From a virus: DNA of 64,000 bases. Below the pieces are notes generated by a model. The model was not told where the DNA came from, searched no databases, and saw only the letters and a program-made list of their open reading frames with translations. Shown here in pieces: positions 1 to 64,000 of the stretch. Position numbers and translations under genes: made by a program. The stretch lies in the IMG/VR virus record IMGVR_UViG_3300039412_000320, one strand, 5' to 3'. Every line of letters starts with the position of its first letter. Position 1 is the first letter of the stretch.

Positions 1-826
1 TACCATTCACCAGAGGAAGGCTGCTTCCAAGCACAGTGCTGGTAGTCGTATCCGTTACCGTCACCGTCCCCGTGGGGATGGAAGTGGGGCTTCCTATGGC
101 ATTGATGGAGATAAGCAACGGGGTAGAAGCAACCGAAGGGTTGGGGTTGGAGGATATGATAACTGACGGCAAAGCGACGGGTCCTGCTACGATGGCATTC
201 CACGCCGGGGTGGAAACCCATGTCGCTGTTCCAGTGACCGTGTTGGGTGGAGGACTGCCAGCGGCGGAGAGGAATGCGGCATAGGCGTAGTTAGCGGGAC
301 TGCCGGTGTGGGTGGAATCCCCAAATTGATGTTGCAGCGTGTAGCCAGCGGGGAGGAACCCGCTTCCCGTTACTTGCTGGTCCCACACGAATGCCACTAA
401 AGCCAAACTGGGACTGAGGACGGGGAAACTCGCCGTCATCGTACCGGTGGTGCTGGGAGTGGGGTTGGCTTGTCCACTGTGATAAGTCAAAGTGGGCTGC
501 CCGGTAATCTCTACCAGAATTCCATCTTGTACAGCGGTGTAAACTTCACTGTCACCACCGATGTAAAAGTTATAAGTCTTGCCATCTCCAGCTTGAGCAA
601 CCCTTGTGAAAGCCGCCCCGCCATAGGTAGACTCATCGAATCCATTGAAATAGTTCCAATTGCCGGGACCGAGGACGTTAAGAATACCATTGCCGCTGCC
701 CACTGTGAAGAACAGCATGGTGTTACCGGGGGTAGGGGTATTGGGGAAACTGGTATTCCAACTCGCTATGGGTCCATCATTGCGAGAGTAACCCACCTGC
801 ACGATTTGTGGCGCTTGTAAGGGCAT
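1..826 (-). CDS. 5'-partial at window edge? No: 3'-partial gene (start ATG at 826, continues past coordinate 1); Gly/Thr/Ser/Pro-rich protein, tail-fibre-like structural protein
   Basis: Manual translation of minus strand from ATG 826..824 (MPLQAPQIVQVGYSRNDGPIASWNTSFPNTPTPGN...) is open for every codon checked; start overlaps stop of upstream gene as TAATG; composition typical of fibre/structural proteins. Not in ORF track because no stop inside window. Confidence 0.45.
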   Translation of the reverse strand, partial: MPLQAPQIVQVGYSRNDGPIASWNTSFPNTPTPGNTMLFFTVGSGNGILNVLGPGNWNYFNGFDESTYGGAAFTRVAQAGDGKTYNFYIGGDSEVYTAVQDGILVEITGQPTLTYHSGQANPTPSTTGTMTASFPVLSPSLALVAFVWDQQVTGSGFLPAGYTLQHQFGDSTHTGSPANYAYAAFLSAAGSPPPNTVTGTATWVSTPAWNAIVAGPVALPSVIISSNPNPSVASTPLLISINAIGSPTSIPTGTVTVTDTTTSTVLGSSLPLVNG

Positions 827-1113
827 TAGAGAGCCTCCCCATATTGGAACGGTGGGCTAGGCATGTGGTGGATGACCTGTATCACCCCTTGCAGGTTGAA
901 TGGCCGGTTGGCGAACAGCAGGTACCGATTGTTTACGGCGTCGTAAGAGGCATTTTGAATCACCAGCGGTATGCCATCCACGTAAACCTCCACATCCACC
1001 GTGGGGTCAAACTCTACCGGTGGGCTGGTAGGCTTAATAAGCGGACCGATGTAGTTGCCCAACAGGAGTTGGATGCGGTTCGGATAGGGCGCATTGGTAA
1101 CGGCGGTCAGCAT
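826..1113 (-). CDS. hypothetical protein (95 aa)
   Basis: ORF in track; start overlaps stop of 1113..2324 gene (coupled). Confidence 0.5.
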   Translation of the reverse strand: MLTAVTNAPYPNRIQLLLGNYIGPLIKPTSPPVEFDPTVDVEVYVDGIPLVIQNASYDAVNNRYLLFANRPFNLQGVIQVIHHMPSPPFQYGEAL

Positions 1114-2324
1114 TATTCCCCACTCTTAAGGAACTTCAAAAACTCCTCGTATCCTTCTTCGGAAGCATACTTCTCAATCATGCTCATCTCCAAGCTTGTG
1201 CGCTTGCGGAGTAGTTTCTTCCACCACTCACCGGGTATCTTCTCCTGCAATCGCTCTAACCACCGTCTCGGTAGGTTGGGCTTCTTCCTTTGCTGGAGCT
1301 TCTTCTCCTCTTGCTTGATAAGGTCGTTAAGGTCCGGCTGTTTCTTGGGAGCGGGGGCTGGCGGCGGTGTAACATTTGTGGCCTTTTCATCCCGTTTGAC
1401 TACCTGCTGCTTGGGTGGTTGCGGAGGCTTGGGGGCCGGTCCCTTCGGCTTTGGCTCCATGGGCTTGGGAGCCGTGGGTTTGTTCAACGGCGGCAAGGCG
1501 GGCGGTTGCTCCCCCTTACCCCTCTCCAACTTCTCTGTCTCTTCCTCCAGAAGGTCGTCAATCATCTCCTTCTGCTTGTCGGGGTCTGTGGTCTTCACAA
1601 TCTGGTCAATTTCTTTGCGCTTGCGCATCTCTTCCTGACGCTCTTCCAGCCGAATGCCCTTCTCAGTTGGGATTTCCTCCTCCAACCGCTTCTTGTTAAG
1701 CTCCACCTGCCGCTTGCGCACAATGTTCTGGATGTTGTGCTGAATAGCGGGCAGGATGCGCTCGAAGACCGTCTTGACATGCTTGCAGATAACGAAGTTG
1801 CCCCGGAGGTCTAACCGTTCTGTGGGGGCTTGTAGAAGAGGCCGGGGCTGCCCATGCAGACCGTCCCGCTGGTGGAGATTCCATTGTGCGCCCCAATACA
1901 GGAATGCCGGGCAGGAGCAGGAGACCCGGACATCAATCTGCCTTGCATCCTGTGTTTTTTCCACCTGACTTAAATCGAACTGGACTTGCACGTCGTGTCC
2001 CTTGGGGTCGGAATAATTCTCGTGGCAGGTGACCTTGTAGGCAAGGTAAAGCTCCTTGGGTTTGGAACTGATGGGCTTGACCTCGCACCCGGCCCGGCGC
2101 TTGACGGAAAAAGCATTGGTCTGCCGGATGAGTTCCGGGAGGGAGATAGCTACCTTGGTGAAAGGTGGAGAAGTGAGGGATATGGGGATGCTAATCCATG
2201 TGCCTTGTTTGACTTGCCATGGGTTATATCCTCCCAGAATCATCCTGCTGAGCATCTGCTGGAAGTCTGGGGTCCAGTCTGGTGCGAGATTTTGCACTTG
2301 CGCTAAAGCCATAGACTCCCTCAT
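1113..2324 (-). CDS. SWIM zinc-finger-containing protein with Pro/Lys-rich low-complexity C-terminus
   Basis: CxCx(n)CxH pattern (VSCSCPAFLYWGAQWNLHQRDG...FVICKHV) characteristic of SWIM domain; long ORF. Confidence 0.6.
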   Translation of the reverse strand: MRESMALAQVQNLAPDWTPDFQQMLSRMILGGYNPWQVKQGTWISIPISLTSPPFTKVAISLPELIRQTNAFSVKRRAGCEVKPISSKPKELYLAYKVTCHENYSDPKGHDVQVQFDLSQVEKTQDARQIDVRVSCSCPAFLYWGAQWNLHQRDGLHGQPRPLLQAPTERLDLRGNFVICKHVKTVFERILPAIQHNIQNIVRKRQVELNKKRLEEEIPTEKGIRLEERQEEMRKRKEIDQIVKTTDPDKQKEMIDDLLEEETEKLERGKGEQPPALPPLNKPTAPKPMEPKPKGPAPKPPQPPKQQVVKRDEKATNVTPPPAPAPKKQPDLNDLIKQEEKKLQQRKKPNLPRRWLERLQEKIPGEWWKKLLRKRTSLEMSMIEKYASEEGYEEFLKFLKSGE

Positions 2325-2341
2325 CTATGAACTGAAAAGCC

Positions 2342-2971
2342 TTATGAATTTCTCTTACGTTTTCCCCGCATTAAGGAACGAGAGATTTCGGTGTGTTTCT
2401 TACCAAAAAACGGGTTACTTTTACCGGACATTTTTTGACGAATTTTTTCCTTTGTTGTTTCACTACAGGGAATCCCCCTCCTCCCTTTACTAATTTTTCG
2501 GCATGTCTCTAAGGTTGGTTTTCTTCCAAGACTAGCTTGACGTAGCTTTTCTATGGTTTCCAGCGTAAATTTCCGACTACTATTCCACTCTCTCAATGCC
2601 TGTTTTCGTTCTTTGGTCCACGCTTTTGACATTTTTAATCTGGTCTCAAGGGTGTGACTGCCGGTGTGTCCCTCCCCTCCGCTACAAAGATTATATCCTA
2701 TATCCGGGTAGTGAGACCCGAGAGCTTTTATAAGAAATCGTTCCCAATAACAAAGTTCTTCATTGGTTTGTAAATCAGAAATTACGGGGTGAATGCTCCA
2801 TACAGAAGAGGGACATTTCCACATAGCTGAAAAAAGGTGGGACCCTCCTCGATAATTTCCTTTGATAGCATCGCTAATTTTTCTTCTTAAATAAGAGTTT
2901 AAGTTAGAACCGATGGTTTTGCCAACGTAGATTTTAAGAGTTTCTTGATTAACTATGATGTAAACAAACAT
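2342..2971 (-). CDS. GIY-YIG homing endonuclease with NUMOD3-like repeats
   Basis: N-terminal IYVGKT...GYN motifs; C-terminal repeated ETRxKxSxAxxG modules (NUMOD3-like). Confidence 0.85.
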   Translation of the reverse strand: MFVYIIVNQETLKIYVGKTIGSNLNSYLRRKISDAIKGNYRGGSHLFSAMWKCPSSVWSIHPVISDLQTNEELCYWERFLIKALGSHYPDIGYNLCSGGEGHTGSHTLETRLKMSKAWTKERKQALREWNSSRKFTLETIEKLRQASLGRKPTLETCRKISKGRRGIPCSETTKEKIRQKMSGKSNPFFGKKHTEISRSLMRGKRKRNS

Positions 2972-3019
2972 TTGAAAAATCCCCTATAAAGCCTTTAGGT
3001 AGTTCAAAAGTTACGGGGA

Positions 3020-3436
3020 TTAAGAGGGGGAAAGCTGGCTTTCCGTAGCTTCCTGCGGAGGGGCTTCATCAACGGGTGTTGACTCCACTCGTTTACGGCG
3101 CTTGAACGCTTTCTCGGTGGGAGGTTCCTCTTGAGGCAACGGGAGATGAGGAAGATTCTCCATAACATCCTTAGCGACCTTCTCCGCTGCGGCGGAAGAG
3201 ATAAGCGCCATGCCTTCCACTTTACCGGCAGGTATCTTGACTTCCAAGAGGAACTTGCTTTTCAGAAAAGCCTCAATGACCAACGGAGCGACCTTGATGA
3301 CCTTCTCAAATTTGCCGTTCCGAAAAACCGTGAGAGAGTTTCCATGCTTGGGGTCATAGGATAGCTGGTCCCCCGGTCGCACATAGAACTTGTAACCCTC
3401 AAAGTTTATCGTACTATTTGCCACAAAACTCTTCAT
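3020..3436 (-). CDS. hypothetical protein (138 aa)
   Basis: ORF in track, same strand as neighbours. Confidence 0.5.
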   Translation of the reverse strand: MKSFVANSTINFEGYKFYVRPGDQLSYDPKHGNSLTVFRNGKFEKVIKVAPLVIEAFLKSKFLLEVKIPAGKVEGMALISSAAAEKVAKDVMENLPHLPLPQEEPPTEKAFKRRKRVESTPVDEAPPQEATESQLSPS

Positions 3437-3458
3437 TTTTCACACCCCCGTTAATGGG

Positions 3459-3893
3459 TCAGATAGCGTACTCCTGCTTGATTTCCTTAATTTCCTTCCG
3501 ATTCCCGGCAATGAACTTAATCAACCCCTCGGCATACTTGGTCTGCCGTTCGTCCCCGGAAAGGGCCTCATAATCAGCCTTGGTCTGAGTGATTTGTCGT
3601 TGCAGGTCCGCAACCCGTTTCTTTGCTTTCGCCAATGCTGTTTCTTCATCAACGCTGGGAACACGTAGATACGGGTCGTAATCGTTCACCCCCTCGAAGC
3701 CATCAGGCAGAATGACGCAGGTTTCCAAGTCGGTGTCAAACTGTAGCCTAAGATATTCACCGTCAATAAGGTAACGGCCTACAAGTTCATCAACCTTGTC
3801 GTAAGGAAGCTTGCTTTGACGGGCAAAGGAATGAAGGTTAGACTCCAAATCCTCATCGTCCGGGCAGTAAAGTGAAACCGTGAATCGGGGCAT
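3459..3893 (-). CDS. hypothetical protein (start adjusted to internal Met MPRFTVSLY to avoid overlap with upstream gene)
   Basis: ORF 3459..4052; N-terminal 53 aa of track ORF are Ser/Thr/Arg-rich and overlap the upstream gene. Confidence 0.45.
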   Translation of the reverse strand: MPRFTVSLYCPDDEDLESNLHSFARQSKLPYDKVDELVGRYLIDGEYLRLQFDTDLETCVILPDGFEGVNDYDPYLRVPSVDEETALAKAKKRVADLQRQITQTKADYEALSGDERQTKYAEGLIKFIAGNRKEIKEIKQEYAI

Positions 3894-4002
3894 AGACTCC
3901 TCCGTAGGATAATACTGAGTTTCGGAGGAAAGGTGGGCTAAAAAGAGAACGGCGGGGGTCCCGAAAGACCCCCGCCGTGGAGTTGTACAATCAGAGGGGC
4001 GA

Positions 4003-5004
4003 TTAGTTCTCGCCGATGTTCTGACCGGTGATGAAGGACTCGTACCGACCATTGACGGTAAGCCGTTGAACTCCCGAAGGATTGAAGACTAAAAATCCGA
4101 GATTCTCAAAAATCGAAAACCCGATTTGCCTCAAATCCGGGCGGTCTGCCGACATAACGGTGAGCGGGATACGCTCCGGGATGACGCCCAAGAACTCGGC
4201 ATCAGCGAGAATGTATACGCAGCCGTAGCCGACTTTACGGGACTGGAGGAGTGTAGCCCCCCACAGGTAGCCCATGACGCCGGTCTTGAGTAGCTTACGC
4301 TGCGTCTCACGGTCGATATTTTGCTGCGTCCACTTCAACAGGTCCGTGTAGTCACGGGGGTTGAAGAAACAGAACGCAACCGACAGGTCATGCCGCTGCA
4401 CCTGTCCGAATCCATCAGCCATGGAGTTGATGTCAATGGGAGCGCTGATGGCGATGTCCCCATTGTAGACTGGGTCAAACAGGCCCGAGCCTGCCTTGGC
4501 AACGTTGTCGGCAGCCACTTGCGTGTTGGCTGCGGCGGCAACTGCGTCGAACAATCCGAAAACGTATCCGTCTTCGGCTGCGCCGACTTCCGCCTTGGCG
4601 AGGTTCAGAGAACGAGCGACCAAGTCGAACCGACGTTCCTTAATCTGGGTGATGGGAATCATCGGGTTGCTGACGATTTCAAAGGTCGGAACGGTGACCC
4701 GCTTGGGCTTGGTGACCCGAACGATGTCTCCGCCTTCCTCACCAACGACGAAGGCTTCAACAAATGACCCACCCGGTGTGCTGGACACCGTCTGTGCCAT
4801 GATGTCAAATTCCTTGTCATAGATGGGGAGTGCGCCGTCCGGTAGCGTTTCGACCATAAGAGCCTTGCGAGCAATGCTCATATAGTCACGACGCCGACGA
4901 AGGGACGGTCCGAGGCTAGCGGCAAGCTTTTGGCGTCCGCCAGCGGTCTTGAGAAGCTGACCCAACATAGCAGTCTGCTGTTGGGTACGGGAAAGATTTG
5001 CCAT
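4003..5004 (-). CDS. putative major capsid protein (HK97-fold-like), tentative
   Basis: 333 aa, size and composition typical of phage major capsid proteins; sits among structural-looking genes; no search done. Confidence 0.4.
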   Translation of the reverse strand: MANLSRTQQQTAMLGQLLKTAGGRQKLAASLGPSLRRRRDYMSIARKALMVETLPDGALPIYDKEFDIMAQTVSSTPGGSFVEAFVVGEEGGDIVRVTKPKRVTVPTFEIVSNPMIPITQIKERRFDLVARSLNLAKAEVGAAEDGYVFGLFDAVAAAANTQVAADNVAKAGSGLFDPVYNGDIAISAPIDINSMADGFGQVQRHDLSVAFCFFNPRDYTDLLKWTQQNIDRETQRKLLKTGVMGYLWGATLLQSRKVGYGCVYILADAEFLGVIPERIPLTVMSADRPDLRQIGFSIFENLGFLVFNPSGVQRLTVNGRYESFITGQNIGEN

Positions 5005-5033
5005 TTGAATTACCTCTTTTTCCTGTTCCTTGC

Positions 5034-5062
5034 CTAATCGGTGGGGTAGCCTAAGCTACCTT
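5034..5062 (-). terminator. short hairpin (gtagc-ttag-gctac) after Gly/Thr-rich gene
   Basis: 5-bp stem with tetraloop immediately downstream of stop at 5067; no U-tract. Confidence 0.2.
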
Positions 5063-5066
5063 CCAA

Positions 5067-5699
5067 TTAGAGCAGACTTGCTACGCCCAGCCACGGCTCC
5101 TGAGTGCTGGGGACGTGAGTGCAGATGCCGACCGGGATGTAGCCGTTCGTTCCGCCAGTGGTGCCAGAGTGTGCCTTATCGGTGTAAAGTCCAACGTTAC
5201 TCGTGGAATTTCCACCGCAGTACACATAAGCACCGGCGACAAACGCTACGCCAGCCTGCGTGTCATACGACTCTTGGTTGATGTTGCCCTGCCAGAGACC
5301 ACGAACCACTGGGGCCTTCTTGCTGCCCGCAGGTCCAATGGCACCGGAGAATTCACCGGGGCCGTTGATGAGGGCGGCGAACGGAACATTGCCCGCTGCT
5401 ACTGTGGTTGTGGCGTTGGAGGTATACTGCCTGTCACCGGGGTTGAACGGACCCGTTCCAATGATGCCCGCAGTTGCAGTCTCGGTGCTGCCGAGAGTGC
5501 TGTCTACGTTACAAGGAACGATGACCGTTTCCACGTTGGAGGCGTTCTGGGGGTTTCCTGCGATAGCCATGATACGACCTGACAGATACCCTGCGTTAAT
5601 CAGGGTGGTCTGGTCAGTTCCGGGGTCTCCGGTGAGGAGAACGTCGGGCGTAGCATTAACGCTATCGTTTTGACCGTAATAGACTAATTTAAGTCCCAT
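5067..5699 (-). CDS. Gly/Thr-rich putative virion structural protein
   Basis: 210 aa, GT-rich composition; follows hairpin after putative capsid gene. Confidence 0.5.
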   Translation of the reverse strand: MGLKLVYYGQNDSVNATPDVLLTGDPGTDQTTLINAGYLSGRIMAIAGNPQNASNVETVIVPCNVDSTLGSTETATAGIIGTGPFNPGDRQYTSNATTTVAAGNVPFAALINGPGEFSGAIGPAGSKKAPVVRGLWQGNINQESYDTQAGVAFVAGAYVYCGGNSTSNVGLYTDKAHSGTTGGTNGYIPVGICTHVPSTQEPWLGVASLL

Positions 5700-5741
5700 A
5701 AGTTCTTTCCTTTGTTGAACTTAGGAGATTTTTGTCTCCAT

Positions 5742-5769
5742 GTAGAAGGTTGGATTAACCTGTATACCC
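5742..5769 (-). promoter_or_regulatory. degenerate type-B-like motif (GGGTATA-N14-CCTTCTAC) in divergent intergenic region
   Basis: About 60 nt upstream of ATG 5699; spacing differs from the three strong copies. Confidence 0.25.
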
Positions 5770-5933
5770 AATCCTCTGTCTAGGAGTAGACTCGGGACTA
5801 TAGGAAAACAGGCTGCTTCATACATTTAAAGGAGTTGATAGCAAAGATATTATTTTACCGACATTTGTCGATAAAATAACAGCTTGGCCATAAAACACAA
5901 CTATCCACTCCTTCATAAAGAGGGGATGGTAAA

Positions 5934-6584
5934 ATGCAAATCTACTTGGTGACTAATCTTGTTAACAACAAGATGTACGTCGGACAAACAATTCAGAGCG
6001 TAGAAAGGCGATGGCGGAAACACCTTAGCAACGCTAGGATGGGGCAACAAGACCGTCTCTATCAGGCCATCCGCAAATATGGACCAGAGGCATTTATAGC
6101 AGAGGGCCTAACCCGATGTAATAGCCTGGAACAGATGAACAACCTGGAGAAGCTCTGGATTGCCTTGCTTGGGACTTACGATTACGAATCAGGATACAAT
6201 ATGACGCCTGGAGGAGACGGACGCCCCGTACTTTGCACAGAAGAAACAAGAAAAAAGATAAGTAAAACACGCAAGGGCCAACCTTGCCCGCAATCAACGA
6301 AAGAGGCGGTTGGTAAACGGCATAAGGGGAAACCCAAGCCCATATCTCAACGGCAGAAGATGGCTGCCCACTGGAACACTGAAACTGAACAGGGTAGAAA
6401 CCGACGTTCAAAACAAGCGGATGTTGCCCGCCAAGTTAACGCTATCGAAAATGTCAAACTTAAGGACTACACCTGTCCCACCTGTAAGAAAGAGTTTAAA
6501 CAGGTGACAAAGGGAGCATATGGCGGTCATCGCAAGGCGTGTCTGTTTTGGAATATTCCCTATGAGGGTACTGTTATCGAATAA
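5934..6584 (+). CDS. GIY-YIG homing endonuclease (free-standing, opposite strand to neighbours)
   Basis: MQIYLVTNLVNNKMYVGQT...RWRKH...GYNMTPGGDG motifs; NUMOD3-like C-terminal modules. Confidence 0.85.
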   Translation: MQIYLVTNLVNNKMYVGQTIQSVERRWRKHLSNARMGQQDRLYQAIRKYGPEAFIAEGLTRCNSLEQMNNLEKLWIALLGTYDYESGYNMTPGGDGRPVLCTEETRKKISKTRKGQPCPQSTKEAVGKRHKGKPKPISQRQKMAAHWNTETEQGRNRRSKQADVARQVNAIENVKLKDYTCPTCKKEFKQVTKGAYGGHRKACLFWNIPYEGTVIE

Positions 6585-6698
6585 GGCAGGACGCCCGAAA
6601 CTACTGTTAATGGCGGCTCCGGGCGCATGGTGGAAGGACTCATAAAAACTAACCCCCGGCGAGTGATAACTGCCGGGGGTGGGGTTGCACCTGCGAAA

Positions 6699-9059
6699 TT
6701 AGTCATTCGGGATACCGTCGTTGGGTCCGAACATCGCATCGCCAATGTTGATTGCCTTTGGCGTGGAGGCGTCGGAAGCCATCACCGGCTTAATTTTCTT
6801 AAGCGTCGGCTTGGCGGCGGGCTTGGCGGCTGCCTTGGGAGCGGCTGCCTTACCTTGGGACTGAGGAGTCTGTCCGGGGGCGGGTTCCTTCAAAGCGGGA
6901 ACGGCGTCCTGCGGAGTACGGACGGGACCAGTGCCAGTAGAGTTTTCCTTGAACTCCTGCGGCTCGGGGGCGGCGTCAGTGATGACTTCGGCCCACAGGT
7001 CGTCCTTGTGGTCTTCCTCGTTGTTACGGCTATCGGCGGAAGTTTCCTTCTGCTCGAAGTGCTTAGCGGCGGTTCCGTCGTAGGCCGGGATGACTTCCAT
7101 ACCCGCCACGGAGGCGGCGGTACGGACCTGACCAAGGAGGGTTGCCAACGGGTCGTCATCGGCACCTTGACGGCTGAACATGGAGGCTACGACATCCCCG
7201 AATTCCTGAATGCCGTTGTTGTCCAGAGCAGCTTCCATGGTAGAGGCGGCGGACGGCGAGAAGAAGTCAGCACCGGAGTTGTCACCTTCGTTGGCGAGGG
7301 CGGAGGTCTTCTCCTCCATGTTGTCCTCGTTAAAGATGTTCTCAAGGTTGAGTTCCTGTTCGGCACCTTCGCCTTCGAGGTTCTCTCCTTCACCTTCAAC
7401 GGACTGCCCCTCGCCTTCGAGAGTCTCACCCACTTGCTCAAGTTCCTCACCTTCGGTTTCAAGGACGCCCTCGGGCACGTCTTCTCCCTCGGTCTCTTCT
7501 TGAGCAACCGCTTCCTCAAGCTCGTGGATTTCGGTTACAAGTTCCTGTGCCTTTTCGCCGAGGTCCTTAATCTTCTCCTCGGTCACCATCTCACCAGCAC
7601 CGGCTGCATCACCCATCGGTCCCTCGGGCGGCAGTCCACCTTCGGCGGGTGGCATTTCACCTTCCACCGGAGGCATATCAGCGGGCGGCATCTCGCCTTC
7701 CACGGGTGCTGCATCCATGGGGGGCGCTGTATCTACTGGAGGTGCGGCGGGCGGAGCGGCGGGGGCTGCCGGGGCGGCTGCCTCGGGTCCGGGATACGCC
7801 TTCTTACTCTTAACGGCGGCTGCCTTGGCGGCGGTACACTTGGCGCACATCTTACCACCCTTGCAGTTCGGGCAAGTGGCTGTCTTGGCGGCTGCCTTGG
7901 GCGCTCCATCTCCACCTTCGGCCTTGGATGCACCTTCCGATAGATTCACCGTGTCTCCGGGGCGCTCACCAGCACCGGGACGCTCGGCTGCTTTACCGGC
8001 ATCGACTTCCTTCGGCTCCGAGGCGGTACCACCACCATGACCACGCCCGTCATTATAGGTCGGGGTCTGCGGTCCGGCATCCTGCCGGTCATCCGCTTTC
8101 TTGGCGGAGGCATTAACGGCCTCACCCTTGATTTCGGACTTCACGGCGCTCTTCTCTGCCGCCAAGTCACCGGGCTTATCAGCCTTCTCGGTGTCGTTCA
8201 TTTCGTCCCTGTGGACTTCCTTGAGCGTACCGAGGTCAGCAAGCCGGGTATAGTGGGCGTTGACGGCGGTCTGCTTGAGAGCAGCCTTCAAAGCGCTCGT
8301 CTTGTTGGCGAGCAGGCTTTGAGCAAACGCTTTCTGGGCTTCCACCGGAGCAGTGGGCAGCATCGTCTTGGCGATAGTCCAAGCAGCAGCCACACGAGTC
8401 TTGGCTTCCCGCTTGATAGCGTCCTTATCCGCCTTGACAGCGGCGATGGATTCCTTCATTGAAACCTTAGTGTCTTTTGCCATAATCTTTCCCCTCTCGG
8501 AGTTAGGGCTGTTGCTGCCCTTCTTATCAGGTATTTGATAGTTCTGTTTTTTGCTCGCCATCATGGGTTGGGCGGGAGCGGGCGGTGGTTCCGGGGGTAC
8601 CCCAGTGGTTCCCTCGGGGGTTTGCGGTGGTTCGGCGGGTATCTCAGCGGGTGGTTCTGCCATGGGTGCCTCAGCGGGTGATACTGGTGCTTCGGCGAGA
8701 GGGGGTTCTGCGGGTGGTTCTGCCTCGGGGGTTAGGCCGGGGCCGGGAGGAGTGGTATTTCCCAGCTTATCCCCGGTAGCGATATCTCCGAGGGTCTGGT
8801 CCAGTCCATCCAACTCACTCTTGAGTTCAGGAGACCAAGGACCTTGCTTGAAGCGTTCCCAAGCGTTCAGGAACTCTACTTTCTCCTTCATGCCTTGGAT
8901 ATCCTTCTCGATTTCCTTACGCTTTTCAGCGAGATAATCGAAAGTCTTCCCACCCTCACCCTCGGGAAGAGTCATATCCAAGTTCTTGATTTCATTGTCC
9001 AAAGCGCCAAGCTCTGCAACCTTGCGCCTATATACGGAGATGAGTGGATTTATTACCAT
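6699..9059 (-). CDS. large (786 aa) low-complexity Pro/Ala/Glu-rich protein with CxxC zinc ribbon; possible scaffold/internal virion protein
   Basis: PAEPP, EGE and APAAP repeats; TCPNCKGGKMCAKC zinc ribbon; acidic tracts. Confidence 0.6.
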   Translation of the reverse strand: MVINPLISVYRRKVAELGALDNEIKNLDMTLPEGEGGKTFDYLAEKRKEIEKDIQGMKEKVEFLNAWERFKQGPWSPELKSELDGLDQTLGDIATGDKLGNTTPPGPGLTPEAEPPAEPPLAEAPVSPAEAPMAEPPAEIPAEPPQTPEGTTGVPPEPPPAPAQPMMASKKQNYQIPDKKGSNSPNSERGKIMAKDTKVSMKESIAAVKADKDAIKREAKTRVAAAWTIAKTMLPTAPVEAQKAFAQSLLANKTSALKAALKQTAVNAHYTRLADLGTLKEVHRDEMNDTEKADKPGDLAAEKSAVKSEIKGEAVNASAKKADDRQDAGPQTPTYNDGRGHGGGTASEPKEVDAGKAAERPGAGERPGDTVNLSEGASKAEGGDGAPKAAAKTATCPNCKGGKMCAKCTAAKAAAVKSKKAYPGPEAAAPAAPAAPPAAPPVDTAPPMDAAPVEGEMPPADMPPVEGEMPPAEGGLPPEGPMGDAAGAGEMVTEEKIKDLGEKAQELVTEIHELEEAVAQEETEGEDVPEGVLETEGEELEQVGETLEGEGQSVEGEGENLEGEGAEQELNLENIFNEDNMEEKTSALANEGDNSGADFFSPSAASTMEAALDNNGIQEFGDVVASMFSRQGADDDPLATLLGQVRTAASVAGMEVIPAYDGTAAKHFEQKETSADSRNNEEDHKDDLWAEVITDAAPEPQEFKENSTGTGPVRTPQDAVPALKEPAPGQTPQSQGKAAAPKAAAKPAAKPTLKKIKPVMASDASTPKAINIGDAMFGPNDGIPND

Positions 9060-9961
9060 TAGCGTAGGTTCCTTCCGTCGTCCCGAGAGAGGAGAAGCTC
9101 TCCCACATTAAGACCTTCATAGTTGCCATTTTCTGAGGCTGCTTTAGCAAAAACTGCTTTCTCGGACCCACGAATATGGTTGGTATACTTGGTAGCGGGG
9201 CCAAGCCACTCGTTGGAGACTATCGACCGCTTGACAGCGCCGGGAAACGCTGGAGTTTGTACCCAAGAAGCCTCTACGAATTTCACACCTCCCCCCGGAA
9301 GGTATTTATGTCCGCAAAGTTCTGCTACACGGCGTGGAATGCCGTTATCATCCGGCATAAAACTGCCCTTATTGAACTGGAGGTGATGACAATAATTGCT
9401 GGAGTCGGTCACATGCTGACCACAGAAAGAGCAGATTACAAGGTCGGTAACACACCCCATGGATAGGTACTTGACTCTTTCAGACCTAATATCATTGGCA
9501 AGCTTTTCATGCTTAAGGTCAGTAGCCACGAGTATGTCTACAAAATATATATCATCCTGTGGGTCTTGAGTCAGATGTATCTTGCGGAGGACCGAATCAA
9601 TAATATGACCCTTGGCATACTTACTGTTTTGAAAATGTTCCACAAAGTTAAAGGCACCCACAAAGGTTTTGTAGGACAACTTCAGTGTTTCTGGACCCCA
9701 AGCATCGTCATTGTTATTTACAAAAGCCGCACTAGCAGTCCTAATCAACCAATCCTCCGGTTCTTTTTCTAAAGCAACTGATGCCATGATTGTACAGTGT
9801 GACAAAAGATAGCGGGTCTGACTTGCTGCGGTTTTGCAGAACGGATGACTTTGGTCTACATTGTAACCACGAAACGCACTACTCCCATGCATCTTCTCCC
9901 AATCGCTAAAGCTAAGAAGAGGTTCGGCAAGCTCCGCATTGGCAAACTTCTTAAATGACAT
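9059..9961 (-). CDS. hypothetical Cys/His-rich protein (300 aa)
   Basis: ORF in track; stop overlaps start of downstream gene (TAATG). Confidence 0.55.
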   Translation of the reverse strand: MSFKKFANAELAEPLLSFSDWEKMHGSSAFRGYNVDQSHPFCKTAASQTRYLLSHCTIMASVALEKEPEDWLIRTASAAFVNNNDDAWGPETLKLSYKTFVGAFNFVEHFQNSKYAKGHIIDSVLRKIHLTQDPQDDIYFVDILVATDLKHEKLANDIRSERVKYLSMGCVTDLVICSFCGQHVTDSSNYCHHLQFNKGSFMPDDNGIPRRVAELCGHKYLPGGGVKFVEASWVQTPAFPGAVKRSIVSNEWLGPATKYTNHIRGSEKAVFAKAASENGNYEGLNVGELLLSRDDGRNLR

Positions 9962-9967
9962 GTTCCC

Positions 9968-10777
9968 CTATACAGAGGTTTCAATAGCAATGACTTTTAA
10001 CTGAAACCTTCCCGCTCGTCGTAAATAAGAGATAAACTCATCATATGTCTTGTCTTTTTTCATGTAGTTACAGTCCTTGCAAGCTGGGAGGACATTACCT
10101 GGAATATACCCCAGTGAATTATCTTTACGGTCTACACCGTTGCAGATGTAACCGCCATTATAGCGCTTGGAGCCCCTTCTTTCTGATGGTGGACTCCCGC
10201 AATAGTGACATGGTTGTTGAGTAATCTCGAAAAACTCGTCATTACTCAGTCCCCATTCATAGCCTCGCCTCTTTGCTGCTGCCTGATAAGTAGCCAGCAA
10301 GTGGTTACGCATACAGAGACCCAGCTCCAGTTTGCGGCTGTCAGTTCGCCAGCACCCACAACTCTTAGTCCTTCCCATAACCAAAGCATTGGTCCGTACA
10401 ATAACCTCTTTTCCACAATCACAGACTGTTAGCCACCTTTTGACCGCTCGCTGACTTGGGTCAAAATCGTAAAAGCGAATAACGGTTAGGCGATTGAATT
10501 TATGCCCTAATAAATCTGACTCTAGCTGCCTGTTTTTCTTCTCCCGGAGTAACGCCATAGTTTCCCTGGCTCGTTCCCGAGACAAACATCCGCAGCTTTG
10601 GGCACCTTTCCCACGAAGGTTGGCACTAAGGTTGACCGTCTCATTCCCACAATCACACCTACAGACCCACCTTGCCTGCCCACCTTTATGGTTGGGAGCC
10701 CCCTCAACAACAATCAATCGTCCAAACCGCTGACCTATCAGATTTATTTTTCTCATACCTAATAAACCCATAGTCAT
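9968..10777 (-). CDS. HNH homing endonuclease with N-terminal repeated zinc-binding loops
   Basis: Two GxRFGRLxV...WxCxCDCG...SCGC modules then CHYCG...NGVDRKDNSLGY...CKDCNYMK HNH core; paralog of 57781..58485. Confidence 0.8.
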   Translation of the reverse strand: MTMGLLGMRKINLIGQRFGRLIVVEGAPNHKGGQARWVCRCDCGNETVNLSANLRGKGAQSCGCLSRERARETMALLREKKNRQLESDLLGHKFNRLTVIRFYDFDPSQRAVKRWLTVCDCGKEVIVRTNALVMGRTKSCGCWRTDSRKLELGLCMRNHLLATYQAAAKRRGYEWGLSNDEFFEITQQPCHYCGSPPSERRGSKRYNGGYICNGVDRKDNSLGYIPGNVLPACKDCNYMKKDKTYDEFISYLRRAGRFQLKVIAIETSV

Positions 10778-10799
10778 AAAACCTAATTAAACCCATTCA

Positions 10800-13490
10800 T
10801 TACTTACTAAAGAACACCCCGCAATTCATACATTCCACGAGGTTTACTCCCTCAGCCTCAGAATCTTCCACGGGTTTGGTTTTGTCACACTTACAGTGGG
10901 GGCAAACGAGATTACCTTCCTCTATCGGAACGGAAACCTTGGCCCCGGCCTGCTTGGATACCATTTTGTCCAGAAGGAAATTCTTTACTTCCGGTTCAAG
11001 GCTATCAAGGTCGCCGTCACGGTCCATCTGCATTACCATGCTGTGATAGGCATAGCGTTCCTTGGGGTTGGCTCGAAGTGCCTGCTCCAACTGCTGAATA
11101 GCTGCTTTACTTTCTCCCGTCTGAGCAAACACAATACCTAGAAGAAAGTTAGCCTTCCCGTTATAGGGATTATGTACAAGGGATTGAGTGAGGAAATTAC
11201 GGGCTACATCCCAGTTACCTTGTTTAGCGGCGTCTGCTCCATCGTCATAATATTTCTTTGCAAGATTCGGGTCCCAATCCTTCCCCGCCGCCATGTGCGG
11301 AGTAGCATCCCACGCTTCCCGGATTTGCTGGTCTCGTTCGGAAACATGAGCGGGACCTTCCCACGCCTTTTCAATCTGCGTCTTTCTTTCCAGTTCCGGC
11401 AGGGTGACATTCACTTTCTGCTTGATTTCCTTGGGGAGAGAATCCCATGTAAAGTGGCTCCAGTACTTGTCGATTCCTAGTTTGTCGGCTACATTACGAC
11501 GCTCGGTGTTCTGAGTACTTCTCCACCATCCCTCAGCATCGGCGGCAATCTTGGAACTCTTGATGCCAAGAGACTTCATGAAATCCTTATCTCCCTTAGT
11601 GGGCCTGAATGGTTTAGCACGAGTCACATCCTCATAACCTTCCGGGCCGAACGGAGTGTCCCAGTGAGAATAACCAAAGTGCCTGCGCATAAGCCCCTCG
11701 GCTCCATGAAGAGAGGGTTTGCTATACTTGTTGCCCATGGCAATATCCGTGCGATTCAGTTCATCACTCGTGACACCGCACAACTTGCATTTAAGGGTAA
11801 CATGTGGTACACCCGGACCTGCAAATGCAGGCCGACCGACAATTACGGGAGATTCTGTGGTCTCAGGAACCCCGGCTGCTTCCAGTAACTCAACGTCACC
11901 GGGTTCGATATAGTCAGCCAACTCCTGTAACTCAAGCAACTCACTTGTGCTTATGCGTTCGGCTCTAAGTTCACCTCTCAGATACTCCAAACGGTCCTTT
12001 ACTGAATCGTTGGCTTTTGTACCGCCAAGGGGTTTGCCATAGAGCGTACCCATGTCGGTAACTTCACCTTCTGGTTCATCCTCCTCACCCACACCTGCTC
12101 CCTTCTTAAGGGGTCTCGGCGGTTTGGTGCTCTCATCAACTAGAGTGGGGTCAAGATGCTTGCGAAGCTCGGTCCTCGGCGGCAACATATCGGTGCTGTC
12201 ATATATCTTCACCTCCGAGTCCAAGGCGGACATCTTATCCTGCACCTTCTCCGCCACATCCTCCATCTCCGCTCTATTAACCTGTGGGTTATCCTTGGCG
12301 AGGTCGTTAACTACTTGCTTAACCTGCTGCTGTTCGGTTCCCGTGGGCTTTGCCTGTTGCTGGTCCGGCGCTGACGATGGGAGTGCCTTACTGTTTGTCT
12401 GTGGGTTTGTCTGAGCGGGCTTCGGTGGTGTAGGAGCCGTCCACCGGGGCTGATTGGGGTCATTCTGCACGGGAGCGCCGGGTGCTCCTCCAATAGGAGT
12501 ACCTGTGCCAAAGGATTTCTCCGTGGCGGTCTTGAAGCCGTCCTCTTCACCTTCTTTGAAAAACGTCGCTGTCTCCGGGTCGGGCGGCTGGAGAAGGGGA
12601 TTATGGGGCTGAACGGTATCTACCAATCCCTTGAGAGACCCCCAAATCTTCATCTCCTTCATGAACTGCTCATCCTCGGGGGTATATTCACCGGGGACGA
12701 TGGGTTCTTTCTCGATAGGGTCGCCACAATTGGCACACGTCTCCGCCCCGGATTCCAAAGAAAGCAGGGGTTGTGGGATGACCCCTGAGTCGGTCACATA
12801 ATCCGGGTCATCAACTGGTCCCGGAGGGCCGACCTGCCCCTTGTCCAACATCTCATCAATCATCTCCATCCCACAGCGAGGACAGTAGACTTCCGACCGG
12901 AAGAGATATCCGTCCGGCTCTTCCCACTCTTTCTTGAGAGAGGCCCGGAATTCTTCTCGGTCCTGTATCCGTTTACCGGAGGGGTGGAACTCCTCGGCGG
13001 CTACCTGAGTAATGGGGTCCTGTTTTGCTTTCAGGAGTTCGTTATCTGAATCACTAACAATCTTGACAGGCACGGCGCTCACACTTCCGGTCTTCGCCGT
13101 AAACTTCTTGCACCGGCAGCGGGGACTCTTGCAACCAAACCTGCCCCGGTTCCAATGTTCGTGGAACTGATGACCACACCGGCACATGGAAGAATCGGAG
13201 GCTGTCCGTAGCTTGGGCTTGGTCCGTGGCTCCCAAAAGTCAACCACTCCATCGGATAGTCCATCTACCGCATCCGCTGACCCGTGCTTATTCTGCTCAA
13301 TCTCCGTACCCTTCTCCCCAAACGGCTTGTTGTAGGGGATATCAGTAGTCGGCTCGGCGTGATGCTGCTGGGTCGCATAATCCGGGCTATCAAAAAGCTC
13401 CTCTTTGTCGAATCCCCCCACCCCGCCTCCGGGGACAGGAAGCATTTCGGCTTTTATGAGCAAGGGGCTGTGCGGTTTGGTTATAAACAT
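10800..13490 (-). CDS. large protein with C-terminal TPR-like repeat and several zinc ribbons (start uncertain)
   Basis: 920-aa ORF; CPRCGMEM, CRCGHQFHEH...CRCKK, CPHCKCDK...CMNCG ribbons; NWDVARNFLTQSLVHNPYNGKANFLLGIVFAQTGESKAAIQQLEQALRANP resembles TPR; N-terminal 24-40 aa of track ORF look spurious. Confidence 0.6.
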   Translation of the reverse strand: MFITKPHSPLLIKAEMLPVPGGGVGGFDKEELFDSPDYATQQHHAEPTTDIPYNKPFGEKGTEIEQNKHGSADAVDGLSDGVVDFWEPRTKPKLRTASDSSMCRCGHQFHEHWNRGRFGCKSPRCRCKKFTAKTGSVSAVPVKIVSDSDNELLKAKQDPITQVAAEEFHPSGKRIQDREEFRASLKKEWEEPDGYLFRSEVYCPRCGMEMIDEMLDKGQVGPPGPVDDPDYVTDSGVIPQPLLSLESGAETCANCGDPIEKEPIVPGEYTPEDEQFMKEMKIWGSLKGLVDTVQPHNPLLQPPDPETATFFKEGEEDGFKTATEKSFGTGTPIGGAPGAPVQNDPNQPRWTAPTPPKPAQTNPQTNSKALPSSAPDQQQAKPTGTEQQQVKQVVNDLAKDNPQVNRAEMEDVAEKVQDKMSALDSEVKIYDSTDMLPPRTELRKHLDPTLVDESTKPPRPLKKGAGVGEEDEPEGEVTDMGTLYGKPLGGTKANDSVKDRLEYLRGELRAERISTSELLELQELADYIEPGDVELLEAAGVPETTESPVIVGRPAFAGPGVPHVTLKCKLCGVTSDELNRTDIAMGNKYSKPSLHGAEGLMRRHFGYSHWDTPFGPEGYEDVTRAKPFRPTKGDKDFMKSLGIKSSKIAADAEGWWRSTQNTERRNVADKLGIDKYWSHFTWDSLPKEIKQKVNVTLPELERKTQIEKAWEGPAHVSERDQQIREAWDATPHMAAGKDWDPNLAKKYYDDGADAAKQGNWDVARNFLTQSLVHNPYNGKANFLLGIVFAQTGESKAAIQQLEQALRANPKERYAYHSMVMQMDRDGDLDSLEPEVKNFLLDKMVSKQAGAKVSVPIEEGNLVCPHCKCDKTKPVEDSEAEGVNLVECMNCGVFFSK

Positions 13491-13555
13491 ATGGAGATAC
13501 TTCTCCTCATTAAAGCACCGTATAGCTTTGATTTTCAGTATCAAGCAATATGGGG

Positions 13556-13936
13556 ATGACAAAGAAGAGAGCCATCAGGCTCTTGCAGCGAGCCTTATCC
13601 GACGATTTGTTGAAAAAAGAGTGGCTGGAGAAACGCCAGCCGGGTGATGACCCCACTTTCGGCCATTGTTACACGGCAACAGAAGCCCTTTATTATCTAT
13701 GGGGTAAATCAAGAGGATACAGGCCGGGGGTACTACGAGGTTCCCGAGGAACTCACTGGTTTCTCTTTAATGATAAGGGAGATATAGCAGACCCCACCGT
13801 TAACCAGTGGAGGGAGAGAGTCCCCTACGAACGGGGAAGAGGATGCGGCTTCCTCACAAAAGGACCTTCTCGAAGATGTAGCAGATTGTTGGAGAGAGTG
13901 GGGGGAACAGGCCCTTGCCAATCCCATAAACAGTAA
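13556..13936 (+). CDS. hypothetical protein (coding strand ambiguous here)
   Basis: MTKKRAIRLLQRALSDDLLKKEW...HWFLFNDKGDIADPTVNQW looks protein-like; GGGG 3 nt upstream of ATG; conflicts with minus-strand ORF 13733..13993. Confidence 0.35.
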   Translation: MTKKRAIRLLQRALSDDLLKKEWLEKRQPGDDPTFGHCYTATEALYYLWGKSRGYRPGVLRGSRGTHWFLFNDKGDIADPTVNQWRERVPYERGRGCGFLTKGPSRRCSRLLERVGGTGPCQSHKQ

Positions 13937-13992
13937 AGTGCCTATGGGAATAGCAGCGAGTACTCCAATGATTAGACCGACCGATGTAGCCA

Positions 13993-14148
13993 TTACGCCT
14001 TCTTAGCCGAACCCTCATTGCATTCCTTGCAGGTGTACAACGTCATTCGGGTAATTGTGGGAAGAGTGATGAATTGTGCCCCAGCGGGAATGGTCTTTTC
14101 GCACTTGGAACATTTTCTGTCGGTCATTGCTGTCTGGTAATAGGGCAT
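13993..14148 (-). CDS. small zinc-ribbon protein (51 aa, CxxC-N21-CxxC), not in ORF track
   Basis: Manual translation MPYYQTAMTDRKCSKCEKTIPAGAQFITLPTITRMTLYTCKECNEGSAKKA*; GGAG 8 nt upstream; abuts stop of 14151..14417. Confidence 0.4.
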   Translation of the reverse strand: MPYYQTAMTDRKCSKCEKTIPAGAQFITLPTITRMTLYTCKECNEGSAKKA

Positions 14149-14150
14149 AC

Positions 14151-14417
14151 TCACTCCACAACAGTTGACTTGGTAAGAACGAGACCAAGGGAAGCAACCT
14201 TGTCAAGGCATTCCTGTTTACCCTCAGCACTGCTTACCGCACCCGGCTCACCATCTGTTCGAGTAGAACAGAACAACGATTGCATGGTCTTACTCAGTCC
14301 CGATTTCTCAAAGAGGATAAAAACCCGCTTGGTCGTGGAGTTGTACACGAGCCGCCAGCATTTATACTCCGGGGAAACGTTAACCCAAACCTGTTCTCGG
14401 GTTACGGGGCTGGACAT
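14151..14417 (-). CDS. hypothetical protein (88 aa)
   Basis: ORF in track; directly followed by small zinc-ribbon ORF. Confidence 0.4.
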   Translation of the reverse strand: MSSPVTREQVWVNVSPEYKCWRLVYNSTTKRVFILFEKSGLSKTMQSLFCSTRTDGEPGAVSSAEGKQECLDKVASLGLVLTKSTVVE

Positions 14418-14454
14418 TAACCACGCCTCCTACTCACAAAGAATTGATTGCTGT

Positions 14455-15348
14455 TTAAGGTACTGATAAATGAGAATTTATTTCAATGTGTTTCTTACGG
14501 GGGTGGCTCTGGGCCTTTGCCTGTTTCTTCCCGACCTTCGGGTCACACATAGGACTACGCCCACCATAACGTTCCAAGTTAGTGGTATCTCGTTTTGATA
14601 GTAAAGTTGAACTAAGCATAGGGTTGCTTACACCATATCTAGCAAGAAGAGTATATTTTGTCTTTCGCTTAATTTCCGCATCACTAAAAGTCCGTAGATT
14701 CTTCCAATGACTTGGACATTCACAGAAAGTATTAGAACAGCACGGCCTCTCATATTTCCCTAACAAAAACTTGGCATTGGTACCACAGCCGTAAGAACAC
14801 AGCTTAGAGGAGTCATCTATAGGCTTGGATATCATCTTTTTCTTACACTGACAATAGGCGGGACATGCCCCGTGATGGCTGGAACAGCAGGGGTTTTCTT
14901 TATTTCCAATCAAGAAAGCGGCGGCCAACCCGCATCCATACCGACATAGAAGGTGAGAATCGGGAAGGATGGAAATGAAATGGTTCTTTGAACCCCTTGG
15001 TCGCCCTGTATTGCCTTTCTCCTTAGCGATACGACCGGCCTTTCTAGGGTCGGACAACCCTTGTTCGTTGATGTATTTGAAACCACCCTTGCCGCCTTCA
15101 TGCAGATTGTAGCAAAGCGGGTCCTGCCGGGCATTCCGTAATAATTCTACCTCCTTCGTATATGCCTCTGCGGAAACCTTAAATGTAAATAGGATGTCTT
15201 TCTTGAAGTTATGCTTACCATACTTCCTGACGGCACGCTTAATGGCAATCCCCGAGCCAAGATAATTGTCATTTGGATTATTAGTTTCGTGAACGCCGTA
15301 GTAGTAACGGCGATTGAGAAGATTGATAACCTTATAGACGTTGAACAA
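14455..15348 (-). CDS. GIY-YIG homing endonuclease
   Basis: MFNVYKVINLLNRRYYYGVH...YLGSG...CYNLHEGGKGG motifs; Cys-rich C-terminal DNA-binding region. Confidence 0.8.
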   Translation of the reverse strand: MFNVYKVINLLNRRYYYGVHETNNPNDNYLGSGIAIKRAVRKYGKHNFKKDILFTFKVSAEAYTKEVELLRNARQDPLCYNLHEGGKGGFKYINEQGLSDPRKAGRIAKEKGNTGRPRGSKNHFISILPDSHLLCRYGCGLAAAFLIGNKENPCCSSHHGACPAYCQCKKKMISKPIDDSSKLCSYGCGTNAKFLLGKYERPCCSNTFCECPSHWKNLRTFSDAEIKRKTKYTLLARYGVSNPMLSSTLLSKRDTTNLERYGGRSPMCDPKVGKKQAKAQSHPRKKHIEINSHLSVP

Positions 15349-15446
15349 AGAGACCTCCGAGTATTAGACTGCTTTTGTCTAATACTCGGAAAGTCACAAT
15401 ACCGAAACTTGCATTAAAGAATGAACAAAGCCGGAGTCTAAAAACT

Positions 15447-16154
15447 CTAACTTATTGAATATAAAAGACTTTGACCCGTGGCGTCTCCCGGCCCTAACCC
15501 ACTATCCAAAAATTCCCCATAAACCGTGCCGCTGACATCGAAGATGTCCGTGACACTGACCGTGACGTTTTCATTGACTGCCGCTGTTTCGATAACGTAG
15601 CCTGTCGTGTAGTTGGAAATCCAGCAGCCCTCGTACACCGTGGCAACGGCGAAGAGGCCCGGATTGCCTAAGTTGTTAAACCCGCCCTCGTTGGGGATGT
15701 CGGCGTTGGTAAGGTCTGGCTGTGCCCCGCCCGAATTGGGGGTAGGGGTTCCGGGAGTCGTGGACGCCAACTGGCTGAACACGATTTCCGTCTTGATGTC
15801 AAACGGCCAACGATGCTGACGGATGGACCTCACACCGCCGCTAACGCCAGCCTTGTAGCCCAAGACCTGCATGATGTTGGCAAGATAGAGACAGGTCCGT
15901 TGGATGGTGATACTCAACGGCTCGGTGACGCCGGGCACGAGTTCGGCAACTTGGTCGCCGTACCCCAAACCACGGATGGTCTCCACCGTGCGGGTTTCAG
16001 AAATGTTGAACTGGGAGGTGACGCCCAACTTGACAAACTTGCCCACGCCCACCACGTCGGTGAAAATCTTGAAGCGAGACGAAATCACCGATTCCGTCTG
16101 AGGGCTTGCTCCCTGCTGATAGATGTAACCACCTTGCGCCATATCTTCCTCCAT
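15447..16154 (-). CDS. hypothetical virion protein (235 aa)
   Basis: ORF in track; Thr/Gly/Val-rich. Confidence 0.5.
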   Translation of the reverse strand: MEEDMAQGGYIYQQGASPQTESVISSRFKIFTDVVGVGKFVKLGVTSQFNISETRTVETIRGLGYGDQVAELVPGVTEPLSITIQRTCLYLANIMQVLGYKAGVSGGVRSIRQHRWPFDIKTEIVFSQLASTTPGTPTPNSGGAQPDLTNADIPNEGGFNNLGNPGLFAVATVYEGCWISNYTTGYVIETAAVNENVTVSVTDIFDVSGTVYGEFLDSGLGPGDATGQSLLYSIS

Positions 16155-16205
16155 TGCCGCCGAGCGGCGTTCTATTCAAAAACCCGAAAGTTTCTTTCCT
16201 TACAA

Positions 16206-18272
16206 TTACCAGTCCTTCTTGGAAGGTTTTTTCGGTCCTTCACCCTTCCGTTGTTTCTTTGCGCACTGGTGGCAAAGCTCAGATTCGGAACCACTTAGTT
16301 CTTTGCCACAAGACTCACAACGTTCTTCTTCCTCGGCAGCGAGAATCAGGTCACCGAGAATCGAGGACTTCTTGCTTTTTTCTTTCACCTTGACGGCCTC
16401 CTCTTCGGCCTTCTCCTGCATCTCCTGCTTGCCAAGAACCTTGGCTGCCTGACCGAGCAGGTCATAGGCAAGGAAGATGGCTTCCACGGCTTCCCGGACC
16501 ATCCGGCTGTCGTTGACCTGAGTGATTTCCTTGGCATCAAGGTACATGCTCTGGAGTTTATCGGCGAGAGACTTCACCTTCTTGAGAGCGGTGCTGGCAT
16601 CCCGCTTTTTCTCGGTAGCCGACTTGCTGTTCAAGGGGTTGTCATTAAGCTTGATGGGTTCGGTGGTCTCGGGACGGTCCAGCTTCGCCGGGGCCTCATC
16701 CTCCAACTTGTGGGCTTCCTCTACTTCGGGTGTAGCCCCACCGCTTTCCGTAACGTCACCGGTTTCCTCATCATGGATAAACCATCCGCCCGCATCGCCT
16801 GCGGCGGTGATGGTGTTGACAATCTCTGCCTGTGCTGCCTGTATCTTCGTCCAGTCAGCGGTAGAGAGCTTGCCTTCCCGGTATGCCTGATAAGCAACTT
16901 CGTGTGGAGACACACTGCTCTCCTTCTGCTTATTGTGGATAGCCCACATCGTGGCATATGCCTTGTCCTTCTCACCGGGGTATTCTTTCTTGATGTCGTG
17001 CGCCGTTTCTTCGCTGATGCCGGGCGGAGTCACTGCGACCTTGATGCTTCCCGACTTGGAGCCTACAGACTGGTGACAGACGGCCCATGGATTGTATGGC
17101 TTCTTCTCACTGCCGCCTTCTTCCTTGTTCTGCTCCTTTACGTGATGCACGCAACGCTCGAACTTTGCGTCCTCGGCTGACTGCTTGTCAACGGAGGCGG
17201 TGTTGAGTCCACCGAAGCAGAAGTGCTGCATGTCGGTCGGTTCTTCATTCATGGGTTCCATACAGTTGCACGTCTCCCCTTCTCTTAACTTGCCGCCGCA
17301 CTCGGGACACTCGGACTCCCGGACCCAATCTCCAACTTCGGGGTCCCAGACTTTCCTTTCGTTAGGGCATCCCCGCTCATGGCAATAGGTGCCATTGATG
17401 GTAGCGGAATAACATTGCGGGCACTTGCCCGGCCCGGTTCCCATTGGCTCTTCTTCCATTTCTTCTCCCGGTACTTCTGCTCCCACTGGGGTGTCATCGT
17501 AAAGGCCCAAAGCAGTCTTCACCGATGCCGACCGAGCGGCTCCCTGCTCTACTTCCACGGGACGGGTCTTAAGTTCTCCACTAAGGGATTGCACAAAGTC
17601 CCACGCCGCCTTGTCGTTGGGGTCAAGACCCTTGGAGATAGCGGTGACGATGTTGGAAAGTGACTCGCTGCTCATTTGCTTGATATCAGCGGAGATGTTA
17701 CCGTTTCCCGGCTTGGTTACTAGAGGGGCCGGGGGCGGTGGTGCCGGGGCGGCAGCGGGTGCGCCTGCGGCGGCAGGAGCGGCTGGTGCTGCGGCGGGGG
17801 CCAGTGCTCCGGGCTGGGCAACCTTCTTAGCTGCCACACGAGGAACCTCCGCCTTCACAGGTTCCTTGGCTTCTGCCTTTTCGTTACGGTCGGTGACCCA
17901 ATTCTCACCGGCACTACCAGCGCCCCGCTTCTTGGCGGCGGTCTGGGAGGCTACGGGCGGCATCTCGGTCTGTTCGATACCGTGAGTTTGAAACTGGGGT
18001 AGGTTACTCATCTGGCTTACCCACCGAACATACTTTTCCGCCTGCTGAGCAAATTGAGGATAAGCTTGGTCATCAAGCTGATTTTGCATGGCGGCGTTGC
18101 TTGCCACGTTCTTCAACCACTTGGCTACCTGCTGCATCTGCTGGAGACGAGCATCTCCAGTAGATTCCATGATAGCGATGAGGCCCTCCGCCTCTTGAGC
18201 GGCCTGTTGGATGGTCTGCGGAGTAGCCAGAATCCTTGCCTGCTTGCGATGTGATACGAGATGCGATTTCAT
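16206..18272 (-). CDS. large (688 aa) Ala/Pro-rich low-complexity protein with zinc ribbons
   Basis: AAPAAPAAAGAPAAAPAPPPPAP tract; CPQCYS...CHERGCPNE...CPECGGK and CESCGKE...CHQCAKK ribbons. Confidence 0.6.
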   Translation of the reverse strand: MKSHLVSHRKQARILATPQTIQQAAQEAEGLIAIMESTGDARLQQMQQVAKWLKNVASNAAMQNQLDDQAYPQFAQQAEKYVRWVSQMSNLPQFQTHGIEQTEMPPVASQTAAKKRGAGSAGENWVTDRNEKAEAKEPVKAEVPRVAAKKVAQPGALAPAAAPAAPAAAGAPAAAPAPPPPAPLVTKPGNGNISADIKQMSSESLSNIVTAISKGLDPNDKAAWDFVQSLSGELKTRPVEVEQGAARSASVKTALGLYDDTPVGAEVPGEEMEEEPMGTGPGKCPQCYSATINGTYCHERGCPNERKVWDPEVGDWVRESECPECGGKLREGETCNCMEPMNEEPTDMQHFCFGGLNTASVDKQSAEDAKFERCVHHVKEQNKEEGGSEKKPYNPWAVCHQSVGSKSGSIKVAVTPPGISEETAHDIKKEYPGEKDKAYATMWAIHNKQKESSVSPHEVAYQAYREGKLSTADWTKIQAAQAEIVNTITAAGDAGGWFIHDEETGDVTESGGATPEVEEAHKLEDEAPAKLDRPETTEPIKLNDNPLNSKSATEKKRDASTALKKVKSLADKLQSMYLDAKEITQVNDSRMVREAVEAIFLAYDLLGQAAKVLGKQEMQEKAEEEAVKVKEKSKKSSILGDLILAAEEEERCESCGKELSGSESELCHQCAKKQRKGEGPKKPSKKDW

Positions 18273-18279
18273 GTGTCTC

Positions 18280-18747
18280 CTAAATGTCCACCGAAGGCAG
18301 TGAGGGAACTAAGCTCTGATTCCTCAGTGCCGTTAGGGCGACCGTGATTTCCGCTTGCATAGCCGTCCACCAAGCCTCCAAGGCCGCTGACGGATAAGGA
18401 GTAATGCAATCTAATTCACCCTGTATCGGTGCATGACGATTGGGATTATTGACGGGCGGACTGCTGGGCAAAGCGGACATAAACTTTACCGTCTTGGAAG
18501 ACATCTGGGTGGTTATCCCCACGTAATACTGACTGCATGGAAAGACAAAGCTGAAAACTGCCGGGGGGCTAGAACCTGGAACGGGAACATTGGCGAAAGT
18601 TCCATTCCCCACGAGGGAAATCTGAGGGTCGCCATATGCCGCAATGAGGGCCTTATCACTGGCATCCGTTGGGTCGCCGACAAACGTAGCCTGTAAACGG
18701 ATACTGAGGATGCCGTTTGCTTGAGTAATAACAGGGGTTACTTGCAT
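18280..18747 (-). CDS. hypothetical protein (155 aa)
   Basis: ORF in track. Confidence 0.5.
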   Translation of the reverse strand: MQVTPVITQANGILSIRLQATFVGDPTDASDKALIAAYGDPQISLVGNGTFANVPVPGSSPPAVFSFVFPCSQYYVGITTQMSSKTVKFMSALPSSPPVNNPNRHAPIQGELDCITPYPSAALEAWWTAMQAEITVALTALRNQSLVPSLPSVDI

Positions 18748-18748
18748 T

Positions 18749-19201
18749 TTACGCCACCGCCTTCATAACAAGAGGTTTGTGGGAATTCAGGTAAGTTATC
18801 AAGCATTCAAGGCGAGAAACGGAATCTTTAACTGACCCAAGAGCGACATTACATGAATGACACAAGACCCCTCTGATTTCCTCGGTTTGATGATTGTGGT
18901 CCAACGACCACCCGTTTTTGTTTCCTGAGTTTGTAGAGCCACAACATGCGCATTTTAAACCTTGAGCCTCAAGAATCTTCTGTTTGTCCTCTATTGTTAT
19001 TCCGTATTTGTGACGAAAATTCCTTATGGTGTTCTTTCTCCTGATTTCAGGTCCTTTTTCTGAATGGTACCGATGAAGACCTCTTTTGTTTTGGCATAAT
19101 TTGCAATAACGGTCAAACCCATCCGAAGAGCGAGCAAGGCGATGGAAATTCGCCTCGTTCACTTCTTTCTCAGTCCGGCACATTTTGCAAAACTTCATCA
19201 T
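18749..19201 (-). CDS. HNH / endonuclease VII-like nuclease
   Basis: CKMC...CKLCQ zinc ribbon then CACCG...LDHNHQTEEIRGVLCHSCNVALG (DHxH...N...CxxCN HNH core). Confidence 0.75.
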   Translation of the reverse strand: MMKFCKMCRTEKEVNEANFHRLARSSDGFDRYCKLCQNKRGLHRYHSEKGPEIRRKNTIRNFRHKYGITIEDKQKILEAQGLKCACCGSTNSGNKNGWSLDHNHQTEEIRGVLCHSCNVALGSVKDSVSRLECLITYLNSHKPLVMKAVA

Positions 19202-19213
19202 TTCTCGGTCCTA

Positions 19214-22200
19214 TCAGAGAGTAGTTGTGACAGTAAACGTCACAGAAATATATAACAAACTAAACATAGGTTTAAACGTCACAGTCACGTCCACCGTAGT
19301 GGGGTCGGTCGGGTCCGGCACCACGGATAGGCTCTTGTATCCACTGATGATTTGGTTATTCACCAAGGAGACCAACCGGGAGTTGCAGACCACCTGAATA
19401 TCCGTGGTCAGTCCGGTGACCAACTTCCTGCCGATGAACTGTGCAAGGTCTGCACGGAACTGCTGAGCCACGTAGTCGGTGACTGTGGTGCAGGTCGGTT
19501 CGGAAGTGATGGGGTTGCTCGGGTCGGTGCTCTTGTAGTGACGCACGTTGAGTGCCCCGTTGTTGTTGGTCAAAACTACCAGACCATTCGATGCCATGAG
19601 GTTCATGGTCGTGTCGTCGTACTGCACGAGCAGGCGGCTGAACCCAACCAAGTTCTGATTGGTGAGGGTGGTCGCCACATCGTTGGCGGGGTTGGCATTG
19701 AGTCCGGCAAGAGCGGCTGCCATGAAGCTGCCGTCCACGGCGTACTCAAGCTGCTGCCCGGTCTGGCTGTTGGTGATGAGAACTCCCGCCGCTGGCATAC
19801 CGATGGCAATCATGCGGGCGTTCTTCAAGGCAACGGCGTTGGCACTTGCTTGGTTGGCGGAGGTGGTAGTGCTGTAGCCGACGAAGCCGATGGCCTCGCC
19901 CTTGTTACGAACGGTTGCCTGCGTGATGAGTTGACGGCTCAAGAACTGGTGAACCGTGGTGCTCACGCTGAGAGGAACGATGACATTCGCCTTCTGGTTG
20001 GTTCCGGGCAGGGCGGTTGTCAAGGTCTGGATGGCGCTGATAAAGTCAGCGTCCGAGGCCACATTGAGACCGGCTTGCTTCGGGACCTGAATGACGCCGA
20101 ACTGCTGTGCGCCGTTCTGAGTCATCAACTGAATACCGAGCGACACCCGGTTGATGGTGCTCGGCTGACCGTAGGCGGCGTAAGCGTCGGACGGGTTGGT
20201 ATAAAGGGTGATTGCCATGTCCGCTGCCGTCTTTTCGGTCTGGAAGCTGACGTAGTAGTACTCACCGATGCTCGGCTGATTGGCGGACGGAGCAAAGGTG
20301 TTGATGATGGCGGTATCCCCGGCGTTGGCACCAAAAGTGGTAATGACTTCGGTGTGGAGACCGGCGATGGCTACCAAGTTGTTCGGCTCCGCCGTGCTGA
20401 AAGGAACGTAAACGGTTCCCGTTACACGGGGGGTTTCGCTGCTGACATCGAATACCAGTGTGTCGCCCGGCTGGAAGTTGTACTGGGGCGTCGGGAGACT
20501 GGTGTATCCGTAGTCAAGGGCATCTTGTGGGTTGACGATGGTGAACTTGAGACCGGTGATTTCGTCAACATACGTCTGGTCAAGGTAGCCCACATTGGTG
20601 CCTACTCCACCGGAACCCGAACCCTTGGGGTTGCTGGAGGTAACGAGGTACCGGAGAGCATAAGGCTCCGGGGAACTGGGGTCCACACCGCCAGCGAGGT
20701 TCAGGGGAGCAGCAGTCTGGATGGTCCCTGCCGTCTTAAGGTTGGCAAGTACCGTTCCAAAGGTGGTGCTGATACCGGAACCGGCGAGGTCGATGACTTG
20801 GCTGGTGGTCGTCACACCGTTGAAGGTGATGGCGTTTCCAACCACGCTGACACCGTAGCTGCCCGTGGTATTGAAAGCGACTGTGATGGCATCTCCACCG
20901 GAACCGGGGGTCGTAGAGAAGAAGAGAATTCCCTGTGCCAAGAGGTATGCCTGTGCGCCCGGATTAGCATCCTTGGTGTATTCATCATTTTGGAACGTCA
21001 AGGTGACAGTCTCATCCACTTCACCCGGAGAATCATAGAGGTCCGGGAAAGCGAAAGGCCACACAATATCTGTCTGATTGAAAGCACCGGATTCGGTGAC
21101 GACACTGTGGACGGCATCAAACGATACCACCGGCAGAATACGTCCTACCTCATCCTTCATCTTATAAGTGCCCTGTCCGGGGATGCCGGGGTTGACCACA
21201 GTGAGTGTGTAGGAGTGGTCATGCAGCGTGTTGCGGTAGTAACTGGCATACACGTTGTTTCCAGCGCCGGGAGCGTTGTAGAGAGTAAAGCTCCCCGTGC
21301 TTCCGGTCAGTTGAATGACCCGCTCGGAAGTGCCGGGATAGTAGTTACCCAGAGCTTCCACGGGGTTGGTGCCGACGAAGACCATGATTTTGACTGGGTT
21401 GTCAGTTACCCTGCCGAGACCGCTGCCATCCACGGGGCTATCGGGCAGTGTGAACGTGAGGTTCTTGCCGTTGGCAACTCCCGTGCAAGTGCGGAGGAAC
21501 ACCTTCTCATCCACGAGGGTGGTGAGAATCTGAGTCGGACCGAAGGGAGTAAAGCCCGTGGTGGAACTTCCCACCAAGGTCTGACTGCCTGCGCCCCAGT
21601 TGATGACCGCATTTCCGACTGAATCCAGACCAAGATTGTAGTCCGTATCTTGGACGAAATCGGCCCGGTTAGGTCCCAAACCAACTTCGATGATGGAGGT
21701 GACATTCTGCGCCGGAATGATGTCATAGGTGTTCTGGTAAGTGTTGGTGTAATAGGTGATGGTGACGGTGGACGGGAAGGCCACGGGATTCTTAACCGTG
21801 ACGAGACCTTCCGCACCGTTAACGGCGGAGACCGTTACGGGGGTGCCGTTCACTGTGACTGTAACCTTGCTGGGGTCAGTAGTGACCACCCCACCGCCGC
21901 TACCGTCTACGATGGGAACATGCTCAACCTTGAAAACAGTGTTGGTGTTGGGTCCTGCACCACCCGAGAGGAAAGTCGGGGAGATGGTTGCAGCCGGGAT
22001 GGGAGGAGATTGGATGGCGGGCTGAGTCGCCGTGAGGTAACCAGCGTCCAAGGTGGGAATTCCCGCCTGCACGAGGTTATAAATGTCCTCAAGGGTACGC
22101 TTGCCGCCGCCGACCTCGGCGATGTCGATACTGATATGGTCCGTACCGGCTCCGCTGACCGCCTGTGTGTCCAGCACGCCGATACCCGGAGGCGAAGACA

Positions 22201-22837
22201 GGGTGTCATCGAAGATGGTGAGACTGACAAGGTTGCCTGTAACGCCGGGGAGCTTGGTGCTGATGACCATGGAGTCGCCGCCCGGAGGACTGGCGATGTT
22301 GTTGTAAATCGTCAGTGTGGCAAAGGAGGGAACTTGGTCCGAGTCATCCTCATTGGTAATGAGGGTATCGGTCCGGGCGAAATAGTAACTGATTTCCACG
22401 TTCTGACCCGGAGTGATGAGTTCTTGAGTGGTGAACTCGCCTGTCTGACCCACGAGGGAGATAACCGTGCCGGGCACGCCGTCGATGGTTATCTGAACCT
22501 GACTGGGGTCATTGGTGACCGTTCCCGCTCCAGTTCCTCCACCTGCCAGACCAACTGCCGCCGCTGTGACCACCGGGAAATAGGTGGTATGGAGGGTATT
22601 GGTGATTGCCGTGACTTGGTTGGAGATATTCTCGTTCACCACCTGCGGGCTAGCGACAGAGGACGAACCACGGAAAAGCTCCACGTTGTCCTGTTCAAAG
22701 AACTCCTGTCCTTCACCGATGATGACCGGGATACGGTTGTTCGTAAAGAGGGGCTGACCCGCTCCAGAAATGATAACCGAGGTGTAAACTCCGGGGGGTG
22801 CATAGCTTCCAAAGAGTGCCATAGTAAGTCTCCTCAA
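19214..22837 (-). CDS. very large (1207 aa) repeat-containing virion structural protein (tail fibre / adhesin-like)
   Basis: Recurrent modules DPSQVQITIDGVPGTVISL / DPSKVTVTVNGTPVTVSAV / DNPVKIMVFVGTNPVEAL; Thr/Gly/Val-rich; no enzymatic motifs seen. Confidence 0.65.
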   Translation of the reverse strand: MRRLTMALFGSYAPPGVYTSVIISGAGQPLFTNNRIPVIIGEGQEFFEQDNVELFRGSSSVASPQVVNENISNQVTAITNTLHTTYFPVVTAAAVGLAGGGTGAGTVTNDPSQVQITIDGVPGTVISLVGQTGEFTTQELITPGQNVEISYYFARTDTLITNEDDSDQVPSFATLTIYNNIASPPGGDSMVISTKLPGVTGNLVSLTIFDDTLSSPPGIGVLDTQAVSGAGTDHISIDIAEVGGGKRTLEDIYNLVQAGIPTLDAGYLTATQPAIQSPPIPAATISPTFLSGGAGPNTNTVFKVEHVPIVDGSGGGVVTTDPSKVTVTVNGTPVTVSAVNGAEGLVTVKNPVAFPSTVTITYYTNTYQNTYDIIPAQNVTSIIEVGLGPNRADFVQDTDYNLGLDSVGNAVINWGAGSQTLVGSSTTGFTPFGPTQILTTLVDEKVFLRTCTGVANGKNLTFTLPDSPVDGSGLGRVTDNPVKIMVFVGTNPVEALGNYYPGTSERVIQLTGSTGSFTLYNAPGAGNNVYASYYRNTLHDHSYTLTVVNPGIPGQGTYKMKDEVGRILPVVSFDAVHSVVTESGAFNQTDIVWPFAFPDLYDSPGEVDETVTLTFQNDEYTKDANPGAQAYLLAQGILFFSTTPGSGGDAITVAFNTTGSYGVSVVGNAITFNGVTTTSQVIDLAGSGISTTFGTVLANLKTAGTIQTAAPLNLAGGVDPSSPEPYALRYLVTSSNPKGSGSGGVGTNVGYLDQTYVDEITGLKFTIVNPQDALDYGYTSLPTPQYNFQPGDTLVFDVSSETPRVTGTVYVPFSTAEPNNLVAIAGLHTEVITTFGANAGDTAIINTFAPSANQPSIGEYYYVSFQTEKTAADMAITLYTNPSDAYAAYGQPSTINRVSLGIQLMTQNGAQQFGVIQVPKQAGLNVASDADFISAIQTLTTALPGTNQKANVIVPLSVSTTVHQFLSRQLITQATVRNKGEAIGFVGYSTTTSANQASANAVALKNARMIAIGMPAAGVLITNSQTGQQLEYAVDGSFMAAALAGLNANPANDVATTLTNQNLVGFSRLLVQYDDTTMNLMASNGLVVLTNNNGALNVRHYKSTDPSNPITSEPTCTTVTDYVAQQFRADLAQFIGRKLVTGLTTDIQVVCNSRLVSLVNNQIISGYKSLSVVPDPTDPTTVDVTVTFKPMFSLLYISVTFTVTTTL

Positions 22838-22934
22838 TTTTCAGCTATTAGGCCGCTGAACGGGCATTTATTTCTTGCTCCTCAACTATGGGGATGAAAG
22901 TCTAATTCTTGCTTCGATTGCAAGAGATAAACCC

Positions 22935-23342
22935 TCATTCCCCCAGAACCTTGGGCTGCGCCGAGGGTGGAATTACCACCTCCCGGAGCTTGGTGCCCGG
23001 CAGGGTACGGTAGCTCTCACTGCTTGTGGCGATGAGGGCCTTTTCCCCCGACTCCTTGCGAACTTTGTCCCTAACTGCTTGGCGCTCATGGATTTTCTCC
23101 CAGCGCTTTTCGGCATCTGCTCCCACCACCACATCAAAAGTGGGATTTGACATATTGTCTGTCTTGAGGCCCGGCGCACCCTTAAGCTGGTAGACGCATT
23201 TTCCTTTACAGTTGGGTCGGATGCAGGGGCGGTCTTCAAAAGTGGCCTTGTTCATGGGCATGAGTTCTTCAACAAGGACTCCGCAGGTATCACAGCGGAA
23301 GGCGTATATAGCCATAGTTAGATTTCCTCTTTTTCTTTCCAC
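22935..23342 (-). CDS. FmdB-family-like zinc-ribbon protein
   Basis: N-terminus MAIYAFRCDTCGVLVEEL...RPCIRPNCKGK matches MPxYEYxCxxCGxxFE pattern. Confidence 0.5.
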   Translation of the reverse strand: MERKRGNLTMAIYAFRCDTCGVLVEELMPMNKATFEDRPCIRPNCKGKCVYQLKGAPGLKTDNMSNPTFDVVVGADAEKRWEKIHERQAVRDKVRKESGEKALIATSSESYRTLPGTKLREVVIPPSAQPKVLGE

Positions 23343-23785
23343 TCTGCCACGTATCTAATAAAAGCTTCCAAAGGTCCGGGATTGTTTTCTAAACGACCCA
23401 ATATGACATTGCAAGAAGTGCAAAGAAGCCCTCGATTGTTTTTAGTCTTGTGATTATGGTCCACACACAACCTTCGTTTGGCACGACATGCTGTGGGGGG
23501 TCTTTTACAGATTGCACACACACCACCTTGCTTTTCAAATTGAGCAGCGTATTCCTCTTGAGTCATTTTGTACCGATATTTAATAAGCCAACAACCCGGA
23601 AGATTCTCAGTTCTTTTCTTAAACAACTCATTTCTTCTTGTTGGACTTGTGGTAGCCATGATTCGAGAGTTCCTACATCTTCTACATACGTGTCTACGAC
23701 CAACCGTATCTCCATTACGGAATAGTTGAAATTCCTCCTCAGACTTAGGGGTATTACATTTTCGGCACTGTATGAGTTCCGCCAT
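23318..23785 (-). CDS. HNH / endonuclease VII-like nuclease
   Basis: CRKCN...CRRCR ribbon; CAICKRP...CVDHNHKTKNNRGLLCTSCNVILG core; paralog-like to 18749..19201. Confidence 0.75.
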   Translation of the reverse strand: MAELIQCRKCNTPKSEEEFQLFRNGDTVGRRHVCRRCRNSRIMATTSPTRRNELFKKRTENLPGCWLIKYRYKMTQEEYAAQFEKQGGVCAICKRPPTACRAKRRLCVDHNHKTKNNRGLLCTSCNVILGRLENNPGPLEAFIRYVAEWKEKEEI

Positions 23786-23827
23786 GGTGTATCAATATAG
23801 ATTGCCATAGTCTATTTTCTAGTTCGA

Positions 23828-24784
23828 TTGACTTTCCGTTTCTTTAGGCAGGAGAGCCAGATGGAGACACTTAATCAAGGGAAAACACTGGGACCGGGGG
23901 ACCTTAGTATCCTTGTCCGGGATTCCAAAGGACGGATGGTTGACCCCGTGTCAATCTCCTATTCAATATTTCAGATAACGGAAAAGATCCCCGAAGTGGG
24001 GCAGCGGGCATATGAGTATGATGCCGAGCAACCAAACCACATGGGGCGGCTGCCCGAAGATAGCCTCATTCTTTCCACTGAACCCCGGATGTGCCCTCGC
24101 CGGGCCTCCGTGGGGGCTTACTGGGTCAACATGACCATACCCACCCTGTGGCGGGGAATCTTCCGGCTGGTCTGGTATCTTATCCAATATGAAGGAGAGC
24201 CGGAAACACGGGTCTATGAGGATTTCGTCGTTCAGCCCATCGACCCGGCTGATTCCGCCTTCGAGGCTCCCTCTGTCATTATTACACCGCATCCCCTGAC
24301 CAAGAATAAGTACACACCGGCCATTATGGCAGTCCGGGAACTCATCAGCGATACCAACCCAGACCGCAACTACCACTTCCGTCCACCGACGCCGGGGAAG
24401 GTGGTTGCCGGGTACACCACTCGTGTAGGGTATATCTGGCTTGACTCCACTATACTAAGGATGCTTGACATTAACATTAGCAAGTTGAACACGTGGAACC
24501 CTAAGAACTTGACGAATTACAGCCTTGAGAACCTTCCAAAGGATTGGGGAAATTGTGCAGCAGTGGGTGCGGCGGCATCCTGTTTGTCCGCTGAGGGCGC
24601 ACGTTGGGCGGCTGATGAGTTCAGCTACAGCTTGAATGGGGTAAGCTTGGACATCAACAAGTCCAGTCTTTACCTAAGTTTATCCCAAAGCTATGGTCAG
24701 GAGTTCCAAGAATGGGCACCCCTGATTACCGCTATCCGGCCTTACAGTGCAGGATTAAGACAACAGCGTTGGCTCCTCGGATAG
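23828..24784 (+). CDS. hypothetical protein (318 aa), first gene of plus-strand block
   Basis: ORF in track; divergent from minus-strand block at about 23800. Confidence 0.5.
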   Translation: MTFRFFRQESQMETLNQGKTLGPGDLSILVRDSKGRMVDPVSISYSIFQITEKIPEVGQRAYEYDAEQPNHMGRLPEDSLILSTEPRMCPRRASVGAYWVNMTIPTLWRGIFRLVWYLIQYEGEPETRVYEDFVVQPIDPADSAFEAPSVIITPHPLTKNKYTPAIMAVRELISDTNPDRNYHFRPPTPGKVVAGYTTRVGYIWLDSTILRMLDINISKLNTWNPKNLTNYSLENLPKDWGNCAAVGAAASCLSAEGARWAADEFSYSLNGVSLDINKSSLYLSLSQSYGQEFQEWAPLITAIRPYSAGLRQQRWLLG

Positions 24785-24826
24785 AAAAACAACTTTCTCG
24801 GTATTTATATGAGGGGGTTGTGTATG

Positions 24827-25531
24827 TTCATCTATCTGATTGTCAACCACGAGACTGGGAAGTACTATGTCGGTCAGCATAAGGGGAACAACCTAAAAAA
24901 ATACCTACAGCAGAAGTTTCATCACGCTCAAAAGGGAATCTCCAGTCGTTCCCGTCTTTATAACTCCATGCGTAAGCATCCCCTTCCCTCTTCTTGGTCC
25001 ATACACGCCCTCCGGGCCGACATCCAAACAAAATCCGAATTAGACGAGACGGAGCGGGACTTCATCAAATTTCTTAGGGCAACTGACCCTGAATATGGCT
25101 ACAACATATGCCGGAGAGGGGAGGGGTTCACGGGGCCGCACGGACCTGCGGCGAGAGCCAAGGTGACCGAAGCTCTGAAACAAAGATGGGCGCAACCGAA
25201 CTTCCGGGAACACTGGAGTGAGATTATGAAAGGGCATCCTACATCACAAGAGACTATCGACAAGATTAAGGCTGCCCGTGTCTTGCAGGACGAAGCACCA
25301 CGGGCCGAAGGCTGTAGGAAGTATGCGGCAGAGCACCCCAAAGAAATGTCAGCACGCCTGTCCCACGAGGCCCACATACTGGGGGGCAGGGCTGGAACAC
25401 GGGAAGCCAAGCAAAGGGCCGCCAAAATCAGCATTGAAAGAAACAGCCGTAGGAAAGCCCAACATGTTCGCTGGCATGTCAACCGAGGGTTGATTAACCC
25501 AGAATGTTTACTTTGTAAACCATCTTTGTAG
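24827..25531 (+). CDS. GIY-YIG homing endonuclease (MFIYLIVNH paralog family, copy 1)
   Basis: MFIYLIVNHETGKYYVGQHKGNNLKKYLQQK...GYNICRRGEGFTGP; start moved to Met shared with paralogs at 27676 and 60615. Confidence 0.85.
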   Translation, partial: FIYLIVNHETGKYYVGQHKGNNLKKYLQQKFHHAQKGISSRSRLYNSMRKHPLPSSWSIHALRADIQTKSELDETERDFIKFLRATDPEYGYNICRRGEGFTGPHGPAARAKVTEALKQRWAQPNFREHWSEIMKGHPTSQETIDKIKAARVLQDEAPRAEGCRKYAAEHPKEMSARLSHEAHILGGRAGTREAKQRAAKISIERNSRRKAQHVRWHVNRGLINPECLLCKPSL

Positions 25532-25538
25532 GAGGAAT

Positions 25539-25721
25539 ATGCTCCATATCCTCGGAGATAACGGTGATAACCCTCAGATATCAATGACGGGGCGGCCGGA
25601 CGGGACTTGGCGCATCATTATCACGGGCGTGAAAGACGCTCTCATCCTACCCAGTGGGCAAGACTTCTGCCCTGATTCGGATGAGCCGGTAAAATGCCCT
25701 TATTGTAAGAAACCGAGGTAG
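25539..25721 (+). CDS. small hypothetical protein (60 aa)
   Basis: ORF in track; C-terminal CPYCKKPR. Confidence 0.3.
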   Translation: MLHILGDNGDNPQISMTGRPDGTWRIIITGVKDALILPSGQDFCPDSDEPVKCPYCKKPR

Positions 25722-25724
25722 GAC

Positions 25725-26327
25725 TTGAAGCGAATCATCTTTCTTCGTCATCCTCAGACGGCCTACAACATGGAGCCAATTCGGCTCCGGGGGGCGCTTG
25801 ACATCCCTCTGTCCCCGGCTGGATTCGCTCAGATACCACTGATAGTTGAAAAATTAAGGGGTCAATACTGCTGCATCAAACAGGTGTATTCCAGCCCATT
25901 GGAGCGGGCTTCCATATTGGCAACCACTGTAGCCCATGAGTATGGGTTAAAGGTAGATAAACTAGACGGCCTCAAAAGCCGAGACTACGGCATTATGAAT
26001 GGCAAACCTGTAGATGAAGTAAAGGATGTACTGGGAATCCTTGCTACGGGAGCGGGCCGGGATTTGTTCCCCAAGGGTGGGGAATCCATGAACACTTTCC
26101 TCGAAAAGTTGATAGAAGCCATTAAGCAAATCATTTATCAAGCTCCCGAGGATGGGGAGGTTCTAGTCTGCACTCACCTCCAGAACATCATGCTGGGGAC
26201 GAAGTGGTTATTCAATGGATTGCCGGAAATATCCGACTTCACATTCACTTACAGTGAGGCGAATGAAATACCACCGGGTGAGTGGATAGAGGTGAAAAGG
26301 GATTGGGTGGTGGTGAAGAATGATTAG
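25725..26327 (+). CDS. histidine phosphatase superfamily (phosphoglycerate-mutase-like) protein; TTG start in track
   Basis: FLRHPQTAYN near N-terminus matches the RHG phosphohistidine motif; about 200 aa as in SixA/PGAM-like enzymes. Confidence 0.6.
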   Translation: MKRIIFLRHPQTAYNMEPIRLRGALDIPLSPAGFAQIPLIVEKLRGQYCCIKQVYSSPLERASILATTVAHEYGLKVDKLDGLKSRDYGIMNGKPVDEVKDVLGILATGAGRDLFPKGGESMNTFLEKLIEAIKQIIYQAPEDGEVLVCTHLQNIMLGTKWLFNGLPEISDFTFTYSEANEIPPGEWIEVKRDWVVVKND

Positions 26328-27630
26328 CGAATTACTGGTCATCAATTCGAGTTATGTTGGCAGCCGGGACCTGTGGTGGGTGGACGACCCCGAGGCAACG
26401 AGGGGCTATAATATCTACCGGGCCTACGACCATCCAAGCAATTGGAAAAAGCTCAATAAGGGAACATGGCGGGGACACTTCTGGAGAGACCAAGCTTACC
26501 TTGAAAAGGTGGAGTTCATTGTACGCCCGCAGGACTGGGTAGAACAGGGAGAGTTGGGCCGCTGGGGTTTCAAGCTCCCAGAGATCCCCTATTCCAACAT
26601 TGTGGCGACTCGTCCCATGGTAGCCAACAACCCTGATGACATAAAGATTGTCCTCACCGACATGTTTAACAATAAGAGTGAGATACGTCCCACAGAGGTA
26701 CGGGCACTAGACCAGACCGTCTGGTTCCCTATGGACAACACTCTTGCCAAGGGTGGAGCGGTGTCGGATACAGCGGTGGTTTCCACGGATAACGTCGTCG
26801 TCGCCAACTATGCTGGCATTCAGGAAGTAAAGGCATTTTTCAAGAGGCTAGCCAACTACGTGGACATCTACACCTCGCTGGCACGGCAATTCTACACGGT
26901 AGTAGGGGTGGGTGATGGCGGAGAAATCCACAAGCCCGGAGCACCAGCCGCTCCCGTTGTGAATACCCAAGAAGTAGACCAGATTACTTGGGAATACAAA
27001 GAAATGGTAAACCGCAACCACTGGGTTTTTGAACAGGTGGGCGAACCCGCTTATATAATGTTTCGCCGGACCCGTGGAGAACCTTGCGGCTGCGTGCGCC
27101 CCGAGGCGGGAATGGGTACTCCCCGTCACGGATGCAAAGTTTGCTTTGAAACCGGGGTCGTCGGAGGTTACTACGGTCCCTATGACTTTCTCTACGTCCC
27201 CCCTGACACGGCGCTTGTCCGTGAACTGGACGAAGGCGGGGGTATCAAAGCGACCCGTGAATCGAAAAGTTACCTGACCAATACCCCCATTGTACAGGAT
27301 GGTGACCTCATCATTCGCCGGACTGGGGAACGTCTGGTCATTCACGGCGTCACTTACAAACAACCGAGAGGCATACTCCTCCAACAGGACTTCGGCGTTC
27401 AATTACTGACCGAGGGTGACACCCGTTATCTCATTCCCATCAACACCGGCCTGCCGACACTTTACAACCCCATCTATCGGGATAACCCGGACCAAGGCAT
27501 CGACCCGCTCCACCTTAAGGGTGATGGAGAACCTATCGTGAATATCCGGGAGCAACCGGATAAGCCTTTCGAGAACACTATTGAACCCCCGGTAGGGAGG
27601 ACCGTCACGTTTGGGAGGATACAAAATTAG
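26320..27630 (+). CDS. hypothetical protein (436 aa)
   Basis: ORF in track; no motif recognised. Confidence 0.55.
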   Translation: MISELLVINSSYVGSRDLWWVDDPEATRGYNIYRAYDHPSNWKKLNKGTWRGHFWRDQAYLEKVEFIVRPQDWVEQGELGRWGFKLPEIPYSNIVATRPMVANNPDDIKIVLTDMFNNKSEIRPTEVRALDQTVWFPMDNTLAKGGAVSDTAVVSTDNVVVANYAGIQEVKAFFKRLANYVDIYTSLARQFYTVVGVGDGGEIHKPGAPAAPVVNTQEVDQITWEYKEMVNRNHWVFEQVGEPAYIMFRRTRGEPCGCVRPEAGMGTPRHGCKVCFETGVVGGYYGPYDFLYVPPDTALVRELDEGGGIKATRESKSYLTNTPIVQDGDLIIRRTGERLVIHGVTYKQPRGILLQQDFGVQLLTEGDTRYLIPINTGLPTLYNPIYRDNPDQGIDPLHLKGDGEPIVNIREQPDKPFENTIEPPVGRTVTFGRIQN

Positions 27631-27675
27631 AAAGTAAAAAACGAACTTTCCAAAGCACTTATAGGAGGAAGGTTC

Positions 27676-28554
27676 ATGTTCATTTATCTTATTGTCAATC
27701 ACGAAACCGGGAAGTACTACGTTGGACAGCACAAAGGGGATAACCTTAAAGCCTACTTGCAGCGTAAATTTTCCGCCGCAAAACACAATGAGGGTAAGGG
27801 GGGTTCTTATTTATTCGCCTCTATGCGTAAACATCCCCTTTCCTCCTCTTGGTCCATTCATGCCCTTCGTTCGGATATCCAAACAAAAGAAGAGCTTAAC
27901 GAAACCGAGAGGGATTTTATCAAATTTCTGCGGTCACAAGACCCCGAGTATGGGTACAACATTTGTAAGGGTGGGGAAGGACATACAGGACCGTTATCTC
28001 AAGAAACTCGTCAAAAAATATCTACTCACCACAAACAAATGTGGACTAACCCTGAAATAAAACAACATTTCTTAACACAAATGATAGTGGGGCATAGGAA
28101 TAGTTCATCGTGGCATACCCCGGAAGGTCTTGAAAAAATTAAACAGGCAATTGCTGGATTAAAACGCACGCCTGAGACATGTAATAAAATACGGATTAAA
28201 CGTCTGCTACAGCCAGACCCCCGGCGTGGGAAACATCATTCAGAGAAAACGAAAAAACGTATTAGCGAGGTCAAAAAAGGTACCCCAAGTTCCTTCCGTG
28301 GAAAACACCATAGTGATGAGTCAAAAGAGAAAAACCGAAAAGCCCATTTAATAAATCTGCAAGGACAAGATTTTGGAAACGTAATTCCCATGTCTTTAGT
28401 AGCGTCTAATCCCCAATCCAAGTGGGCGGTTAAATGCATTGTTTGCGGGTCCGAGGGAATAGTGAGGGGGGATAGAATCAGAAGTGGTGATTCCGCTTTC
28501 ATGAGAGCACACTCTGGGATACATGAAGTCTCGAATAGGGGGATACAAAACTAA
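27676..28554 (+). CDS. GIY-YIG homing endonuclease (MFIYLIVNH paralog family, copy 2)
   Basis: MFIYLIVNHETGKYYVGQHKGDNLKAYLQRK...GYNICKGGEGHTGP; NUMOD3-like C-terminal modules; stop overlaps next start (TAATG). Confidence 0.85.
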   Translation: MFIYLIVNHETGKYYVGQHKGDNLKAYLQRKFSAAKHNEGKGGSYLFASMRKHPLSSSWSIHALRSDIQTKEELNETERDFIKFLRSQDPEYGYNICKGGEGHTGPLSQETRQKISTHHKQMWTNPEIKQHFLTQMIVGHRNSSSWHTPEGLEKIKQAIAGLKRTPETCNKIRIKRLLQPDPRRGKHHSEKTKKRISEVKKGTPSSFRGKHHSDESKEKNRKAHLINLQGQDFGNVIPMSLVASNPQSKWAVKCIVCGSEGIVRGDRIRSGDSAFMRAHSGIHEVSNRGIQN

Positions 28555-30281
28555 TGTACCTCTACCATTGCACCTCCACTGACCGAGTAGTAAGCATCCA
28601 GCATAAAGGGCTACAGCCTTCAATGGACCCACATTGGGGAGGAGACTTGGGAGATACTTCTCTGGGTAAAGTGTTCTTTGCTGATAACCCCCAGCACGCC
28701 TACTATTACGGTGAGATTGTCTTTCGTGACACCTTACAGTTAGAGGGAGCAGCGGGCGCTCCCATCCTGTTAAGAGTAAGAAACCTCCAAGGTATGGTAC
28801 AGGACAAGCAAGATACCCACTCATTCTATGCCGAGAGGGTAATTCCCCCGCAAACCATTGAGATAATGTGGCATGGGTGGAAACCTATAAAGAGCGCCGG
28901 GGGATATTGGGATGAGATGGAGTACCGCCTCAATGACGATGAGAACGTTTATGAAGACTGGGAAGGTACCCCATTCGACAGTATAGAGGAAGTCTTGGCG
29001 GATGCCAAGGCGTCCATTCTAGCACCGGCTAAATCTGGAACTCTTAAAAGAGGGGACCGTATGCCAGATAAGACCAAACCCACTGTATGTTTTGTCCGCC
29101 ACGGGCACACCCCCTATAACTCCTCTACCGGGGATTCCATGGATAGCCGCATCCGGGGATTCACCAATGTGCCCTTAGATGAGATTGGAAAACAACAGGC
29201 AGGGAAAACGGCCAAAAAATTTAAGGGTATGGATATAAAGGAGATATACTCCTCCGACCTTGACCGTGCCGCTTATACAGCAAATGAAATAAAGAAGGTC
29301 ACGGGGGCTAAACTCTACCTCATCCCCAACTTACGACCGTGGGACCTCGGAGATTGGGCTGGAGATACGGTCCGAGAACATATTGAGGAACTCGAACTCC
29401 TCCAGAAAAATATCGACCAAGCCGCTCCCGGAGGCAAGCCCTTCCGGGAGTTCTATGACCGGGCGGTCAGCATTGTCAAGTGGCTACAGGAGAGAGCCAT
29501 AAAGCTTAACGGGAGGATAGTTGCTGTCACTCACTCCCGGTTTTTGAACTCCCTGCCCTGCATCATTTCCGAGGGTGACCCTACTACCGTACCTCTGGCT
29601 GGGGGAGCCGCCACTGGGCAAGTCATTGAAATTGAAAAGGTTGACGGAAATTGGGCTATGCGAACCCTTGATGACGAGATTCAAGAAGTGGAAGAACAGA
29701 AGGCAAAATCCAAAGAAGGCGACTATACAAGCCATAAGAGAGGAACGCCCATGGGAATTTCTACGAAAGCAAGCGATTTGGCGGCATTGGTATCAAAAAC
29801 CGCCCAAGTATTGTGCGAGGGGGACCACCCCAACGCCGATTCCGACCTACAAGCCATGGTGGGCGACCCCACGGATGTCCGTACTTCCACCTTTGCCCAG
29901 TTCCACCCCAATCCGGGGACCATGCAGCTTCCCAATCCTCTCAGCCCTATCGAGGGAGACGAGATTTTCTTCGCCTATATGCTGCCGGGGGCCGTATTCC
30001 AAGCTCATGATGGCAGCGAGTGGAACATCCTGTTTTATGACGGGGCCGACTCCATTCAGATTGAGAACCGCTGGTACCCAAGGATTTCATGGTTTGTGTC
30101 CATCGGAGATATCCGGCGCAGCATTCACCAGTGGATTGAACCCATCACTCAGACCGTTCCGCCTCCGCCGCCCGGCGTCGATTACAGCGCCCTGCCGGTC
30201 AAGGTCATGGACAAGGAAGACAACATCGGAAGTGCTGATGCACTGACCGATGACAAGGTCAGCGGCGGAAGTAGCTGGTAA
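28554..30281 (+). CDS. multidomain protein: N-terminal region resembling the NAD+-binding lobe of KptA/Tpt1 (tentative), central histidine phosphatase domain, unknown C-terminal domain
   Basis: TVCFVRHGHTPYN (RHG motif) at about aa 180-192; N-terminus MYLYHCTSTDRVVSIQHKGL resembles KptA FLYHGTASRFLDEIKKQGL. Confidence 0.55.
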   Translation: MYLYHCTSTDRVVSIQHKGLQPSMDPHWGGDLGDTSLGKVFFADNPQHAYYYGEIVFRDTLQLEGAAGAPILLRVRNLQGMVQDKQDTHSFYAERVIPPQTIEIMWHGWKPIKSAGGYWDEMEYRLNDDENVYEDWEGTPFDSIEEVLADAKASILAPAKSGTLKRGDRMPDKTKPTVCFVRHGHTPYNSSTGDSMDSRIRGFTNVPLDEIGKQQAGKTAKKFKGMDIKEIYSSDLDRAAYTANEIKKVTGAKLYLIPNLRPWDLGDWAGDTVREHIEELELLQKNIDQAAPGGKPFREFYDRAVSIVKWLQERAIKLNGRIVAVTHSRFLNSLPCIISEGDPTTVPLAGGAATGQVIEIEKVDGNWAMRTLDDEIQEVEEQKAKSKEGDYTSHKRGTPMGISTKASDLAALVSKTAQVLCEGDHPNADSDLQAMVGDPTDVRTSTFAQFHPNPGTMQLPNPLSPIEGDEIFFAYMLPGAVFQAHDGSEWNILFYDGADSIQIENRWYPRISWFVSIGDIRRSIHQWIEPITQTVPPPPPGVDYSALPVKVMDKEDNIGSADALTDDKVSGGSSW

Positions 30282-30318
30282 ATTTTGGCGGAGAGTCAGT
30301 GAAACAGTAGGAGGAAAC

Positions 30319-30543
30319 ATGGTAATCACCTCAGCAGTAGTCGGTTTGGCAATCAGCCACGTCGTAGCCATCGTCGTTGGATGGTGGGCAAAGGCCAAGG
30401 CCGTAGCCACGGCAGAAGCCGCCAAGGTTAAGCCGGAAGCCGAGAAGGTTCTCGCCGCAGTCAAGGCAGAACTTGCCAAGGCAGAAGCCGTTGCCGAGAC
30501 GGATGCGAAAAAGGTTATCGCCGCCATCAAAGCAAAGCTGTAA
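30319..30543 (+). CDS. small membrane protein, holin-like (TM helix plus Ala/Lys-rich amphipathic tail)
   Basis: MVITSAVVGLAISHVVAIVVGWWAKAKAVATAEAAKVKPEAEKV...; AGGAGG 6 nt upstream of ATG 30319. Confidence 0.4.
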   Translation: MVITSAVVGLAISHVVAIVVGWWAKAKAVATAEAAKVKPEAEKVLAAVKAELAKAEAVAETDAKKVIAAIKAKL

Positions 30544-30566
30544 CCAACCGGGGGTTCCCGCCTATC

Positions 30567-30590
30567 ATGCCTGTTCAGTGGCTTGGTAAC
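30567..30590 (+). terminator. 7-bp hairpin (gttcagt-ggcttggta-actgaac) after holin-like gene; possible weak terminator or regulatory hairpin
   Basis: Perfect inverted repeat seen in sequence; no clear U-tract. Confidence 0.25.
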
Positions 30591-30625
30591 TGAAACGCCT
30601 ATCGAGTTCTTTGTAGGGAGCATTT

Positions 30626-32299
30626 ATGCTTGACTTGACGGGCGGGAATCTCGTCGCTTATCTCCGCAGAGTTATCGAAGACGCCGTAAACCGGTCCCCC
30701 CGGTTCCGGTACACCCTTGGAGAAGTCTCTTCTCAGTACAACAACCTCATTCAATGGAAGGACGCTCAAATCAGCATCAAGAACGTCACCTCCACCGGCA
30801 ACCGCCTCTCTCCTGACTACTTCATGTGCAAGAACTACGGGCGGGCAATTCTTGCCAAAATCCAGAGCAAAGAGGGGGGATTCATTGAGTGGGTGCAAGA
30901 GGTGGATTCCACCCGGCAGACGCCCGCAGCCGGGGTATACTATTTCAATGTGGATGAGGTCAATGAGCAGACACGGGACGTAGACCTAACCATCCAGAAA
31001 TACACATGGCAAGAGGGTAAGGTTGTCAACGCCCAAGGCTCCATCGTCTACTTCGCCCCCCAAATTGACGGCACTACGGTCTCAGGGTATGTCTCAGGCA
31101 GGGGAAGCCCCCCAACGCCTCTGGAAACGGCTGTAAACGACGGCACGTGGCAAACTACGCTCGTTTCTCCTCCTGTGCCGGTAGATTTGCTCCTCGCCCC
31201 GCATTTTGGCTATTTGCTGACCGATACCCCAGCCGGGTTGGTCCTCTTCGCCGGGTCCCCACCCGTCCAGCTTACTCCCCTGTTGGATTACTGGTATCAA
31301 CAGACCGTCCAGCAAGTGGTATGCCAAAGTACCGTGGGAGGACAAGAAGTCGTTGGCATTCCGCTGGGCCTTGTGGACGTTCCGGGAGGCGGAAGCCCGC
31401 CGCAGATGGTTCAGACCCTCCTCTCCTTCACGCTTACGGACCAGAACGGCTACGAACTTATCAAAGGGAAGGATTACACCTACTTTGCCAGCAATGATTG
31501 GCTGGAACTCTCTCCGTACACGCCGCCCGGAATGACCATTACGGCAAACATGGTCGTTAAGGTTGACCCCACGGGCGTACCGGGGACCAACCCGGAGAAT
31601 ATCCTACAGACGCAAGTGACGGAGGGAAACAGTCTAGCACCGGGGCAGGTATTCGTACAGACCTCTCTCGGAAACTACACGTCACTCGTACCCAATACGG
31701 ATGGGACTTGTACCTTGCCCACTCTTCTCTTGCCGGGGGAATGGTGCCGCTGGGAAGTTCGAGTAGATACAGGAAGAACAAAGGCCCGAGCCAAAAAGTA
31801 CAACCTCAATGAGAATGTCCTCCCCGGCCTGCGGATAGCTATCGGTGACAACGTTCTCAAGGATGACCAAGTGGCTATCATCGTGCAGCCCTACACCGCC
31901 GAGACCTATGAGGTATACGGGAGCAAGGAGAACCTGACCTTCACCGTGGACTGCCGGGCAAATGACCTCCAGACCGCCTCCGACCTCAGCGAGTTGCTCC
32001 GCCGAGAGCTTCTCATCATGCGCCGGACGAATATGGAGGCAGACGGCATCACCTTGTTTGAAGCCAGCCGGTCGTATGTGGGATTGCAGCGTGACCTCAG
32101 CGGCACCGCTCCACAGTTTGTCTACAGTCTGACTGTTTCCGCTATGGCAGATTGGAAAGTGTTTGTACCACTGGTCACCCGGCTGGTCACCTTGGAAATA
32201 ACCAGCACCGCCACGGTGTCATCCTACGGTCCGGGTATATCGCTTACGCCCCGAGTCAAAGTGTTTGGCAACACCAAGTTCTTAGAATCTTACACGTAA
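30626..32299 (+). CDS. hypothetical protein (557 aa), possibly virion/baseplate
   Basis: ORF in track; last gene of plus block, convergent with minus genes at about 32300-32470. Confidence 0.55.
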   Translation: MLDLTGGNLVAYLRRVIEDAVNRSPRFRYTLGEVSSQYNNLIQWKDAQISIKNVTSTGNRLSPDYFMCKNYGRAILAKIQSKEGGFIEWVQEVDSTRQTPAAGVYYFNVDEVNEQTRDVDLTIQKYTWQEGKVVNAQGSIVYFAPQIDGTTVSGYVSGRGSPPTPLETAVNDGTWQTTLVSPPVPVDLLLAPHFGYLLTDTPAGLVLFAGSPPVQLTPLLDYWYQQTVQQVVCQSTVGGQEVVGIPLGLVDVPGGGSPPQMVQTLLSFTLTDQNGYELIKGKDYTYFASNDWLELSPYTPPGMTITANMVVKVDPTGVPGTNPENILQTQVTEGNSLAPGQVFVQTSLGNYTSLVPNTDGTCTLPTLLLPGEWCRWEVRVDTGRTKARAKKYNLNENVLPGLRIAIGDNVLKDDQVAIIVQPYTAETYEVYGSKENLTFTVDCRANDLQTASDLSELLRRELLIMRRTNMEADGITLFEASRSYVGLQRDLSGTAPQFVYSLTVSAMADWKVFVPLVTRLVTLEITSTATVSSYGPGISLTPRVKVFGNTKFLESYT

Positions 32300-32469
32300 C
32301 CGGTCAATCTTCAATTCCATCCGCCCGTTCGCCGGTATTGACAATGACCTGTACCAGCCTCATTTCTTCGACCACTCCCACCGCAAGTTACTGCCGTCGT
32401 ATTTCTCAAAAGCGAGGCAGGGACTCCCGAGGGGAGCATGGGCTGACCCGGCGATTTCGGGGTAGTGTT

Positions 32470-32667
32470 TCATGCGTATATACCGCAGTACTCTGCGTCA
32501 GGATGCTCTTTGCAATATGGGCATGGGTCCACATGTATGCGGCTCAAGACCCGTGCGTAATACTCAATGTAAGGCTCCTCGTATCTTCCCGTCATGGGGC
32601 GACCGCACTTTGCACAATACATGTCAACTTCTAAAGAGATGGTCCCCGCACTGCTCGTAATAGTCAT
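32470..32667 (-). CDS. small Cys-rich zinc-binding protein
   Basis: MYCAKCGRPMTG...PCPYCKEHPDAEYCG; start moved to internal Met to avoid overlap with AAA gene. Confidence 0.4.
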   Translation of the reverse strand: MTITSSAGTISLEVDMYCAKCGRPMTGRYEEPYIEYYARVLSRIHVDPCPYCKEHPDAEYCGIYA

Positions 32668-32674
32668 ACTACCC

Positions 32675-33691
32675 TCACTTGTTAAAGCCCGGATGCGAGA
32701 CGCCTTCACTGGACTTCGGCTTAATCTTCATTCCCTTTAGCCGTTCGATGGTTTCGTCAAATGGCCGGTCAAGGCATTGCGTAGCGACCACGAACTCCCG
32801 CAGGTGGGCAATGCTGAGGTCGTTGGTTTCCTTCGCCCAACCGGCTATTTGCTCTTTCGTGAATTTCTCTCCGATGGCACGGGTCAGATACATGCGTCGG
32901 GCCGACTCGTCCGGCATAGGGACCTTTATCACTTCGTCAAAGCGGCTCGGGCGGTTGACGATACGAGGCCCGAGGTTCTCAGGGTAGTTCGTCGTGGCGA
33001 TATGCACCACGTTGTTTACCTGATGCTCACCGTCCAGAAAGCTGAGCAAATCGTGTTCGCCCCGGTGCTCAATCACTTCCTCAATATCTTCCATGATGAC
33101 GATAAGCGGGCGGTCCGGCTCTATCCGGCGAAGGACCCGCAGAGCGTTGATTGCCATGCCCGGATGCTGGCAGATGATGACAATACCGCCCCGCTTGATG
33201 AGCTTTTCAATAAGCAGAGCGACCGTCGCCGTCTTACCCGACCCGGCGTTGCCCCACAGGAGGATACCCCGCTTGAACAGGATGCCCATAGCGGAGAACT
33301 TCTCCTTGGAGTCCCAAAAGGTTTCGATGGAGTTGATGACCTGTTGAGTGACCGTCTCCCCAAGGTCATAAAGGGTGTCAGTCATTGGCTTGGACTTGAG
33401 GAAGTATATCCTCCCGTCGCTGTCCTGAGAGAGGTTGTAGACCCCCGGAGGAAGCGTATCAGTGGTCTTGGAGGAGGCGGAAAAGCTACCGTTAGGATGC
33501 ACCTGCCACTGGCAGACGTTCATGGTGATGACATCATCGGATTCGTCGCTCCCCGTGGGACCTTGGGCGCTAGTCTTATTTCCACGGGGAACACCTTGGT
33601 CTGAATCCCTTGCTGCCTTATCGTTCATCCTACCTTGCAGTTCCGCCCAATCGTCGGATGCTGACATATTTTCTCCCTCACATTTCGGCAT
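32675..33691 (-). CDS. AAA+ ATPase
   Basis: Walker A GNAGSGKTAT, Walker B IVIMEDIEE, sensor-2-like NRPSRFD; start overlaps NadV stop (TAATG). Confidence 0.75.
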   Translation of the reverse strand: MPKCEGENMSASDDWAELQGRMNDKAARDSDQGVPRGNKTSAQGPTGSDESDDVITMNVCQWQVHPNGSFSASSKTTDTLPPGVYNLSQDSDGRIYFLKSKPMTDTLYDLGETVTQQVINSIETFWDSKEKFSAMGILFKRGILLWGNAGSGKTATVALLIEKLIKRGGIVIICQHPGMAINALRVLRRIEPDRPLIVIMEDIEEVIEHRGEHDLLSFLDGEHQVNNVVHIATTNYPENLGPRIVNRPSRFDEVIKVPMPDESARRMYLTRAIGEKFTKEQIAGWAKETNDLSIAHLREFVVATQCLDRPFDETIERLKGMKIKPKSSEGVSHPGFNK

Positions 33692-35121
33692 TAGTCATCT
33701 TCCCGGTTGTAGCGGTCATAACCGCTGGAGATTTCCCGGACTTCGTCAAGGGTCTGGTGCCGCTTAATTACCCCATCTTCAAATACTGTCTCCAGCTTAT
33801 CTTCGTGGCCTGTGGCGAGCTTCATATCGTATTCCTGCTCCACAGTCTCGAATTCCCCATCCGACAGTTCCAAGAGGGAGAACCTGCCGCCGATGGATGC
33901 CTTGGACGGGTCGGTCTTAACCGTCTTGTGAACATCCTCCCACCGACCGTCCCGGCAGATAGCGGAGCATTTGATGGCGAACCGCATGGTATCACGGTTC
34001 TGCTGTTGAAGCAAAGCACCGCCCATGCCGTAGCCCCAGTTGTCCATGGACCACCCGGCCCGTGTCAGGTGACTGTTGATGCGGCAGATGTTCTGGTAGT
34101 TGACTCCGTCGCCTTGGATGACCCGGACCTGCTTGGGCAGGACCTTCCAACCCTTAGCGTTTGTCTCGAAGCCAAACTTCTCGGCAATGGCGTTGAACAT
34201 GTCTTCAATGACGACACAGGGGTCACCGCTATCCGGGCGCAGGACCACCACGCCGTCACGCCGCAGAATTGTTTCCCGCAACTTGCCGCCGAAGATGTTA
34301 GCAACGGCGTTGTGGGTGTCGTAGCTGTCTACCACGAGCGCCACGAGGCCAGCCGGGACCTTCTCCAGCATGTTGGCATAAGCCTCAGCCTCGGCATCCT
34401 CACCCCACGAAGTAACGGTGGAGTGCTCCATCGCCGGGATGGAGAAACCGGCGCAGGGGCAATCGTAGAACTGCTCCAGAAGCGAAAGAGCCGCCATGGT
34501 GTCGGTGCCCATGAAATTGACAAGGTGGGCAGCCCCGCCGATAGCAGCGGTCTCCTGAGAGCTAACGCCCCTGTATCCGAAGTCGTGCAACTTGAAACCG
34601 AGTCCAGCCGGGTCACCGGTACGCACAAGGTCCCTGCCGATGGTCTGCTTGATTTCAAATGACAGGGTCCCAACCGTGATGGGATACCACACTTGCAGGA
34701 GTTGGGTTTCCGCCCAGTTGGTCAGCCACGGGAATTCCTTGTCGGTGTTTTCGATGGTCATCAACACGTTCTTGATGGGAACCACGGTACCCTCTTTAAC
34801 CGCACGAATGCGCAGGGGCAACTTGCCGCCATGCTTTTCCAGCAACCGCATCCAGCCGTTGAAGTTGAATACTTCATCGTTGCCGAAATGCCGGTGACAA
34901 ATGCGGGCAGCTTCGTGGACATCTTTCTTGGTGAACACCTTGCCCTCGAAGTATGCGGCGAGGATGTATTGCAGCCCGGAGAACAATGTGTGCTGCCAGA
35001 AACCACCCCGGCTCATGAGGTAGCTGTACACATATTCCGCATCCGAAGGATACTGAAACCAGTGCGACAGCTTGTAGCTGTCTGTCCTTAAAATGGGGTT
35101 AAGCTTGAGTGCTTTGGGCAT
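33691..35121 (-). CDS. nadV: nicotinamide phosphoribosyltransferase (NAMPT/NadV family)
   Basis: MPKALKLNPILRTDSYKLSHWFQYP matches NAMPT N-terminus (NILLATDSYKVTHYKQYP); about 475 aa; start set to that Met. Confidence 0.85.
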   Translation of the reverse strand: MPKALKLNPILRTDSYKLSHWFQYPSDAEYVYSYLMSRGGFWQHTLFSGLQYILAAYFEGKVFTKKDVHEAARICHRHFGNDEVFNFNGWMRLLEKHGGKLPLRIRAVKEGTVVPIKNVLMTIENTDKEFPWLTNWAETQLLQVWYPITVGTLSFEIKQTIGRDLVRTGDPAGLGFKLHDFGYRGVSSQETAAIGGAAHLVNFMGTDTMAALSLLEQFYDCPCAGFSIPAMEHSTVTSWGEDAEAEAYANMLEKVPAGLVALVVDSYDTHNAVANIFGGKLRETILRRDGVVVLRPDSGDPCVVIEDMFNAIAEKFGFETNAKGWKVLPKQVRVIQGDGVNYQNICRINSHLTRAGWSMDNWGYGMGGALLQQQNRDTMRFAIKCSAICRDGRWEDVHKTVKTDPSKASIGGRFSLLELSDGEFETVEQEYDMKLATGHEDKLETVFEDGVIKRHQTLDEVREISSGYDRYNREDD

Positions 35122-36040
35122 GTGTGTTCTCCTTTTTGGTAAGATGTTGTTGCAGCATCTCGAAGAGAGGACGATGCTCCTTCTCAAAATCCTCCACAGT
35201 CAATTTGCTTATGTCAAACCACTGCGCTTGGGAAAGGTCATCGCTGCCCTTCCCGCCCATAGTCATACTGTACGCCATGAAGAAGACGGTCTTGAAGCCC
35301 TCAGATGGCTCCGAGCGCCAGCGCCAGCTATCGACCTTGCGGGAGCCGACATATTCAAGGTCTTGGATGTCCAGACCCGTCTCCTCGAACGCTTCCTTCT
35401 TGGCATCAGCCTCGAAGGTTGGCGTGCTGAATATTGCGTGCCCGCCCGGAAAACGCCAGAACGTGTCATCTGGCTTCTTGCCGAGGAGAAGCATCAAACC
35501 CTTCTCCGCCTTGTGCAGGATAGCAATGTCCACCACGGTGACAAGCCGGGGCCACAGTTGGTTCATGGCGTAGATGACACCCGCCCGGAAAAATGGCGAC
35601 TCCATGACATTGTTGGTCAGCTTGGCACGGATATCCGTGCTGGTAAGGGACGCCGGGACCTCTATCTCCAGTTCCTTGACCTTGTGCTTCCCGTGATAGA
35701 AGGGAGCGAATGAGTCCCTACTACCGTATAATACCACTTCGTGGGGAACTTCTCCCACGGCTTCGGAGATGCGCTCATCCAAACTGTCTGACCACTGTTC
35801 GTCGGTCTTGCAGTCCCGCAGGGGCAATACGGTGAACTCGGGGAACTTCGCCTGAATCATTTTCTTCCGAGTCTCGAAGTCTAACGGGTCGTGCCGGGTC
35901 GGACCGACCTTATTGCAGCCAAGGAATACGATAACCCGCTGGTGACGCCCACGCACAATACGAAAAATTTCAAGGTGCCCGTCATGGAGTTCGTGAACTT
36001 GGAACCGGCCAACTAAAACACCAAATGATGGTTTGGTCAT
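35099..36040 (-). CDS. natV: bifunctional NMN adenylyltransferase / Nudix hydrolase (NadM/NatV-like)
   Basis: GRFQVHELHDGH matches (H/T)xGH nucleotidyltransferase motif; C-terminal Nudix box GLMLLLGKKPDDTFWRFPGGHA...EADAKKEAFEETGLDI. Confidence 0.8.
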   Translation of the reverse strand: MTKPSFGVLVGRFQVHELHDGHLEIFRIVRGRHQRVIVFLGCNKVGPTRHDPLDFETRKKMIQAKFPEFTVLPLRDCKTDEQWSDSLDERISEAVGEVPHEVVLYGSRDSFAPFYHGKHKVKELEIEVPASLTSTDIRAKLTNNVMESPFFRAGVIYAMNQLWPRLVTVVDIAILHKAEKGLMLLLGKKPDDTFWRFPGGHAIFSTPTFEADAKKEAFEETGLDIQDLEYVGSRKVDSWRWRSEPSEGFKTVFFMAYSMTMGGKGSDDLSQAQWFDISKLTVEDFEKEHRPLFEMLQQHLTKKENTHAQSTQA

Positions 36041-36954
36041 GATACCCTCCTGTATCGTTCCCCCAACTCATATCGTTCAATTAATTCAATGCACTGTCCC
36101 TGTTCCGTCCACTCTCTAGAAAACTTACTGATTAAACTGAACAACTCTTTAACAGACAAATCGGATGTTACTCTTTTCCTACAATTTTCGGAGTGTGTGA
36201 CATACCGGCAATTTGCTGGATGCCTTACTATCTCCGGGAAAACCCCAAGAGCATATGCCTGTTTTCGAGACAGCCTATGGTCTCGTACCAACCCAGTCTT
36301 ATTCTTAACTGGATGAAATATACCCAACTCAGAAACTCGTCTCTTTGTCTCTATTGGCTGAAATTGTAGCAAGTTAGCCCCATTAACCCAATTCGATAAT
36401 TTCCGGTATAGAGCAAAATCAGACAAGTTTTCTAGCGGCGTCCAATTGCCGTGTTCCTCATTTACTTTTCTTACACGTTTACGATATTCATCAGTAAACT
36501 TCTCCCTTGATTTAGTACCAATCTTTCTCTTGGATTTTTCTGAGCAAGGGTGTGATATTCCTTTATGGCCCTCACTTAGCCGTTGTAACCATACGTTGCC
36601 AAAAACCCTTCCTCGGTTTGCTGTTCCCGCCCCCCATCGTTCTCTTGGGTTTAGCATACGTAGCGAAACCTGTTTAGAAATAAGTTTCTTTGTATGTTTA
36701 GACACTTTGTTTCCATAGTTGGGGTTACCGGTCCCTGAAAAGTCCCTACTCCTTTTTAGGTCCGAGCATTTCCTGCTACAGACTATACGAGGCATTTCAT
36801 GCCCTGATATCAAAAATCTCGTGGAACATTCACTACACACCTGTAAGAACTGGTGCCGTTTCTTTTTCCCTTGAAACCCCTCATTTCGTTTTAAGCATGT
36901 TCCTCGAATCTCATTATTTCCCACCCCTGTCTTGCAATGAAAGCACATTAACAC
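36037..36954 (-). CDS. homing-endonuclease-like protein with NUMOD3 repeats and HNH-like C-terminus
   Basis: GNPNYGNKVSKHTKKLISK and GHKGISHPCSEKSKRKIGTKS modules; C-terminal DHRLSRKQ...HPANCRYVTHSENCRK. Confidence 0.6.
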   Translation of the reverse strand: MLMCFHCKTGVGNNEIRGTCLKRNEGFQGKKKRHQFLQVCSECSTRFLISGHEMPRIVCSRKCSDLKRSRDFSGTGNPNYGNKVSKHTKKLISKQVSLRMLNPRERWGAGTANRGRVFGNVWLQRLSEGHKGISHPCSEKSKRKIGTKSREKFTDEYRKRVRKVNEEHGNWTPLENLSDFALYRKLSNWVNGANLLQFQPIETKRRVSELGIFHPVKNKTGLVRDHRLSRKQAYALGVFPEIVRHPANCRYVTHSENCRKRVTSDLSVKELFSLISKFSREWTEQGQCIELIERYELGERYRRVS

Positions 36955-37016
36955 GATTTTATCCTCCTATTAAAGGAGTTGAAAGTCATGTTTATTGTGC
37001 TAGTCATGAGACGGAT

Positions 37017-37355
37017 TTATACTGCAATTCCCTTTTTGGCTTTCATTACGATATCATCATATGCGGTGAATGGGCACAGAGAAGCGTTTAAGCTAAAACT
37101 GGACTTGTCAAATTCTACCGTAAGGATGCGTATTCTGTTTTCCATGCGGAAGACCCGAACATGTTGCCATGGCTCGTCCTGCACCTCCAAAAACTCGCAG
37201 TAAAAGTACGCCTGCATCTCGTGCGTCCAGTTATCGAGCAATACTCTTATCTCGGTCTGGAGCATACTGGTGACCGCTCTACCCATCAAGGGTCTGAATC
37301 GCTCCATCAAGTTCTGCTGGAGGTCAGCGTCCGAAAGTGAGTCATAGTCGCTCAT
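37017..37355 (-). CDS. hypothetical protein (112 aa)
   Basis: ORF in track. Confidence 0.45.
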   Translation of the reverse strand: MSDYDSLSDADLQQNLMERFRPLMGRAVTSMLQTEIRVLLDNWTHEMQAYFYCEFLEVQDEPWQHVRVFRMENRIRILTVEFDKSSFSLNASLCPFTAYDDIVMKAKKGIAV

Positions 37356-37461
37356 AGATTATAGAAATCTTCCTTCAACTGACGCACAAACTCAGCGACC
37401 GGCGGGGCGGGTGATTCCACGGGGATTCCACTGCTCCCAACACAGCCCAGCCTCAATCAGG

Positions 37462-37923
37462 TCATACGTGTGGATAATCTTGGCACCGGGGATGGGCTGA
37501 CCATCCGGCCCACCGGGGAGGCATGTTAAGCCCTTGACGGTCAACAGTGTCGATGCTGATTTGCTTACCCGTGGAGAAATAAAGGTCCCAATCTACGTCA
37601 TAGCTGTGTTCGTAGCAGGTTGAGCAATGTTCCTCGGAATGACCATCCTTGTCGGTGGTGGTATAACAGTTGCACTTGTAGGAGTGACGGCAGGAAACTT
37701 CCTCCCGCTGTTTTTGAGTGATGGACCCGCTCCAAATCTCTGTGTCGCTCGTGACGTCGTAGAACTCCAGTGCCAGCCCGGCACCGGTGATAATAGCGCA
37801 GGCAACAAGGGTGCAGATAGCCTCACCGAGACCATGACTCTCCACAAGGATTCCTTGCTTGTGAAGAAGGTAAGCAATGAGACAAAAGATGATGGGTAAA
37901 AGCATTAACGGGAAAAAATACAT
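37462..37923 (-). CDS. membrane protein with Cys/His-rich C-terminal domain
   Basis: Two hydrophobic helices (MYFFPLMLLPIIFCLIAYLL; TLVACAIITGAGLAL) then CRHSYKCNCY...HCSTCYEH. Confidence 0.5.
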   Translation of the reverse strand: MYFFPLMLLPIIFCLIAYLLHKQGILVESHGLGEAICTLVACAIITGAGLALEFYDVTSDTEIWSGSITQKQREEVSCRHSYKCNCYTTTDKDGHSEEHCSTCYEHSYDVDWDLYFSTGKQISIDTVDRQGLNMPPRWAGWSAHPRCQDYPHV

Positions 37924-37932
37924 GCGGCCTCC

Positions 37933-38142
37933 CTATGACCGTTTCTTGCGGAGTTCCCGAGCACGTTCCCGCTTGCTGCGCTCTTCGTAGTCTTTCTGGT
38001 TATCGGCTCCCAACTGCATGGAGGACAGGATGATGTCGCAAATTGCGCTACGAAACTCTCCCTTGCCGATGGCGATGCACGCATGTCCTGTCCAAAATTC
38101 GACCAACTCATTGGTGGTCATGTCTTTAAGTTCCTTCATCAT
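37933..38142 (-). CDS. small hypothetical protein (start at internal MMKELKD)
   Basis: C-terminal part of ORF 37933..38355 looks protein-like; N-terminal part is Arg/Ser-rich. Confidence 0.35.
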   Translation of the reverse strand: MMKELKDMTTNELVEFWTGHACIAIGKGEFRSAICDIILSSMQLGADNQKDYEERSKRERARELRKKRS

Positions 38143-38179
38143 TTCCTCCCGCAGAGTACCACTCCTCGAATCCGTCCAC

Positions 38180-38962
38180 TTATTGTGGGATGAAGGACTC
38201 GGGTGGGTCAGGCTTCTTAATGACCTTCCCCGTGTCTCTTGCCCAATCCTGAAGGTCTTGAATCGTAAACCACCCGGAATTGTACTTGCTCTGTTCAAAC
38301 GGGTTGAGCCAGACAACAAGCTCTCCACTCTTATTATACCTCGGTGAGAGAGCAAAAAATCCCTTTTTCTTTTTCCGTAGCAAACTTTCTATACGGGTCC
38401 GCTTGAACTCCCGGCGAACCCTGTTGTCCAGACGGTCTGTATTCACCCACGCCTTCTTCACCGCCTTGGGCATCTGACTGATAATAATGAAAGCGAGACT
38501 GGAGCCCTGAGCCCACCCGGAGGAGAGTCGGGCAATGGCGATGTCCTTGCGCAAGAAGGCTTCGTAGACCTGCTTGAGCCGCACAATCTCCATCTTGTCA
38601 TCGGAGGTAATACAGAAGGACTCCTCATCCCACGCAGCGTACATGCCTTTGCGGTTGGTCAGCCCAAGAGTTTTCCAGTAGCGTATTTCCACCGGCTCAC
38701 GCTCTTCAAGCCAAAGGGATACAGAATCGGGAAGAAGAATCCCTTGACGATGCCTGCATTTGACCCACATGAGGCCCTCTGCGACCTTGATAATCTTGCG
38801 GCGGTTCATGCCGAGAAACCGGGTGTCTGATGTGACCCCGAAACGGTCCAGCAACTTGGCAATACCCCACTCGTGCTCGGCGCAGAAATCATAGCCGAGA
38901 ATGGCACCCCACACCCGCCCATGTTCCGTGGGAATGCTAACATCGAAGTATCCGGTTCTCAT
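38180..38962 (-). CDS. hypothetical protein (start at MRTGYFDVS)
   Basis: ORF 38180..39103 trimmed to Met that removes overlap with 38964..39251. Confidence 0.5.
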   Translation of the reverse strand: MRTGYFDVSIPTEHGRVWGAILGYDFCAEHEWGIAKLLDRFGVTSDTRFLGMNRRKIIKVAEGLMWVKCRHRQGILLPDSVSLWLEEREPVEIRYWKTLGLTNRKGMYAAWDEESFCITSDDKMEIVRLKQVYEAFLRKDIAIARLSSGWAQGSSLAFIIISQMPKAVKKAWVNTDRLDNRVRREFKRTRIESLLRKKKKGFFALSPRYNKSGELVVWLNPFEQSKYNSGWFTIQDLQDWARDTGKVIKKPDPPESFIPQ

Positions 38963-38963
38963 A

Positions 38964-39251
38964 TCAACTCCTTGCTTGGGTGAAATGACCCTTTCCTCGG
39001 TTGGGGCGTTTCTGCTGGAGCACCGGGTGCTCAGTGATAAATGCCCAATGCGGGTTGGCTTCCAAAAGTTCGTGATAAAAATCCTGCATTTCCATGAAGT
39101 CACCCTTGGTGTTTCCCGGATGAACCCCCGGACGCATCCGGTCCGAAGCCTGCTTGTAAAGTCCCTTTAACCGCTTCCGGCTAATCGGAAGGATTACACG
39201 GAAGTACTTCCACGCTCGGGCTTCCGCCCGGCGCTGGTCAAGTTCTTTCAT
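38964..39251 (-). CDS. hypothetical protein (95 aa)
   Basis: ORF in track. Confidence 0.4.
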   Translation of the reverse strand: MKELDQRRAEARAWKYFRVILPISRKRLKGLYKQASDRMRPGVHPGNTKGDFMEMQDFYHELLEANPHWAFITEHPVLQQKRPNRGKGHFTQARS

Positions 39252-39310
39252 ATTAAACTCCTTGCCTCAATGCCGTAGCAGAGGCTAATCTTCCATTGAA
39301 ATTTGGTGTC

Positions 39311-39478
39311 TTACCAACCAGCCGTCAGGTTCCTTCCCAAACGACGGGCATCTGCGAGCAAGTAAGGAAGCATTTCTAAACGCACACGCTCATACCTTGC
39401 CTTGCGCTCTTCTTCGGTTTCTTGGGGAGCTATCCCCATTTTACTCAGAAACTCAAGGTCTTGCGTGGTCATTTCCAT
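39311..39478 (-). CDS. small hypothetical protein (55 aa), not in ORF track
   Basis: Manual translation MEMTTQDLEFLSKMGIAPQETEEERKARYERVRLEMLPYLLADARRLGRNLTAGW*; GGAGGGAAGT directly upstream; preceded by type-A repeat. Confidence 0.35.
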   Translation of the reverse strand: MEMTTQDLEFLSKMGIAPQETEEERKARYERVRLEMLPYLLADARRLGRNLTAGW

Positions 39479-39483
39479 ACTTC

Positions 39484-39506
39484 CCTCCACCTACAGTATA
39501 CCACGG
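39484..39506 (-). promoter_or_regulatory. type-A promoter/RBS cassette, copy 1 (minus-sense CCGTGGTATACTGTAGGTGGAGG)
   Basis: -10-like TATACT followed about 7 nt later by GGAGG SD and ATG of small ORF 39311..39478. Confidence 0.5.
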
Positions 39507-39516
39507 GAAAGGGAAT

Positions 39517-39993
39517 TTATGCAGATAAAAGTGCAAGAGCGGCGTAGTACATGAGAATTAAATGCATGGTGTTGTCCGCCGCCGCATAAACCAACCCGGT
39601 GAATGCCGCCCGGAGAGCATGGTAGTTAGAGACCTGCTCGAACTTGACGGGGATGCCCTCCTTACCATGCTCCAAAAACTCTTCAAGAGACCGCCCTCGT
39701 ATCAATTTAAGCCACTTGTCCGCCAATCCATAGCGGTCAATATAGAAGTGACTGACAAAAACCCAAAGCGGCCATAAAACAAAACGAATAAAGGGGTCCA
39801 ACCCAATGAACAGGGGAAACGTCGTCGCCGTAACTGCCAAGGTATAGAGAAGGCAGTGAACAGCACATTTGAAGTGACTGGAGCTCTTGTTCATCGCCAT
39901 CCACTTATTCTGGAGAAGATAATCCCCAATCAAATGCCCGAGAAATATCGGGGCAAACGGGTCGGAAGAACTCATAAACCCCCTATTCGTCAA
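39517..39993 (-). CDS. DUF3307-like integral membrane protein
   Basis: HLIGDYLLQ motif near N-terminus and multiple hydrophobic helices. Confidence 0.5.
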   Translation of the reverse strand: MTNRGFMSSSDPFAPIFLGHLIGDYLLQNKWMAMNKSSSHFKCAVHCLLYTLAVTATTFPLFIGLDPFIRFVLWPLWVFVSHFYIDRYGLADKWLKLIRGRSLEEFLEHGKEGIPVKFEQVSNYHALRAAFTGLVYAAADNTMHLILMYYAALALLSA

Positions 39994-40321
39994 GTCGTGA
40001 GATTTCGCTGGTGGTGCGCAACAGCGCCCGGAGACCCTTAGCGTGCTTGCAGGGGGTCTTGACGCCGGTCAAAACCAATCCGAATTTGAAGGCACAGTCC
40101 GTGCAGGTGCAGATGATGTTTGCCGAACCGTTCCCCCAGCCCGCCTTCCGGGTCTTGACTGCTTGCAGCATGTACCCGGCCTCGGGGTCGGTCAACGATG
40201 GGGTAACGAACGTTCTGACCGCCACGCCATCGGGAAGCTGAGCGGTGATGCGCTGCGGGGTACCAATTTCCAGATAATCACCCGGCATTAGACCGGGGTA
40301 TTGCTTGATGATGGATGCCAT
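39983..40321 (-). CDS. small SWIM-like zinc-finger protein
   Basis: ICTCTDCAFKFGLVLTGVKTPCKHAKG fits CxCx(n)CxH. Confidence 0.45.
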   Translation of the reverse strand: MASIIKQYPGLMPGDYLEIGTPQRITAQLPDGVAVRTFVTPSLTDPEAGYMLQAVKTRKAGWGNGSANIICTCTDCAFKFGLVLTGVKTPCKHAKGLRALLRTTSEISRLDE

Positions 40322-40369
40322 ACATCCTCCTATAACACACAGTAATAAATACTGAACTTTTAAGGGTTT

Positions 40370-41068
40370 TTAATGCTTGCCACAGACACAGGGTAAACCA
40401 CGGTTTATGTGCTGATGCTTGCAACGTGCCTTAAGATTCCCAGTATTGGCAACCGCTATTTTATCTCGCTGGGCTTTCGGCATCACATATCCTGTATGCG
40501 CTAAGGACATATTTCTCCTTATTTCGTCAGTATACACTCTTTCCCTTGCCATCTTAGCTATCCGCTGGCGCTCAGACTCGGGCATACCTTGCTCTATCTT
40601 TATCTTGGATAGGAGCCGTTTCTGTGCTTCAGACATTGGGCCTTTCTTCTTGCCCCGCTGAATATCCCCAATGAGCTTTCTGGTCTCCTTAGAATGATGC
40701 CAACCACCTGATGCTATCCGGCTAGTAATGGTTTTCCTACGCCGGTCCTCAGTCCACTTAGTACCCAAACAACTTCCCGCCTTCGGAAGAGTGTTATAGC
40801 CGTTTTTGTAACTACCATAAAAATCTAGCCAATGCTGCTCTCGGGCTATGAGGGTCTCCCGGACAGGCTCGCATTGTTCAATAACTACAAATTCCCACGC
40901 CTGTTTTCCGTACTTTCTCCACGCTCGGAGAAATTTCTGACCACTGTGGATTCCCCTGCTAAGCTCCTTAAGGTGGGTTGCTTTTCGTCTTTCAATGTGG
41001 ACAGAGCTTCCGATGTACCACTTTTCTGTTATCGTATTTCTCCACCCGTAGACGCCGCTAGTCTTCAT
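40370..41068 (-). CDS. GIY-YIG homing endonuclease (paralog of 43974..44606)
   Basis: GVYGWRNTITEKWYIGSS...R...GYNTLPKAG; C-terminus CKHQHINRGLPCVCGKH shared with paralog. Confidence 0.85.
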   Translation of the reverse strand: MKTSGVYGWRNTITEKWYIGSSVHIERRKATHLKELSRGIHSGQKFLRAWRKYGKQAWEFVVIEQCEPVRETLIAREQHWLDFYGSYKNGYNTLPKAGSCLGTKWTEDRRRKTITSRIASGGWHHSKETRKLIGDIQRGKKKGPMSEAQKRLLSKIKIEQGMPESERQRIAKMARERVYTDEIRRNMSLAHTGYVMPKAQRDKIAVANTGNLKARCKHQHINRGLPCVCGKH

Positions 41069-41107
41069 TCTTCTTCTACCTCTGTATTAGGAGTAGAAAG
41101 TTGATAT

Positions 41108-43909
41108 TTACAAAACTCCGATTTCAGAAAGGAACCTAGAGGGTCGAACGGAGATTGTATTGGGTCCACGGAATTCCAATGCATGAACACAAATGTTCAA
41201 AACATCCTTTGCCCTCGTACAGGCCACGTATAGAAGCCTCCGCTCCTCCTCCCACTCGGTTGGAGTAGTACAAAAACGGTGGGGAATGCTGCCCTCAGTG
41301 ACATTGGTGACATAGACCCGACGCCACTCTAACCCCTTGGCGCTGTGGATGGTACTGATGGTTACGGCCCCCTCTTCATCATCTTCATCGGTGGGGCGCT
41401 CCATGGCAAGCTGAAACACAAGGTCTTCGGCAGATAAACCGGTATCATTGACCAGACCTTCCACCAAAGAAACAAACCGGTCAATGTTCTCACACTTCGT
41501 CCGTGCCTTGCTGGCCTCCCGTGCATACTTCTGATTGATGTAATCCTTGTACCGAAAGAGGTTAATGATTTCCTCTAAAGCGGCCATTGGAGAAGAAAGG
41601 CGGCTCTTCACTTCCCCCATTGCCCGAGAGAACAAGTCAAGTTTATCATTGGTACCGCACGCCGCCAGCAGGTCGCCGCCGTGGTCGGCCTCCGCCCGGA
41701 CTCGTATCTTTTCGATGGCTACATCCCCGACTCCCCGCTTGGGAGTGCTGATTGCCCGACTAAAAGCGGGGTAATCTTTGGGGTTGACCGCCAGACGGAA
41801 ATAAGAAAGCAGGTCTTTGATTTCCTCGGTTTGAAGTAATCCCCTGCCGCCCCGGACGATATAAGGGATACGCAGGCGAACGAGCGCACCTTCTAGGTCC
41901 CGGACCTGGATGGCGCTACGCACGAGGATGGCATTATCCTTGTAGTCAATGTGCTTTCCCTTAACGCCATTGTCGTGTTGTATCTCCCGAGCGATGATGT
42001 TGGCGATTTCTCCCGGCGTGCTAGAACGAATGAGCCGGGCGGTGCCGGTCTCTACTTCCTTGTCCCCCTCCATTCCCCGGAACACTTGCATCTTGAGGGG
42101 AATGACCTCGGTCATCGTGGCATTGATGCGGTTGGATAACCGGATGATGGCGGGAAGGCTCCGGTGGTTGCGAGAGATACGATACAGGTCCGGTACATGC
42201 CCACGCCAGCCCTCACTAAACTCCTTGAGCAACCGTGGCTCTGCCCCCTGAAAGGCGTAGATAGAATTCCCAACCGGTACTTCATCAGCTACATATCTAT
42301 GGTCTATCTCTACGTCAAGGGAGTACACTAACCCGGAGTAATTCTCGGAGATGACTGAAGTTATCGGAGAACTACCCCTGTCTTCCAGATGAGGCAATTC
42401 CATAACTTCAGGAATAAGGTTGGCTGCGACTATCTTGAAATATGGACTCCGTCCCCAATTCTGCCTGTTCTTTTCAGGCTTACTCCATATGGGGTATTCA
42501 AATAGAAGACCTTGGTCCTCCAGACACCTATACCCGCCACTGGGGTCAGACGCAGCAAATATCCGCTTCACCTGTTCGATGCTTTTTTCGGATAGTCCGT
42601 AATTTTCAAATTCGGTATGAGGTATGCCGTACCTAAGAGAAAATATCTGTTCTTGGGTCTCTGCTTCAATGTGGTCATCTGTAATTTTTAGCAACCACAT
42701 CTTGTCGCATTTCTGAACCGCCGCCCTTCGGGCGAACAAGCTGACATTGCCAGACCCTTTGAGCGTAACCCTACCGACCCTAAATCCCCAGTCCTGTCGC
42801 CACATAAGATAGACTGCAAAAACTCTTCTCGTGGTCAAGGATGGAGAAAATCTAGCCCAGAACCAGTGATTGGGGGTAACTCTGGTTGTATTTCCCTTAT
42901 AGGATACAGAAAGCATCCTTCCATTATACATACGGCTAGAAGTCTTTATCTTTCTTCCATCTAAAACCACAAACTGCTTCTTCTGCCCCCTTCTACAAAC
43001 CCAAAACGGGCTCCAAGACACGACTCTGTTGCCATCACGAAGCTCGCTTATATCCTTTAACGTGACTTTTGCACCTGAAAGTTTGTATGCTCGCTTCTCA
43101 AGCACTCTTACCTTTGTTCCCGCAGGCTGACATTGGGCCAAATCTCCGACCATATACAGGTTTTGATTAGAGTCGGGTAGCAAGTTATTGACAAAAACAT
43201 GCTGGGTCGGGCTGAGGTCTTGACTTTCATCGACCAAAACATGCCAAAACCGAGATTGGAGCTTCAGTTTCCATGCTGACTGCTCTGCTGCTCGTTTATT
43301 TACCAGTAACACCATGTCGTCAAAATCCACCATCCGGCACTTTTTCTTCTCTTCCTCGAAGCTGTACCAAATCTTGGTCTCCCAGTCTTCCAGAGCGTGA
43401 TATCCGGCGTGGTGTTCAAGGGCCTCCTCATGCACTTCATCGGTGTAGTCGGCGGAGAATCCTATCCCCCGTGCCCGATGGTAGCCGAGCTTCTCAAGGA
43501 ACCGATAGGGATTGTGTTCCTCCCCCGGTTCGGGCTTGCTCCGTTCGATGAGCTTCTTTACCATTTGAGATTGGTCATAGTCGTCCATCGGTGTGACCCT
43601 TCCCTCGAATCCGAAACCCTCGGGGTCTTTACGGATGGCATTCAAGGCAAGGCTGTGGATGGTACTGATGTGCGGTCTCTCGGTGGTAAGGTTATCGTCA
43701 GAGCCACAAACACGTCTCTCCAGTTCGGATGCCGCCTTCGAGGTAAAGGTTATGGCCGCAATCCGAAAAGGAGGCACCCCTTGAGTCATCAACCATCGCA
43801 CTCTCTCTGTCAAGGTAGCGGTCTTACCAGAACCGGCACCAGCTATCAAACAAGCGGGACGCCCTATTGGATGAGCCACGGCTCTGATTTGCTCGTCAGT
43901 AAGTTGCAC
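41108..43909 (-). CDS. UvrD/PcrA-family SF1 DNA helicase interrupted by an intein in helicase motif III
   Basis: Walker A AGAGSGKTAT; DESQD; motif III split as GDLAQ|C...intein...N|SIYAFQGA; extein about 644 aa. Confidence 0.85.
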   Translation of the reverse strand: MQLTDEQIRAVAHPIGRPACLIAGAGSGKTATLTERVRWLMTQGVPPFRIAAITFTSKAASELERRVCGSDDNLTTERPHISTIHSLALNAIRKDPEGFGFEGRVTPMDDYDQSQMVKKLIERSKPEPGEEHNPYRFLEKLGYHRARGIGFSADYTDEVHEEALEHHAGYHALEDWETKIWYSFEEEKKKCRMVDFDDMVLLVNKRAAEQSAWKLKLQSRFWHVLVDESQDLSPTQHVFVNNLLPDSNQNLYMVGDLAQCQPAGTKVRVLEKRAYKLSGAKVTLKDISELRDGNRVVSWSPFWVCRRGQKKQFVVLDGRKIKTSSRMYNGRMLSVSYKGNTTRVTPNHWFWARFSPSLTTRRVFAVYLMWRQDWGFRVGRVTLKGSGNVSLFARRAAVQKCDKMWLLKITDDHIEAETQEQIFSLRYGIPHTEFENYGLSEKSIEQVKRIFAASDPSGGYRCLEDQGLLFEYPIWSKPEKNRQNWGRSPYFKIVAANLIPEVMELPHLEDRGSSPITSVISENYSGLVYSLDVEIDHRYVADEVPVGNSIYAFQGAEPRLLKEFSEGWRGHVPDLYRISRNHRSLPAIIRLSNRINATMTEVIPLKMQVFRGMEGDKEVETGTARLIRSSTPGEIANIIAREIQHDNGVKGKHIDYKDNAILVRSAIQVRDLEGALVRLRIPYIVRGGRGLLQTEEIKDLLSYFRLAVNPKDYPAFSRAISTPKRGVGDVAIEKIRVRAEADHGGDLLAACGTNDKLDLFSRAMGEVKSRLSSPMAALEEIINLFRYKDYINQKYAREASKARTKCENIDRFVSLVEGLVNDTGLSAEDLVFQLAMERPTDEDDEEGAVTISTIHSAKGLEWRRVYVTNVTEGSIPHRFCTTPTEWEEERRLLYVACTRAKDVLNICVHALEFRGPNTISVRPSRFLSEIGVL
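42266..43132 (-). mobile_element. intein (289 aa) inside UvrD-like helicase
   Basis: Begins with Cys after GDLAQ; block B TPNHWFWA (TxxH); C-terminal VYSLDVEIDHRYVADEVPVGN followed by Ser matches VYDLxVExxHNFVANGxxVHN|S; no clear LAGLIDADG or HNH motif. Confidence 0.7.
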
Positions 43910-43973
43910 GGAACCTCACTTTGTTCGTAAACGTGACCTAAATGACTACCGAAATTATACTTAGGAGGAGCCT

Positions 43974-44606
43974 ATGAGTAAAATGTGCGGCGTCTATTCA
44001 ATCACTAATACTGAAAATGGAAAAAAGTACATCGGGTCAAGCGTCAACATCTACCATCGGTGGAGACTGCACCGCTGGAGGCTTGATAGGGGGGAACACC
44101 ATTCCCCTCACCTTCAAAGTAGTTGGAAAAAACGAGGACCGAAAGCATTCAAGTTTGAGGTCCTGCTTGAATGCGACCGAGATTCACTTATAAAATACGA
44201 ACAGGAATTCATAGACCGTTTTAATACCACCCAAAACGGGTACAACATCTGTCCTGTAGCGGGCAATTGTCTTGGGTTATCCCCATCTCCTGAGACCCGT
44301 GCCAAATTAGCAAAAGCTTGGAAAGGAAGGAAACATACCAAGGCCAGCAGGCGGTTGATGTCCTTGGCTACAAGAGGTGTGCCCAAATCTTATGCTCACA
44401 AGGCGGCGTTACGGGGACCCCGTGGTAAGCTGGAAAATATCCGTTTATCTAAACTGGGGGATAAGAATCCCAATTTTGGCAAGCCCCGTTCAGAGGAGAC
44501 AAAACGAAAGATAGCTGAGGCACAAAGAGGTATTCCACGGAAGGGAAATTGTCTTCGATGGAACATCAACCGTGGGAAGTCCTGCACCTGTGGAAAGCAT
44601 CTTTAG
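43974..44606 (+). CDS. GIY-YIG homing endonuclease (paralog of 40370..41068, inverted orientation)
   Basis: CGVYSITNTENGKKYIGSS...HRW...GYNICPVAG; C-terminus CLRWNINRGKSCTCGKHL. Confidence 0.85.
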   Translation: MSKMCGVYSITNTENGKKYIGSSVNIYHRWRLHRWRLDRGEHHSPHLQSSWKKRGPKAFKFEVLLECDRDSLIKYEQEFIDRFNTTQNGYNICPVAGNCLGLSPSPETRAKLAKAWKGRKHTKASRRLMSLATRGVPKSYAHKAALRGPRGKLENIRLSKLGDKNPNFGKPRSEETKRKIAEAQRGIPRKGNCLRWNINRGKSCTCGKHL

Positions 44607-45055
44607 CTAGACATATTACGTTCACCAAAAAATATACCCTTGGGGTTACCGGTTTCTAATCTTGTCATTTCCTCTACGATTTTACTACTTACACTTTCAG
44701 ATAATTGATTTGTAGATAAAGCATCCCGAAGAGCAAACCACGCTTGTCCTACCGGGGTTTTATCCCACAACCATTGACGATACGCTTCTACAGTTTTATG
44801 CCCTTTTCTACAGTTACAGGTTTTACAACAGGCTACCAAATTAGATAGTTGGTTTCCTCCTTCGGGGTTTTGATGGTCTCTAGTATAGTTATGACTCAAA
44901 CTATTTGGGTCACAGATTAAGACTACGCCACAATACCAGCAACGTTCTTTACTCAATTGTAACGTTTCCAAGGACGAGGGGAACCTCATATTAAATCTTC
45001 TTGGAATATCCCTCTGTTTCCGATACTCATCGCAATAAGCGTCGTAGTTGGACAT
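44603..45055 (-). CDS. HNH endonuclease
   Basis: CWYCG...HNYTRDHQNPEGGNQLSNLVACCKTCNCRKG. Confidence 0.75.
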   Translation of the reverse strand: MSNYDAYCDEYRKQRDIPRRFNMRFPSSLETLQLSKERCWYCGVVLICDPNSLSHNYTRDHQNPEGGNQLSNLVACCKTCNCRKGHKTVEAYRQWLWDKTPVGQAWFALRDALSTNQLSESVSSKIVEEMTRLETGNPKGIFFGERNMSS

Positions 45056-45066
45056 GTGTCCTCCTG

Positions 45067-45276
45067 CTACTTCACGTTACCCCTTGGTCCACGCCACTCA
45101 ACATCCGTGTAGGTGGTTGCCTTGACCCTTTCAACCGCCCGGTCAAGGTTCCTTTGTTCTCGTTCCCTATCCTGTACACGCTTGCGCCAACGAAGTAAGT
45201 GTTTGATGACGACGATAATGAAACAACCCCCTGTGGTGTAAAGACACAGGGTCGTGATAGAGTTCAGGTCAATCAT
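45067..45276 (-). CDS. small membrane protein (start at internal MIDLNSITT)
   Basis: Hydrophobic segment TLCLYTTGGCFIIVVIKHLL then charged tail; upstream part of track ORF looks spurious. Confidence 0.3.
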   Translation of the reverse strand: MIDLNSITTLCLYTTGGCFIIVVIKHLLRWRKRVQDREREQRNLDRAVERVKATTYTDVEWRGPRGNVK

Positions 45277-45356
45277 GCATCTCCTAATGCCACTTGGAAT
45301 GCCAACGACGTTTGATGGGCGGCTTTTGTCCAAGGTGCTTGCAACGTTCCACACTT

Positions 45357-45989
45357 TCAAGAAACAGTTGCCACAGTTCCTTTTTCCGGCGCTTCGACAG
45401 GAGGTACTTTGCCATTCCCATTCTCCCAAGAGTTATAATACCCACGCATGGGGTGAGGTTGATTGAAAGTGTTGAACATCCACTTGTATGTTTTGTCTTG
45501 CAAGCTCTTATGCCACTTGCGGGGACTCTCTGTGGACTCGTCGGTGTTCTCCGCCTCGTGCATGTATTCTTTCAAGGTCCCCGAGAGCCGGGCGAGGGGG
45601 AGGAATATCCACCATGGAGTAATGACGAATGCCATCTTGTCGGCGAGAGCTAAAGCCGATACCGGGTGCTCCGTCTGCCGAGCATAATACCTAGAATGGA
45701 ATAGACAGAACTCATACCATATTGGAGGATAGGTGGTCCAGAAATCGACACCCCCTTTCTTATCAAAGAGCCAGTGAGCCATCTGCGCCCCCAACTCCGG
45801 GTGGGTCCTACCCTCCTCCCCATCCATATTAGGCTTACCCCAATAGCCTAAATCATGGATAAAGAAGCACACCCAAAGTTTGAAGCTCTTGGGAAAGCCA
45901 AACAACTTCCACCATGCCCTCGCCAAAAACAAAGGGTGAAGTAGAAAGTGATGGTCCCCGAATAGCAGGCTTTTTGTGCCATTTCTCAT
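45357..45989 (-). CDS. HD-domain-like phosphohydrolase (tentative)
   Basis: FFIHDLGYWGK resembles the HD motif H..HD.GK, with an upstream His. Confidence 0.4.
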   Translation of the reverse strand: MRNGTKSLLFGDHHFLLHPLFLARAWWKLFGFPKSFKLWVCFFIHDLGYWGKPNMDGEEGRTHPELGAQMAHWLFDKKGGVDFWTTYPPIWYEFCLFHSRYYARQTEHPVSALALADKMAFVITPWWIFLPLARLSGTLKEYMHEAENTDESTESPRKWHKSLQDKTYKWMFNTFNQPHPMRGYYNSWENGNGKVPPVEAPEKGTVATVS

Positions 45990-45997
45990 AAGCTCTT

Positions 45998-46306
45998 CTA
46001 CGCCGGAATGACGTACCCATCATTGATTTCCCGTGCTCGGGATAAATCAAGAGGGGCGGTCGGGTTGGGATTCTCCGGGTCGTAATGCCGGGGAGCGAAT
46101 CCTCCGTTGCGGTCAAAGGACTGTAAAGCCGCAACAAGCAAAGTGGCCGCTTTGAGGACACCCTTACGTTGCTCTTCCGGTGTGGCTTTCATAGCCGCTG
46201 CCTCGCCAAGATAGATATTGGCGTAGGCAATCCAGTCATTCAGGGTGTTCTTATCGTCAAAGGCAGTGCCCCACGTATTTTCCTGATACACCCGTTCCTT
46301 AATCAT
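45998..46306 (-). CDS. hypothetical protein (102 aa)
   Basis: ORF in track; a 23-codon upstream ORF with strong SD ends in ATGA overlap with its start. Confidence 0.45.
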   Translation of the reverse strand: MIKERVYQENTWGTAFDDKNTLNDWIAYANIYLGEAAAMKATPEEQRKGVLKAATLLVAALQSFDRNGGFAPRHYDPENPNPTAPLDLSRAREINDGYVIPA

Positions 46307-46396
46307 GTCGGTGAGAATTCCGGCGAGGGCGGCGGTCTTCCCGTGCTGGCATCAATATGAACTGTCAACTCCATAGACTCCTCCTGCTGGATAATA

Positions 46397-46699
46397 CTAC
46401 TTTGCAGGGGAATCGAAGGCATCCGGGGCGAGAAATATCCGTTTGCCTATGGCGGTGAAGTAGGAATCAGGGTGGAGCTTTCGGTCCCGAAAGGTCTGCC
46501 AAGCGTAGCCGGTGTGACCGTTGATGGTCATTCCACCATAGTAGGCGGTGGTCCACTGGATACCAGCATCGGGGAATTTCATCATGACGTAGTAGATGCC
46601 GCTGTTACGAGCCGGTTCCTTGGTAGCACCGCTACTCTCGAAGAACACTTCGGCCTCGGTGTCCTTGCACCACTGCCAATACCGTTTGAACGGGTTCAT
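46397..46699 (-). CDS. hypothetical protein (100 aa)
   Basis: ORF in track. Confidence 0.45.
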   Translation of the reverse strand: MNPFKRYWQWCKDTEAEVFFESSGATKEPARNSGIYYVMMKFPDAGIQWTTAYYGGMTINGHTGYAWQTFRDRKLHPDSYFTAIGKRIFLAPDAFDSPAK

Positions 46700-47022
46700 G
46701 ATTTTCCCTCTTTCCTGAACGTGAAGGTTGGCTCATAAGTCTCATTGTAGCCGGGTTTGTCGTACTCCACTTGCCAGCCCACCGCCCGGTAAATTTCCTC
46801 TACATCCAGCCAGTGGTTATCGTAGATGTTCCTGTCATAGATGCAGGCCCCAGCTTCCTCTGCTTTCTTGAGAATGGGGGTGACAACACTCCGCTGACCA
46901 ACCACGGAATAAGTTCCGTTCCAGTTTTTGGCGATGAGTTCATTAAACGCCGCAATGACATAATCAGGGGTGATTTCCTGTTTCTTTCCAACAACTTCAT
47001 GTGGTTTAATGGGCGATAGCAT
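46696..47022 (-). CDS. hypothetical protein (108 aa)
   Basis: ORF in track; 4-nt overlap with next gene. Confidence 0.45.
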   Translation of the reverse strand: MLSPIKPHEVVGKKQEITPDYVIAAFNELIAKNWNGTYSVVGQRSVVTPILKKAEEAGACIYDRNIYDNHWLDVEEIYRAVGWQVEYDKPGYNETYEPTFTFRKEGKS

Positions 47023-47368
47023 TATTCCTCCAGTATCCTCGGAAATCCCATAATCCTCGGCGCTGCACTTCCCACATGGCCTTGCGGGTAGCTTCTGCTT
47101 CGGAGCGCCCCCTTCTCAAAACACGAACGCCGCTATACCCCCCGGAATTACGGAGGTCAGGGTGGGGCATGATGGTGATTTCCGCATCCCAACGCCACGC
47201 CCAGTTTTCCCATGGACCCCAATGCCGTATTTCGAGTGCAAGGGTCCGCTCACCATCCCGAAGGTGGACCGTATGGACAGGAGTCCACGCAAATTTCTGT
47301 GCTACCTTCGTCTTAGTTCCCATGCTTTCACCATTGGCACGGTGACAGAGCCGCCGCAGGTCGGACAC
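47006..47368 (-). CDS. hypothetical protein (120 aa)
   Basis: ORF in track. Confidence 0.4.
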   Translation of the reverse strand: MSDLRRLCHRANGESMGTKTKVAQKFAWTPVHTVHLRDGERTLALEIRHWGPWENWAWRWDAEITIMPHPDLRNSGGYSGVRVLRRGRSEAEATRKAMWEVQRRGLWDFRGYWRNNAIAH

Positions 47369-47517
47369 CCTATAGTTGCGTAATCCGGCTCCCGCTGACC
47401 ATCACCCTCATGAATCTTAACGTCGGAAGGTAGGTAGCTCAAGAGCGACCGGCATTCCGTACATTCGACTTCCTTTGGTTCCGATTTAGGCGGAGCCTTA
47501 AGCACCCTGATTGCCAT
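47302..47517 (-). CDS. small zinc-ribbon protein (71 aa)
   Basis: CTECRS...CPTCGG pair of CxxC. Confidence 0.4.
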   Translation of the reverse strand: MAIRVLKAPPKSEPKEVECTECRSLLSYLPSDVKIHEGDGQREPDYATIGCPTCGGSVTVPMVKAWELRRR

Positions 47518-48391
47518 CTCTTTGCTCCTTTATTGCGGCCTCGTACTGCTTGCGGAGAGCGGTGTCGGCCTTCTGCCGGGCCTCCTCCGCCAGAGCTTCC
47601 TCATAAAGCGCCTTCGCCTTGGCGATGTGCTCTTCGGACTGCGGCACCCCGGCTGCGTTGACGCTGAGGAACAGCCACAGGATGTCCGCCTTGCCGACCT
47701 TGGTGGAATCCAGCATCACGTACTGCACATTGGTATCCTCGAACGCATGAACGTCAGCATTGGAAAGCTGGTAGAAGGTCTTGCCCTTGTAAGGGAAACG
47801 CCCCTCGATATACTCCCGGATGGAGACGATACGCTGCTTGCCGTCCACGATTTCCAGTCGGTACTCCGGGTAGGGATATTCCACAAAGACAAACTTGCCG
47901 ATGTCGGTCCGATTGAAGATGGAGTCAATGAGCCGCTGCTTATCTTCGAGGGTCCACACGTATCCCCGCTGGTACTCCGGGTTGTCGATGTATCCCCGGC
48001 GATAGCCGGTCAGTATCATGCCATCCATGCCGGTGGTGACGTATTGGGCGTGGATGCGGGGGCGAGCAAAGTTGGTGTTCTCTTGCAGGCACTTGGGGGT
48101 AATCTGGTTCCACCAGACAATACGGGGTTTCCGACCGCAGTCAACCTCGTTCCCATAGACATGTTGAACGTCGTGGTAGGAGATGTGGTAACTCATCCCG
48201 TTATCAAAGATTTCCTCTATCCGGGCGTCCTTTAGACCACCGAGAATGACTTCCTCTCCCACCTTGTAGAGATAGGTGGGGTTCGGCGGCACAACCCAAT
48301 CCTCACCTTGGGAATGCCAGTTGCGCTTTTCCCACGCCAGCCACTCGGCGTAAGTCTCGGGTTGCTTCTCTTTAGGTTGCCGTTTCGCCAT
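47498..48391 (-). CDS. DUF262 (ParB-like / GmrSD N-terminal) domain protein
   Basis: DNPEYQRGYVWTLEDKQRLIDSIFNRTDIGKFVF matches the QR..VW...LIDSI core; start set to MAKRQPKEK with GAGGGGG upstream. Confidence 0.65.
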   Translation of the reverse strand: MAKRQPKEKQPETYAEWLAWEKRNWHSQGEDWVVPPNPTYLYKVGEEVILGGLKDARIEEIFDNGMSYHISYHDVQHVYGNEVDCGRKPRIVWWNQITPKCLQENTNFARPRIHAQYVTTGMDGMILTGYRRGYIDNPEYQRGYVWTLEDKQRLIDSIFNRTDIGKFVFVEYPYPEYRLEIVDGKQRIVSIREYIEGRFPYKGKTFYQLSNADVHAFEDTNVQYVMLDSTKVGKADILWLFLSVNAAGVPQSEEHIAKAKALYEEALAEEARQKADTALRKQYEAAIKEQRDGNQGA

Positions 48392-48902
48392 TCTTAACCC
48401 CCTCATTAAAAGAAACCAGCCTGTATTGTCCATAGCTGGTTCTCTCTAACCAACCCTTCTCTCGCAGAGCCGAAATCACATGGTCGGCAGCCTTTTCCGT
48501 TCCTTCGAGAAACTTGATGATTTCAGAACGGCTCGTCCTTTTTCGTCCCTGCTGCTCCAGTGTCAAAACCACTTTAGCTTCCTGACGTGATAACGTTCGA
48601 GGAGTATGGCAAAGTTTAATCGGTTTGTTCGCTATCAGAGTTTCTCCCATATTTTTCAAATCATCTGGCGACAACCGATACCACTCATGATGCTCATGCT
48701 TCTCTGCGAACAACTCGTGTAACCGTGTCTCTTCCCTTGGGGCATTTTCAACATAGGTACAAGCTGCCAACCTTAAAATCACGGGGGAACCAACCTGTAA
48801 GTGTTTCAAACGATTCTCAGATGGGTGATTCCGTGAAAACCCAATCTTAAAAAGACCTAACTCATCATTTCCAATGACATACACAAAACCTTTAAGCCGC
48901 AT
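48372..48902 (-). CDS. T5orf172 (GIY-YIG-related) domain protein with C-terminal winged-helix-like region
   Basis: GFVYVIGNDELGLFKIGFS...RLKHLQ pattern; start set to MRLKGF with GGAGGT upstream (track start is TTG). Confidence 0.6.
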   Translation of the reverse strand: MRLKGFVYVIGNDELGLFKIGFSRNHPSENRLKHLQVGSPVILRLAACTYVENAPREETRLHELFAEKHEHHEWYRLSPDDLKNMGETLIANKPIKLCHTPRTLSRQEAKVVLTLEQQGRKRTSRSEIIKFLEGTEKAADHVISALREKGWLERTSYGQYRLVSFNEGVKNGETAT

Positions 48903-48994
48903 ATGACCTCCATTAAATATCAATGGAAGTCTAAATCTTTCAATAGCTTAATCCCAAAATCCCCCCGATACAAAGGGTTTCGTGTAGAGGAATC

Positions 48995-49186
48995 TCACCC
49001 GGACTTGTAGACCAGATGGATACTGACCTCAATGGTCGCTCCCCGGTACTGGACAAAGAGAGAAGTAGGGTCGGGGTTCCGGCGCTGCAACTCGGCGCAA
49101 TCATCCGTATACTGCACCATCCCAATGTTGCTGTGATGGAGGATGTCTCCCACCTTAAGCTCTTCAACTTTAACGGGTTGTCTCAT
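48995..49186 (-). CDS. small hypothetical protein (63 aa)
   Basis: ORF in track; ATGA overlap with upstream small gene. Confidence 0.4.
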   Translation of the reverse strand: MRQPVKVEELKVGDILHHSNIGMVQYTDDCAELQRRNPDPTSLFVQYRGATIEVSIHLVYKSG

Positions 49187-49374
49187 TTTGCCCTCGAAAC
49201 AAAAGTTAGCCGGTCAGCGGCAATCCACAGGACTTCGTCCGTGGTCAGGTCCCCATACCAGAAAATCCTTAAACCGTCGCCGTCCGCATTCCAGCCCTTG
49301 ACCAAACCAATAGTGCCATCAGGACGGGAAACTTTGTCACCCCTGCTGAGCAACTTCATTAGTTCAATGGTCAT
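49183..49374 (-). CDS. small hypothetical protein (63 aa)
   Basis: ORF in track; immediately downstream of type-A promoter/RBS repeat. Confidence 0.45.
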   Translation of the reverse strand: MTIELMKLLSRGDKVSRPDGTIGLVKGWNADGDGLRIFWYGDLTTDEVLWIAADRLTFVSRAK

Positions 49375-49380
49375 AGTTCT

Positions 49381-49403
49381 CTCCCACTCTCAGTATACCA
49401 CGG
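49381..49403 (-). promoter_or_regulatory. type-A promoter/RBS cassette, copy 2 (CCGTGGTATACTGAGAGTGGGAG)
   Basis: Same architecture directly upstream of ATG 49374. Confidence 0.5.
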
Positions 49404-49426
49404 GAAAAGGAATTTTGAGGGATTTT

Positions 49427-49522
49427 TTACTTCTTGAGGCGGCGGAGGATTCCCCACACGGCGAGGGCGATGAAACCTCCGGGGATGATGCAGGCGGCAC
49501 ATACGATGAGGGCTTTTTTCAT
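49427..49522 (-). CDS. small hydrophobic peptide (31 aa), not in ORF track
   Basis: Manual translation MKKALIVCAACIIPGGFIALAVWGILRRLKK*; single TM helix; about 125 nt downstream of type-B motif. Confidence 0.35.
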   Translation of the reverse strand: MKKALIVCAACIIPGGFIALAVWGILRRLKK

Positions 49523-49650
49523 AAACGTAGAAGAGGGTCGGAGTCGGGGGTTTCAGTCGTTGACCGGCTGCGCCCCCGATGCTCCGCCCTCTTCACTTCG
49601 CCGGAAACCGCCGAACCTGCTTTGGTGAAGCCCTTTCGGGCCTCTGCATG

Positions 49651-49674
49651 TTAGAAGGAAGGGTCAGCATACCC
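49651..49674 (-). promoter_or_regulatory. type-B conserved upstream motif (minus-sense GGGTATG-N6-CTTCCTTCTAA), copy 1
   Basis: Immediately after stop of 839-aa gene and about 125 nt upstream of small membrane ORF 49427..49522. Confidence 0.45.
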
Positions 49675-49681
49675 GGCTAAT

Positions 49682-52201
49682 TCAAAAAGCATAACCACAA
49701 TCAGGACTGGAACAGTACTCACCTTCTTGGCAATACCGTAAAGGTGAACCACACCTTGGGCACTTATCGCTTGTACTCGGCGGCGGCAACGGGATAATTT
49801 CCGGTGCATCCAGTGCCGCCAAGAGTTCCTGTGCAGCCGCCCATTTGCTGAGCGGTGAAGGCCCATTACAGGCAACATAGGTGGTTGTCAGGGTCTCACC
49901 CCGCAGGAGCCACTCGTTTAATTCCACTGTCTTCCGAGCCGCCTCCTGCTCTTCTTCGAGCCACTTCTCAGCCAATTTGCGAAGCTGTTCCTTGGTAATC
50001 ACAAGTCTCCACTCCCGGCCAGACGCCCTTTGAACCTTTGCCTTTTTCGGGGCGTCTGCCATGAACTCGGAAGCCAGCTTTTCGGTCTCGTACTGGGTTC
50101 CGACCTTGGTGCTGAACACCGTGTCGGCGTCCTTCGGCTTGTCTACAAGCTCGCCCCGAGCCTTGGCGTGCAAGTAGAGCAGGTCGTACACGGTTGCCTT
50201 GTTGACCTTCGAGAGCGCCTTGCCGATGAGCGCAATCGTGTCTTCATTGTTACGGACATTGATGCTGGCATAGCGGTTGACCGTAATTGCCATGTCGCAC
50301 CAGATGACCTTCCGCTCCTCAAGGTCAAGGATGAGCGGGATACCTGCCTTCGCTTCCATAGTCAGGTCGGCCTTGTCTTCCACGGTGCGAGGGTCATACA
50401 CTTCCCCGGACTGAGCTTCCTCCCGGAGCATCCAACCGGCGCAGCACTCGGGAACAGTGGAGAAAAACTGTCCCGTGAAGCTGTTGACGTTCATGACGAT
50501 GTACCGGTAGCCGTTCGCCATCGCCCGCTTGATGTCAACGTCAATAAACTCGCTGGCACCATTCGGAGCCGAAGTGATGTCTCCCGAGTGACGGGCAAAG
50601 TTCTCCCAGAGGTTGTAGTAAGTGATAGCCCCGAGATTGCGCCAGTCAGACGAGTAACCCACGGCGGACAAGTCAATGTCCACCCGGTTGTTCCAACCAT
50701 CCTTGTCGGCGTTCATGTCGTGCCAGTGGATGAAGAACCGCACGGTATTCTTGTCGTTGAAGCCGAACGGAATGTGGCTTCCCCGGACAAGGGTCCGCAT
50801 GGTCTTCGAGGCGGCTCGCTGGCTGAACGGCAACAGGTAGTTCTTTAGGTCCGGGTCCAGATACACCTTGCCCAACGACGGAAGCTCACTGAACCGCTTG
50901 CGGAGAACACGACGGATGCCACGAGACACCCAACCGGACAGATACTCCGTGCGTCCGTCACCGGCCTTGCCAAATCCCGGCAGAGCGTCGATAGTCATGG
51001 CCTTTGCCACGTTTCCCTTGGGGAATACAGTACGCCGTCCCCCTTCGTCACGGTGGTCAAAGTGTGCCATCAACTGCAACAGCACGGGAGTGCCCGCCTT
51101 CGGAGCCACAGCCAAGAACTCCAAGAGAGCGTTCTTCTTGGATTCAAGGGTGCGGGCGGTGCGCATGAGATGGTCCAGACGCCGGGCAAACTCTCCCGGA
51201 CGGTCCCGGAGCAGGTCCGCTGCCTCTACGACATGACCGGCACGTACAGCCTCTTCCACCTTCGACCGGAAGGTCTGCTTGGTGTTGTTGTTGCGGACGG
51301 CCTGAATTGCCTGAAATGCCTTCTTGTACTTGTCCCAGTAGTCGCCGGGGTGGAGACGCTCGGAGAGCTTAATCCACCGGCCTTCCCACCGCATGATGTC
51401 TTCCTCAAGGTTGCCGCAGTTGTTCAACAGGGCGAGCAGCTTACGCCGCTCAGCACGCTTGAACTTGCGGAACTTGGTCGGCTCGGCGAGGGACACATCA
51501 CCCCCGGATACCACTACGGCGAGACGCAGTACGTCAGTGGCAGTCTTGAACCACGGCGACAGGTCCACGTCGGTGTCGAAGTACAGGGAGGCCAAGAAAG
51601 CAAGATTCTCCTTGTTCGGGATTTCCACGGGCGGGGCGCAGGCAAGCGCCAGGACCGGCACGAGGACCTTAAGGTCGGCCTTGTCGGTTTCGGACAGAGA
51701 GGTGTTGGCGGTAGCCAACTGCCGGGCGAGGGTGAACAAATCCTCGTCGCCGCCGAGATTGAGCACACGTAGCTGCACACGCTCGTTGAGCGGGTCCCGC
51801 TTGTCCTTGTGATAGCGGGGAAGCCAGATATAGTCCTTCTCCCCGATCACATCAGCGACCCAAACAGTGAAGTAATGGAAGATAGCGTTCAGATATAGCT
51901 CCGCCGCATCCATGTCGATGACCTGCTGAGGGAAGTTCGGATACATCGGGTTGTAGCGGTACACTCCCCGAAGCTTCTTGACGATTTCGAGGACGCCGTG
52001 GAACACTTCAAGGGCGTTACGCTCCGTGGTGTTGGAGAGCGCCGTGATGACCTTGGGGGCGAAGGTGTAACCGATGTCCTGTAAGTTGCGGTTCATCGTG
52101 GCGACGAACGCACGCCCGGCCCGGTTCTTCGTGCTGGCGGGCGGACAAATGACCAGATGCCGGTGACGGATTAGGATATCGTTCTTCTGTACGGTGTTCA
52201 T
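49682..52201 (-). CDS. large hypothetical protein (839 aa) with C-terminal zinc ribbon
   Basis: Long ORF; C-terminal CPRCGSPLRYCQEGEYCSSPDCG; no enzyme motif recognised. Confidence 0.7.
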   Translation of the reverse strand: MNTVQKNDILIRHRHLVICPPASTKNRAGRAFVATMNRNLQDIGYTFAPKVITALSNTTERNALEVFHGVLEIVKKLRGVYRYNPMYPNFPQQVIDMDAAELYLNAIFHYFTVWVADVIGEKDYIWLPRYHKDKRDPLNERVQLRVLNLGGDEDLFTLARQLATANTSLSETDKADLKVLVPVLALACAPPVEIPNKENLAFLASLYFDTDVDLSPWFKTATDVLRLAVVVSGGDVSLAEPTKFRKFKRAERRKLLALLNNCGNLEEDIMRWEGRWIKLSERLHPGDYWDKYKKAFQAIQAVRNNNTKQTFRSKVEEAVRAGHVVEAADLLRDRPGEFARRLDHLMRTARTLESKKNALLEFLAVAPKAGTPVLLQLMAHFDHRDEGGRRTVFPKGNVAKAMTIDALPGFGKAGDGRTEYLSGWVSRGIRRVLRKRFSELPSLGKVYLDPDLKNYLLPFSQRAASKTMRTLVRGSHIPFGFNDKNTVRFFIHWHDMNADKDGWNNRVDIDLSAVGYSSDWRNLGAITYYNLWENFARHSGDITSAPNGASEFIDVDIKRAMANGYRYIVMNVNSFTGQFFSTVPECCAGWMLREEAQSGEVYDPRTVEDKADLTMEAKAGIPLILDLEERKVIWCDMAITVNRYASINVRNNEDTIALIGKALSKVNKATVYDLLYLHAKARGELVDKPKDADTVFSTKVGTQYETEKLASEFMADAPKKAKVQRASGREWRLVITKEQLRKLAEKWLEEEQEAARKTVELNEWLLRGETLTTTYVACNGPSPLSKWAAAQELLAALDAPEIIPLPPPSTSDKCPRCGSPLRYCQEGEYCSSPDCGYAF

Positions 52202-52210
52202 GACTACCTC

Positions 52211-52609
52211 CTACCACAGGAAATAACTGCTCTCTGGTCGTGGACTCGCTGTAAATGGCGAAGCACTCCACAACAAACCTTCTTGGCGCTTAAGGGTCTT
52301 TATCCGCCCCATTCCCACTTCTTTTTCAAGCTGCCACTGAACTTTTCGATAACTGGAGCGAAGCCGCTCAACTTCTCCAAGGCCGGGAGCCTCCAACGCC
52401 GCCCATTGACCCAAACCACTTAATGTGTTCGTTTCCCGGATGCGGCGAATGTACATGCGCTTCGCCCTAATGTAACTTTTCAGGCGACTCAAAAACTCTG
52501 ACTCCAAAGGCAGAAGACTCGCCAAGAGGGAATTAACTAGCTTTTCCATTCCCTCTGGCGAGTCCGCCCTGAGTGCGACCTCTTGCTGAATTGAATCAAG
52601 CAAACTCAT
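52211..52609 (-). CDS. hypothetical protein (start at MSLLDSIQQ)
   Basis: ORF 52211..52678 trimmed; upstream part is Arg-rich and overlaps neighbour (track start is GTG). Confidence 0.4.
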   Translation of the reverse strand: MSLLDSIQQEVALRADSPEGMEKLVNSLLASLLPLESEFLSRLKSYIRAKRMYIRRIRETNTLSGLGQWAALEAPGLGEVERLRSSYRKVQWQLEKEVGMGRIKTLKRQEGLLWSASPFTASPRPESSYFLW

Positions 52610-52964
52610 AGAGTTTCTTGAAGTCGCTCTCCGTGAACGCCTTCTCCAAAGCCTTCTGGAGGGACTCGATTTCCTCACGGAGTTTGTTCATGGTGTCCAC
52701 CTGCTGCTTCGTGAACACGGGGTCTGTGGTGGGCGCACCCGCTGAGTTATACGTCACGGTGCCCTGTTTTTCCGCCTTCTTGAGTTCCTTGTACTTGTCT
52801 TCGACCTTGCCGAGGACACTCAGGACGGCGACCTTGCGCTTTTCGATTTCTTCGTCCACCAGCTTATTCACGACAAGGTTGCGAACCTGCGTGCCGGAAC
52901 CGGCAAGCCTTTCCACAACATCCTTGCGCAGAATGACGCTGGGTGCTGGATTACCTTCTGACAT
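52596..52964 (-). CDS. hypothetical protein (start at MSEGNPAPS)
   Basis: Track ORF begins at TTG 52976; ATG 52964 preceded by GGGGAGG; type-B motif about 80 nt upstream. Confidence 0.5.
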   Translation of the reverse strand: MSEGNPAPSVILRKDVVERLAGSGTQVRNLVVNKLVDEEIEKRKVAVLSVLGKVEDKYKELKKAEKQGTVTYNSAGAPTTDPVFTKQQVDTMNKLREEIESLQKALEKAFTESDFKKLYEFA

Positions 52965-53044
52965 GTGCCTCCCCAATCGTGCTTTAGTTTTTCTTGCAGG
53001 AACGGAGCCGGAAATCAGAAGAGCTAGTTTTTCACCATTGAAAG

Positions 53045-53068
53045 TTAGAAGGAAGCGCTCCCATACCC
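53045..53068 (-). promoter_or_regulatory. type-B conserved upstream motif, copy 2
   Basis: About 80 nt upstream of ATG 52964. Confidence 0.45.
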
Positions 53069-53104
53069 GGCTACCACTTGTATGATACTGAAAATTCCGA
53101 AAAC

Positions 53105-53410
53105 TTAGAGGTGCTTGCGCCTGTCTTTTTTCACTTCCACATTGCGCTTGCGCCTGTCTTTCTTAACCTCAACGTGGGGGGTCGTAATCACAATTGAGTG
53201 CTGCCCACGTATCGGGTCAAACCAGAAAACATCCTTGATGAGGTGCCCTTCGAGACCGGACTTGAACTTGCACACGGCGTCCTTCTTGTCCTTAGCCTCA
53301 ATGATGGTGTAGATGTCGAAGAGCCGCTTGCTGTCCTTAAAGCGTATCCCCCGGAGTTGAGCCAGATACAATCCCCGCTTTTTCAACCCGTGGGTCTTGC
53401 TGACCTTCAT
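53105..53410 (-). CDS. hypothetical protein with duplicated C-terminal VEVKKDRRK unit
   Basis: Start set to MKVSKTHGLKK (GAGGTG upstream); 3' end contains 33-nt-period tandem duplication; type-C copy of motif about 60 nt upstream. Confidence 0.45.
   Translation of the reverse strand: MKVSKTHGLKKRGLYLAQLRGIRFKDSKRLFDIYTIIEAKDKKDAVCKFKSGLEGHLIKDVFWFDPIRGQHSIVITTPHVEVKKDRRKRNVEVKKDRRKHL
53113..53173 (-). repeat. tandem direct repeat (2 units of about 28 nt, period 33 nt) inside 3' end of gene 53105..53410
   Basis: gcttgcgcctgtcttttttcacttccac / gcttgcgcctgtctttcttaacctcaac on plus strand; encodes VEVKKDRRKR/VEVKKDRRKH. Confidence 0.6.
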
Positions 53411-53470
53411 AAGCACCTCAAAACATCCCGAGGAAAGCGAAGGAGCTAGGGTTTGATTAGGCGTCAAATT

Positions 53471-53494
53471 TTAGAAGGAAGCGCCTTCATACCC
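53471..53494 (-). promoter_or_regulatory. type-B conserved upstream motif, copy 3
   Basis: About 60 nt upstream of ATG 53410. Confidence 0.45.
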
Positions 53495-53522
53495 TCGGCG
53501 ATGCAAAGAATAATACTGAGCT

Positions 53523-53960
53523 TTAGTGCTTTTCATCGGGATATAGCCGAAGTTTCTTACCGGCCAATACCTCGATTCGTTCCCGATACAAAATCTTGCC
53601 GTAGTCATCTTCAATCTGAATGGTGTGCGACCCGGCCTTGAGCCAAAACTTCCGCAAGGTGCCGGTCATTCCGGCGAATCCCCCGTCCACGATAACCCGG
53701 TTACCCACCTTGGTGGTTTTTATCTCCACCCTGCCAGCGGCGGCAACCACGATGTAGTTGTTCCCCCACGGGGGAACGCAGTTGATGCCGAAGCACTGCG
53801 CCGGGTAAGCCACAGGTCCATAGTAGAAGACGTAGTGCGGGTGACCCCACCAAGCCGAAGCCGGGACACTGACCGCAAGTACCAGTACTAACGCTGCAAT
53901 AAACTTTGAGAGCTTGTTCATGTGAACCTCCACACCATTAGATACGGGAGACCAAACCAC
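53523..53960 (-). CDS. secreted protein with PEGA-like domain
   Basis: N-terminal signal-peptide-like MNKLSKFIAALVLVLAVSVPASA; C-terminal RVIVDGGFAGMTGTLRKFWLKAGSHTIQIEDDYGKILYRERIEV fits PEGA pattern. Confidence 0.45.
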   Translation of the reverse strand: MVWSPVSNGVEVHMNKLSKFIAALVLVLAVSVPASAWWGHPHYVFYYGPVAYPAQCFGINCVPPWGNNYIVVAAAGRVEIKTTKVGNRVIVDGGFAGMTGTLRKFWLKAGSHTIQIEDDYGKILYRERIEVLAGKKLRLYPDEKH

Positions 53961-54717
53961 TGTTATCGTCGTTTCGTCGTTTCATTCTTTTCATCATTCT
54001 GCGGACCGCCGTCTCGGTGACTCCAAGCTCTATCGCCACGGCGATGTTGTTGGAAGCCTCTACTCGGCGTTTGAGTTCTTCATAGGATGGCCAAAAAGCC
54101 TTGCAATTCAACCCAACCCGGTCGTGCCCGGCACAGCTTTTGCATTTTTTAGACGGCTTGCTAACCCTCTTCCCGCAAGCAGAACAATACCGATAGATGT
54201 TCACCCCCCTATTATTCCTTCCCGTGAAAGTAGAACTCTGACTGTCGCAGTTAGGGCAAAGTAGACGCAAGTTGCCTATTCGGTTGTCGTTGTTCACACC
54301 ATTGATATGGTCAAGACGGAGCACTAATGGTCTGCCGTTCCACTCAGGGAGAAGTCCGCACTCAAAGCACTTGTTCTCAAGCAGACCGTCGTGGAGCAAC
54401 CGGCGTTTAAGTTGGCACCTGCTGTAAGGTGAATTTTCTACTAGAACGGTATCTAATGGTACAGCTTTGCGGTGCCCGCCTGAACCTTTCCTATTTCCTA
54501 GACCTCTGGGAATATGGGAAATGTCTAGACCATCTTCTTTGACCCTCCGAAGCACGGTATGGAAGTTCCCGCCGATATTCCTAAGACCGCAACGACTTAC
54601 CATCTCCCTAATGGTTCTAGATGTGCGGACAATCTCCGTAAATTCCTCAGATGGAATAAACCAGATTCGACTACGTTTTTTTCTCTTTAGACTCATACTA
54701 AAGAGATACGAAGTCAA
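53938..54717 (-). CDS. HNH homing endonuclease
   Basis: CFECG...LRLDHINGVNNDNRIGNLRLLCPNCDSQ; paralog-like to 55789..56631. Confidence 0.75.
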   Translation of the reverse strand: MTSYLFSMSLKRKKRSRIWFIPSEEFTEIVRTSRTIREMVSRCGLRNIGGNFHTVLRRVKEDGLDISHIPRGLGNRKGSGGHRKAVPLDTVLVENSPYSRCQLKRRLLHDGLLENKCFECGLLPEWNGRPLVLRLDHINGVNNDNRIGNLRLLCPNCDSQSSTFTGRNNRGVNIYRYCSACGKRVSKPSKKCKSCAGHDRVGLNCKAFWPSYEELKRRVEASNNIAVAIELGVTETAVRRMMKRMKRRNDDNSGLVSRI

Positions 54718-54748
54718 GGTACGAAAAATTATAAATTATTGAAAACTT

Positions 54749-54826
54749 TGGTTCCAGAGGGAGGACTCGAACCTCCAGTCTCAACGGGTTCAAAGCCCGG
54801 CGTGTTACCAATTACACTACTCTGGA
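54749..54826 (-). tRNA. tRNA gene; apparent anticodon UUG (Gln?), assignment tentative
   Basis: Hand-folded cloverleaf: acceptor TCCAGAG/CTCTGGA, D-arm GTGT-AATTGGTA-ACAC, anticodon loop CTTTGAA, T-arm GGAGG-TTCGAGT-CCTCC, CCA encoded; one mismatch at top of anticodon stem; 7-nt variable loop. Confidence 0.6.
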
Positions 54827-54833
54827 ATAAAGC

Positions 54834-54921
54834 TGGATGGGAAGGAGGGACTCGAACCCTCACAAGCATTTACTGTCTCCTGATTCAAAGTCAGGCGTGT
54901 TACCAATTACACCACTTCCCA
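54834..54921 (-). tRNA. tRNA-like gene with 17-nt variable arm; identical D-arm and anticodon loop to preceding tRNA (apparent UUG)
   Basis: Acceptor TGGGAAG/CTTCCCA, D-arm GTGT-AATTGGTA-ACAC, anticodon stem CCTGA/TCAGG loop CTTTGAA, variable AGACAGTAAATGCTTGT, T-arm GAGGG-TTCGAGT-CCCTC, CCA encoded. Confidence 0.55.
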
Positions 54922-54960
54922 ATCTATGTCAAACGCATCAAAAATGGTGCATTTGGAAAC

Positions 54961-55046
54961 TGGAGCCGGGTGCGGGATTTTAACCCACGTGGGATTTCTC
55001 CGCCTGCTTACAGGACAGGTGCCATCGTACACTAGGCTAACCCGGC
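54961..55046 (-). tRNA. tRNA-like gene, type II (14-nt variable arm, 3-bp D-stem); anticodon unresolved by hand
   Basis: Acceptor GCCGGGT/ACCCGGC, T-arm GTGGG-TTAAAAT-CCCGC, CCA encoded; anticodon stem CCTGT/GCAGG gives loop CCTGTAA with C at position 33, which is atypical. Confidence 0.45.
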
Positions 55047-55498
55047 TAACGACCGATACCACCACTTCTACATGCTCTACAAAATCTCTGGACTCCCGAG
55101 GGTTGCCACTTATTAAGATTGAACAATCCCTTACCCAGAAACTTTTTATGTCCATAGCACCATGCTTCTCCTTCTGGTGCTGTGTTTACATGATTAATTC
55201 TAGCTCTTTCTAGTTGTTCTCTTAACTTGGGAATATTCCTTCGTGCCGCCCTAATGTTGCATGACTTGTGAGAAAAGGCAATGTTACCTAAATCCCAAAA
55301 CAGGTCAGGCGACATATCCAGCCAAGGTTTCTTGTGTTCAATAGAGAACTGAGCGGCGTTCTCAATCTTTTTGCCACATTGAAAGCAGCTATCCAAATTA
55401 AGTTGCTTCGCCATATGGAAAAGTAGTTGCTTCAACAACCTTCCACTTGCTGTTCCAAAAGGCATCCCCAACTGATTTCTTACCTTATAGTGGTCCAT
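55046..55498 (-). CDS. HNH endonuclease
   Basis: CFQCGKKIENAAQFSIEHKKPW...GNIAFSHKSCN; stop abuts 5' end of tRNA at 55046. Confidence 0.7.
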   Translation of the reverse strand: MDHYKVRNQLGMPFGTASGRLLKQLLFHMAKQLNLDSCFQCGKKIENAAQFSIEHKKPWLDMSPDLFWDLGNIAFSHKSCNIRAARRNIPKLREQLERARINHVNTAPEGEAWCYGHKKFLGKGLFNLNKWQPSGVQRFCRACRSGGIGR

Positions 55499-55581
55499 AC
55501 TCCACCCCCAATAAAGGTGGAGATAGTTGAGAATTTGGGAATTACAGTTGTCTCCATTCTAAAAAAATACTCAATAAAACT

Positions 55582-55657
55582 TGGAGCCCAAGGTCAGAAT
55601 CGAACTGACGACCCCTCCCTTACCAAGGGAATGCTCTACCACTGAGCTACGAGGGCT
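55582..55657 (-). tRNA. tRNA gene, apparent anticodon GGU (Thr)
   Basis: D-arm GCTC-AGTGGTA-GAGC, anticodon arm TTCCC-TTGGTAA-GGGAG, T-arm GTCAG-TTCGATT-CTGAC; acceptor stem shows two mismatches in my hand fold. Confidence 0.55.
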
Positions 55658-55662
55658 AAAAA

Positions 55663-55738
55663 TGGAGCCGATGAGCGGCCCTGACCCGCTGACCTCTCGC
55701 TTACGAGGCGAGTGCTCTGCCACCTGAGCTACATCGGC
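55663..55738 (-). tRNA. tRNA gene, apparent anticodon CGU (Thr)
   Basis: Perfect acceptor GCCGATG/CATCGGC, D-arm GCTC-AGGTGGCA-GAGC, anticodon arm CTCGC-CTCGTAA-GCGAG; T-loop GTCAGGG non-canonical; CCA encoded. Confidence 0.6.
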
Positions 55739-55788
55739 ATAGGGACGCCCCGAGGGCGACCCCAACTCCTCCCACTATGGTGGGTGAG

Positions 55789-56631
55789 CTAAAAACTTGG
55801 TCCAGTCGGGAAGAGTCGAACTTCCGTTGTGCGATTATCAGTCGCAAGTTCTACCGTTGAACTAAGACTGGTCTTCAAATTTCCGTGTCTTACAAGCGCA
55901 CGGAACTTCCCGGAACAAGACTGGTTGCAAAACTTCAACTTTCCTTCTTCGTGAGGACGGTCTTTTAGCTCTTGATGGCAGAATCCGCACTCTGCTAGTT
56001 TACACGCCTCGGCTGTCATTCCACCATGTCGCTCCAAAAGTGCCTTACAGCGACGATAGTTTAAGGCATTGCGATTCTTCCCAAGAGACTCCAAGGCTGC
56101 GCCAATGCTACGAGTCTCAAGTAGAGCTACTAAAAGCCGCTCATCAGTTATTTCGTAATCGCCTTTCCTATGACCCCTTCCCCTTCCTTTACCACAGTAT
56201 GTCGGCGTCTGGCTGTGGCAATTAGGGCATAGACCTCGAAGGTTCTCACGCTGATTATTTTGCGTATCCCCGTCAGCATGGTCAACCTGCAACGTCAGAG
56301 GAGTTCCCATCCACTCCTTAATTCCACAACGAGAGCAAGCCTTGTCTTGCTCAACGATAACCCGTTTCTTCTTGCTCTCAACGGTCAAGGAATCAAAATC
56401 CGCTTCCAACAACTGTCTAAGCTTGGTTTGGCTTGAGCGCCGACCCGCTCTTTCCCTGGCCTCCTGACTTACCTTATGACCATAAAGCTTAAGGGATATT
56501 TTTTTGTTCTTCTCCTTCCGATTCTGTGTTGAAACAAAATTTCTAGCACAAAACTCGGAACAGAACCGCCCTGACCCATACGACCCATCATGCTCTTTCT
56601 TGCACTTCTCGTTCTCACATTGAACCACCAT
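55789..56631 (-). CDS. HNH homing endonuclease (ORF reads through tRNA 55808..55881 before reaching a stop)
   Basis: CSRCG...LQVDHADGDTQNNQRENLRGLCPNCHSQ; last 30 codons are encoded by the tRNA sequence. Confidence 0.7.
   Translation of the reverse strand: MVVQCENEKCKKEHDGSYGSGRFCSEFCARNFVSTQNRKEKNKKISLKLYGHKVSQEARERAGRRSSQTKLRQLLEADFDSLTVESKKKRVIVEQDKACSRCGIKEWMGTPLTLQVDHADGDTQNNQRENLRGLCPNCHSQTPTYCGKGRGRGHRKGDYEITDERLLVALLETRSIGAALESLGKNRNALNYRRCKALLERHGGMTAEACKLAECGFCHQELKDRPHEEGKLKFCNQSCSGKFRALVRHGNLKTSLSSTVELATDNRTTEVRLFPTGPSF
55808..55881 (-). tRNA. tRNA gene, apparent anticodon GAU (Ile)
   Basis: D-arm GTTC-AACGGTA-GAAC, anticodon arm TGCGA-CTGATAA-TCGCA, T-arm GGAAG-TTCGACT-CTTCC, CCA encoded; overlaps 3' end of HNH ORF 55789..56631. 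Confidence 0.6.
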
Positions 56632-56672
56632 TATAGTATGCTCCTATAATAGTGGTTCAAAAGTCCAATCTT

Positions 56673-56747
56673 TGGTGCGCCCGGAAGGACTCAAACCTTC
56701 GTGACTCCCCTATCGAGGGAGCATATTCGTCGCTATATGACAGGCGC
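56673..56747 (-). tRNA. tRNA-like gene, atypical (D-loop lacks GG; anticodon loop TCGATAG with C33); apparent anticodon GAU
   Basis: Acceptor GCGCCTG/CGGGCGC, T-arm GAAGG-TTTGAGT-CCTTC, CCA encoded; may be degenerate. Confidence 0.4.
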
Positions 56748-56753
56748 ACAATC

Positions 56754-57113
56754 TTAACCTAATATCCTCTTAATCTCTTCCTCAACTCTCTCCCGGAACA
56801 ACGCAAAGTGCTGCACAAATCCAAGCGGTGGATCACAAGATCCGGGGAAGATATCCACTCCCTCGGGGACCCTGTCGTAGTCCCGCTCATGCGGAACCTT
56901 TCCCATATCCCGGACGATGTGAACAATAGCCGCTTTGGCTCCCTCCGGGCCGAACAACTTCTGCGCCTCTCTCACTCCATGCAGGTTATGGCGCATCCTG
57001 CGGTGCCGGGGGCCGAACTTCCAGAACAATCCATCGACCCACAGGTTGACATCCTCATGCTTATTGCCGAGGATGATTTGACAGTCCATGCAATGCTGCT
57101 GGAACTTCGCCAT
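56754..57113 (-). CDS. conserved-looking hypothetical protein (start at MAKFQQHC)
   Basis: Track ORF begins at GTG 57131 inside terminator T-tract; ATG 57113 preceded by GGGGG; Cys/His motif HCMDCQ. Confidence 0.5.
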   Translation of the reverse strand: MAKFQQHCMDCQIILGNKHEDVNLWVDGLFWKFGPRHRRMRHNLHGVREAQKLFGPEGAKAAIVHIVRDMGKVPHERDYDRVPEGVDIFPGSCDPPLGFVQHFALFRERVEEEIKRILG

Positions 57114-57121
57114 AGAACCCC

Positions 57122-57157
57122 CATAAAACACGAAAGCCGCCAGAAAGAATGGCGGCT
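57122..57157 (-). terminator. intrinsic (Rho-independent) terminator on minus strand
   Basis: Minus-sense AGCCGCCA-ttctttc-TGGCGGCT followed by TTCGTGTTTTAT; 8-bp GC-rich stem plus U-tract, immediately upstream of next gene start. Confidence 0.6.
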
Positions 57158-57164
57158 GCTGAGT

Positions 57165-57470
57165 CTCGGCTTGGTCTTTGTTATGCCAAGCAGGCTCCGC
57201 CGCCTGAACTAATCGTAGTTTGCGTTTGTGTGTGCGGCATGGTGATAGTCAACATTGCGCTTCTCTTTGAATGTCCGGGGCGGTCGCCTAGCGTCCACCC
57301 CGGATGGGTATATCTGCTGTAATTCGCCGGGACCTTGTCCGAGTCCGCTTCGGGGTCTAACCTAACGGGAGGCCCTTTTAAGACCAGCCATTTTTCTGGG
57401 ACAAGAAGGTTCCCGGTTAGGAGTAGAGCCGTAGCTCCCTCCTTCTATATAATACCACCGGTAGTCGGTT
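57165..57470 (-). ncRNA. candidate non-coding RNA / long structured leader (speculative)
   Basis: About 350-nt region without credible start-codon-containing ORF on coding strand; minus-sense extended -10-like TGGTATTAT near 57430; ends at intrinsic terminator 57122..57157. Confidence 0.3.
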
Positions 57471-57478
57471 TTTTGCAG

Positions 57479-57739
57479 TTATTTCTTTCCAAGAGGCACA
57501 AAACCCGACATAGCTTTCTCGAAAAGACCCTTACTGACTTCCGCCACAGCGGCTACGGGGTCAGCCAGTTTCGGGTAAAAAATGCCCTTAGCATGATTGC
57601 ACCCCATGATGAAACCCCGCACCAAAATGCTGTTAACCACCATATAATCCATGGAGGTAGGGTTGCAAAAGTACTCGTCAGTGAGTTTCTCCGACTCCTC
57701 TTTCAATTCTTTCGTGAGGTCATCCATAGTATCCTCCAC
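57479..57739 (-). CDS. hypothetical protein (86 aa)
   Basis: ORF in track; type-A promoter/RBS repeat directly upstream. Confidence 0.5.
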   Translation of the reverse strand: MEDTMDDLTKELKEESEKLTDEYFCNPTSMDYMVVNSILVRGFIMGCNHAKGIFYPKLADPVAAVAEVSKGLFEKAMSGFVPLGKK

Positions 57740-57755
57740 CTACAGTATACCACGT
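57733..57755 (-). promoter_or_regulatory. type-A promoter/RBS cassette, copy 3 (CGTGGTATACTGTAGGTGGAGG)
   Basis: Directly upstream of ATG 57739. Confidence 0.5.
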
Positions 57756-57780
57756 TACGGACGATTTGGAAGGTAAAATT

Positions 57781-58485
57781 CTAAACTTTAATTTCTTCTC
57801 GCATCTGACGGATAAGTTTTCCAATTCGCAGCCACTCCTCGTAGGTGAAGTGGTCGAGCTTAGCTTTATTACAACGGGTACAACTTACTACCAAGTTATT
57901 TTTGGAATATCCAAGCGATGAATCCTTACGGTCAAGGTTTGTCGGTCCTTTCTTACCGACATTCCACTTCGTCCAAGAAACCATGTCCCCACAATAATGG
58001 CAGTTGGATACAACGGTATAAGAAATAAAATCAGCATATGAAAGGTCAAAAGGTACACTGCGTTTAGCTGCACTCTGACGCACCCTGTTATAAAGAGACT
58101 CGAATGGTTGTTTACGGCTTGAAAACCCACGGAAGCATCCACAACTTCTAACTCCATGTATCATCAGCAAGCTTGTTGACTTAACAACCTTGACTTTACC
58201 ACAACCACAACGGCATTCCCATTTGGGGGGCTGACGACTGACCATCCTAAGTGCTATAAGTTTCCCGAAAACCCGCCCGGTTAGGTCTTTAGGGAGTACC
58301 TTCATTCCTAAATTACATCCACAACTCCTTGTTCGCTTGCCACGAAGGCTACCTGTTTGTATTATTTTTGTGGTTCCGCAATCACAGAGGCATAACCATC
58401 TTGTTTTTCCATATAAATTCTCAGCTTTAGATTTAACAACCAACTTTCCAAACCTTACTCCTACCAAATCAACTGGTCTTCCCAT
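57781..58485 (-). CDS. HNH homing endonuclease with N-terminal repeated zinc-binding loops (paralog of 9968..10777)
   Basis: GVRFGKLVVK...WLCLCDCG...SCGC, second module ...WECRCGCG...SCGC, then CHYCGDMV...NLDRKDSSLGY...CTRCNKAK. Confidence 0.8.
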   Translation of the reverse strand: MGRPVDLVGVRFGKLVVKSKAENLYGKTRWLCLCDCGTTKIIQTGSLRGKRTRSCGCNLGMKVLPKDLTGRVFGKLIALRMVSRQPPKWECRCGCGKVKVVKSTSLLMIHGVRSCGCFRGFSSRKQPFESLYNRVRQSAAKRSVPFDLSYADFISYTVVSNCHYCGDMVSWTKWNVGKKGPTNLDRKDSSLGYSKNNLVVSCTRCNKAKLDHFTYEEWLRIGKLIRQMREEIKV

Positions 58486-58517
58486 AGTGTAAAACCCCCA
58501 TAAGAAGATGTGCGTAG

Positions 58518-59096
58518 TTATCTTTTTGTATATTCTTTACAATCTTGGCATTTGGAGCACTCAGCATGATACTGGAATCCATTTTCATCTATAGCTCTGC
58601 GATGTTCACTCGAATCACAGCCACAAATGCATTTGTAGCTGTCATCCACCTCGCCAATGATACGTTTAGCCGGTTCGTCATAAGGAAGAACATCCACTCC
58701 CTGACAGATGAACTTGCCCATGGGAGTGCTGAATACATCGCCCTCCCGGAGGTTGTCGTTGGTTTGGAACTCAGCGTAAAGCTCTCGATAAAGCTGTTCA
58801 GCCAGTTCCAGCCCCTTGACTTCGTTGTGAACGTTCAGCCACGTGTTGGGGGTAGGAACAACAGGAGCATCCTTAATTCCCTCGGAAAGCTCCTCGCCGG
58901 GTAGACCCATGACATACCAGAAGCCTTCCTTATCCTTCTTCACGGGGTATTCTCTCGGGGCGGACCCAGCAGCGGCTTCTTTCAGTTCGGGGATTGACAT
59001 GTATTCCGGGTGGCGAACCAAAGCGGCGGATTTCAAGAAAGACGACTTAAAGTTAAAGGTGGGCATATTCTCCTCACTAAGGAGTTGGGTATCCAT
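58518..59096 (-). CDS. hypothetical protein with Cys/His-rich C-terminus (start uncertain)
   Basis: ORF 58518..59162; C-terminal CICGCDSSEH...HAECSKCQDC. Confidence 0.45.
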   Translation of the reverse strand: MDTQLLSEENMPTFNFKSSFLKSAALVRHPEYMSIPELKEAAAGSAPREYPVKKDKEGFWYVMGLPGEELSEGIKDAPVVPTPNTWLNVHNEVKGLELAEQLYRELYAEFQTNDNLREGDVFSTPMGKFICQGVDVLPYDEPAKRIIGEVDDSYKCICGCDSSEHRRAIDENGFQYHAECSKCQDCKEYTKR

Positions 59097-59526
59097 TGTA
59101 GTAGAGGTCTTTAGCATCCCACTCCCACAAACAAAGCGCTCCCTTGGCTTCCACCGGCTCAATCATTTGGGGATGAGCTAGCCGGAAGCAATACCTGCCC
59201 TTGGACCAGTCTCCAAGGCTGTACTGCACGTAATCCAGCGCCGGGGCGACCTCCGCTACCGGTTGGCAAGTCTCCACGTCCACAGTGCCAATGATACAGC
59301 CGAGGCGGAGCATATCCGGGTCCACGTCGTGCATGGCAAAGCGAGTCAGAAATGGGTCTATGAAACACCCATCGGAGTCAAGAAAATCCTTGAAGTGGTG
59401 CGCCGAGGCGTGAATGCCAACAGTCTGCCCCACAATCTTGCGGTTGGGTCGGCTACGGGTTTCCCATTTCTTCTCCCCGAGGACCACCAGACTTGCCCAT
59501 GGTTCCCGGAGCGTCCAGACTTTCAT
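59077..59526 (-). CDS. ASCH-domain protein
   Basis: MKVWTLREPWASLVVLGEKKWETRSRP...GIHAS matches ASCH N-terminal pattern. Confidence 0.6.
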   Translation of the reverse strand: MKVWTLREPWASLVVLGEKKWETRSRPNRKIVGQTVGIHASAHHFKDFLDSDGCFIDPFLTRFAMHDVDPDMLRLGCIIGTVDVETCQPVAEVAPALDYVQYSLGDWSKGRYCFRLAHPQMIEPVEAKGALCLWEWDAKDLYYNGYPTP

Positions 59527-60136
59527 GCCATCCTATCTTTCCGGCAGGGAAAGCCGCCTCATCCTGTCCGGGGGTCTCGTCGTAGGGCATCCCCCGCAGT
59601 TCATCCTCAATCTCAGATTCAACCGGAGCGACGGGGATATCCGGGAATACCACGTCGGGCGTCGGGTCCTTATACCCGTACATATCGCTCGCTGACCGCA
59701 TACTGTGACCGTTGGGGTAACGCACGTGGTAGGGCGGTATCCGACTCTCCACAGGCGGGGTTTTCACCGGCTTTTTCAAATCTCGTGCCTGCCGGTCAAG
59801 GGACAGGAGAAGGTTGTTTACGGACTTGCTATCCGTGGCCTTAACGTCCCCCCGGTTCACGATGAGCACCGGCTTTTTGAACACGAATGCCATGCCAATA
59901 TCAAACACGCTTCCTTGGCTATCGGCATCGTACCAGATGTGGACTTCGTCGCTGTGCTCCATGGCAAAGCGATTGTCCTCACAAATCTTAAGGGTATCTT
60001 GGGTCTGCAATGTGTCACGGGCAGGCCAGTGTACAGTGTTGCCCTCCGCCTTCTCTTGGAAAGCAACATACTTCGCTATCATTTCGGTCTGCTCGGGACT
60101 CGCATAACGCACAGGACAAATCAGGAAGATTCGCAT
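59453..60136 (-). CDS. Rossmann-like protein resembling nucleoside 2-deoxyribosyltransferase / DUF4406 family (tentative)
   Basis: MRIFLICPVRYASPEQTEMIAKYVAFQEKAEGNTVHWP start resembles M-I-Y-h-G-P openings of that family; start set to internal Met. Confidence 0.35.
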   Translation of the reverse strand: MRIFLICPVRYASPEQTEMIAKYVAFQEKAEGNTVHWPARDTLQTQDTLKICEDNRFAMEHSDEVHIWYDADSQGSVFDIGMAFVFKKPVLIVNRGDVKATDSKSVNNLLLSLDRQARDLKKPVKTPPVESRIPPYHVRYPNGHSMRSASDMYGYKDPTPDVVFPDIPVAPVESEIEDELRGMPYDETPGQDEAAFPAGKIGWHESLDAPGTMGKSGGPRGEEMGNP

Positions 60137-60336
60137 GGTTTCTCCTTCTCCAAAGTTCTTTCCACATACAAGCACCAACCGCAAAACAGGAGGGCTAAAC
60201 CACAAAAATCCCACCACGCCGGACCCATTTCGGTGATGCTGTTAAACCAAATAGTCACGTCGATATACCAGAAGCTAAGCACCGTTGCCGTCATCACCAC
60301 GGTCCGCTCGAAACGAAATAGCGGGGAATCCTTCAT
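60121..60336 (-). CDS. small membrane protein (start at internal MKDSPLFRF)
   Basis: C-terminal part of ORF 60121..60525 has two hydrophobic helices; N-terminal part looks spurious. Confidence 0.3.
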   Translation of the reverse strand: MKDSPLFRFERTVVMTATVLSFWYIDVTIWFNSITEMGPAWWDFCGLALLFCGWCLYVERTLEKEKPCESS

Positions 60337-60601
60337 GCATCTCCTTTTGCTCCTTAGTCCAGTGCTCACAGAACTCGGCAAGGTCCCAAAGGCAACTGGC
60401 GGCAAAAGTGGTGCCTGTCTCGGGATTAAAATTGTACTGCCGCCATGAGGCATAGTACTCCACAGTGCCGAGATAGTTCTCATGCTGCTGAGAAGAGAAA
60501 ACTCCAAAGATTCCCGTCTTCCCACTGGGACTAGGTCCGAGATAAGAGAATTTCAGGTGTTTACCGGTAGCGGTCCAATCGGTTGCAAATTTGAGTGCCA
60601 T
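60275..60601 (-). CDS. hypothetical protein (108 aa)
   Basis: ORF in track; overlaps candidate 60121..60336 in another frame. Confidence 0.35.
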   Translation of the reverse strand: MALKFATDWTATGKHLKFSYLGPSPSGKTGIFGVFSSQQHENYLGTVEYYASWRQYNFNPETGTTFAASCLWDLAEFCEHWTKEQKEMHEGFPAISFRADRGDDGNGA

Positions 60602-60614
60602 ATTCTTCTCCTAA

Positions 60615-61391
60615 TTATATTACCAATTTTTGTCCTCTTTTACTCATTTTGATTAGATAATTTGGGTCAGACCACAACTCCTTTGAAAGCTTACTCATGC
60701 TAGCACGATATTCCGGGTCAGTCCATCGCTTTTTAGCCGCCTCCGACCTTCTAATTTGTTCTTCCGGTTTAGATAGAGCCTCACTGATTTTTTTACCCCT
60801 CTTTGCAAGTCGTTCGGAATCAGACCAGATTTCTTTCCCAATTTTACTTTTTTTAGTTACGACTTCTACTCTAATCTGTGATTTTTTTTGAATTTCAGAT
60901 AGTTTATCCTTAAACTCAGGGTTAGACCACCTTCTCTTAGCAATTTCCGCTTGTTTAGAGCGTTCTTCATCAGCCCATCCCCTTTTCATGGCTTCTGATT
61001 GTCTGATACGAAATTCAGAATCTTCCCACATTTTCTTACTATGGATAGATATTTTTTGACGAGTTTCTTTGGAACATGGCCCCGTGAATCCTTCTCCTCC
61101 TCGGCAAATGTTATAACCATATTCAGGGTCTTGGGCTTTTAGAAACTTGATGAAATCTCGTTCGGTCTCGTCAAGTTCTCCTCGGGTTTGAATGTCAGAA
61201 CGAAGGGCATGAATAGACCATAGGGTAGCTTGTGGGTACTTCCGCATGGCATTAAAAAGGTGGGATTTTCCGTTTTTTTGATGCCTTGCACCAGACAGTT
61301 TCGTTTGAAGATACTTTTTAAGGTTATTTCCCTTATGCTGACCGACATAATATTTGCCGGTCTTATGGTTAACGATGAGATATATGAACAT
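60615..61391 (-). CDS. GIY-YIG homing endonuclease (MFIYLIVNH paralog family, copy 3)
   Basis: MFIYLIVNHKTGKYYVGQHKGNNLKKYLQTK...GYNICRGGEGFTGP; C-terminal repeated W(S/T)DPEY modules. Confidence 0.85.
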   Translation of the reverse strand: MFIYLIVNHKTGKYYVGQHKGNNLKKYLQTKLSGARHQKNGKSHLFNAMRKYPQATLWSIHALRSDIQTRGELDETERDFIKFLKAQDPEYGYNICRGGEGFTGPCSKETRQKISIHSKKMWEDSEFRIRQSEAMKRGWADEERSKQAEIAKRRWSNPEFKDKLSEIQKKSQIRVEVVTKKSKIGKEIWSDSERLAKRGKKISEALSKPEEQIRRSEAAKKRWTDPEYRASMSKLSKELWSDPNYLIKMSKRGQKLVI

Positions 61392-61437
61392 GAACTTTTT
61401 CCTTATAGATACTTTAAAAAGTTCATTTTTCCAGTCG

Positions 61438-61935
61438 TCAACTGATTTTAATCCGATAATCCGGTGTCTGGTTCTCCACCGGACAGAAATCTTGGAAGAT
61501 GGGGATGTGCAGGCGGAAGTTCCCCTTGAAGGTCAACCACCAACCCTTGAGGGGGTCATAGCCGCTGGCAAGCAGAATCATAGGACCGGCAGACTCGGGC
61601 GGCTCGGCCTCGGGGACGGCGATAACGTAGGTGCGGGCGAGATAGTAAGAGGGATTGTAGGGAACATTGACGAACTGTCCCCACCCCCGGCGCTTGCCTA
61701 CGAACTGATTGAGGAATAGGTTAAACTGGGCGATGACCGAAAGGGAGCCGATGTCCACGGTTCCCACCCCCCATGGGGAGCCGGTCGCCATGAGAATCTG
61801 TTGTCCCCAAAAAGTGGTGGTCTGAACATTCATCTGGACACGTTGCGTAGAGAGAACGACACGATAGCCGGTGTCAACTACGCCATCCGACAACTCCTGC
61901 CATTCTCCCAACTGCACCGCTAAGATGTTCCCCAT
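61438..61935 (-). CDS. hypothetical protein (165 aa)
   Basis: ORF in track. Confidence 0.5.
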   Translation of the reverse strand: MGNILAVQLGEWQELSDGVVDTGYRVVLSTQRVQMNVQTTTFWGQQILMATGSPWGVGTVDIGSLSVIAQFNLFLNQFVGKRRGWGQFVNVPYNPSYYLARTYVIAVPEAEPPESAGPMILLASGYDPLKGWWLTFKGNFRLHIPIFQDFCPVENQTPDYRIKIS

Positions 61936-61942
61936 GAATCTC

Positions 61943-62356
61943 CTACCAACTTGACCAAATCGTGTCCGGGGTCTCCATCAGCTTCTCCAACTCGGCACGG
62001 TTCCGGTGCTCGTCGCACAGCATCCAAATGTGGCAATCCACTTCTACAAACCTGCTGGTCCAAGCCTTGCACACATCGCACTTTCTCTGTGTCCCGCTAT
62101 CCTCGCCCTCACGGTACTTGTGGTCAAGCAGGTATTGCTTGTAGCACTCGCCTGCTTCCTCCTTCGTAGCGTGCCCATCGGTGTGATACTTCTCTTTGAA
62201 CTTCCCATACCGGAGGTTATAGCGCTCCACCTCTCCGTCGCTGAACACTGACCCTTTCTTGAATTCCTCATACGGACGACAATAACCCCACGGGTGACCA
62301 TTACAGGTGAAGTCCCATCTGCCGTCTGTTCGCTGTCGTGCCGTATAGTAGTTCAT
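61943..62356 (-). CDS. hypothetical Cys/His-rich protein (137 aa)
   Basis: ORF in track; ATGA overlap with upstream gene. Confidence 0.5.
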   Translation of the reverse strand: MNYYTARQRTDGRWDFTCNGHPWGYCRPYEEFKKGSVFSDGEVERYNLRYGKFKEKYHTDGHATKEEAGECYKQYLLDHKYREGEDSGTQRKCDVCKAWTSRFVEVDCHIWMLCDEHRNRAELEKLMETPDTIWSSW

Positions 62357-63249
62357 GCTGGCTCCTGTATAAGGAACCGAAAGGGGATAAACTCAATGGG
62401 GTTATTTTCCCGTTTCCTGATATTGTTGCCCATCACGGCAACCGTAAACTCCCAACCAGCATCTTGGCAAGCCCGACCTTTACGGATAATGAGGTCCAAG
62501 TCACGCTCAAACCACTTCCTTGCCTTGACCTCCACAATTGAATTGTGGGTAGGGAGAACCAAATCTGGGTGGTAGCGGCGTCTCCTTCCAGCCTTGTCCG
62601 TGTACCAGAACGATGGCTTGTTACGCCACTGGAAGTCCTGTTCTTTGTAGCCATCATTAAGCATATGGGTAACCACATATGGCTCATAGCCTTGGAGGAA
62701 CACGATTGCCCCGGAGGGAAGGACGAAGACCTTGTGCTTGAAGCAGGAATCCACATTGCGCTGGAAAACATCGGGGTCTTGGATAGGCCAGTCAGTACCA
62801 TATTTAGCTTGACTTGTCATATTTCTCTTCTTCAAGTCCCCACCAAATGTCCCATTTTCCATTCGTGTGGCATTGGCCTTTTCTAACACGCCGGGAATTT
62901 GGCTAATGTGGGTCACCCCGTGACGGGTCTGTAGGGTTTTTTTATACTTATTTTGAACCTTGACAGACCGCATTACCTGTTCAGCTTTGTAGCGTTTCAA
63001 GTTGGTCTTACGACGTTTGGCATCGACAGCGGGGTTCTTGGTGGGCACTGGGACACCATAGTGCTCCATCATAGTGGCAGTATATTTCGCTCGTCCCTTT
63101 TCAATCATAGCAGGACACCCCTGCCATAGACGGGAGCATGTCCAACGTGGTTTATAGGATTTATCAGAGTAAAACTTAGCTGGCTGGCCACAACCCCAAG
63201 CACACTTTTCGGTTTTTGAAGAAATCTCTAGTTCAATCATAACTTTCAC
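62353..63249 (-). CDS. PD-(D/E)XK-family nuclease with N-terminal CxxC and repeated DNA-binding-like modules; possible homing endonuclease
   Basis: YHPDLVLPTHNSIVEVKARK gives PD...EVK signature; N-terminal CAWGCG...WTCSRLWQGCP; three (K/H)(Y/H)GV...P modules. Confidence 0.45.
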   Translation of the reverse strand: MKVMIELEISSKTEKCAWGCGQPAKFYSDKSYKPRWTCSRLWQGCPAMIEKGRAKYTATMMEHYGVPVPTKNPAVDAKRRKTNLKRYKAEQVMRSVKVQNKYKKTLQTRHGVTHISQIPGVLEKANATRMENGTFGGDLKKRNMTSQAKYGTDWPIQDPDVFQRNVDSCFKHKVFVLPSGAIVFLQGYEPYVVTHMLNDGYKEQDFQWRNKPSFWYTDKAGRRRRYHPDLVLPTHNSIVEVKARKWFERDLDLIIRKGRACQDAGWEFTVAVMGNNIRKRENNPIEFIPFRFLIQEPA

Positions 63250-63334
63250 CTCGTATACTAAATACTGTGAAAGTCATCATCTTGTAGTTTACTAAAGGAC
63301 TTACCAAAAACTAAGATAAGTCCTTTAGAATCAA

Positions 63335-64000
63335 CTAAAAGGAAAAAATCCAACTGAAGATTATATCTATTCCGGGAGGTAACAAAAGTGGAGGAAGTGT
63401 CTTATAGTTCAGAAGTATGACCGTCTGCTGCGATGCTTGAACTGTGGCATAGGAGGACGGATTGCCATTGAAGTACGGAGCGGTCAACATGGTGTAGCTG
63501 CCCATGTTGGCGATACCGCCGCCGATGAGGCCCATTTCCCGGATGCCTTGGTTGATGTTGTTGGTCGTGCTGTTTACCGTGGTCTGAAACTCCACGTTGG
63601 TGGTCAGCACCGCCTGCGGGTTCCAGTTACCGCTGCTGTCCTGAGTAACGAAGTTCACCCGGCTCAACTGCACACGGGCGAGCGGCTGGATGAGTTCCAC
63701 CTGAGTGGCCGTTTCCACGGGTTGGGTAGTTGGTGCCCACGTGGGACTGCCAGCGCCCAATGCCAACCCCCAGACGCCCCATGCCGGTTCCGTAGCAGCG
63801 ATGCTGACCGGCTGAGTCTGCGGCGGGGAGAGGTTCAGGGGAGAAGCACACGCCATGAACTGGGCAAAGAGCCAACTGGAGATGGACGTGATGATATTGT
63901 GCTCGGAGTAAAGGACCTCTCCGGTGTCCGGGCGGTAGACAGTGATGTTCCCCTTCTTTATCGGAGGAGGAACTTTCTCCCCCCACTTTCCCCGTGCAGC
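63335..64000 (-). CDS. structural-looking protein, probably 5'-partial (start upstream of window end)
   Basis: Track ORF 63335..63856 starts at an ATG without SD; same frame stays open with no stop up to 64000. Confidence 0.4.
   Translation of the reverse strand, partial: AARGKWGEKVPPPIKKGNITVYRPDTGEVLYSEHNIITSISSWLFAQFMACASPLNLSPPQTQPVSIAATEPAWGVWGLALGAGSPTWAPTTQPVETATQVELIQPLARVQLSRVNFVTQDSSGNWNPQAVLTTNVEFQTTVNSTTNNINQGIREMGLIGGGIANMGSYTMLTAPYFNGNPSSYATVQASQQTVILLNYKTLPPLLLPPGIDIIFSWIFSF

Follow-up and report, generated by a model that had tools for sequence, protein, structure and literature searches.

The window, a 64,000-nt stretch of viral DNA (IMG/VR record IMGVR_UViG_3300039412_000320), possesses a tRNA array containing two adjoining tRNA(UUG) genes, one of which has an unusually long variable arm. 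The two genes, hereafter the long and the short gene, are listed with the neighboring features in Table 1. ARAGORN called both as tRNA-Gln(ttg). Against Rfam RF00005, whose gathering score is 29 bits, the short gene scored 64.3 bits (E = 1e-11) and the long gene 66.3 bits (E = 3e-12), the latter being the top tRNA score in the window. These scores are far above chance. The initial annotation had proposed two adjoining tRNA-like genes and suggested these checks; both neighboring glutamine tRNA genes of this uncultured giant phage were confirmed to be real. Because both lie on the minus strand, the long gene is transcribed before the short one. A promoter and terminator scan gave no signal above chance.

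Table 1. Positions of the tRNA(UUG) pair, its parts and the surrounding array in the window
Feature	Position	Strand	Basis
HNH homing-endonuclease ORF, directly downstream of the tRNA pair	53938..54717	-	PHROG 10822, E = 1e-37
Short tRNA-Gln(UUG), 78 nt, A73, encoded CCA; mosaic of GlnA-type ends and a long-type core	54749..54826	-	ARAGORN, Rfam, segment comparison
Variable loop of the short gene, UGAGACU	54777-54783		
Anticodon UUG of the short gene	54791-54793		
Long tRNA-Gln(UUG), 88 nt including encoded CCA, class-II-like on a 7/5 cloverleaf	54834..54921	-	ARAGORN, Rfam, RNAfold (cloverleaf plus extra hairpin)
Encoded CCA of the long gene	54834-54836		
Discriminator U73 of the long gene	54837		
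3' acceptor strand of the long gene, CUUCCCA	54838-54844		
T arm of the long gene, GAGGG-UUCGAGU-CCCUC	54845..54861	-	identical to a tRNA-Leu(GAG) T arm of a related jumbo phage
Variable arm of the long gene, AGACAGUAAAUGCUUGU, 17 nt, weak hairpin	54862..54878	-	Rfam, RNAfold; homologous motif in other contigs
Anticodon loop of the long gene, CUUUGAA	54884-54890		
Anticodon UUG of the long gene (CAA on the plus strand)	54886..54888	-	ARAGORN, Rfam
D arm of the long gene, GUGU-AAUUGGUA-ACAC, 4-bp stem and 8-nt loop	54897..54912	-	same in the short gene
5' acceptor strand of the long gene, UGGGAAG, paired with CUUCCCA	54915..54921	-	sequence, Rfam
tRNA-Thr(UGU), 86 nt, 14-nt variable arm CGGAGAAAUCCCAC	54961..55046	-	ARAGORN, Rfam, RNAfold
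HNH endonuclease ORF within the array	55046..55498	-	PHROG 23251, Pfam HNH
Remaining tRNA array: Thr(GGU), Thr(CGU), two Ile(GAU)	55582..56747	-	ARAGORN, Rfam
Further HNH ORF inside the array	55789-56631	-	PHROG search

All canonical stems of the long gene are perfect, with a 7/5 acceptor/T branch, and 15/15 conserved and 8/8 semi-conserved tRNA nucleotides (list from PMC10424219) are present; the gene has U8, A14, G18, G19, A21, U33, G53, U54, U55, C56, A58 and C61. It also has an A15–U48 pair, as do all phage tRNA-Leu genes examined. The anticodon register is unambiguous because the flanking 5-bp stem (CCUGA/UCAGG) is perfect, so that the UUG anticodon, initially described as apparent, was borne out. 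The other register, Ser UGA with U32, explains 21 other pattern matches and was ruled out for the long gene. Nor is the anticodon one of those of the suppressor tRNAs of recoded phages (CUA, UCA and UUA). The 17-nt arm on one of the genes, the resulting type-II architecture and the U1:A72 pair were likewise found as originally reported.

The variable arm of the long gene forms a weak stem of approximately 4–5 bp, in which A–U, C–G, A–U and G–U pairs are joined by U–G and G–C pairs if a bulged U is allowed. In RNAfold, this pairing requires the G–U pairs and the bulge, and the arm sequence alone does not fold (0 kcal/mol). RNAfold z-scores of the single tRNAs were unremarkable (−1.4), as is usual for tRNAs. 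The long gene is the same in five independent assemblies (matching copies in L246–L250 and L257).

The short gene is unusual as well, having a 7-nt variable loop and a C27–U43 mismatch. The next tRNA upstream of the pair, tRNA-Thr(UGU), is a second long-arm tRNA of the array that is not of the Leu, Ser or Tyr type. The HNH ORF downstream of the pair occupies the place of the GlnB gene in relatives (mapped against L003). A megablast search with 24 kb of the window found no match among cultured phages, and a protein search with the window retrieved distant jumbo-phage relatives only.

Relationship and composition of the two genes

The D arm and the anticodon loop (CUUUGAA) are common to the two genes, in agreement with the initial annotation; indeed, positions 10–28 are the same (GTGTAATTGGTAACACGCC), and so is the T loop (UUCGAGU). 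Together with the adjacency of the genes, this sharing would fit a recent tandem duplication of the neighboring tRNA-Gln gene followed by an insertion of about 10 nt in the variable loop, one of the origins initially put forward. However, the D stem is the only stem without differences; compensated changes distinguish the acceptor, anticodon and T stems of the two genes, and identity is 3/7 in the 5' acceptor strand, 12/17 in the anticodon arm, 13/17 in the T arm and 3/8 in the fourth segment compared. Furthermore, GlnA of the relatives L003 and L004 is orthologous to the short gene (acceptor strands 7/7 and 8/8). These relatives have no counterpart of the long gene although their flanks are approximately 90–96% identical, and the long gene is therefore dispensable. 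The closest relatives of the long gene are long-arm genes of other phages, and the D arm that the two genes share is of a type common in phage tRNA-Gln, being present in canonical genes as well (e.g., L067 921 and L117 513). A recent duplication with an insertion is thus very improbable.

Judging from the segment comparisons, segmental exchange accounts better for the common D arm. The D region and anticodon arm of the short gene are of the long type (18/19 identical to the long gene of the window and 16/17 to that of L104), and the GAGAC in its 7-nt variable loop is a remnant of a long-type arm. The exchange appears to have proceeded from the long type to the short gene, which, on this evidence, is a mosaic with GlnA-type ends and a long-type core.

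The long gene is also a mosaic, in which a tRNA-Leu-like acceptor stem and T arm accompany a Gln-type D arm. Its T arm is 17/17 identical to that of tRNA-Leu(GAG) of a related jumbo phage (L081 3673-3759 and L112 964-1050), and its acceptor stem differs from that of the same tRNA only at 1:72 and 2:71. Similarly, the long tRNA(UUG) of L115 is 84% identical to tRNA-Leu(UAG) of Pseudomonas phage ZC08; the identity-relevant changes are A35U, G1–C72 to U1–A72, and A73G, and the other differences lie mostly within the D arm. These matches suggest remoulding or recombination in an array rich in homing endonucleases, and given its mosaic make-up, the most likely source of the window gene is a class-II tRNA-Leu gene that was remoulded or took part in recombination in such a setting. 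The long-arm class as a whole is barely closer to tRNA-Leu than canonical tRNA-Gln is (mean best identity of 0.684 for long and 0.669 for short Gln genes), and Leu ancestry is therefore shown for some members, not for the class. Remoulding of tRNA-Leu as the source of the entire class was accordingly not confirmed, the isotype classifier described below also giving mostly Gln; the Leu link holds only for L115 and parts of the window gene.

In alloacceptor remoulding, which has been described in mitochondria and in the nuclei of eukaryotes (PMC4783518, PMC3923123), the body of a tRNA likewise resembles a different isoacceptor family more than would be expected from its anticodon. L115 provides the parallel, being separated from tRNA-Leu(UAG) by one anticodon base plus 1:72 and 73, whereas the window gene, as a mosaic, differs from a clean remould. 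In the literature, we found no description of remoulding in phage arrays or of an isotype change from class II to class I in which the long arm was kept.

Recurrence of long-arm tRNA(UUG) genes

When the arm was removed from the comparison, the nearest relatives of the long gene were long-arm tRNA(UUG) genes, namely those of L115 (0.80), L104 (0.76) and L033 (0.75), and its acceptor stem is the same as in the long tRNA(UUG) of L115 and L121. A pattern scan detected at least 30 long-arm tRNA(UUG) genes in viral contigs, and five more copies were found in cellular assemblies, all within dense tRNA arrays; the exact pattern of D arm plus anticodon loop had no match in viral contigs. An arm motif homologous to that of the window, RAC(R)G...GCUUGU, occurs in L033, L252, L259, L260 and L186. 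The subfamily with this motif comprises five viral stretches, the L033 contig among them, and six metagenome contigs. At least 12 of the viral loci retrieved contain both a long and a short Gln(UUG) gene, most of these pairs being adjacent.

The arms of the class have a stem of 3–5 bp with 2–3 unpaired nucleotides on the 3' side. Their hairpin sequences are diverse, GNRA and UUCG loops being among them. Since the register of the arm varies among subfamilies and choosing pairs from each MFE fold is circular, a count of covariation in fixed columns (MAFFT alignment A5) was dropped and a shuffle test was used. The mean MFE of the class arms was −2.86 kcal/mol, in comparison with −0.53 ± 0.16 kcal/mol for shuffles; as a class, the arms are thus predicted to fold far better than shuffled sequences.

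Judging from these loci, long-arm tRNA(UUG) is a recurrent lineage in phage tRNA arrays, often beside a canonical tRNA-Gln(UUG). The recurrence of the same design in dozens of unrelated phage contigs indicates a maintained variant and not a defect. This bears on the proposal, also made initially, that the long gene is a pseudo-tRNA, that is, a decaying or non-functional product of illegitimate recombination in an endonuclease-rich array that is not used in translation. Its absence from relatives with flanks of approximately 90–96% identity, its mosaic make-up, its weak variable stem and its atypical U73 are what such a product might show. On the other hand, the four canonical stems are perfect, all conserved and semi-conserved nucleotides are kept, CCA is encoded, and no tRNA in the window scores higher; the gene is unchanged among independent assemblies, homologs of the same architecture are intact in many unrelated contigs, and the folding of the class arms exceeds that of shuffles. 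We therefore regard a pseudo-tRNA as decidedly unlikely.

According to textbooks and reviews, long variable arms in bacteria are confined to tRNA-Leu, -Ser, -Tyr and -Sec (PMC7609411, PMC9976931). Here, a glutamine tRNA with a long arm is a conserved design across many uncultured phages, usually beside a normal copy. When 32 of the other long-arm Gln genes were compared with cultured phages by BLAST (E ≤ 1e-8), the matches were tRNA-Leu and canonical T4-like tRNA-Gln only, and no cultured representative was found; in a separate search, the tRNA pair of the window also had no matches in cultured phages besides tRNA-Leu and canonical tRNA-Gln, including the tRNA-Gln of T5. In the searchable literature, which is incomplete, we found no publication that describes a phage tRNA-Gln of class II.

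Amino acid identity of the long gene

The elements that define tRNA-Gln identity were taken from PMC9976931. The long gene has a YUG anticodon with U35, G36 and A37, the U1–A72, G2–C71 and G3–C70 pairs, and G10. It shares these features with canonical class I tRNA-Gln (E. coli and T5), together with the 7-nt anticodon loop, the 7/5 cloverleaf and the D-arm type of phage tRNA-Gln, whereas it differs in the 17-nt arm in place of a 4–5-nt variable loop, in U73 and A38 in place of G73 and U38, and in the T arm and acceptor stem, which are closest to tRNA-Leu. G73 and U38 belong to the E. coli GlnRS set, and position 73 is also variable in the canonical phage tRNA-Gln genes of the same data set (A in 22, G in 12 and U in 7). 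The long genes are distributed similarly (A in 15, G in 12 and U in 6), and U–A occupies 1:72 in 25 of the 33 long genes and 33 of the 41 short Gln genes. Among other phage isotypes, the discriminator is A in 63/66 tRNA-Leu and 8/8 tRNA-Tyr genes, and G in 32 and U in 16 tRNA-Ser genes. By these counts, the 1:72 pair and discriminator of the class match canonical phage tRNA-Gln and not tRNA-Leu, -Ser or -Tyr. A naive-Bayes isotype classifier that leaves out the anticodon, arm and D loop assigned 23 of the 33 long genes to Gln and one to Leu, with a tie for the window gene (Gln −45.9 and Leu −46.1).

Alternatively, the class-II body might lead to charging by LeuRS, or else by SerRS or TyrRS, and Leu or Ser would be inserted at CAA and CAG in a deliberate mistranslation or recoding. 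The long gene resembles phage class-II tRNA-Leu (ZC08 UAG and jumbo-phage GAG) in the long arm with 2–3 unpaired 3' nucleotides, the A15–U48 pair, the T arm and acceptor pairs 3–7, and its classifier score was tied. Moreover, LeuRS and SerRS of bacteria do not read the anticodon (PMC9976931), and the nematode nev-tRNAs, class-II tRNAs that have retained Leu identity and accept leucine in vitro, offer a precedent (PMC3333845). The long gene differs from phage tRNA-Leu, however, in UUG in place of a Leu anticodon (NAG or NAA), in U1–A72 and G2–C71 in place of G1–C72 and C2–G71, in its 4-bp D stem and 8-nt D loop, and in U73 in place of the near-universal A73. A73 is crucial for Leu and Tyr identity, and G73 is usual for Ser (PMC9976931). 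U1–A72, which most of the class keeps, is not a LeuRS requirement, and the discriminators of the class mirror canonical Gln. The arm geometry is not Ser-like either: tRNA-Ser has a well-paired arm with 0–1 unpaired nucleotides on its 3' side, compared with the weak stem of the long gene and the 2–3 unpaired nucleotides of its class.

Codon usage points in the same direction. In alignments of two conserved genes, CAA fell on conserved Gln in 9 of 11 columns and CAG in 11 of 18, and neither fell on Leu, Ser or Tyr; there is therefore no pointer to recoding, low-level mistranslation being beyond the reach of an alignment. Charging with Leu, Ser or Tyr thus appears unlikely. The altered identity raised in the initial annotation is retained in an evolutionary sense, as parts of the gene look tRNA-Leu-derived, but is not favored for the present-day tRNA, given the Gln-type acceptor end and the codon alignments.

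Other tRNAs with unexpected combinations of arm and anticodon differ from the long gene in identity or geometry. The nev-tRNAs and eukaryotic noncanonical V-arm tRNAs (PMC3333845, PMC4300185; Hamashima 2016, as cited in PMC5389517) likewise combine class II structure with an anticodon for an amino acid other than Leu or Ser, and their apparent descent from tRNA-Leu and coexistence with canonical isoacceptors find a counterpart here. Unlike nev-tRNAs, which keep the Leu identity elements, the long gene lacks A73, and the long-arm class has a Gln-type acceptor end, is borne by phages and shows no sign of recoding. The allo-tRNAs and (8/4) tRNA-Ser and tRNA-His of bacteria and phages, found in metagenomes and phage tRNA clusters (PMC5389517), share a non-standard long arm and an unexpected anticodon. 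In the allo-tRNAs, whose identity is Ser or Ala, the 12-bp acceptor branch is divided 8/4 or 9/3, as opposed to the perfect 7/5 branch of the long gene.

Taken together, we consider it probable that the 88-nt gene encodes an intact phage elongator tRNA that reads CAA and, through wobble, also CAG, and that is built on a class-II-like scaffold and most likely charged with glutamine. Given the Gln marks at its acceptor end, at G10 and in U34-U35-G36-A37, it should be recognized by GlnRS, or by a non-discriminating GluRS with the amidotransferase GatCAB. Because GlnRS and GluRS, as class I synthetases, dock on the face of the tRNA that points away from the variable region, we infer that they should tolerate the extra arm. 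If the tRNA is charged with glutamine, it would follow that a class II body is tolerated by the class I enzymes GlnRS or GluRS, perhaps by GatCAB as well, a property of direct use for orthogonal tRNA engineering; phage arrays would furthermore be sites of tRNA isotype change and segment exchange.

Possible roles of the extra arm

A tRNA-shaped RNA with its main role outside decoding, serving for example to draw off a host tRNA-targeting nuclease or a modification enzyme (decoy or sponge) or as an element for processing or recognition of the array transcript, would accord with the repeated occurrence of the long gene beside a canonical copy of the same anticodon, which suggests that the two are not redundant. 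The conserved anticodon loop, Gln-type acceptor end, CCA and tertiary nucleotides, however, are more than a decoy would need. We also know of no nuclease that targets tRNA-Gln through the variable region. That antiphage systems often target tRNAs and that phage tRNAs counter them (PMC10264068, PMC11464382) would speak for it; on balance, we deem a non-decoding role improbable.

If the long gene serves as a glutamine-accepting elongator tRNA, our leading guess is that the arm makes a back-up tRNA-Gln look unlike that of the host to tRNA-targeting nucleases. About equally likely, the arm is a neutral relic of its origin. To our knowledge, a change of the variable arm has not been reported as an escape from defense, and an arm that protects against tRNA-targeting defenses would represent a new escape mechanism in the phage–host tRNA conflict. 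Phage tRNAs that escape defenses (PMC10264068; T5 tRNA-Lys against PARIS, PMC11464382) resemble the long gene in being extra copies whose structure is unlike that of the host and whose anticodon is kept; their changes lie in the anticodon loop or stem, whereas here the variable arm is concerned.

Long arms were also seen on phage tRNAs for Gln(CUG), Thr(UGU), Asn, Pro, His, Asp, Glu, Cys and Met, often with a canonical copy. Quite tentatively, phage arrays might include a further, general set of long-armed tRNAs with normal amino acid identity, in which the arm would be a shield against host tRNA-targeting immune nucleases or a handle for a phage factor, a counter-defense distinct from anticodon-loop mutations; we regard this broader scheme as doubtful. 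Homologs of the long-arm tRNA-Thr(UGU) of the window are present in L115, L121 and Synechococcus phage BUCT-ZZ01, the last without any annotation, and cultured-phage records label genes similar to the long-arm Gln genes as tRNA-Leu. Annotation pipelines may therefore misname or miss long-arm tRNAs whose anticodons are unexpected.

The long and short tRNA-Gln(UUG) genes and their array

The initial annotation had described two adjacent tRNA genes with an apparent UUG anticodon and had proposed a tRNA finder and covariance-model scoring as checks, both of which agreed with it: ARAGORN called each gene as tRNA-Gln(ttg) on the minus strand, and the Rfam tRNA model gave 66.3 bits for the long gene and 64.3 bits for the short gene (threshold 29), the top two scores within the window. 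The long gene reads UGGGAAG-UG-GUGU-AAUUGGUA-ACAC-G-CCUGA-CUUUGAA-UCAGG, followed by the variable region AGACAGUAAAUGCUUGU and then by GAGGG-UUCGAGU-CCCUC-CUUCCCA-U-CCA. Watson-Crick pairing is unbroken in all four canonical stems, the acceptor/T branch is the canonical 7/5, and all conserved and semi-conserved tRNA nucleotides listed in PMC10424219 are present. Because the 5-bp anticodon stem fixes the register, the anticodon is UUG, and the previously noted combination of a Gln-type anticodon and U1:A72 with a long-arm body holds. The 17-nt variable region was likewise confirmed, and RNAfold placed an extra hairpin there in addition to the cloverleaf. Its stem is weak, consisting of A-U, C-G, A-U and G-U pairs, with two others if one U bulges. 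The two genes share the D arm and anticodon loop, as had been observed, and also G26 and the T loop. In the short gene, the variable loop is 7 nt long (UGAGACU) and C27 is mismatched with U43.

Upstream of the pair, ARAGORN called five more tRNAs, Thr(UGU), Thr(GGU), Thr(CGU) and two Ile(GAU), and HNH ORFs are interleaved with the array. The anticodon loop of tRNA-Thr(UGU) is CCUGUAA, with C at position 33, where U is near-universal; its homologs in L115 and L121, two other phage contigs with a long tRNA(UUG), have both the long arm and C33, whereas that of Synechococcus phage BUCT-ZZ01, unannotated in the GenBank record, has the arm but U33. One tRNA-Ile(GAU), called by ARAGORN only, scores below the Rfam gathering score, lacks a clear GG in the D loop and has the T loop UUUGAGU (U at 56); a third such phage contig, L104, has a similar gene.

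The window comes from an uncultured jumbo phage. Outside the array it has genes for a UvrD-type helicase, for GIY-YIG endonucleases, for a GmrSD-like protein and for an NAD salvage pair. Between the N- and C-terminal domains of the helicase lies an insertion of about 300 aa that is absent from many homologs (640–680 aa), while some homologs contain intein or homing-endonuclease Pfam domains; the insertion is possibly an intein. In the NAD salvage pair, the cytidylyltransferase-like match of the Nudix-domain partner is weak and sub-threshold. Searches with the window DNA and proteins found no close cultured phage.

Coordinates of the tRNA genes, interleaved ORFs and other loci
Feature	Sequence	Position	Strand	Remark
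Short tRNA-Gln(ttg)	window	54749-54826	-	78 nt; ARAGORN
Long tRNA-Gln(ttg)	window	54834-54921	-	88 nt; ARAGORN
tRNA-Thr(UGU)	window	54961-55046	-	14-nt hairpin variable arm CGGAGAAAUCCCAC
tRNA-Ile(GAU)	window	56673-56747	-	
HNH ORF	window	53938-54717		
HNH ORF	window	55046-55498		
HNH ORF	window	55789-56631		
UvrD-type helicase	window	41108-43909	-	933 aa
NAD salvage pair	window	33691-36040	-	nicotinamide phosphoribosyltransferase (NAMPT_N + NAPRTase domains) and Nudix-domain protein
Hypervariable block	window	53938-56794		
Hypervariable block	L003	7203-8240		
GlnB	L003 and L004	8148-8221		
tRNA-Thr(UGU) homolog	BUCT-ZZ01 (L002)	3005-3090		
tRNA cluster	BUCT-ZZ01 (L002)	115912-122001		8 tRNAs, including a CUA-anticodon tRNA, and a tmRNA-like gene (ARAGORN); record annotates hypothetical CDSs only
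tRNA-Pro(UGG)	ZC08 (L124)	901-982		82 nt

A class of long-arm tRNA(UUG) genes

We scanned viral contigs for CUUUGAA with a T arm after a long spacer, and at least 119 stretches matched. Those listed included 30 tRNA(UUG) genes, 82–92 nt in length and with a long variable region, and one further long-arm gene mis-called Phe; the other listed matches inside called tRNAs were ordinary tRNA-Ser(UGA) genes, which have U32, and an unusual tRNA-like family of 86 nt from prophages. This family (GCGAGCGUAGUUCAACGGUAGAAC...) is conserved in L006, L009, L011, L012 and some 20 more UViG loci of the prophage type. ARAGORN calls it Lys(ttt); its 18-nt variable region is unstructured, and its anticodon stem pairs poorly.

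The arms of the long-arm class are diverse hairpins, typically with 0–1 unpaired nt on the 5' side, a stem of 3–7 bp and 2–3 unpaired nt on the 3' side, and frequently with a GNRA or UUCG loop. Folding energies of the arms average -2.86 kcal/mol, compared with -0.53 +/- 0.16 for shuffles, and the hairpin is thus under selection at the RNA level throughout the class. The arm motif (RACRG...GCUUGU) and D arm of the window gene recur together in a subfamily found in other viral and metagenome contigs and in a Plantactinospora isolate, there in an array of 25 tRNA genes. In cellular genomes, at least five long-arm tRNA(UUG) genes were found among the matches listed, every one inside a dense tRNA array and none resembling a lone core tRNA gene.

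A long tRNA(UUG) and a normal-length tRNA-Gln(UUG), mostly adjoining, were found together in at least 12 of the viral loci retrieved, and L104, L115 and L121 have the same Ile-Thr-Thr-Thr-Gln-Gln array as the window. The same phages also encode long-arm Thr(UGU), that of the window among them, Asn, Pro, His, Asp, Glu, Cys, Met and Gln(CUG) tRNAs. Numerous long-arm tRNAs with Asn, Pro, His, Asp, Glu, Cys, Met and Ile anticodons were seen in L060, L062, L072, L080, L100, L147, L031 and L069, often accompanied by a normal-length copy with the same anticodon in the same array. In the cultured Pseudomonas phage ZC08, the 82-nt tRNA-Pro(UGG) adjoins a 75-nt tRNA-Pro(UGG) and may form another such pair.

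Amino-acid identity and proposed function

The bacterial Gln identity set comprises U1-A72, G2-C71, G3-C70, G73, G10 and the anticodon with A37 and U38, and GatCAB and GluRS2 also read U1-A72 (PMC9976931). The long gene carries this set but for G73 (here U73) and U38 (here A38). Positions 1:72 are U-A in 25 of 33 long-arm genes and in 33 of 41 canonical phage tRNA-Gln genes, and the discriminator shows the same spread in both (A15/G12/U6 and A22/G12/U7, respectively), unlike that of phage tRNA-Leu (A73 in 63/66), tRNA-Tyr (A73 in 8/8) or tRNA-Ser (G32/U16). A naive-Bayes isotype classifier, trained on the collected phage tRNAs with the anticodon, arm and D loop hidden (254/313 correct in leave-one-out), placed 23 of the 33 long-arm genes with Gln and a single one with Leu; the window gene came out as a tie between these two isotypes. 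The arm geometry of the class is closer to that of Leu and Tyr than to that of Ser.

Codon reassignment, low-level mischarging aside, was ruled out by aligning the window helicase and nicotinamide phosphoribosyltransferase with 22 and 27 homologs, respectively. In columns with at least 70% consensus, CAA fell on consensus Q in 9 of 11 and CAG in 11 of 18, and neither fell on consensus L, S or Y in any column. CAA accounts for 39% of Gln codons across the window ORFs. An allo-tRNA was ruled out by the 7/5 branch (8/4 or 9/3 in allo-tRNAs; PMC5389517), and a suppressor tRNA was rejected because the anticodon is UUG.

Most likely, the long gene is a functional Gln-accepting tRNA that would supply CAA/CAG decoding. 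Class I synthetases, for example GlnRS, GluRS and LeuRS, bind tRNA with its variable region pointing away from the enzyme, so that tolerance of the extra arm is plausible. The arm may be kept as a neutral relic of the scaffold's origin or, about equally likely, because its structure disguises the tRNA from defences that target tRNAs; phage tRNAs are known to counteract such defences through changes of other kinds (PMC10264068, PMC11464382).

The long-arm tRNA-Gln is real and conserved, and it is unexpected for tRNA specialists; reviews of tRNA identity and non-canonical tRNAs limit long arms to Leu, Ser, Tyr and Sec (PMC7609411, PMC9976931). We found no published class-II tRNA-Gln in phages in the literature covered, which was incomplete, and an earlier description is possible. 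Nematode nev-tRNAs (PMC3333845) similarly combine a class-II body with an unexpected anticodon, whereas the long gene has lost the Leu discriminator and bears Gln marks. The gene is consistent with alloacceptor remoulding, a concept described for mitochondria and eukaryotic nuclei (PMC4783518, PMC3923123).

Origin and near relatives

The long tRNA(UUG) of L115 and L121 has an acceptor stem identical to that of the window gene and is 84% identical to tRNA-Leu(UAG) of phage ZC08, with the same anticodon stem, the same acceptor pairs 2–7 and a near-identical arm. From the ZC08 tRNA to that of L115/L121, the identity-relevant changes are A35 to U, G1-C72 to U1-A72 and A73 to G, and the other differences lie chiefly in the D arm. 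In addition, the T arm of the window gene is identical (17/17) to that of tRNA-Leu(GAG) of its own jumbo-phage lineage, and the acceptor stems differ only at 1:72 and 2:71, which are Gln identity positions. These sequence comparisons tie the scaffold to class-II tRNA-Leu; however, the D arm is of the canonical phage tRNA-Gln type, and the class overall is not clearly nearer to Leu than canonical Gln genes are.

The near relatives L003 and L004 (IMG/VR; L004 from a 317-kb contig) are about 90–96% identical to the window in the flanks, and the sharp difference is confined to the tRNA array, one hypervariable block in which most tRNA sequences are replaced and the three HNH ORFs are absent from the relatives. 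They carry two normal-length tRNA-Gln(UUG) genes, GlnA and GlnB, and no counterpart of the long gene. Judged by its acceptor stem (7/7 and 8/8) and T arm (15/17), the short gene is orthologous to GlnA. It is itself chimeric: its ends (acceptor stem and T arm) are of the GlnA type, whereas its D region (18/19) and anticodon arm (16/17 to the long gene of L104) are of the long type, and its variable loop retains the GAGAC start of the long-type arm. The simplest reading would be repeated segmental exchange and remoulding among array tRNA genes, with homing endonucleases coming and going. GlnB, with the T loop UUAGAGU (A56) and the D loop AAUGUUA without GG, looks degenerate.

Copies of the tRNA pair (88 nt and 78 nt) with 100% identity are present in five assemblies of different samples and also in another metagenome contig. 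In one copy (L246), no gene is called at the site of the 280-aa HNH ORF called in L247 and L248, although the tRNA genes lie at the same coordinates, so the difference may stem from gene calling and not from a missing ORF.
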